Positions 1-26,300 of a stretch of 26,300 nucleotides of DNA are shown here, piece by piece. The translations under genes and the position numbers were made by a program. This DNA is from a virus (taxonomy: Duplodnaviria > Caudoviricetes). The notes under the pieces were generated by a model. That model worked only from the letters and a program-made list of their open reading frames with translations, was not told the origin of the DNA and made no database searches. The stretch lies in IMG/VR virus record IMGVR_UViG_3300032227_000624, positions 1 through 26,300 of that record. The stretch is one strand, 5' to 3'. Position 1 is the first letter of the stretch. Every line of letters starts with the position of its first letter.

Positions 1-14
1 ACGATGGTGCTCAT
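1..14 (-). CDS. 5' end of next tail gene (probably gpL-like minor tail protein), truncated by window edge
   Basis: ATG at 14-12 overlaps the gpM stop (ATGA); reads MSTI...; identity is from lambda synteny only. Confidence 0.45.
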
Positions 15-379
15 GGTTCAAAAACTTGCCGGAAGGTTGCTGTAATTGTACAGATGTCTGCATATTCAAATTGACGGTTCCATGAGTCAACCACAAATTT
101 GTACGATGTCGCCTCGGTGAGTGGCGTCCAATCAAATGACTCGACCCCGCCACGAGCCTCAAAAAACGCTTCGATGGCCGCTGACACCGTATTGCTTTTT
201 GCGCTCCAAGTCAGGTCCCAGACCTTGGGACTTTGATTTAGGCCAACCGTAAGGCGTTGCTCGTAGCCATCGCCAAAAGCAACCGTTCGCACCTTGGGTT
301 CGCTTTTGCGCTGTGCCCCAAAGTCTGGTGTGGTCTGCCCTGTGGCGACACCTACCGTTGCATCATTAAAAACAGCCAT
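11..379 (-). CDS. Minor tail protein, lambda gpM-like (distal tail)
   Basis: PKVRTVAFGDGYEQR..GLN and FFEARGGVESFDWTP..ATFRQVFEP motifs; directly after tape measure. Confidence 0.93.
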   Translation of the reverse strand: MAVFNDATVGVATGQTTPDFGAQRKSEPKVRTVAFGDGYEQRLTVGLNQSPKVWDLTWSAKSNTVSAAIEAFFEARGGVESFDWTPLTEATSYKFVVDSWNRQFEYADICTITATFRQVFEP

Positions 380-3300
380 TAGCGTCGTGTACCAGCCAAG
401 AGACCACCAGGGCGCTGTTGCTTCACCAATTCTGCCTGAACAGCAGCCGAAACGACAACCCCCAATTGCTTGGCCTGCGCCTGGTCGCCTTCAACGCTAG
501 TGCCACCTGCATCCACGTTGACGGTGACGTTGGTGGTGCCACCACCGGATGCGATCACGCCCAGCTTGCCGTTGGCAGCACGCTGTAGCGGCATGATGGC
601 CTCCGGTCCAGCCTCGCCCATTAAGCCGGTGCCGTTGGCAAACGGGAAGATGGTTGGCTTGTTGACCACGCCACCCATGGCAAATTTTTGAATGCCGTTC
701 TGCGCGTAAACATTTCCTACAGCATTTGTCTTAAGCTTTAGCCCAGGAAAAGCAAAATTTAAAAATTCAAACACTGCCATGCGCATAAAAATTTTGGTTA
801 GGTCAGCCAAGATTGACCGAGTAAGATCCGCAAACGAAACCTTGCCTGTCAATGCCAATTCGGCAAAGGCATCTGCAATGCCGTTGACTCCGTTGACTGC
901 AACGCTGCTCAGGCTTGTACCCAAATCAGTTGCAGACTTGTAAGCGTCTTTAAGCGATTTGACAACTTGCTCGCCAACAGTTAATTTAAAGCCAGCAGCC
1001 TTTTCAAGCGCCTCTTGTAGTTTTCTTTTTAGTTCTTCGGCATTAACCGCTCCGGTACCAAGAATTGTGGGATACTCCTCAATAATTTCTTTTAATTGAC
1101 GAGCCACGTCAAGACGCTTTTGCTCTTCCTCGCTAATGTAGCGAGATTTGTTTGCAAGATCGTCCAGCACTTGATTGTAGGATTTTTGTGTATCAAGTTG
1201 ATCCATCAACTCGGCTCCGTATCCTTTAAAAATACCTGCTATTGTTTGACGTACTTTTTTTTCTGCTTCATCAAATTCAGCTTGTTTTTTTAATGGTCCA
1301 ATTTGACCCCGTTGAAAAGCTAGCAGCGCTTGCTCGTAATCAAGATTGTATTGAAAAAACGCAGCTTGAACAAGCCGGCCATCTTCCGTTTCTTTGTTAA
1401 TTGCTTTTATAAGTCGATATTCAGTCATGGTAAGATCAATTAATTCTTTCTTGGCTTTTTTGGCTTTTTGATTTGCAGTGTCTCCGCCACCAGTTGCGCC
1501 CAACCCGCCATTGGTATTGGTTTGAGTAAACGTAAGCTCTGGCATTTTTGCCAACCCTGCCAATCCACTGGTGATTTTGTTGCTTACGTCATCAATAACC
1601 TTGCCAACGCCAGCTACAAGCGCAACGCCAGCGGTAAGGCCCAAAGCACCACCTGCCAACTTAGTGTAAGGCGTTGCGCCAGATTTAAGACCAGCAATAG
1701 TTGTTTCAATTGCTGCACGAGCAGTTGATACACCAAGCATAATTCGCTCAATTGTAAGCAAATTTCTCATTACGACCAATGCGCCTTTAAGGGCATTGGT
1801 AAATGTTGTAATGTTTGTAGCAAGAAATACGCCAGCAGTTACACCACCAAAAATAATCATTGTTTTAGTCAAGCCTGCAATTATTTGCGCCAATCCCTTT
1901 GCGCCGCCAATAGCATCAGAAAATTGCTTGCCAAGATTTGACAAAGAATCAATTGTGTCATTAATTACCTTTACTCCTTCCGCAAAGACAACTTGGAACA
2001 ATGCGCCAATTGGCAGCAACGCACTTCCTACTTTTTCTTTTAACAAGGAAAGCTCAGCTTCCAGTCTGACACCAGCAGCGGCTGGGCTTTTAAAAATTTC
2101 CTCGGCAGATTTATTGTATCTAACTGTTAATGCTTCAACGAATTTCTGGAAATCAAGTAATGTTACTTCTCCGTCCTGCAGCGCTTTGTCAAGTTGCTGT
2201 GGAGTTTTGTCAATTGATTTTGCAAACAATGTAAACGCACCTGGCAAGCGTTCACCAATCTGACCACGCAATTCTTCAGCGCTCACCTTGCCTTTGCTAA
2301 ATACCTGAGCAGTAGCAAGCAAAGCAGCGTCAAGGGATTGCAAATTGCCACCCGTGCCAAGGATACCAACAGAAATGCCCCTAAAAGCTTTTTCCGCATC
2401 TTTTACGCTGCCACCAGCACCAATAACAGAAGCAGACAACCGCGTAAAATTCTTTAAAACAATATCCTGAGGAATTGCCAGCTCCCTGCTAGTTTTGCTA
2501 ATAAATTTTAATGAATTGTTGTACTCAGTCTGAGAGCCAACAACCTGAGACAATGCTATGCGTTGCTTTTGAAGTTCAGCAGAATAAGATGCCGTACTTG
2601 CAAGAGCCTGCCTTGCAATGCCAACAGTGGCGCCACCGGCCGCGCCAATTGCTGCGCCTTGTGGGCCAGCCATTGCAAAGCCAAGTGCGCCGCCTAGGGC
2701 GCCTTCAGGGCCTCCAAAGATGCCTCCAGAAGCAATTGCCCCAGCGCCTTGAGCCAAACCTCTAGCGCCGCCATAGCGGCTTGGCGCACGCTTAGGTGCT
2801 GGTTGGGGGCCAATGGGTTGGGCATACTGTGTCCCAACATTCATGAACGGTGTTATGTAATCAGATTCTCCTATCAGCGCACCAGTGCGGGGATCTCTGG
2901 ATCCAGGGATAAGATCCAAGTTGCTTCTAATGTATTGCCCCCTTTCCTGCATCTTCTGCGCACGGCGTGCATCCCTTGCCGATTGCGCCGATGCGTCACG
3001 TTGTTGCTGGGCAATTCTGCCTGCATAGTCAGGGGGCGCCACGGGGCCAATGGGTGATCCGTATTGAGTGCCACCAGCAATGCCGCCGTACGCCCCAGTC
3101 AGTGGGTTGCGGATCAAACCGTTGTAGCTGCGTTGTGCAGCAGCAGCAGCATTGGTTGCACGGGTGATCCGATTAAATCCCTGCGTTACAGCGTTTTGCT
3201 TGCCTTGCAGCGCCCCAAGCTCACCATCAAGTTGCTTGATCTCAAGCGTCAGCTCGTTAAACGTTGTGCTGCCAATCTCAGCAGATTGACGCAAGGCGTC

Positions 3301-3507
3301 TAGGCCAGCGCGATAATTTTTGAGGTTGTTGACAGAGCGAAGTGACTCAGCACCCAACTCCTTAAACATTCCACGCAACTTGCCCAGATCATTGCTGGCA
3401 GCTTTTGATTCGGTAGCAAAATTTCTTACCGCAGATCGTGCGCGATTCAATCCCTCCAGGTTTTCAACCTGGGCTCTGATGCGGAGGATTGTCGCTTCGT
3501 TGGACAT
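379..3507 (-). CDS. Tail tape measure protein (about 1042 aa)
   Basis: Long Ala/Gly-rich helical protein with QVFSKGKVSAEELRGQIGERLPGA tape-measure motif and C-terminal MGEAGPEAIMPL. Start moved to ATG 3507, which overlaps the upstream TAA (TAATG). Confidence 0.95.
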   Translation of the reverse strand: MSNEATILRIRAQVENLEGLNRARSAVRNFATESKAASNDLGKLRGMFKELGAESLRSVNNLKNYRAGLDALRQSAEIGSTTFNELTLEIKQLDGELGALQGKQNAVTQGFNRITRATNAAAAAQRSYNGLIRNPLTGAYGGIAGGTQYGSPIGPVAPPDYAGRIAQQQRDASAQSARDARRAQKMQERGQYIRSNLDLIPGSRDPRTGALIGESDYITPFMNVGTQYAQPIGPQPAPKRAPSRYGGARGLAQGAGAIASGGIFGGPEGALGGALGFAMAGPQGAAIGAAGGATVGIARQALASTASYSAELQKQRIALSQVVGSQTEYNNSLKFISKTSRELAIPQDIVLKNFTRLSASVIGAGGSVKDAEKAFRGISVGILGTGGNLQSLDAALLATAQVFSKGKVSAEELRGQIGERLPGAFTLFAKSIDKTPQQLDKALQDGEVTLLDFQKFVEALTVRYNKSAEEIFKSPAAAGVRLEAELSLLKEKVGSALLPIGALFQVVFAEGVKVINDTIDSLSNLGKQFSDAIGGAKGLAQIIAGLTKTMIIFGGVTAGVFLATNITTFTNALKGALVVMRNLLTIERIMLGVSTARAAIETTIAGLKSGATPYTKLAGGALGLTAGVALVAGVGKVIDDVSNKITSGLAGLAKMPELTFTQTNTNGGLGATGGGDTANQKAKKAKKELIDLTMTEYRLIKAINKETEDGRLVQAAFFQYNLDYEQALLAFQRGQIGPLKKQAEFDEAEKKVRQTIAGIFKGYGAELMDQLDTQKSYNQVLDDLANKSRYISEEEQKRLDVARQLKEIIEEYPTILGTGAVNAEELKRKLQEALEKAAGFKLTVGEQVVKSLKDAYKSATDLGTSLSSVAVNGVNGIADAFAELALTGKVSFADLTRSILADLTKIFMRMAVFEFLNFAFPGLKLKTNAVGNVYAQNGIQKFAMGGVVNKPTIFPFANGTGLMGEAGPEAIMPLQRAANGKLGVIASGGGTTNVTVNVDAGGTSVEGDQAQAKQLGVVVSAAVQAELVKQQRPGGLLAGTRR

Positions 3508-3857
3508 TACTTCCCGTTCTGGCTGTTCATTTGGCTGAGAGCGGCGCACTCCATAATTTGGATGCCCTCAAAAATCCTGACCGGATCTGCCACTTCGTAC
3601 AGTCTACAGATCCATTCCAGCGAGCTGTAATTGAGACCCATGGGACCAGCCATGCTTACGTTCCATTGGGTTCGCATCCGCAAAAATACGCCAACGATTT
3701 CCCAGTTTTCTTCCCATACTTCAAAGCGCTGCTCAGCTGGTGAAAGCTCAGCAGCGGCAATGTCAGCAGGAGAAAGACCCAGCGCAGCCAGGTCACTCTC
3801 ACGTTCGTCTACAACGCCGCCCTTAGCCCAATACTGAGCAGCGGCTTCTAGTTTTTT
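3507..3857 (-). CDS. Tail assembly chaperone T segment (DUF1799-like), reached by -1 frameshift; absent from ORF track
   Basis: Open -1 frame KLEAAAQYWAKGG..FEVWEENWEIVGVFLRMRTQW..GPMGLNY..FEGIQIMECAALSQMN, ending at TAA 3509-3507. Confidence 0.88.
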   Translation of the reverse strand, partial: KKLEAAAQYWAKGGVVDERESDLAALGLSPADIAAAELSPAEQRFEVWEENWEIVGVFLRMRTQWNVSMAGPMGLNYSSLEWICRLYEVADPVRIFEGIQIMECAALSQMNSQNGK

Positions 3858-4174
3858 GCAGTACCGCCGCTGAGGCTGTCAGCGTAGGCTGTGATCAACG
3901 CACGCACCACGTAGGGATCGTCGCAAATCTCTTTTTGTGACTTAGCAGTAAAAGGAATTTCCTTACCTGCCTCGTCAAAAATGCCCTCCCAGCCTTCAAG
4001 GATACCCTCGATCAAAGCATCGTCACCCTTGTCAACCAAGTCGTTGAAACTTGATCGACTCATCTTGCGAAAGATTGCATCAAACGTAGTCTTTTCAAAC
4101 TTGCCGCCATCGATGGGTGTTTCCACCGCGACGGGCCATTTGTAAGATGCAACCTTTTTGAGAACGAATGCCAT
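3848..4174 (-). CDS. Tail assembly chaperone (gpG-like)
   Basis: 108 aa between tail tube and tape measure; ends ..AKN* on a slippery heptamer. Confidence 0.88.
   Translation of the reverse strand: MAFVLKKVASYKWPVAVETPIDGGKFEKTTFDAIFRKMSRSSFNDLVDKGDDALIEGILEGWEGIFDEAGKEIPFTAKSQKEICDDPYVVRALITAYADSLSGGTAKN
3851..3857 (-). other. -1 ribosomal frameshift site A AAA AAC
   Basis: GCA AAA AAC TAG fits X XXY YYZ just before the G stop; the -1 frame stays open to the tape measure start. Confidence 0.85.
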
Positions 4175-4180
4175 GCAGAA

Positions 4181-5122
4181 TCAGGTGAAAACTAGGCTCA
4201 CCTCATTATTGCCTGCTGTGGTGGGAAGTGCCAAGTACGGCATGGACAGCGAGACAACGCCGTTGGTGTCGCCGTAGCTGCAACCAGTGATGTCGGTTTG
4301 GGGTGCGTTCAACGTGACAATGTTGCCAGCAACAGTGCCAAGCACAATGCTGGTTGCTGCGGTTGCAGGAGCAACGGCCTTGGCAAAGAAATCAGTGGTG
4401 CCAACGGCAGGCGCTTCGACCACTGCTGTGCCACCAGCGGCACGGTCAGTAATCAGCACTTCTTGGCTGGAACCGGTTTCCTTGTAAAGAAGTGTGTTGT
4501 TCAGAGCCAGGTCAATGCTTTCAAGGCGAGTGCTTGTAACGCCGTGGAATGTGCAGGTGGTGACGTTGGTGTCGTTGACTTCCAGTGCAGCAGCTTGGTT
4601 GGCAACCGTAAAGCTGCCACTAATAGCTGTGCCATCAGGAGCGTTGTAGATCCCGATGAACTGGAAGCTGGCGGTGGGAAACTGCCCAGCCGTCATGTTG
4701 AAAGTCACCGTGCCACGGGCACCAGTGATCTTGTGGCGAGTGCCGTCGTAGAAGCAGTACAAGGAAGCACTAGAGAAGCTGGAGCTGACGCCTGCGTAGG
4801 TAACAGATGTGCTGCTTACAACCACTTCGCTCATGCCAGCAGCTTGAAGCAGCGGACCAAAAGCAGGTGCAGTGCCAGCCGTTCCAGAACCACCCAGTTC
4901 AACTTCAAAAGTTACCGAAACCCGCTTGTTGGCAACCAACGTTCCACGGGTGCTGTTACCAATGAAGCCTTGGTATGACGCCGCCTGAACGTTGTCTGAC
5001 TCGATAGGAGTCACCTCAAGATTGGTGACCTGAATGGCATTGCTACCACCAACAGGAAGTGAATCCGTCCCGTAGGTAGCCTCAATCTTCGCGAGCAGAA
5101 ACTTCTTCCGTGTCAGAGCCAT
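4181..5122 (-). CDS. Major tail tube protein
   Basis: 313 aa Thr/Ser/Gly-rich beta protein (LAKIEATYGTD, GSGTAGTAPAFGPLL, HKITGARG); position before the chaperones. Confidence 0.88.
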   Translation of the reverse strand: MALTRKKFLLAKIEATYGTDSLPVGGSNAIQVTNLEVTPIESDNVQAASYQGFIGNSTRGTLVANKRVSVTFEVELGGSGTAGTAPAFGPLLQAAGMSEVVVSSTSVTYAGVSSSFSSASLYCFYDGTRHKITGARGTVTFNMTAGQFPTASFQFIGIYNAPDGTAISGSFTVANQAAALEVNDTNVTTCTFHGVTSTRLESIDLALNNTLLYKETGSSQEVLITDRAAGGTAVVEAPAVGTTDFFAKAVAPATAATSIVLGTVAGNIVTLNAPQTDITGCSYGDTNGVVSLSMPYLALPTTAGNNEVSLVFT

Positions 5123-5234
5123 TGTTCTGTAAAGCAGGAGTGGTTGTAGTCAGTGTAAGCTTCCCAGTCTTAGGGTCGTACAGATAGCTGCCGCCCACTC
5201 CAGGATTAGGGATTTCCTTCTCAATCTTAGCCAT
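5082..5234 (-). CDS. Small hypothetical protein (50 aa), below ORF-track cutoff
   Basis: MAKIEKEIPNPGVGGSYLYDPKTGKLTL..ARED*; starts 4 nt after the upstream stop and fills the gap before the tail tube gene. Confidence 0.7.
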   Translation of the reverse strand: MAKIEKEIPNPGVGGSYLYDPKTGKLTLTTTTPALQNNGSDTEEVSARED

Positions 5235-5238
5235 GGTG

Positions 5239-5664
5239 CTAGGCCGAAGTTAGGTTGGTGCGACTTGTGCGGTATCGCACCAAGAAGTCTTGCGTAATCA
5301 TACCGACAGGAATATCAGCTTCGTACATTGCAAAGTCTGTGCGGTCGGGCAGCAGGTCAAGCGCGTAGCCATTCAACGTCTGATCAGCCATCAGCAATGC
5401 GTGAACTTGCTGGGAGTATGTGTCTGAAGTGTCGTCTGGCGTTGCGGCCCGGACAAAGGTGGTGACCCGCACCCGCATCGTCCAGTCAAGCTTGTCGTAA
5501 AAGCTAGTGCCAATCGGGTTGTCGTTGACCGGCTCGACAATGACAGCAGGCACTTCAGAGCGCGACAGCGGCTCCACACGGCTGCGGTAAACCGTTGCCC
5601 CAGTAATTGCGTCAAGGTTGGTCTTGATGCGGCTCAGGATCAATTCGCGGCGGGTGTCAGCCAT
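5239..5664 (-). CDS. Tail terminator/completion protein (gpU-like)
   Basis: TRRELIL..VYRSRVEPL..PAV..VHALLMAD..LNG..VRYRT pattern; upstream of tail tube. Confidence 0.75.
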   Translation of the reverse strand: MADTRRELILSRIKTNLDAITGATVYRSRVEPLSRSEVPAVIVEPVNDNPIGTSFYDKLDWTMRVRVTTFVRAATPDDTSDTYSQQVHALLMADQTLNGYALDLLPDRTDFAMYEADIPVGMITQDFLVRYRTSRTNLTSA

Positions 5665-5942
5665 TACGTTTTCTGCAATGCAATCTGAACAAACGCCCCG
5701 TCATCAATCAACATTGTCTCCCGAACAGTAAAAGCAGTCCCGCCCACAGTGATTGAACCACCGCGAACGAGACTGCCAAAATCTGAAGATCTAGCTGTCA
5801 GCGTGTAGTCGGTCGTTAAAACCATCCCATCGCTGATTACCTGGCTGGGAGTATCCAGAATTCCAGATGCCGTAACGGCGCCAGCCACGCAGGTGACGCC
5901 AAAATCGGCAAGGAACATCCCTAGATCTTCAGTTAACGCCAT
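5664..5942 (-). CDS. Head-tail joining protein (gpFII-like head closure)
   Basis: 92 aa, FLADFG..GILD..G..ITV.G..F.V..DDG; synteny. Confidence 0.75.
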   Translation of the reverse strand: MALTEDLGMFLADFGVTCVAGAVTASGILDTPSQVISDGMVLTTDYTLTARSSDFGSLVRGGSITVGGTAFTVRETMLIDDGAFVQIALQKT

Positions 5943-5947
5943 GGCGA

Positions 5948-6328
5948 TTAGCCGTACTTGGCAGAAGCCAGACCTTGAACAGACAGAGCGCCTGTACCAG
6001 TACCACCAGCAACAGTCAGCGAAACTTTGACGAAACGCTTAATGTCGGTGACATTGACATACAGCTTCTGGCGAGAAGCAGTGTTGGCGGTTGTGGTCGT
6101 AAAAGCACCGCCGGTGACGTCGGTGTAGGTACCACCAGAAGTGTCAGAGCTGGTCAGCTTGACAGCAAAGGTGATGCTGGCGCCACCGGCAGCAGCGTCA
6201 AGAAGAACGACCATGTCGCCTTCGTAGCCTTGCAAATCAATGGCGCTACCAGTGGTGGTAGAAGCACCAACGGCAGTAGGGAACAGAGCGATTTGGGTTG
6301 TTTTAGTCCCAAGGTTAAGGACGGTCAT
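5948..6328 (-). CDS. Putative capsid decoration/virion structural protein
   Basis: Thr/Gly-rich beta protein (TGSAIDLQGYE..SDTSGGTYTDV..KRFVKV) two genes downstream of capsid. Confidence 0.65.
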   Translation of the reverse strand: MTVLNLGTKTTQIALFPTAVGASTTTGSAIDLQGYEGDMVVLLDAAAGGASITFAVKLTSSDTSGGTYTDVTGGAFTTTTANTASRQKLYVNVTDIKRFVKVSLTVAGGTGTGALSVQGLASAKYG

Positions 6329-6516
6329 TGTGGTTTCCTCCGTTTGGAAGGTGTAGGTGTGGTCTTAACTAGCTCTTTAACCGGAGCCTCGGTAATTTGT
6401 TCAGCCTTACCAATACCAATCAGAAGTCTGGCGTCGTCAGGGGATGCCTCAATGACATCCCCCATACGAACCACGCAACCGCCGGCGATTGTTTGCCTAA
6501 GGATGCGAATCTTCAT
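6325..6516 (-). CDS. Small head-module hypothetical protein
   Basis: 63 aa, GDVIEA..DARLLIGIGKA with a basic tail; tightly coupled to capsid and next gene. Confidence 0.75.
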   Translation of the reverse strand: MKIRILRQTIAGGCVVRMGDVIEASPDDARLLIGIGKAEQITEAPVKELVKTTPTPSKRRKPQ

Positions 6517-6518
6517 GA

Positions 6519-8951
6519 TCAGAGAGTGTTGTTACCACGGCTGAAGGATTCAGGATGACGGATGGCCACGTCAACATCCTGCATTGCAACCACGCGAACG
6601 GTGCCGCTGGTGCTGTTGGTGTAAGGGTCCACCATGATGTCCAGACCGGACCAGTAACCAATCAGCAGGTCTGCAAAATTGCCGAACCAAAGATCGCCAG
6701 AAGCAACTTGATTGGACAGCACACCGCGATAACCGTTGACTTCACCGCCTTCCATCAGGAAGATGCCGGAGCCGGCATCCTTCTTGGTGGTCTTCAGATT
6801 GCCGCGCATTGCAGCGTTCATCAGATAAACAGGTGAACCCAGCAAGGCGTTGGCAGTAGCCACGTCGGATTCCATGGCAACCACTTCTGCAAAAGTGGGA
6901 GCATCAGCGGCGAAGTCTTCAGTGCCGATTCCGGTGGTGTTCTTCAGACCTAAAGGCTCACTGTTGGAACCAGTGCCGTAAAGACCAGCGGCGTCAATTT
7001 TCAAACCAAGGACGGCAGCAAGATCACGGCGAACCATGTTCTCGATGTCGATCGAAGACTGAAGCATCAGGCGGCGGCTGTAATCAGTAAAAGCAGCAAC
7101 CGTCTTGGGAGTCAGGCTGACCTGATCCACGGTCTGCTGGCTCTCGGTAGGAGCGCCAGACTCGGCAACCCAGTAAGCGGTAGCAGCACCTGATTGACGG
7201 GGAATTGCAACGTTGCCCACCAGGCCGGTCAGCACGGTGGCGCCAGCCTGATCAAGGGCAGAAGCGTTGCGAAGCAGGTCAATAAAGGAAGCAGAGTCCA
7301 GTTCGGTAGCGACCAGGTTGCCACCGGCGGTAGCTACGCCAACGCTCAGGTCGCGGCGAAGCACTTCCTGGGGAATGGTGATGCCACGGCTTTGACGGCC
7401 AAGCTTGGCGGCAGCAGCTTCGGAAGCTTCAATTTCAAAGCCAGCAGCTTCACGCGCTTGGCGATCAGCAGGGTTGGCCAGGTAGTTGATGGCGCGAAGG
7501 AAAGAGAAAGACCGGGTCTCCTCTTTGGAAAGGCCGATGTCGGCGACTGTGGTGTCCACAGGCTGGGCGGGAGTGCTCATTTTTTCAAGAAGTGCAGTGC
7601 GCAGCTCATCAAGACCACGGGAATTCGCAATGAACTCCTGGGCCATGTCGCTGTTGTTGGTGCGATTGCCTAAAGCAATCATTTCGGAAAGCTCCTTTGC
7701 CTTGGCCTGTGCGGCCTCAGCGCGGATCGCCTCCATGTCGAAGGTGGGTTCCACGGGTTTTGACTCCGAGAGAGGTGAATTGGTCACGGCTGAGGCCGTA
7801 GTTGAACTCTCACTAATAGTAAGAGTTCGACCTATGCCTACTGATTGATCAGCAGGCACGGTCACCAGCGAGATTTCAAACGGTTGGTATGACGTAGCGC
7901 GGTACGTGATTGGGTCAGTGCTGTTGTCTGTTTCCATCGAGTTAATTCTGTATCCAAAGCTGACATTCCGGAGAATGCCGTCTTTGATTAATTCCTGCAT
8001 CTCACGACCAAGGTCGTTGTTGGCCATCTTGACCTTGGCATAGCCGCGTTTGTCTTTGATGTAGGCACGCTCGACAACGCCAACGATCCGATCAGGATCA
8101 TGTTGGAACAGCAGCGGGGCGCCATCGTTCAGGCGGCTGAGGTCCATGGCGCTCTCATCCATGCTCAGCACTTCCATGCCGAAATAACGCTCGACAGGTG
8201 CTTCGGATGCAAAAGGAAACTCAATCGTGCGCTCTTCACCAGCAGCACGAAAATCAGTCATCAGCGCACGCTGGAAAGATTCGCCCTGAATTTTGCGCAC
8301 TTCCTCTTCGGATCGTTCAATGGTTGCAGCTTCAAAACTGATCGCATTGAAATCATGGTCAGTCAACCATTTGCGCGCTTCGGCAGGAGAAAACCGATCC
8401 GCGTCAAAACGAATGGCTTGGATTTCAGACGTGCCATCTTTAATGCCGTAAATAAAATCAACACCTTCGCCGCCTTCATTGTTTACGCGACGAATTGAGT
8501 CGTACTGCTCAGGTTCTTTCAAACGAGCGGCGTGCTCATTGGGATATGGACGCTCTTCAACAGTTGGCTCCATAGATCGCTCCTGTGCTTTTTTGATGGC
8601 AGATGATTTCATGGCGCTCCACGATTGTCCGGCGTCGCCGCCCCATGCCGCCCATGCTACCCGGCCAGGGGAGGGATAGCTGTCACCATTACTAAATCCC
8701 TCGCCTTGTTTATCAACTTCGTGGCGAGCAAACCATGCGTTCATTTCGATTGCAACGGCAGGCGACAACTCTTTGCCAGACAAGATTTGGTTTGCGCGAC
8801 TAGCGGCAACATCCGTGCCGCCTGGTCTGCCATCCGCTTTCCAATCTTTGTAGCGCTGCGCCTCAGTCCTCATGCCCTCAGTTGGCATCAGGTTAATTTC
8901 GCTATCACCTACCTTTGCGCGTTTGGCGAGCTCTCGAAAATACCTGCTCAT
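6519..8951 (-). CDS. Fused prohead protease-scaffold-major capsid protein (HK97 fold) with two extra N-terminal domains
   Basis: HK97-type protease motifs LLFQHD, RNVSFGY, EISLVTVPAD; capsid motifs AGGNLV, IPRQSG..AYWVAE, LTPKT, FGNFADL, RHPESF. Confidence 0.94.
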   Translation of the reverse strand: MSRYFRELAKRAKVGDSEINLMPTEGMRTEAQRYKDWKADGRPGGTDVAASRANQILSGKELSPAVAIEMNAWFARHEVDKQGEGFSNGDSYPSPGRVAWAAWGGDAGQSWSAMKSSAIKKAQERSMEPTVEERPYPNEHAARLKEPEQYDSIRRVNNEGGEGVDFIYGIKDGTSEIQAIRFDADRFSPAEARKWLTDHDFNAISFEAATIERSEEEVRKIQGESFQRALMTDFRAAGEERTIEFPFASEAPVERYFGMEVLSMDESAMDLSRLNDGAPLLFQHDPDRIVGVVERAYIKDKRGYAKVKMANNDLGREMQELIKDGILRNVSFGYRINSMETDNSTDPITYRATSYQPFEISLVTVPADQSVGIGRTLTISESSTTASAVTNSPLSESKPVEPTFDMEAIRAEAAQAKAKELSEMIALGNRTNNSDMAQEFIANSRGLDELRTALLEKMSTPAQPVDTTVADIGLSKEETRSFSFLRAINYLANPADRQAREAAGFEIEASEAAAAKLGRQSRGITIPQEVLRRDLSVGVATAGGNLVATELDSASFIDLLRNASALDQAGATVLTGLVGNVAIPRQSGAATAYWVAESGAPTESQQTVDQVSLTPKTVAAFTDYSRRLMLQSSIDIENMVRRDLAAVLGLKIDAAGLYGTGSNSEPLGLKNTTGIGTEDFAADAPTFAEVVAMESDVATANALLGSPVYLMNAAMRGNLKTTKKDAGSGIFLMEGGEVNGYRGVLSNQVASGDLWFGNFADLLIGYWSGLDIMVDPYTNSTSGTVRVVAMQDVDVAIRHPESFSRGNNTL

Positions 8952-10507
8952 GAATCTAGTTCCTCAACCTCATCGCCTTCCAGATTATCGGGTTCAGCGG
9001 TATCTTCTGCTTCTTGGGGTTGCTGCTGGCCAGATCCACTGACCTGACTGGGATCACTATCAAGCACAATGCCAAGTTCATCAGCCAATGCCAGCTCATG
9101 GGCCCGCTGACGCATCTGTTCCTCAAAATCACCGCCATGCAAGGCGATGACTTGCGAAAGAGTCATGATGCCATTACGGATCAATGACTTGTAAGCATCG
9201 GCTTCCTTCTGTGGGTCTACAAATTGAGCGGCAGGGGGAATCCACTTGGACTCCTCATAACGCTCAGGGTCGATTTCGTAGCCAGGCAAATTCAAAACGC
9301 CTGCCATAACAGCCATTTCCAACCAACGCTCGTAGACCCGCTCACACAATGCTTCAACCAAATACTGCTGCAAAGTTTTGTAATGCGTCCGCGTTTCCAG
9401 CAGCTCAAGCCGTGAAGAGCTGTAATTGCTCTTGCTGAAGTCAGAACTGACTTGGGTATAGGAGCAGCCAACACCCGAAGCAACGGCACGAAGCATCTGC
9501 GCCACAAAAGGCGTAAACGCATCGTCAGGCCGGTTGGGCGAGAAGAATTGCATCTCCTCTCCAGGTGCCAAACGACGGATTGAACCGGGAGAAAAATCAA
9601 GAACGGAATCATCCTGAAACTTGCCGTCCTCAAACAGCTCCTGGTCTGGCGTGCGCACAAACGCCATCATTGCTGACGATGCCCGTGCAGCCACAATCTC
9701 AGCCTCCTCGTAACCACTCAGGTTGCGGAGACGCATAATCGCTGAGGCAAATCCTGTGACACCACGGGTCTGGCCGGGGCGCTCGATGGAATACAAATGA
9801 ATGACATCCTTGGCAGGGATGCGTTGTCGCCTCTTGGCTACAGCCGCAGTGCCGGTGAATTGATAATCACCAGGGTGGGTGCGCAGGAAGTGATAAGCAA
9901 CTGGACGGCCCCACTCGTTAATCTCAACGCCCATGCGGACACGGTTGCCGTTTGCTTCGACACCGGTGTAATCGTCATCAAGCAAATCGGCTTCAAGCAC
10001 CTCAAGGCCAAGGGGGACCTTGCTGTCACCGAAAGTTTGGTTGACCAGACGAATAAAAACCTCGCCTGATTCGATCATTGACGTGATGGATAGCCGCTGA
10101 ATGTCCTGCCAGCTCAATTGGCCAGCAACGTGGCAGGTATCAGCACACGTCCAGTCATCCCATGCTTTTTCAATCAACCGGTTGATCCGATCATCAAGCT
10201 TACCGCCACGCTGGAATTGAACCTGCGCTTGGTGCTTAATCCCAGTGCCAACCACGTTGTTGCGCACAGCTCTCAACGCCGCCTTGGCAAAGTCAGAATC
10301 ACGAACCAACTGGCGAGCGCGATTTCGAAGCAGCCTGAGGCTATTTTTGATTTCACTGTCGGCACTTGTGCCAAGACTGATCCAATCAGATGTAAGTCGA
10401 TTGCTTGCAACGGCTGCATATGCACGCTTGAGATTTGCGTTGCGCTCTTGCGCTTTGCGTAGATCTTTTTGAACGCGTGAAACGCGACCGAAACCAAAGA
10501 AAGCCAT
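8948..10507 (-). CDS. Portal protein, lambda family
   Basis: LRNRARQL, VVGTGI, GVEINEWGRPVAY, RPGQTRGV, NYSSSR, VDPQKE motifs. Confidence 0.96.
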   Translation of the reverse strand: MAFFGFGRVSRVQKDLRKAQERNANLKRAYAAVASNRLTSDWISLGTSADSEIKNSLRLLRNRARQLVRDSDFAKAALRAVRNNVVGTGIKHQAQVQFQRGGKLDDRINRLIEKAWDDWTCADTCHVAGQLSWQDIQRLSITSMIESGEVFIRLVNQTFGDSKVPLGLEVLEADLLDDDYTGVEANGNRVRMGVEINEWGRPVAYHFLRTHPGDYQFTGTAAVAKRRQRIPAKDVIHLYSIERPGQTRGVTGFASAIMRLRNLSGYEEAEIVAARASSAMMAFVRTPDQELFEDGKFQDDSVLDFSPGSIRRLAPGEEMQFFSPNRPDDAFTPFVAQMLRAVASGVGCSYTQVSSDFSKSNYSSSRLELLETRTHYKTLQQYLVEALCERVYERWLEMAVMAGVLNLPGYEIDPERYEESKWIPPAAQFVDPQKEADAYKSLIRNGIMTLSQVIALHGGDFEEQMRQRAHELALADELGIVLDSDPSQVSGSGQQQPQEAEDTAEPDNLEGDEVEELDS

Positions 10508-11085
10508 TAGGTGAACCTCACGCGAGCAACGCCAGGGTTGCCAAGTCCCTGCCTAATCTTTTCAGCTCTTCGCTCCCTGTCAACTTCAGCCTTGAGCACA
10601 TCACGTAATTGCAACAGCTCAGGCATCTTGTAACGCTTGAGGCTGCGGTTACCGATCGTGTATTCCTGGACCGCGCCACCCTGCGCCAAGGTGCGGATGG
10701 CGGCTTCCACAAAGCCAAGATCGATCTCAGCGCGGGAACGGTCATCAAACGCACCCGGTGTGCCGGTGTAAGCGGCGCTGGCCTTGACGGTGAATTGGCC
10801 GCGACCTGCGGTGTATTGCAGTGCTCCAGAAGAGGCAACAGCCTGCCAGGTCCACGTGTCAGCGTTAAAGCCAAGCGTTGTAGACGCTGGCACCGTCACC
10901 CGCCAGCCCGTGCTTTGAGCAGTGCCAACAATCGTGGCGCCCTCGGTCGAAGTATTGGTTCTCGCGTACCAAGTCAGCGTGTAGGTGCTGCTCTGAATGC
11001 TGGTGCCAATTGAATCCGTAAACTCAGGCACGTCAAAAACAACCGTGTCCCCGGCGTAAATCAGTTCTGGAACAAGGATGGTCAC
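10507..11085 (-). CDS. Head completion protein, gpW-like C-terminus with extra N-terminal beta domain
   Basis: Between terL and portal; C-terminal EAAI..GGAVQEYTIGNRSLKRY..ELLQLR. Confidence 0.75.
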   Translation of the reverse strand: MTILVPELIYAGDTVVFDVPEFTDSIGTSIQSSTYTLTWYARTNTSTEGATIVGTAQSTGWRVTVPASTTLGFNADTWTWQAVASSGALQYTAGRGQFTVKASAAYTGTPGAFDDRSRAEIDLGFVEAAIRTLAQGGAVQEYTIGNRSLKRYKMPELLQLRDVLKAEVDRERRAEKIRQGLGNPGVARVRFT

Positions 11086-12986
11086 CAGTTTGTTACGAAT
11101 GATGAAGAGGCGCGGGCCTTACGCTGTCGTTGCGGCCGATACGGAGATTCTATCGGTATTGGCTCTGATTTTTTAGTCTTGACAGGCTCAGCGTCCAGCT
11201 TACGCGCAAACTGCTCAAAAATTGTGGTTCGGTTAAATCGCATGTACAAATAATTCAACGCCGCAAACGAATACACAAAACAATCCAGCGCCTCGTTGCG
11301 ATCGCCTGCCTTCTTCTTCCATTCGCGAATGGCGAACCCCTTGACGTACCGCACCACCTGCCGTTCAGCCGTCAATTGCTTGAAATACTCCAGGCCAGCC
11401 TCGGCATGAAAATGGATGTAACCCGGCCCTGGCTCGTTGTGCTTCATCCGGCCAAACAGCGTGGTCTTGATCGTGTCGCTACCGACCGGAAACACCTCCG
11501 CTGAATTCTTGAGCACTTTTCCCTTGTAGTTAATATCCACCTTGGAAGGCTTCCCAATAGGCGGTTTGTTACGGACCGACTGCCCCTTCAAAGCAAATAC
11601 ACCATCACCGCGACGGCTGCGGGCGTAAGCGTAAACCTCTGAGGTGAAGTGACCTCCAGAGTCAATGCCAACAGCCGAAATGCGGGTAGACCCACCACCT
11701 TCCCTTGGATAGTCCCTTAGTACGAGGTCATCAACTTGCTCCCACAACTTGCCACTTGCTGGATCGCCGTAAACCTCCCCGTGGCTGATCAGCCAGCACT
11801 CTTCACCAGCGCCCCATGCATAAATGCCAACGGCCACGCGGTTGTCTTGCACGTCAACGCCAGCAGTGACGATCGACGCATCCCGCGGGATTTCACTGGC
11901 CGGGTAGAACTCGGCACGCTCAGCCAAGCCTTCAGCGCCAAGCTTTGCCCCGACTTCTTCCTCCCACGTCTCGCCAAGCACGGTGTTGACAAAAGTTTTG
12001 AGCAGCGGCGCATCATTCTTGCTGCGCAAAAACTCAATGACAATCTCCTCCCAGCTCTTCCAGCCAAGTGGGGAGTACAGCGAGGACAGGTGAAACCCAA
12101 CGGTACGCGGGTCTTCACTCGTCGCAGTTGCCCGCCATTCACCCTTGCGTAACATCTCCGACTTGAAGTGCTCTGGGATGTGGGCGCCACAGCTTTCGCA
12201 CACGTAAGCAGTGGTTTTTGGGTCGCCATCGCGCCACTGCAAATTTTTCCACTGCAACCACTGCTTGTGCTCACAATGTGGGCACGGCACAAAGAAGCGG
12301 CGCTGATCGCTAGCCAAATACTCAGTCTCAATCCGAGACATGTCTTTGACAGTTGGCGTTGAGGTCAGGATAATCTTTCGACGACTGAAAGTGGATGCAC
12401 GACGTTCAGCCAATGCACAAGGGTCTCCCTCGCCTTCAACGTCGGATGGGAAAGCATCCACCTCATCCAGCAATACCCACCGGCAAGGAGCAGAGCGAAG
12501 ACCAGTAGCGCTGTTTGCACCAGTAAGAAGCAGGATCCCCCCAGGGAACTCCTTGCTAAACATTGTGTTTCCACTATCCCGACTCCTGGCTGGCGCGATC
12601 TTATCCGCAAGGCATGGCGTCTCATGAATCAATGAGTCCAACCGCTGTTTACTGAGACGTTTGGCCATCTCGATTGTGGGTTGTACAAATAACGCCGGGC
12701 CAGGCGCGTGCGCAATCATGTATCCCACCACGTTGTTGATTGCCTCGGTCTTACCCAACTGCGCACCAGCCATGAACACCACCTTCTGCGTGGTGTTGTT
12801 AGCGGACATGCAGTCCATGATTTCGCGAAGGTAAGGCGTGCGATCAGTACGCCACGGCCCAGGCTCTGCTGATGCCTTGTTGGACAGCATCCTGTACAAG
12901 TCCGACCATTCGCTAACCGTCAGGTCGGGGTCAGGCTTCAAGCCATTAAGAAACGCCTGCTTGTAAATCTGGGCACCATCACGCAT
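11082..12986 (-). CDS. terL: Terminase large subunit, lambda GpA family
   Basis: RTPYLREIMD, Walker A AQLGKTE, Walker B LLDEVD, STPT, CPHC/CESC, GVDVQ, IDSGG, RNEALDC. Confidence 0.98.
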   Translation of the reverse strand: MRDGAQIYKQAFLNGLKPDPDLTVSEWSDLYRMLSNKASAEPGPWRTDRTPYLREIMDCMSANNTTQKVVFMAGAQLGKTEAINNVVGYMIAHAPGPALFVQPTIEMAKRLSKQRLDSLIHETPCLADKIAPARSRDSGNTMFSKEFPGGILLLTGANSATGLRSAPCRWVLLDEVDAFPSDVEGEGDPCALAERRASTFSRRKIILTSTPTVKDMSRIETEYLASDQRRFFVPCPHCEHKQWLQWKNLQWRDGDPKTTAYVCESCGAHIPEHFKSEMLRKGEWRATATSEDPRTVGFHLSSLYSPLGWKSWEEIVIEFLRSKNDAPLLKTFVNTVLGETWEEEVGAKLGAEGLAERAEFYPASEIPRDASIVTAGVDVQDNRVAVGIYAWGAGEECWLISHGEVYGDPASGKLWEQVDDLVLRDYPREGGGSTRISAVGIDSGGHFTSEVYAYARSRRGDGVFALKGQSVRNKPPIGKPSKVDINYKGKVLKNSAEVFPVGSDTIKTTLFGRMKHNEPGPGYIHFHAEAGLEYFKQLTAERQVVRYVKGFAIREWKKKAGDRNEALDCFVYSFAALNYLYMRFNRTTIFEQFARKLDAEPVKTKKSEPIPIESPYRPQRQRKARASSSFVTNW

Positions 12987-13461
12987 CGGTCAACCTCTCC
13001 AGTGCCTTGCGGATCTCTTCACTCAAATTCTTGTGGATAATCACCGGGTCGCTTTCGGCAGCCATTTGGTTTGAGACTCGATCTGGAATGGTGTTCAACG
13101 CATCACGGACGCTGCGGGCCACAGTAAACGCCTCGCGCTCCACGCGGCTGGCTTCCACCAACTGCTCCTCCTTTGTCTCAAGCTCAAGCCGTGCCAACTC
13201 GGCGCGAAAATGCTCAGACTTGGCCTTGCTTTCGTTAAAAGTCGGAATGTCCAGCGCAGAACTGGCTACCCGATCAGGTGAGATTGATGTGCTGGGATTG
13301 GCGTTCTTGTACGCCTCTACAGCCTTCTCTTCGTCCCACAGGATTCGGTTGCGTTGAACCGTGAAACATCCTGCAAAACGGCCTTCTGTCTTGAGCTGAG
13401 AGATGCGGCCAATGGTGATCCCAAGCGTTTGGGACAGCTTTTTAGTTGAAACAGGCTCCAT
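12979..13461 (-). CDS. terS: Terminase small subunit, Nu1-like
   Basis: N-terminal HTH (LSQTLGITIGRISQL) and coiled coil ..AELARLELE..LV..VRDALNTIPDR; overlaps terL start. Confidence 0.9.
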   Translation of the reverse strand: MEPVSTKKLSQTLGITIGRISQLKTEGRFAGCFTVQRNRILWDEEKAVEAYKNANPSTSISPDRVASSALDIPTFNESKAKSEHFRAELARLELETKEEQLVEASRVEREAFTVARSVRDALNTIPDRVSNQMAAESDPVIIHKNLSEEIRKALERLTDA

Positions 13462-13542
13462 CTGGGTAATTTAGCCTGCTTTTACGGCAAATAAGGCCAA
13501 ATAGGTGTTTTCTGGCATATAATGGTCAGCTTTGGATTTTTG

Positions 13543-13664
13543 GTCTCAAATGCGTCTCAAATGCGTCTCAGGTTGAGACTCATGTGCGCCTGACGCTAGC
13601 GTTGTAAGGCGGTTTGAAATTACCCACACGCTTATTGCGAAAAAGGACCCGCAAATGAGACGCA
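13543..13664. repeat. GTCTCA(AATGC) repeats, candidate TerS-binding (cosB-like) sites
   Basis: GTCTCA at 13543, 13554, 13565 (11-bp period); inverted TGAGAC at 13574 and TGAGACGCA at 13656. Confidence 0.7.
13611..13650 (-). other. Putative cos site (cosQ plus cosN)
   Basis: Minus strand CGGGTCCTTT matches lambda cosQ GGGTCCT (13650-13644), followed 18 nt later by GGGTAATTTCAAACC; about 150 bp upstream of terS. Confidence 0.65.
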
Positions 13665-13680
13665 ATAGCGCCCCTTAAAT

Positions 13681-13735
13681 GTTAACCAAACCTTAACCCA
13701 ATCTTAACCTAATCTTAACCTACAGTTGCTATCAT
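13681..13735 (+). promoter_or_regulatory. Cyanobacterial-type Pho box (4 repeats) with extended -10 promoter
   Basis: GTTAACCA/CTTAACCC/CTTAACCT/CTTAACCT at 13681, 13692, 13703, 13714 (3-bp linkers), then TGcTATCAT at 13727-13735. Confidence 0.8.
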
Positions 13736-13742
13736 AAAGCAT

Positions 13743-13758
13743 GAGAACAATTGTTCTC
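13743..13758. promoter_or_regulatory. Perfect 16-bp palindromic operator, LexA-box-like
   Basis: GAGAACAATTGTTCTC (GAAC-N4-GTTC core) at the predicted transcription start. Confidence 0.55.
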
Positions 13759-13780
13759 TCTATCTCGTTACTGGTTCACT

Positions 13781-13942
13781 ATGTCACTCTATCAAATGTT
13801 CAAGGCTCAGCATGAAGAACTAGGACGCTCGATTGATGAATACAATTCAACAGTTGAGCGTATACTTAACCGCACCGATCGTTTACTTAAGCAATTGCAG
13901 ACAATGAACGAGGAGGAGTTAAGTCTATTGCGCAAGCGGTAA
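13781..13942 (+). CDS. Small coiled-coil-like hypothetical protein (53 aa)
   Basis: MSLYQMFKAQHEELGRSIDEYNSTVERILNRTDRLLKQLQ..; has its own promoter and terminator; ATG 13781 preferred to TTG 13751. Confidence 0.7.
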   Translation: MSLYQMFKAQHEELGRSIDEYNSTVERILNRTDRLLKQLQTMNEEELSLLRKR

Positions 13943-13953
13943 GTAACAACAGC

Positions 13954-13978
13954 GGGGGCCAATCGGCCCCCTTTTTTT
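13954..13978 (+). terminator. Rho-independent terminator
   Basis: GGGGGCC-AATC-GGCCCCC followed by T7. Confidence 0.9.
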
Positions 13979-13985
13979 ATGCAAT

Positions 13986-14009
13986 AAAAAACCCCACCTA
14001 ATGGCGGGG
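13986..14009 (-). terminator. Rho-independent terminator for the island operon
   Basis: Minus strand CCCCGCC-ATTA-GGTGGGG followed by T6. Confidence 0.85.
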
Positions 14010-14029
14010 CGATGATATCGGCGAAGCGA

Positions 14030-15103
14030 TTAGATGGCCAGGGTGATAACCCCATCCGGTAGGGCAATCGATTTAGCGAAGGGCAGGATAAAACCGGCCA
14101 CGTTTGGATCGGCGCCCCGTGATCGCTTGCCCCTAAGAATTACAGCCACGCCATTAGGGTCAGCCCATCGATGATCGGTAGCATCCCCATCAATGGCCGG
14201 AAGTGTGACCGATCGGCCGCCGTAGTGCAGCGTTACGGTCGCGGGGATAGGCGCGCCCTTAGCAATGGCAATGGGCACAGCCAGGCGGAACCCGGCATCA
14301 ATGGCGGCCATGGCATCCCGCGCGGCCGTGGCACGATCACCGGCAAGGGATGCAGTGACATCCCAGCCGGCCGCCCATTGCGCGCGCAATCCCAACGGCC
14401 CATCCGTTGGCGCTTTGCTGTATTCATACAGTTTCACGCTTCCATCCGCCACGGCCGGGGCGAGAATCTGGGCGATCGTTTGATTCTCACCGTTGGCAAT
14501 CAGCAGGCCAAAGCGGCGCCGGATTGTGACCGCCTCGACCAGGGTGACCGATACGGCCAAGCGGTGCCATGGCTGATCGTCAGTCCCCCGTAGGCGACAT
14601 GCCAAAGGCAGACCGTCAAGCTGGGCCCGTTGCCATTGGCGGGCAATCGCCCATAGGACGGCCCGGCCGTAGGTTTCCGGTTGGTCGATCATGGCTAAGG
14701 TTCGGCGCCCCCTACAGGCCGCGACATCGGCAGACAGGCCGCCATGGCCGGCCCATGTCAAACATGCATCAGAGCAACCGGCGGTTGCCCATGGGCAAGC
14801 GTTATGGCGGCGCGCCTTATCCGTCAGGCCGAGCGCCTCGCATCGGGCGGCCAAGGTTGGCAGATAGGCGCGCGGCGCAACGGTCGCCCCGTTGCCCGGA
14901 TTGATTGCCGCAGCCAAGGCGCGGCCTGGCAGGGTGTGATGAATCACGGCGCGCGCGATCGCGGCACCCTTAGCAAGCTTCGGATTGGAATCCGTCAAGA
15001 CGTCCGCCAACTCGAGACCGTGGCGCTTCAGATAGGCGGCGACATCGGATGGGAGGCGCAGGGCGCCATTAGCGCGTGAGGCGCCGGTCAGTGTGGATTG
15101 CAT
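14030..15103 (-). CDS. GP88-like protein, possible radical-SAM-like Fe-S protein
   Basis: SNPKLAK, CPWATAGCSDACL (Cx6Cx3C), RLRGTDD, YEYSK, IDGDATDHRWADP..LRGK motifs. Confidence 0.7.
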   Translation of the reverse strand: MQSTLTGASRANGALRLPSDVAAYLKRHGLELADVLTDSNPKLAKGAAIARAVIHHTLPGRALAAAINPGNGATVAPRAYLPTLAARCEALGLTDKARRHNACPWATAGCSDACLTWAGHGGLSADVAACRGRRTLAMIDQPETYGRAVLWAIARQWQRAQLDGLPLACRLRGTDDQPWHRLAVSVTLVEAVTIRRRFGLLIANGENQTIAQILAPAVADGSVKLYEYSKAPTDGPLGLRAQWAAGWDVTASLAGDRATAARDAMAAIDAGFRLAVPIAIAKGAPIPATVTLHYGGRSVTLPAIDGDATDHRWADPNGVAVILRGKRSRGADPNVAGFILPFAKSIALPDGVITLAI

Positions 15104-15117
15104 CGGATGGGATGGGA

Positions 15118-15273
15118 TTAATTGAACGGGTCTAGGTCACAATCCGGCTCGTCTGCATCCGCCACGCCCTGCCAGTAGGCGAGGGCGGCGAGGTCATAAA
15201 GGGCCAGGGATTGGTCGTCGTCGTCGATCGGGTCAGACAAGCGGCCGTAGCCGTCTAGATAAAGGCGCGCCAT
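15118..15273 (-). CDS. Small very acidic protein (51 aa), below ORF-track cutoff
   Basis: MARLYLDGYGRLSDPIDDDDQSLALYDLAALAYWQGVADADEPDCDLDPFN*; TGATG coupling with the upstream ORF; stop abuts the leader of the next gene. Confidence 0.7.
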   Translation of the reverse strand: MARLYLDGYGRLSDPIDDDDQSLALYDLAALAYWQGVADADEPDCDLDPFN

Positions 15274-15434
15274 CAGCGGCCGGAAGCCGTCAGGGCGCAG
15301 TCAGAAAAGGAGCGGCCGGCGGATTGGCAACGCTCCATAAAAAAGGCGGTCTCAGCCTGCAGGCCGGCCAACGCCCAAAAGGAGAGGGCGACGGCGGCCG
15401 CAACTGAAAACCACGTAACTCGGGATGAATGCAT
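15273..15434 (-). CDS. Small membrane/secreted protein (53 aa), below ORF-track cutoff
   Basis: MHSSRVTWFSVAAAVALSFWALAGLQAETAFFMERCQSAGRSFSDCALTASGR*; hydrophobic N-terminus, Cys pair, conserved leader upstream. Confidence 0.7.
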   Translation of the reverse strand: MHSSRVTWFSVAAAVALSFWALAGLQAETAFFMERCQSAGRSFSDCALTASGR

Positions 15435-16081
15435 GGAATGGATGCGATGGGATAAAACGACCGGGGCGGCCGTTGGGAGAATCCTCTCAGTTATCCGGGA
15501 GGATCCTGGGACAAGTGTACCGCCTCGCGGATTGGCACAGCGTCAGGCGGCAATGGCCAGGGCGATCAGTTGCGCCTTAGGCAGCTTGCGCCGGCACCCG
15601 GTAAGGGCGCGCAACTGCGCGCAGGTAAGGGCGCCAAGGTCGGCAGCGATCACGGCGGCCGGATGCGACATAGGCGGCACCACGGCGGCCGAGGCGATCG
15701 GGGCGACGGCGGCGCTGTAACGGCGGCCGAGGGCGGCCGATGCATCGATCAGACCGCGGCGCGCCATTACGGCGGCCACGTAGGCGGCGACCGCCAGAAC
15801 CTTCAAGCAATCAAAAACGACACCGGCCACGAGCCGCCAATCGATTAAGCGAAGAACGGCGGCCGTGAAATGGATGACCGGCCAGGCAATACGGCCAATG
15901 AAACGGCCGGCCGTATACGTGCCGCGGATGGCACGGGCCAAGGTATCCAGCGACCAGAGGATGGCGCCGGCCGTGATCAATTCACCGGCTGCGGCCCATA
16001 GGCGCGCGGCCATCAATAGGAAGTGTTCGGCGCCTTGTAGGGCGGTAAGAGTGTGAATCATTGGAATGGATGCGATGGGAT
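15434..16081 (-). repeat. Repeated 20-nt gene leader ATCCCATCGCATCCATTCCA
   Basis: Exact copies at 15434-15453 and 16062-16081 at start codons; related ATCCCATCCCATCCG before ATG 15103. Confidence 0.85.
15543..16061 (-). CDS. Hydrophobic hypothetical protein with C-terminal Rho_N/HEH-like motif
   Basis: Start set at ATG 16061 after the conserved leader; C-terminal LGALTCAQLRALTG..LPKAQLIALA. Confidence 0.7.
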   Translation of the reverse strand: MIHTLTALQGAEHFLLMAARLWAAAGELITAGAILWSLDTLARAIRGTYTAGRFIGRIAWPVIHFTAAVLRLIDWRLVAGVVFDCLKVLAVAAYVAAVMARRGLIDASAALGRRYSAAVAPIASAAVVPPMSHPAAVIAADLGALTCAQLRALTGCRRKLPKAQLIALAIAA

Positions 16082-16282
16082 GGGATTTCATTAGCTAACG
16101 GGGGCGCATACGGCCGCGCGCGTTAGCTGATCAAGTCTGCCAATCATCCGGCCGTGATTCTGCAGACTGTAATAAAACTTTATAAAGCGCCGTACTGGTA
16201 GCGCGTGGCCAGTTTGGCAATCCGGACCCGTTGCTATGGGCACATAGGGGGCGGCGATGGTGGGCGGGCCGATCAATGGCAG

Positions 16283-16400
16283 GTGCTGCAGATTGCAGCA
16301 TTGCGGCCGTTGTGCTGCAGATAGCGGCATAGCGCACCTATGTGCTGCGCAGTGCTGCAGATAGGCGCGGCATGCGGCGCAGTGCTGCAGTGTGCTGCAG
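16283..16400. repeat. GTGCTGCAG direct repeats in 10-bp phase
   Basis: Copies at 16283, 16312, 16342 (variant), 16352, 16382, 16392. Confidence 0.9.
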
Positions 16401-16432
16401 TAGTACAAATGTACTATAGTACAACAATACTA
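16401..16432. promoter_or_regulatory. Cyanobacterial LexA (SOS) box plus adjacent degenerate copy
   Basis: TAGTACAAATGTACTA fits AGTAC-N4-GTACT; immediately followed by TAGTACAACAATACTA. Confidence 0.7.
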
Positions 16433-16476
16433 TTTAAATGTATTACAGCAAAAACACAACTTTTACAAAACGCCCT

Positions 16477-16615
16477 TAAACCGACCTTGCCGTGTATGCA
16501 AGCACACGCATGTGTGAAAACGCCCTAAACCGACCCCCCGCAAGTCCCTCGGCATTTTTTGCCCCCCTTAAACCGACCCCTTGCAAGACCCTAAACCGAC
16601 CAGCCGCAAGACCCT
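16477..16615. repeat. TAAACCGACC(-N4-GCAAGWCCCT) direct repeats
   Basis: TAAACCGACC at 16477, 16526, 16569, 16592; GCAAGWCCCT at 16540, 16583, 16606. Confidence 0.9.
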
Positions 16616-17370
16616 TAGAAATTTCTTGACGCCAAAGCCATTGCCAATGCCTTGCCAAATTCTTGATTCCAATTCTGACCAGCCGCATCACTACCAATCC
16701 GGTGGAACGGAAACTTAGGTGCAAACGTCGGCACCTTACGAAAGTAAAACAATGCACCTTCACGATCAGCAATGCCACGCCGGTCATAGATACCTGGATA
16801 CAGCCGCCCCTTCTGTTCCCCCTCCTTCACGGCAAAAATATCTCCACCCTTACGTTTGACCGTTGCTTGCTTGGTGTAGGCGAAAGCCGATGAGTCACGA
16901 AATGCTTTCAGCTTGTAAAGAATCTCGGTGTACATTCCTGGACTAACGTTGCCATACATGTTGGTGCGCAATAAATCAGATTGCGTCGGAACAGCAAAAC
17001 GATTTGGCGCAATAATGCCGCTATAGCGCAACGACTTTTGAAACCGTGTTGCGTAAGCCGGGCCACCTTGGATCTGCGGCGCCAAGTACTTGCTGGCTGG
17101 GTTGCCTTTTGGCGCAAAATCACGCACGCCAATCTCAGCTTCAAGGTTCAGCTTGTTGCTGGCTTTCATGTACATACTGTTCAGTGTGAACGGCACCGGA
17201 TTGCGGAAGCGGTGCGGCCCACGGGACATCTGATCGCGAATTGTGTCTTTGGCCAAAGCCGCCACCCGGTTGACCGCCACAGAGGCCGCAAAGGGCACCT
17301 CAAGGAACTGCAAGCGGTCGATCTTGCCCAGCATGTGGTCGAGGTTGAATTCAACGCTTTCGACGGCCAT
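16615..17370 (-). CDS. Basic virion morphogenesis protein, gpZ-like tail completion family
   Basis: VPFAASVAVNRVA..FRNPVPFTLNS..YLAPQIQGG..PKFPF..FGKALAMAL pattern. Confidence 0.6.
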   Translation of the reverse strand: MAVESVEFNLDHMLGKIDRLQFLEVPFAASVAVNRVAALAKDTIRDQMSRGPHRFRNPVPFTLNSMYMKASNKLNLEAEIGVRDFAPKGNPASKYLAPQIQGGPAYATRFQKSLRYSGIIAPNRFAVPTQSDLLRTNMYGNVSPGMYTEILYKLKAFRDSSAFAYTKQATVKRKGGDIFAVKEGEQKGRLYPGIYDRRGIADREGALFYFRKVPTFAPKFPFHRIGSDAAGQNWNQEFGKALAMALASRNF

Positions 17371-17432
17371 GGACTGGTGCTGTAGCAGATATTTCTTAGG
17401 CTAAGGCAGACACCATTACGACTCTTGGAGCC

Positions 17433-17627
17433 GTGAGCAAGCGCGAGTGGAATACGCCGGTGCGGGAGCCGTGGAACCCGATGATCAAGGAATGCCTAAA
17501 TGCCGTGGACCGTCACGTGGCCTTGTACCTCGCCAGCGGCGACCAGAAGCACCTTAGCCAAGCGGCAACGCTTCGGGGGTACGTGCGTGAGCTGAAGGAC
17601 TGGATCGGCCAGGAAGAAGCCGTCTAG
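17433..17627 (+). CDS. Hypothetical phage protein (64 aa)
   Basis: GTG start with GGAG upstream; REWNTPVREPWN..AVDRH..LR.YV.ELKDWI resembles small cyanophage proteins (from recall, not searched). Confidence 0.75.
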   Translation: MSKREWNTPVREPWNPMIKECLNAVDRHVALYLASGDQKHLSQAATLRGYVRELKDWIGQEEAV

Positions 17628-17674
17628 GCATGGGTGAGCGTGGCCGGGATTTCCGGCTACGGGGGTGCAACAGG

Positions 17675-17945
17675 TGTAACGGTGGTGTAACGGTAGGCGT
17701 TACACCTGAAACCCGTTGGCAGCAAAGGGATTTTTGGGATTTGTTGCGTTGTAACGTCTATTTCTAAATAGAGATATATATATATAGGGGGTTGTGAGAG
17801 AGGGTGTGTGAGAGAGGGTGTGTGTGTGTGAGAGAGAGGCTATGTTTTGGGAAAAACCGTTACAACGTTACAGATCGCTAAGATCGGTTGCAGCGCAGTG
17901 GTTTTCAGCTGTAACGCCCCCCGTTACAAGCCGTCAATTTGTAAC
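17675..17945. other. Putative replication origin: TGTAAC/GTTACA iterons around an AT-rich core
   Basis: Hexamers at 17675, 17686, 17699, 17750, 17859, 17867, 17910, 17923, 17940; TA run at about 17774-17786; directly downstream of primase-helicase. Confidence 0.8.
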
Positions 17946-20470
17946 GCCACAGCCCTGGAAACGGCCCCAGCACCGTTGAAACGCACCGTTCCGGCCTTGG
18001 TGGCACCTTGTAACCGACTTAGGACAGTGGCCCAGCTATGGGACCAAGCGGTGTCCTTGAGGATGGTGGCGAGGGCCTCGGCGGTGTTACTGACCAGCAG
18101 TTGTTTTTGCTCGATCATGACCTTGAGGCCATGGCGACCAAGCACCTCGACGGATTGGCGGACGGTAACATCACGATCCATCCGATGTTGAACAGCAATT
18201 TCGACTAGCTCGCCAAGGGTGCGGGTGTAGGTCTTCTCATCGGTCTCAACGCGGACTTGATGCTGGAGGATGCGATGAATGCAACGCAGCTCGTCGGGCA
18301 CCTCGGTTGCTTGGCTGTAGGGCTCCCAGTTGTTTTGATCGATGAGGTCACGGGCTTGCTGATCGGTTGGTGGCTCAGATGACATGAGGGACCATGCACC
18401 GGCGAGGAGGGTGCCGTACTGATCACCGAGGCGTTGAGAGTCAAAACGTTCAGCGGCAACGCGGGAGAAAACGCGAACGGATTTACGAATGATGGGGATG
18501 AGCGCCACGGTACGGGCAATAAGGCGAAGAGGGGTGTCTGAGGTGATGTACCGATCAAGATCGCCGTCTAGGGCCTCCCAGTGGGCAATGCGATCGGCTT
18601 TGGGTAGGTCGGTGGGTGATCGCAGGGTGAGCTGTGCAAAACGGGATCGATCGGCACCTTGCTTGAGGGCAGTGGCGATGGAACTCATAAGGAACATGGA
18701 TCGGATGTTGAAGCGGGTGACATCACCGCCGGGGCTGCCTTTAAGCAGGGTGGCGTGAGACTCACTGGACGCAACACGAGCAAGGGAGAGGATATTTTGC
18801 ATCCGGATCTGATCTGACTTTTCGTTGCTCTCTGCCTCGTCAAAGACGACGGGTAGGGCATCGGATCGAAGTGTTTGGCGCAGACCTGCTTCGGTGGTGT
18901 TGCCGGCCACAATCAGACCCATGTCGGCTAGGAGTGGGGCGACGTAGCGATCGAGGATGGCGGACTTGCCGGAACCTGCTGCTGCGGTGAGCCAGACGTG
19001 CGGACGCCATTGAAGAGAACCGCAAATAGGTGCGAGTGTTACCCACCCGGCAAGTAAGAGGCCAGATGCAGGGACATCCCAATGGAAGCGCTCAGCAAGT
19101 TCGCAGATTTGAAGGGCTTCGATGTCGGTAAGTGGTTTTGCAGTGCCTGGCCCCTTAAGGGGGGACATGCGTTGGTAGAGATAGCGGCTATCAAATGGTT
19201 TGACGGTTGAATACGTTTTGTTTTCGACAATGATGCGATCGCCTAAGTGCAGGACTGGGCGAGAGGTGTCCCACCATGCACCACGACCACGGATGATGTC
19301 GGGGTTGTAGACGCCAAGATCAGCGCAGATAGCGAAGAGGGTTGACGCGGCAAGAGTCCAGTCCACACCACCGCGCTCTGTGCCAGAAAGTTGCTTCCAG
19401 TATTTGAGTGGGGCAAGGGCGACAAGGTTGGTTGATGTGTGCGCCGATCTGGATAAACGCATCACCTGCCCGGTGCTGTGGGGCTGGTAGTAATAGGCGT
19501 CACCATCAAAACCAAGTGGAGTGAAGTACAAGCCTTGATCAAGGTCGGGGATGTCAGGCTCGTCATCGGGTTCTGGCTCTGGCTCTGGCTCTGGCAGTTC
19601 GGGTTGCTCAGGTTCGGCGTGAAGTTGCAGCGGTTGGGAGATGTTGGCCTTGATGAAGGCCGCGGCCTCTTCTGCTGACCAGTTGGCATCGGCCAGATCC
19701 CAACCTTCGGTGACATTTGGAGGAGGAGTGACCATTTGAACGCGATCCACAGGCAGCCGCAGGAGACGCTGCGCAAGTTGTTCCATGGCTTGTTGGCCAA
19801 CGGTGTCAGCATCGGGCCAAAGGATGACGCGAAGACCTTGTAGGGGAGACCAATCGGCTTTGTCGATGGCCTTACAACCTGATGGCCATGTGGTTGCGAC
19901 GGCTTTGGGGTAAAGCTTGGCTGCTGCATCGGCGGTCTTTTCGCCTTCAACTACCAATACGGTGCCGGTGTGGGTGCGTAGTTGGTCAAGGTTTAGCAAT
20001 GGCCGTGGGGCTGGCGGCGCCTTCCATTCCCAACGGCTACCAGACCACCAAAGAGGGCGGATCTTTTTGCCAGGAAAGCGGCAAACGATAAAGGTGAAGC
20101 TGTATTGCCAGAAGGCTTCTGCTCCACGGGTTGGTGGCTTGTCAATCGACTGCTTTGACTTGCCTGACAGGGGCCGCTTGGCAATGCCTAAGTGCTGCTC
20201 AATGCGCTCGGCGGCTTCTTTGAATGACCAGCCAGTACGACGGATGAGAAGGTCAATGCCGTTCCCGGCACCACCTGATTGCTTTGGGCCACCGCATTGA
20301 TTGCAAAACCAAGAACCGGAACCGTTTTGATCGTCGAAGCGGTAACGGTCTTCACCACCACAGAGGGGACAGGGTTGGTGTTTGTTGGTCAGCTGGTCAT
20401 TAGTGATACCAGCAAGAGCACCAAGGATTGACGGCCAATGACCTTGGGCTGCGTCTGTAATTTTGCTCAT
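17924..20470 (-). CDS. Primase-helicase (P4 alpha-type Zn ribbon + TOPRIM + P-loop helicase)
   Basis: HQPCPLCGGEDRYRFDD..G.WFCNQCG; VVEGEK..WPDAD..GWDLAD; Walker A AAGSGKS, Walker B VVFDEAE. Confidence 0.93.
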   Translation of the reverse strand: MSKITDAAQGHWPSILGALAGITNDQLTNKHQPCPLCGGEDRYRFDDQNGSGSWFCNQCGGPKQSGGAGNGIDLLIRRTGWSFKEAAERIEQHLGIAKRPLSGKSKQSIDKPPTRGAEAFWQYSFTFIVCRFPGKKIRPLWWSGSRWEWKAPPAPRPLLNLDQLRTHTGTVLVVEGEKTADAAAKLYPKAVATTWPSGCKAIDKADWSPLQGLRVILWPDADTVGQQAMEQLAQRLLRLPVDRVQMVTPPPNVTEGWDLADANWSAEEAAAFIKANISQPLQLHAEPEQPELPEPEPEPEPDDEPDIPDLDQGLYFTPLGFDGDAYYYQPHSTGQVMRLSRSAHTSTNLVALAPLKYWKQLSGTERGGVDWTLAASTLFAICADLGVYNPDIIRGRGAWWDTSRPVLHLGDRIIVENKTYSTVKPFDSRYLYQRMSPLKGPGTAKPLTDIEALQICELAERFHWDVPASGLLLAGWVTLAPICGSLQWRPHVWLTAAAGSGKSAILDRYVAPLLADMGLIVAGNTTEAGLRQTLRSDALPVVFDEAESNEKSDQIRMQNILSLARVASSESHATLLKGSPGGDVTRFNIRSMFLMSSIATALKQGADRSRFAQLTLRSPTDLPKADRIAHWEALDGDLDRYITSDTPLRLIARTVALIPIIRKSVRVFSRVAAERFDSQRLGDQYGTLLAGAWSLMSSEPPTDQQARDLIDQNNWEPYSQATEVPDELRCIHRILQHQVRVETDEKTYTRTLGELVEIAVQHRMDRDVTVRQSVEVLGRHGLKVMIEQKQLLVSNTAEALATILKDTAWSHSWATVLSRLQGATKAGTVRFNGAGAVSRAVALQIDGL

Positions 20471-20829
20471 GAGTGAAAGTCAATAATGAATTGATCTACA
20501 ACACGTTTTGATTCTTGTTTTTCCTTTTTATTTTGTGCAGCAATGCGGGCAAGGCGATCAGGCCATTCCCGCTCGGCTTTATTTAAAAGCGGTTCTAATA
20601 ATGACGGGTCAAGGTTGTTAATGCGAGCAAGTTCAACATCGTCATTTTCACCGGTAAAACAGTGATAGAGCACGTATGGAGGAAAGTTTTGAATCATTTC
20701 CGCGTGATAGCGTCGGCGAAATCTGTCAGGTCCAAGAAGGTAAAGGCTGAGTCCGCATTGCAGTTGACGGCAGGCTTTGGCTGTTTCTTTACTAGCTCGT
20801 TTGCGGCACTTTTTGCAATAATCACTCAT
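20467..20829 (-). CDS. Hypothetical protein (120 aa)
   Basis: ATGA-coupled on both sides within the replication operon; N-terminal CxxC. Confidence 0.75.
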   Translation of the reverse strand: MSDYCKKCRKRASKETAKACRQLQCGLSLYLLGPDRFRRRYHAEMIQNFPPYVLYHCFTGENDDVELARINNLDPSLLEPLLNKAEREWPDRLARIAAQNKKEKQESKRVVDQFIIDFHS

Positions 20830-21068
20830 GGTTTGATTGTTTGAACGGTGAACCCGAGCATTTCAAGCTCGGCGTGGCGGTATGCCTGGATTTGGGAGAC
20901 GCGACCATCTGCGGCTTTGACCTCGACCAGCTTGAGCTGATCAGGTTTGAGAAGCATGAGATCCGGCCAGCCGGGTTTGTTGCATTGGATAACTTTCAAG
21001 ACGTACCAGCCATCAGCTTCGTACTGCTTGATCAGCTTCTTTTGAAAGGATGCCTCGGTCTGCCGCAT
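20826..21068 (-). CDS. VRR-NUC (PD-(D/E)xK) nuclease
   Basis: EASFQKK..PGWPDL..VEVKAADGRVSQIQ..H..L..LGF; start set at ATG 21068. Confidence 0.9.
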   Translation of the reverse strand: MRQTEASFQKKLIKQYEADGWYVLKVIQCNKPGWPDLMLLKPDQLKLVEVKAADGRVSQIQAYRHAELEMLGFTVQTIKP

Positions 21069-22278
21069 AATGCGCAGTGGTGTAATTCTGCTTGGTGCGG
21101 ACTTGAGCGTAGACGCGGGGCTCGATGCCGCGTGCGGCAAAGATGAAATGGACACGGTTGGCGCGATCCCTGCCAAGGTAGCTGGCCCGGTCCCTGCCTT
21201 GGAGGTAGGAAAGGGCAGAGTAGTCGATGCCAATGAAGATCAGGTCGTCGGCGGTGGATAGGTTGACGCCTTCGCGGGATGCCTGGACTTGGCCGATGTA
21301 AGTGGCTGTTGGGTCAGCGTTGAAGGTTTCGGGACTGTCGGTGCAGGTGTTGGCAAAGACCTTGCGGAGCATGTCGCCTTCTGCGTTGAAGCAGTAGAGG
21401 ATGGCCAGCTTGCGACCGGCGAAGTGGTTGCGGATGTAATGGGCCTTGGAACGGTCGAAGATTACGGCGCCATGGGCCTCGGTGATGACGGTGCCGGAGT
21501 AGATTTGCCGGAGCTTTGACATGGCCTTGGCTCCAGTGTCGGCCAAAACGCTTCGGCAATCAGGTCGACCAATGACGCCGTCTTTCATGATGCGCCGAGC
21601 AAGACGATAGGTGCGGGGCTTCATGGTGACCTGATGCACCTGCTCCTCGATCTGGGTTGTGAAGCCTGCCTGCTGCTGGGTGATTGTGACGGTTAGCGGC
21701 TGTATGTCGGCAAAGATCCGAGCCTCGTCGGCTTTGCTGTAGTCGTTGACCTGCTGGCCGGTGCCGACGTACTTGGTGCCGATTGAGACGTACCCGGCTT
21801 TTGCCCAGTCGTAGAAATTTCGGTAGCCAGACCAGCGTGTTGGCCCTAGGGCAAATTGGTGGTAGAGCTGGCTGTAAGACTCCGGGGATGGCGTGCCGGA
21901 CATCAGCAGGAGGTATTTGAAATGAATGGATTGAAGGTCATGCCAGCGTTTGGAGGGTTTGGGATAAGCACCGACACTGTGCGCCTCGTCGATGATGAGG
22001 AGGTCGTAGTGTCGGCCAGCGCGTTTTGGCACCTGCTCGTAGTTGGTCACCTCGACTTTGGCGGTAAGACCAAGGGCGTCACGGTCTGCCTCAATTGAGG
22101 CAATGGCCTTTTTTTTGGTGACGATCAGGCAATTGAGCACGCCAAGACGACGAGCGGTTTCCAGTGCTGTAAAGGTTTTGCCGGTACGCACCTCCCCACG
22201 CAAGTAGGCGATGCGATGCTGGCTAAGGATGGCGACGAGATCGCAGGCCGCCTCCTGTTGATAAAGACGAAGTTGCAT
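21013..22278 (-). CDS. Superfamily 2 (SNF2-like) helicase
   Basis: LRLYQ, GEVRTGKT, IIDEAH, MSGTP, REGVNL, QGRDR motifs. Confidence 0.92.
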   Translation of the reverse strand: MQLRLYQQEAACDLVAILSQHRIAYLRGEVRTGKTFTALETARRLGVLNCLIVTKKKAIASIEADRDALGLTAKVEVTNYEQVPKRAGRHYDLLIIDEAHSVGAYPKPSKRWHDLQSIHFKYLLLMSGTPSPESYSQLYHQFALGPTRWSGYRNFYDWAKAGYVSIGTKYVGTGQQVNDYSKADEARIFADIQPLTVTITQQQAGFTTQIEEQVHQVTMKPRTYRLARRIMKDGVIGRPDCRSVLADTGAKAMSKLRQIYSGTVITEAHGAVIFDRSKAHYIRNHFAGRKLAILYCFNAEGDMLRKVFANTCTDSPETFNADPTATYIGQVQASREGVNLSTADDLIFIGIDYSALSYLQGRDRASYLGRDRANRVHFIFAARGIEPRVYAQVRTKQNYTTAHYAADRGILSKEADQAVRS

Positions 22279-22282
22279 GGGG

Positions 22283-22328
22283 TTGTAATGGGTGCGCTGA
22301 TGGTATAGGATCCACGAGCCAACCGCAA
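22283..22328. promoter_or_regulatory. Overlapping divergent sigma70-type promoters
   Basis: Plus: TTGTAA(22283)-N17-TAGGAT(22306). Minus: TTGCGG(22328)-N17-TACCAT(22305). Confidence 0.65.
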
Positions 22329-22334
22329 CCCGCT

Positions 22335-23177
22335 ATGGACAACGCGGCCTATCACGCCCACGCAGCCGTCAGCAAAAGCCACCTTGACTTGGTGGCCAAG
22401 AGTCCGCTGCATTACTGGGCACGCTACTTGGATCCCAACCGTGTGCCGCAGGAGCCTACTGCCGCCATGGTTATCGGGTCCGCCGTGCATACGCACGTCT
22501 TAGAACTGGACCAGTGGGACGCTCAATACGTTGTGGCACCCGCCGGAATTGATCGGCGCACCAAGGTTGGCAAGGCTGAATGGGACGTGTTCCAAACGGC
22601 TATTGGCACTCGGACGGTGATCAGCCGCGAGGACGCCGACCTTGTGATGAAGATTGGGCGATCAGTGCTCAGCCACCCTGCTGCGGCTTATCTGCTTGGC
22701 TTACCAGGTAAGGCAGAGACCACGCACATGTGGATTGACGAGATCAACGGTCTGCAATGCAAGTGCCGCCCGGATTGGCTGCTCGATGACGGCAGCATAA
22801 TCGTGGATCTCAAAACCACCGAGGACGCCAGCGCAAAGGAGTTCCAGCGGTCGATCGCAAAATGGCGTTACCACGTTCAGGCTGCGTGGTATTTGGATGG
22901 CATTGAGAAGGCAACGGGCAAACGCCCAGAACAATTCATTTTTATTGCCGTTGAAAAGAAGCCACCGTATGCCTGCGCGGTGTACGTTGCAGATCCGCAA
23001 ATGGTTGAGATCGGCGGCCAGGCTGCTCGGGCGGATCTGGACAAGCTTGGCCTTTGCAAGGCTGCTGATTTTTGGCCTGGCTACAGCTACGAGGTAGAGG
23101 TCATCAACCTGCCACCGTGGATGCGACCCAAGGCTGATGGGACTATGCCTACACCAACTGAAATTGAAACTTACTAA
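22335..23177 (+). CDS. recE: RecE/exonuclease VIII-like PD-(D/E)xK exonuclease
   Basis: YH..AVSKSHL..SP.HY, GSAVH..VLE, KCRPDW, IVDLKTT, YHVQAAWY, FIAVEK.PPY. Confidence 0.92.
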   Translation: MDNAAYHAHAAVSKSHLDLVAKSPLHYWARYLDPNRVPQEPTAAMVIGSAVHTHVLELDQWDAQYVVAPAGIDRRTKVGKAEWDVFQTAIGTRTVISREDADLVMKIGRSVLSHPAAAYLLGLPGKAETTHMWIDEINGLQCKCRPDWLLDDGSIIVDLKTTEDASAKEFQRSIAKWRYHVQAAWYLDGIEKATGKRPEQFIFIAVEKKPPYACAVYVADPQMVEIGGQAARADLDKLGLCKAADFWPGYSYEVEVINLPPWMRPKADGTMPTPTEIETY

Positions 23178-23818
23178 TGGAAAACACAGCAATTACAACG
23201 ACCAACAACTCAGTCTTCTCAGGCATCCAAGCCTTTGAAGACGCCCAGCGCATTGCTAAGGCATTGGCCAGCTCAACACTGATCCCGCCGCAGTTTCAAG
23301 GCCAGCAGGGTTTTGCCAACTGTTTGGTGGCGCTTGAAATTGCAAACCGGATGGGCATATCGCCTTTTTTGTGCATGCAGCATTTGCACATTATTCATGG
23401 CCGTCCGAGCTGGAGCAGCGCTTTTATCATCGCCATGGTTAATGGCTGTGGCCGGTTCACACCACTTCGGTTTGAGATCAGCGGCGAAGGTGACAGCCTT
23501 GCTTGTTATGCCGTTGCCACGGACATCAAAACGGATCAAGAACTGAAGGGGCCGACCATCACGATGGCGATGGCCAAGAAGGAAGGATGGGCCACCAAGG
23601 CTGGCAGCAAATGGCTGACCATGGCCGATGTAATGATCAGGTACAGGGCCGCGGCCTTCTGGGGGCGTCTCTTTGCCGGTGACCTGCTGGTGGGCATCCA
23701 GACCCAGGAAGAGGTGATTGACGTGCAAACCGTCAAGGTTTCTGCAAACGTTGACGATCTCAACGCCAAGGTAAAGTCTGCACCAGTTATTGAAACCGAG
23801 CCTGATGACCTCTTCTGA
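23177..23818 (+). CDS. recT: RecT-like single-strand annealing protein
   Basis: AKALASSTLIP..FQG..ANCLVALE..MQHLHIIHGRP..MAKKEGW..W..M..YRA; adjacent to RecE. Confidence 0.8.
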   Translation: MENTAITTTNNSVFSGIQAFEDAQRIAKALASSTLIPPQFQGQQGFANCLVALEIANRMGISPFLCMQHLHIIHGRPSWSSAFIIAMVNGCGRFTPLRFEISGEGDSLACYAVATDIKTDQELKGPTITMAMAKKEGWATKAGSKWLTMADVMIRYRAAAFWGRLFAGDLLVGIQTQEEVIDVQTVKVSANVDDLNAKVKSAPVIETEPDDLF

Positions 23819-23996
23819 ATTTCTGACTGATCTGCAACTTGCTGAGCGGTGGCATCTCCACCGCCAGACATTGATTAGGTGGCGGTCCAGCAACACTGGG
23901 CCTGCCTTTCTCAAGATCAACGGTCGCGTGCTCTATCCCTTGGCCGAGGTAGAGCAATACGAAAAGGCCAACACCATCACACCTGATAACCAATGA
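23805..23996 (+). CDS. Excisionase/MerR-like HTH DNA-binding protein
   Basis: FLT..QLAERW..TL..WR..GPAF.KI.GRVLY..EV..YE; start ATG 23805. Confidence 0.85.
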   Translation: MTSSEFLTDLQLAERWHLHRQTLIRWRSSNTGPAFLKINGRVLYPLAEVEQYEKANTITPDNQ

Positions 23997-24370
23997 CTTT
24001 CAAAGCCAACGGCGCACTGTTCAAGAACACACCTGAGAAGCTTCAAGAGCGCTTTAAGGATCGCTACGACCCCAGCCGCAACTACCCGGCATTTGATGGC
24101 GTGTTCAGCATCAAAGAAGATGACCGGATGGCATTTGCCAGCTATGTCATGAATGCCAACCCAAATGATCGCGGTGAAATTCCCATCAAAATCAGTGGCT
24201 GGACTAAGCAGGCTGCTAGCGGCCAGAACTACCTAAGCCTTGCTTTTGAACCTGACTACAAAACCATGAAGGCGATCGAGGAGAAGATGGCAGCGTCTGG
24301 TGCGGCTGACAGCTTGGCCAAAGCCACTGGTGGCACTGTGGTTGACTTCAGCGAGGCTGATCTGTTCTAG
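23993..24370 (+). CDS. Putative single-stranded DNA-binding protein (DUF736-like)
   Basis: GALFKN..YPAFDG..ISGWTK..SGQNYLSL and acidic-aromatic tail EADLF. Confidence 0.7.
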   Translation: MTFKANGALFKNTPEKLQERFKDRYDPSRNYPAFDGVFSIKEDDRMAFASYVMNANPNDRGEIPIKISGWTKQAASGQNYLSLAFEPDYKTMKAIEEKMAASGAADSLAKATGGTVVDFSEADLF

Positions 24371-24423
24371 GATGCAACCAGCAGGCGATCTCACCGGTCG
24401 CCTGCCAACACCACGCTAATTTT

Positions 24424-24567
24424 ATGAACACTTATTACTTTTACATTCCAAAGGCATCTGTTCTTGAATTTATTCAGGCTCCCAGTTTGCTTGAGGCAAA
24501 GGAAGCTGCAGCCGAAGAGTGGCTACCATTCCTTAGTCAAATGGAGTGGCTCCCAACCGATGACTAA
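24424..24567 (+). CDS. Small hypothetical protein (47 aa), below ORF-track cutoff
   Basis: MNTYYFYIPKASVLEFIQAPSLLEAKEAAAEEWLPFLSQMEWLPTDD*; overlaps next start. Confidence 0.7.
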   Translation: MNTYYFYIPKASVLEFIQAPSLLEAKEAAAEEWLPFLSQMEWLPTDD

Positions 24568-24853
24568 GGTTCCGCCAGAGGCTGTACGCGACATCCTTTT
24601 GTCGCCTGACAGTCACAAGGCCATGGCCCAGCGGTATGGCATCTCACGCCAAACTGTTGAGCAAATACGTTTTGGTGTAGGCCACAAAAAGTTATTTCCC
24701 GAAATTCCTCGGCGAAATTCTTTTGGCAAACATTCCTGTGAATGTTGTGCTTTGTGGCTGAAGGGTAAATGTTCCCTTGACTTTCCTGAATCAGCGCAAA
24801 ATCTTTATTTTGCTGGCGAATGCAACATCTTTACTAAAATTCCAAATGATTGA
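24560..24853 (+). CDS. HTH protein with C-terminal 4-Cys motif
   Basis: HKAMAQRYGISRQTVEQIRFG HTH; CECCALW..CSLDFPE..AGEC; start ATG 24560. Confidence 0.8.
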   Translation: MTKVPPEAVRDILLSPDSHKAMAQRYGISRQTVEQIRFGVGHKKLFPEIPRRNSFGKHSCECCALWLKGKCSLDFPESAQNLYFAGECNIFTKIPND

Positions 24854-25022
24854 ACCTCTTCAGCGTTTACAAGCACTTGTGAGCGATTCTGGCCTGTTCA
24901 AGGCTGGCCGCGAACATGAGCGCGAACACGTCAAAGCTTTGATTCTTGTTCGTATGGATCAGTTGCATGAAAATTCGATAGCCTGGCAGGAATGCCGCAA
25001 CTTGCTTGACATCATCAAATGA
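24846..25022 (+). CDS. Hypothetical protein (58 aa)
   Basis: MIEPLQRL..GREHERE; overlaps both neighbours. Confidence 0.7.
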   Translation: MIEPLQRLQALVSDSGLFKAGREHEREHVKALILVRMDQLHENSIAWQECRNLLDIIK

Positions 25023-25282
25023 AACCACACGAGCTTGATCTGAACCGCGCCCGCTTCATTGATGCGTTGTATACGGCCAGTGGCCGTACAAACGGCACCT
25101 ACACCAACCTGTGGCAGGAGTTTTGCGCTGACCTTGGCGCCAACCTGCGCGACACGGATGGGCGTATGATCCTGGATGATTGCATCAAGGCAATCGGTGG
25201 CACCGAAAGCCATCTTGCCGAAAAGCACGCCATGGCCTGCATGGAAGCAATTCGAATTCACTTAATGAAAGGATGGGAATGA
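25019..25282 (+). CDS. Hypothetical protein (87 aa)
   Basis: ATGA-coupled on both sides; LY..SGRTNGTYT.LWQEF motif. Confidence 0.75.
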   Translation: MKPHELDLNRARFIDALYTASGRTNGTYTNLWQEFCADLGANLRDTDGRMILDDCIKAIGGTESHLAEKHAMACMEAIRIHLMKGWE

Positions 25283-25530
25283 CCGCACCAATTTTTTTCA
25301 AGTCTTACCTTCTTGGCCGCAACGTCCAGCTAGACGACATCAAGCAATTATCCGACCAAGATTTGCGTACGTTGAACGTTGAGACGTTGGCCTCGCTTGA
25401 CGAGTCACGCTTTGAGTACAGCCAAATTGAAAACAGGCATTCTGCTGATGCTGGCCCGACATTTGCCCGCATGAAAATTGCTGGCTATTTCCAGGCTGCG
25501 ATCAAGATTGAACTGGCTAGCGATGACTGA
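25279..25530 (+). CDS. Hypothetical protein (83 aa)
   Basis: MTAPIFFKSYLLG..; ATGA overlap at 25279. Confidence 0.7.
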   Translation: MTAPIFFKSYLLGRNVQLDDIKQLSDQDLRTLNVETLASLDESRFEYSQIENRHSADAGPTFARMKIAGYFQAAIKIELASDD

Positions 25531-25738
25531 TCTGGTCAACCATCCGTCGCATTACAACGACGGATCCATCGAATGCATCGACGCCATTGCTGCGCAACTG
25601 ACGCCAGAAGAGTACAGAGGCTACCTGAAAGGGAACATTGCCAAGTACGTTTGGCGTGAGCGGCATAAAGGCGGGCCAGAATCACTGATGAAGGCACGCT
25701 GGTATTTGGATCGTCTTATTACTACCATTGAATCATGA
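25523..25738 (+). CDS. DUF3310 (T7 gp1.7/SaV-like) protein
   Basis: DLVNHPSHY..IECIDAI..GYLKGNIAKYVWR..KGG.ESL.KARWYLDRL. Confidence 0.92.
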   Translation: MTDLVNHPSHYNDGSIECIDAIAAQLTPEEYRGYLKGNIAKYVWRERHKGGPESLMKARWYLDRLITTIES

Positions 25739-25968
25739 AAGCACCATTCCTTACAGCGCTTGAAAACTGGGCCTTGCGGTTCCTGATTAGCAGTCCGCGG
25801 GTTGGCTTGGTGATTGTAAAAAATCACACTGGCAATGGCATTTACGTTGTTTCTGACATGTCTGACCCAACACTGCCAGCTCAATTCCAGCAAGAGGAAG
25901 AGCCAGAACCGCTGTCAATGCAATTGGAACGGATGTATCACGAGCCGGCCTACGGCGAATTGGAATGA
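25735..25968 (+). CDS. Hypothetical protein (77 aa)
   Basis: ATGA-coupled; C-terminal QLERMYHEPAYGE. Confidence 0.75.
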   Translation: MKAPFLTALENWALRFLISSPRVGLVIVKNHTGNGIYVVSDMSDPTLPAQFQQEEEPEPLSMQLERMYHEPAYGELE

Positions 25969-26300
25969 TCAGCCTGTACAACGGTCGGATCATTGTTGAA
26001 CGGCGCACGCTGTCCGAAAACTGGCGTGCCAAGTTTCGGCTACCGCACCGAGATGAAATAATTATTGACCTCTGTACGCCTGATGTGCGGGAGGCTTACA
26101 TCCGCGCTCAATACCATTACGTTGCACTTTTACACAATGAACCATTTGAAAAAATTGAAGAAACCTTAAATAAAAAAGCCAAGTGCTGGTCTTGCATCCA
26201 TTGGTTACCAAGGGGCGATGCCTGTAGCTTTGGGTTCCCCGAGGCACGGCAGAATAAGGGGCGGTTTGCGGCTCGATGCGAGCTTTACGACGATGGAAAG
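25965..26300 (+). CDS. Hypothetical protein with C-terminal 4-Cys motif, runs off window
   Basis: Open from ATG 25965 for 112 codons: MISLYNGRIIVERR..KCWSCIHW..CSFGFPEA..FAARCELY. Confidence 0.8.
   Translation, partial: MISLYNGRIIVERRTLSENWRAKFRLPHRDEIIIDLCTPDVREAYIRAQYHYVALLHNEPFEKIEETLNKKAKCWSCIHWLPRGDACSFGFPEARQNKGRFAARCELYDDGK

Follow-up and report, generated by a model that had tools for sequence, protein, structure and literature searches.

A local CGGCCG cluster as one symptom of a terminal phage cassette depleted of A-then-T spacings

When Murciavirus meets the Type I system Mme2I, restriction sites matter solely in the first-entering DNA, according to the accessible text of the report, in which the early region is variable and the later DNA is presumed to be shielded by early proteins (PMC12455610). 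A genome-wide phage survey finds, in the accessible part of the article, that neither Type I nor IIG sites are avoided, and explains the lack of Type I avoidance by specificities that change too fast (PMC6286503). For plasmid leading regions, the text available describes raised GC, better host codon adaptation and no consistent motif depletion (PMC13478746). In the window analysed here (the whole stretch of 26,300 nucleotides of phage DNA), a 2.4-kb terminal cassette has a deficit of T placed 7–10 bases after A (A..T pairs), and a cluster of the hexamer CGGCCG is one local symptom of that cassette.

The window contains 23 copies of CGGCCG, 21 of which start between 14214 and 16304 (cluster 14214..16309) at irregular spacings of 4–578 nt; the others lie at 2637 and 11133. 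Our recount reproduces the roughly 21 copies in about 2.1 kb and the two in the other 24 kb given by the initial annotation, together with every position that it listed. Its expectation of 3–4 copies at about 68% GC was too high: the measured GC of 14214–16309 is 64.0%, so that base composition predicts 2.2. Four of the 21 copies lie outside the four ORFs of the cassette, in keeping with the earlier mention of intergenic sites, and the 17 inside read NCG-GCC-G (ten) or C-GGC-CG (seven). The excess persists under synonymous-codon permutation, a check proposed at the outset (17 coding copies against 6.9 ± 2.2; 0 of 2000 permutations reach 17), and under shuffles preserving 2-, 3- and 4-mers, which give 3.7, 8.3 and 9.6 copies against 21 (0 of 1000 each). 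A 5-mer-preserving shuffle gives 20.3 copies, and a half-site preference for CGGCC alone predicts 20.5. CGGCCG does not act as a unit; the 5-mer half, CGGCC, explains how often it occurs. One related island (L093) is an exception, with 20 copies against a half-site prediction of 15.1. Outside the window island CGGCCG is scarce (2 against 7.6, p 0.02). Further words are shifted within it: GCGCGC occurs 13 times against once outside, ApT stands at 1.89, GAG at 0.34 and GGAG at 0.22, and palindromic 6-mers number 96 against 66–73 under 3- and 4-mer shuffles, while being avoided outside. A search for hairpin or RNA-structure selection found inverted repeats with loops of 1–10 at about 1.0 under 3-mer shuffles, and this explanation was rejected.

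The suggestion in the initial annotation that CGGCCG is a selected signal is not supported by these comparisons: there is no excess over half-site independence, the spacing is irregular, the sites carry no added conservation and near-identical phages lack them. When the analysis was repeated on the terminal regions of related phages, as had been recommended, ten of 35 homologous islands had no CGGCCG at all. Two relatives (L010 and L085) whose head genes match those of the window phage at 90–93% carry a different cassette with zero copies. We regard a binding track for a DNA-entry protein and a phosphorothioation target as highly unlikely. The position of the cluster at the genome end would suit an entry track, and nine of 42 site-ends continue as CC, which we take to resemble the Streptomyces Dnd consensus, but there is neither hexamer excess nor phasing, synonymous positions inside the sites are conserved at 0.75 against 0.69, and an entry track would have to be missing from the near-identical phages. 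The phosphorothioation (Dnd) candidate was rejected, dndC not being found in the 121 host-family genomes searched. A HIP-type iterated palindrome was also rejected: the sites are not genome-wide, and the whole word does not exceed its parts (21 against 20.3–20.5).

The A..T-depleted zone extends over 13750..16150 (observed/expected ratios, O/E, of 0.54, 0.48, 0.60 and 0.79 at distances 7–10), with a GC of 63–65% from about 14000. The window island holds 191 A..T pairs against 308–311 in 2-, 4- and 5-mer shuffles (lowest value 261 among 900), a deficit of about 40% below chance, whereas the opposite order, T..A at 7–10 bases, is near normal (282 against 308). In 28 non-redundant genes of the GP88 family, synonymous permutation gives A..T ratios of 0.62, 0.69, 0.80 and 0.84 at distances 7–10 and about 1 at distances 6 and 11, with distance 7 negative in 28 of 28; genes outside the islands give 0.96–1.00. 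In Type I and IIB restriction sites the two target adenines are spaced in this way. A set of 48 bipartite REBASE sites from the Biopython list, 45 of which have an A-T distance of 7–8, shows an O/E of 0.54 in island genes against 1.02 outside, and of 0.99 when the spacer is cut by 2. Contiguous asymmetric sites are depleted only weakly with the protein fixed (p 0.005, 0.069 and 0.11). Word avoidance is strand-symmetric (Spearman 0.55–0.58). The genome-wide A..T minimum coincides with the island in ten of ten related records, one of which has DUF7227 in place of GP88; two of 17 TerL relatives (L010 and L066) show no dip across the 2.1 kb tested. The A..T gap is strand-polar, goes beyond what codon-preserving nulls give, and recurs at this slot in relatives whose cassette genes are unrelated.

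Relatives' contigs place the island beside the cos end, as the initial annotation had held: left-end contigs begin at the base matching 13624, and many contigs start 640–650 nt before TerL. The physical end (cos region, 13624..13652, minus strand) contains a conserved GCGGGTCC at 13645–13652, which resembles lambda cosQ, and is oriented by lambda-like small and large terminase subunits (11082..13461, minus strand). The cassette adjoins this end on the last-packaged side, from which we infer, on a last-in-first-out basis, that it enters the cell first; for lambda in vitro, the accessible text of one study notes that either end can leave first (PMC10287942).

The host is likely to be cyanobacterial. 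Among cultured phages, the Synechococcus siphoviruses S-CBS1, S-CBS3 and S-LBS1 match the capsid protein best (51–53%), and in S-CBS1 and S-CBS3 the same 'minor tail' gene is the final one before the end. A GTDB scan returned no close prophage, the best matches being a Synechococcus MAG (63%) and a Planctomycetota MAG (62%). Of 121 genomes from the likely host family, 62 carry HsdS.

The cassette carries four minus-strand ORFs: an Ala-rich GP88-family protein of 357 residues (14030..15103) with invariant C103, C110 and C114; ORFs of 51 residues (15118..15273; partly replaced in close relatives) and 53 residues (15273..15434; conserved in close relatives), neither assigned to a family; and an Ala-rich ORF of 172 residues (15543..16061), whose start was placed from a leader motif and which contains eight CGGCCG. 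This C-rich leader, ATCCCATC(C/G)CATC (minus strand, within 15106..16086), precedes three island starts, with sites at 15106–15118, 15441–15453 and 16069–16086 (four matches against 0.05 expected). An exact cyanobacterial LexA box (16402..16415) lies upstream, next to a second LexA-box-like site with one mismatch (16418..16431); a search upstream of the cassette found no sigma-70 promoter. A terminator-like hairpin (13991..14010, minus strand) closes the cassette back-to-back with another (13954..13971, plus strand) that closes a convergent small ORF of normal GC between the cassette and the end (13751..13942, plus strand), around which A..T pairs at distances 7–9 are also low (0.49 for 13751–14050). 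The codons CAA, TTT and GAT are used more in the island than in the rest of the genome.

There are two further readings. Biased repair or gene conversion at a recombinogenic end might make a GC- and palindrome-rich tract, as proposed for HIP sequences; methyl-directed repair can leave an excess of palindromes as a side effect, as the accessible text of that work argues (PMC4390886), the phage group encodes RecT and exonuclease VIII, and word dialects vary from lineage to lineage. However, the GC step is sharp and tracks the transcription unit, the DNA closer to the end being AT-rich, the same-slot cassettes of L010 and L085 have 46–49% GC, and a local mutational bias yields no polar A..T gap at 7–10 bases, making this an improbable account. 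Still less probable is a cassette from a GC-rich donor, or a hexamer due simply to Ala-rich proteins: alanine does make up 21% of island codons against 11% elsewhere, ten of the 17 coding copies fall at x-Ala junctions and the cassette is exchangeable among relatives, but the excess withstands synonymous permutation and homologous GP88 genes use opposite word dialects. The comparison with possible donors that the initial annotation had called for, made on 20 host-family stretches of 20 kb (38–72% GC), gave CGGCCG ratios of 0–1.27 and at most nine copies per 2.1 kb; a donor origin was rejected, these stretches having neither a matching CGGCCG profile nor an A..T dip.

We propose that selection has probably cleared the presumed first-entering 2.4-kb cassette of Type I (and IIB) sites, whatever their specificity. 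Hosts would bear many Type I systems with shifting specificities, so that only the shared geometry could be avoided. Purging this geometry would favour G and C, Ala-rich proteins and a narrow vocabulary, and is the likely driver of the high GC and alanine content; within that vocabulary each lineage may adopt short words of its own; in this one the word is CGGCC, which yields CGGCCG when doubled as a palindrome. A cassette product, either a radical-SAM-like GP88 or an acidic Ocr-like protein that takes its place in the nearest relatives, might then disable SAM-dependent restriction enzymes, in which case the rest of the genome would need no purge. Regulation through the LexA box would mean that cassette genes on newly injected DNA start out free of repression.

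The assignment of these products is tentative. GP88 (PF17338) is matched with a Pfam score of 36.8 bits (cut-off 24.4; atlas 0.98), and its three invariant cysteines are spaced CX6CX3C, compared with CX3CX2C in the radical SAM cluster motif. Radical SAM enzymes make up 14 of the best 15 VIA matches to the predicted fold, the best of them being weak (Z 6.2, r.m.s.d. 5.9, 209 aligned), which weakly suggests a radical-SAM-like fold. Foldseek at E 0.001, a PDB sequence search and NCBIfam gave no match, no cultured phage searched matches the window GP88 at E 1e-5, and openly accessible main texts yielded no paper on GP88 function. The replacement protein at L010:8781-9230 gives a weak profile match to T7 gp0.3 (E 0.46–0.48 across Ocr 13–113) and an hhalign probability of 17.9 with Ocr; its family is acidic (median net excess 21) and one of its 81 members matches PF08684 at 4e-4, weakly suggesting an Ocr-like protein. 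On this reading, the cassette products would likely protect the rest of the genome.

Site avoidance does not fully account for the hexamer. Resampling with A..T pairs and asymmetric sites penalized raises CGGCCG to 5.6 or 7–11, against 17 observed. The alternative in the initial annotation, a by-product of avoiding other sites, stands in part: the A..T and bipartite depletion is the strongest evidence for it, but the simulations fall short of the full count, and because they do, some positive preference may contribute, possibly one for GGCC methylated by the host. Besides avoidance, the cassette might have been positively selected for orphan-methyltransferase targets (GGm4CC, Gm6ATC and m5CGATCG), as self-marked DNA or as a decoy for host enzymes, with CGGCCG as the tolerated form of GGCC; we consider this rather unlikely. 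The corresponding motifs are widespread among cyanobacteria in the accessible texts of two studies (PMC6105098, PMC6560206), GATC (1.81) and GGCC (1.75) rank first and second in enrichment among the 4-mers of island genes at fixed protein sequence, CGATCG occurs 110 times in these genes against 54, each of these three words is higher in 24 of 28 islands, and the avoidance simulations leave 6–10 CGGCCG over. On the other hand, host DNA is itself rich in GATC and GGCC, GGCC is at or below expectation in CG-rich islands (O/E 0.5–1.0), and a phage-encoded C5 methylase is absent from ten of ten relatives' records. A search of 139 ORFs from three of these ten records found no methylases (the genome of the window phage itself is incomplete by about one third). 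Two tests for GGCC marks shielding restriction sites were both negative: adenines beside GGCC or CGGCCG are no better tolerated in A..T pairs (0.30–0.58 against about 0.5; beside GATC, merely 0.61 against 0.56), and overlap with GGCC is no more frequent for real asymmetric sites than for control words.

Selection against Type I geometry is our preferred reading. The hexamer itself is less important than the initial annotation supposed. The phage group seems to avoid the geometry common to all Type I sites in one cassette of 2–4 kb, an avoidance that appears strong enough to remodel the cassette proteins. The A..T statistic works without prior information on host motifs. For uncultured phages it can therefore point to the entry end, and it could shortlist anti-restriction genes, the first being the widespread GP88 family, which has no assigned function; openly accessible main texts yielded no paper on such a spacing signature. 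A speculative extension, to which we give little credence at present, is an entry-end module of freshwater cyanosiphoviruses that evades all Type I systems by combining A-N6-9-T-scrubbed DNA and host-methylated GGCC-core words with GP88 as a SAM-destroying or SAM-sequestering radical-SAM-derived enzyme that a distant Ocr could replace; the gapped statistic by itself would then suffice, in any phage, to map the entry end and the anti-restriction genes.

As far as the accessible text of the Murciavirus report goes, its first-entering region is variable, as is the cassette, which is likely first-entering too; that case concerns one named motif in T7-like podoviruses, whereas in this cos siphovirus the A-N6-9-T geometry is lost independently of any motif, to an extent that has likely altered GC and protein composition (PMC12455610). 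Palindromic 6-mers are low outside the cassette (0.73–0.84), as in the accessible part of the phage survey; unlike there, the cassette shows a local avoidance of Type I geometry and no longer avoids palindromes (PMC6286503). Raised GC is shared with plasmid leading regions in the text available, as is, probably, first entry, but the island differs in its strong gapped depletion and in favouring CAA, TTT and GAT (PMC13478746). The cluster resembles HIP1 and alternative HIPs as a GC-rich palindrome with a methylase core, about ninefold over base expectation; HIPs, however, are genome-wide and whole-word, whereas the cluster spans no more than 2 kb and follows from a 5-mer half, and CGGCCG is absent from the accessible main text of the HIP paper (PMC4390886). 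The records of S-CBS1, S-CBS3 and S-LBS1, two of which encode DNA methylases, lack a comparable cassette and show no sharp dip at any one place. A terminal early cassette is shared with the T7 gene 0.3 (Ocr)/T3 SAM lyase region and with T5 first-step-transfer DNA, and candidate anti-Type I proteins may occupy the slot here as in T7 and T3, although GP88 lies outside the known Ocr and SAM-lyase families. Palindromic 6-mers are below expectation in T7 and T5 (0.2–0.9) and at 2.1 in the window island. Known first-entering regions dip mildly in the A..T statistic (T7 0.85–0.92, T5 0.82–0.90, S-SRP01 0.77), and the dip here is far deeper (0.5–0.6).

The CGGCCG enrichment of the window is real but is reinterpreted here. 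The initial annotation had placed about 21 copies at 14214–16309 and two elsewhere; a recount finds 21 of the window's 23 copies in this interval of the island, the GC-rich terminal gene set that carries a GP88-family gene. Its GC content is 64.0%, not ∼68%, and base composition therefore predicts 2.2 copies rather than 3–4. Seventeen copies lie inside four minus-strand ORFs and four outside ORFs. The enrichment persists under permutation of synonymous codons (6.9 ± 2.2 versus 17 observed; none of 2000 permutations reached 17) and exceeds shuffles preserving 2-, 3- and 4-mers (3.7, 8.3 and 9.6 versus 21), but vanishes once 5-mers are kept (20.3). Outside the island, in 12 genes, CGGCCG is mildly low (2 versus 7.6 expected).

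The suggestion that the hexamer is a selected signal did not survive comparison across islands. From 60 GP88 loci that were fetched, together with the window, 36 non-redundant islands were obtained, 28 with sufficient flank for comparison; they are sharply bounded GC-rich tracts of ∼2–4 kb, often at a contig end. If each flank of GGCC is assumed to take C independently, 20.5 copies are predicted in the window (21 seen) and 288 in 35 islands (242 observed; one exception, L093). CGGCCG spacing is irregular and unphased, and in six close relatives synonymous positions are conserved at 77 of 103 inside the sites and 612 of 881 elsewhere. Among related phages the hexamer is common in some islands and absent from ten of the 35 with at least ten GGCC; two related records (68.5 and 56.3 kb) contain none. 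Vocabulary differs among islands: CG-poor ones are GGCC-rich without CGGCCG, and CG-rich ones hold GGCC almost only within CGGCCG. The terminal slot of two relatives, L010 (93% identical across head genes) and L085 (90% on each flank), is occupied by another cassette, with 46–49% GC and no CGGCCG. Selection on the hexamer as a unit is thus rejected. A GC-rich donor is rejected as well, since CGGCCG reaches only 0–1.27 times expectation, and at most nine copies per 2.1 kb, in twenty 20 kb stretches sampled from 17 likely host-family genomes. Separately, seven islands (L098, L110, L111, L120, L121, L132 and L134) have a CG-rich vocabulary: GCGC and CGCG occur at 27–45 per kb, along with many runs of alternating (CG)n that could favour Z-DNA; outside these islands, strong avoidance of CGCGCG and GCGCGC is seen.

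The conserved signature is a different one. GAAG, AAGA and GAGC are lower inside than outside in 28 of 28 islands and GGAG in 27, alike on both strands. As part of this depletion is an amino-acid shift (Glu 2.4% versus 6.3% outside; Ala 19.7% versus 9.9%), proteins were held fixed in tests of restriction sites from the REBASE list shipped with Biopython. Depletion of contiguous asymmetric sites was weak (three classes: p = 0.005, 0.069 and 0.11); the observed/expected ratio (O/E) of 48 bipartite sites was 0.54 in island genes versus 1.02 outside. Altering the spacer by −2 to +2 gave 0.99, 0.91, 0.54, 0.58 and 0.72, a dependence on length that arises because A followed by T at 7, 8, 9 and 10 bases is itself depleted (O/E 0.62, 0.69, 0.80 and 0.84 in a motif-free test of 28 genes), versus 0.98 at distance 6 and 1.01 at 11. 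Controls gave 0.91–1.01 for T..A and 0.98–1.01 for G–C pairs. Distance 7 is below expectation in all 28 genes, and nearly all adenine contexts except TAG are affected. The window island holds 191 A..T(7–10) pairs versus 308–311 in shuffles (lowest 261), and 282 T..A versus 308. The genome-wide minimum of the A..T(7–10) ratio falls on the island in ten of ten whole records, including G001, in which DUF7227 replaces GP88; of the 17 TerL relatives whose records extend upstream, 15 lie at 0.54–0.84, and L066 and L010 have no dip over the 2.1 kb tested. Type I and IIB sites have their two target adenines spaced in this way: the distance is 7–8 in 45 of the 48 bipartite sites, 9 for Mme2I (PMC12455610) and 8 for a Synechocystis Type I site (PMC6560206). 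Of 121 genomes from the family to which the host probably belongs, 62 carry HsdS. As a separate observation, the 6 kb profiled in the TerL relative L033 (4001–10000), island included, and its TerL contain no GGCC; the dip there is still 0.68.

When sequences were resampled under penalties for A..T pairs and asymmetric sites, at most 5.6 CGGCCG arose with genome codon usage and 7–11 with island usage, versus 17. This shortfall would leave room for a positive role of GGCC/CGGCCG atop avoidance, namely self-marking by host methylation, and GATC and GGCC, the two highest-ranking 4-mers of island genes, are both targets of widespread cyanobacterial orphan methylases, as the initial annotation held for GGCC and as PMC6105098 and PMC6560206 agree. 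However, neither of two tests for shielding by the marks was positive, a search of ten records turned up no C5 methylase, and we consider such a role unlikely. The accessible part of bioRxiv 10.64898/2026.10.20.760421 yielded nothing on picocyanobacteria. Palindromic 6-mers stand at 1.06 of 3-mer shuffles across islands versus 0.84 outside, so that palindrome avoidance is lifted, not reversed; the window island retains an excess (96 versus 66–73).

The window derives from a lambda-like siphovirus. Genes for terminase, portal, capsid and tail proteins fill one side, those for primase, helicase, exonuclease VIII and RecT the other. Contigs of many relatives begin 640–650 nt before TerL, in three of four aligned relatives at the base matching 13624, and a conserved GCGGGTCC at 13645–13652 presumably resembles lambda cosQ; the island therefore sits at the last-packaged end, bearing out its cos-proximal assignment. 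Under the usual last-in-first-out order this end would enter the cell first, although PMC10287942 questions that order for lambda in vitro. The host is likely a picocyanobacterium, because the best cultured capsid matches (51–53%) are Synechococcus phages S-CBS3, S-CBS1 and S-LBS1 and an exact cyanobacterial LexA box (consensus confirmed in PMC3091678) lies at 16402–16415. Around the cassette, one exact and three one-mismatch boxes occupy 16402–16431, 13744–13757 and 15508–15521; an exact box lies just upstream of 16 of 33 islands, some with arrays of 4–5, versus 0.027 per kb elsewhere. From the exact box the cassette runs through three small ORFs and the GP88-family gene to a predicted terminator (13991–14010). 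C-rich leaders at 15106–15118, 15441–15453 and 16069–16086, without Shine–Dalgarno-like purines and conserved in close relatives, precede island start codons. Short direct-repeat arrays (GTGCTGCAG-type; CCCTAAACCGACC ×4) lie just upstream of the cassette at 16283–16404 and 16473–16601, and low-complexity ATAT, GAGA and GTGT runs at 17770–17840, between a 64-residue ORF and the primase gene end. The C-terminus of the 172-residue ORF (15543–15640) looks like a small helical nucleic acid-binding module, which we take to resemble Rho-N; the sole Pfam match was an ALTTAQ repeat below threshold.

The counts establish where the A..T gap lies, its polarity and spacing, and that it recurs. The cassette would enter first and meet many Type I specificities, because of which only their common geometry could be avoided; loss of A and T would raise GC and Ala content and narrow the word vocabulary, and a palindrome would double any preference of its half-word. 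A cassette protein would then block SAM-dependent restriction enzymes, a candidate role. GP88 has a confidently predicted fold (pLDDT 87.7) and three invariant cysteines. Radical SAM enzymes account for 14 of the 15 best structural matches (best Z 6.2, a level that according to the tool may reflect a common arrangement), and Foldseek with the predicted structure gave no match; one lead is a SAM-consuming role, like that of the SAM lyase reportedly encoded by T3. The DUF7227 protein of G001 is homologous to gene 1 of P-SSP7, in the same position as Ocr in T7. Homologues lie in the early region of the T7-like cyanophages P-SSP7 (L290:1079–1816) and S-SRP01 (L242:4962–5639), the A..T minimum of S-SRP01 falling at the latter. 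The replacement cassette of the nearest relatives (L010:8781–9230, L085:5231–5800) encodes an acidic 149-residue protein of a large unnamed family (748 representatives) that, by sequence, weakly resembles T7 Ocr.

Literature searches, with subscription papers and supplements largely outside their coverage, found no description of a motif-free A-N6-9-T gap and no GP88 function. First-injected DNA is described as avoiding the Type I sites of one named motif (PMC12455610), and a genome-wide survey reports no avoidance of Type I sites (PMC6286503). Plasmid leading regions are GC-rich like the island, but without consistent motif depletion (PMC13478746). P-SSP7 has no polar dip and the lambda right end lies at 0.90–0.96, whereas the first-entering DNA of T7 (0.85–0.92), T5 (0.82–0.90) and S-SRP01 (minimum 0.77–0.79) shows the A..T dip in a form milder than that of the island.
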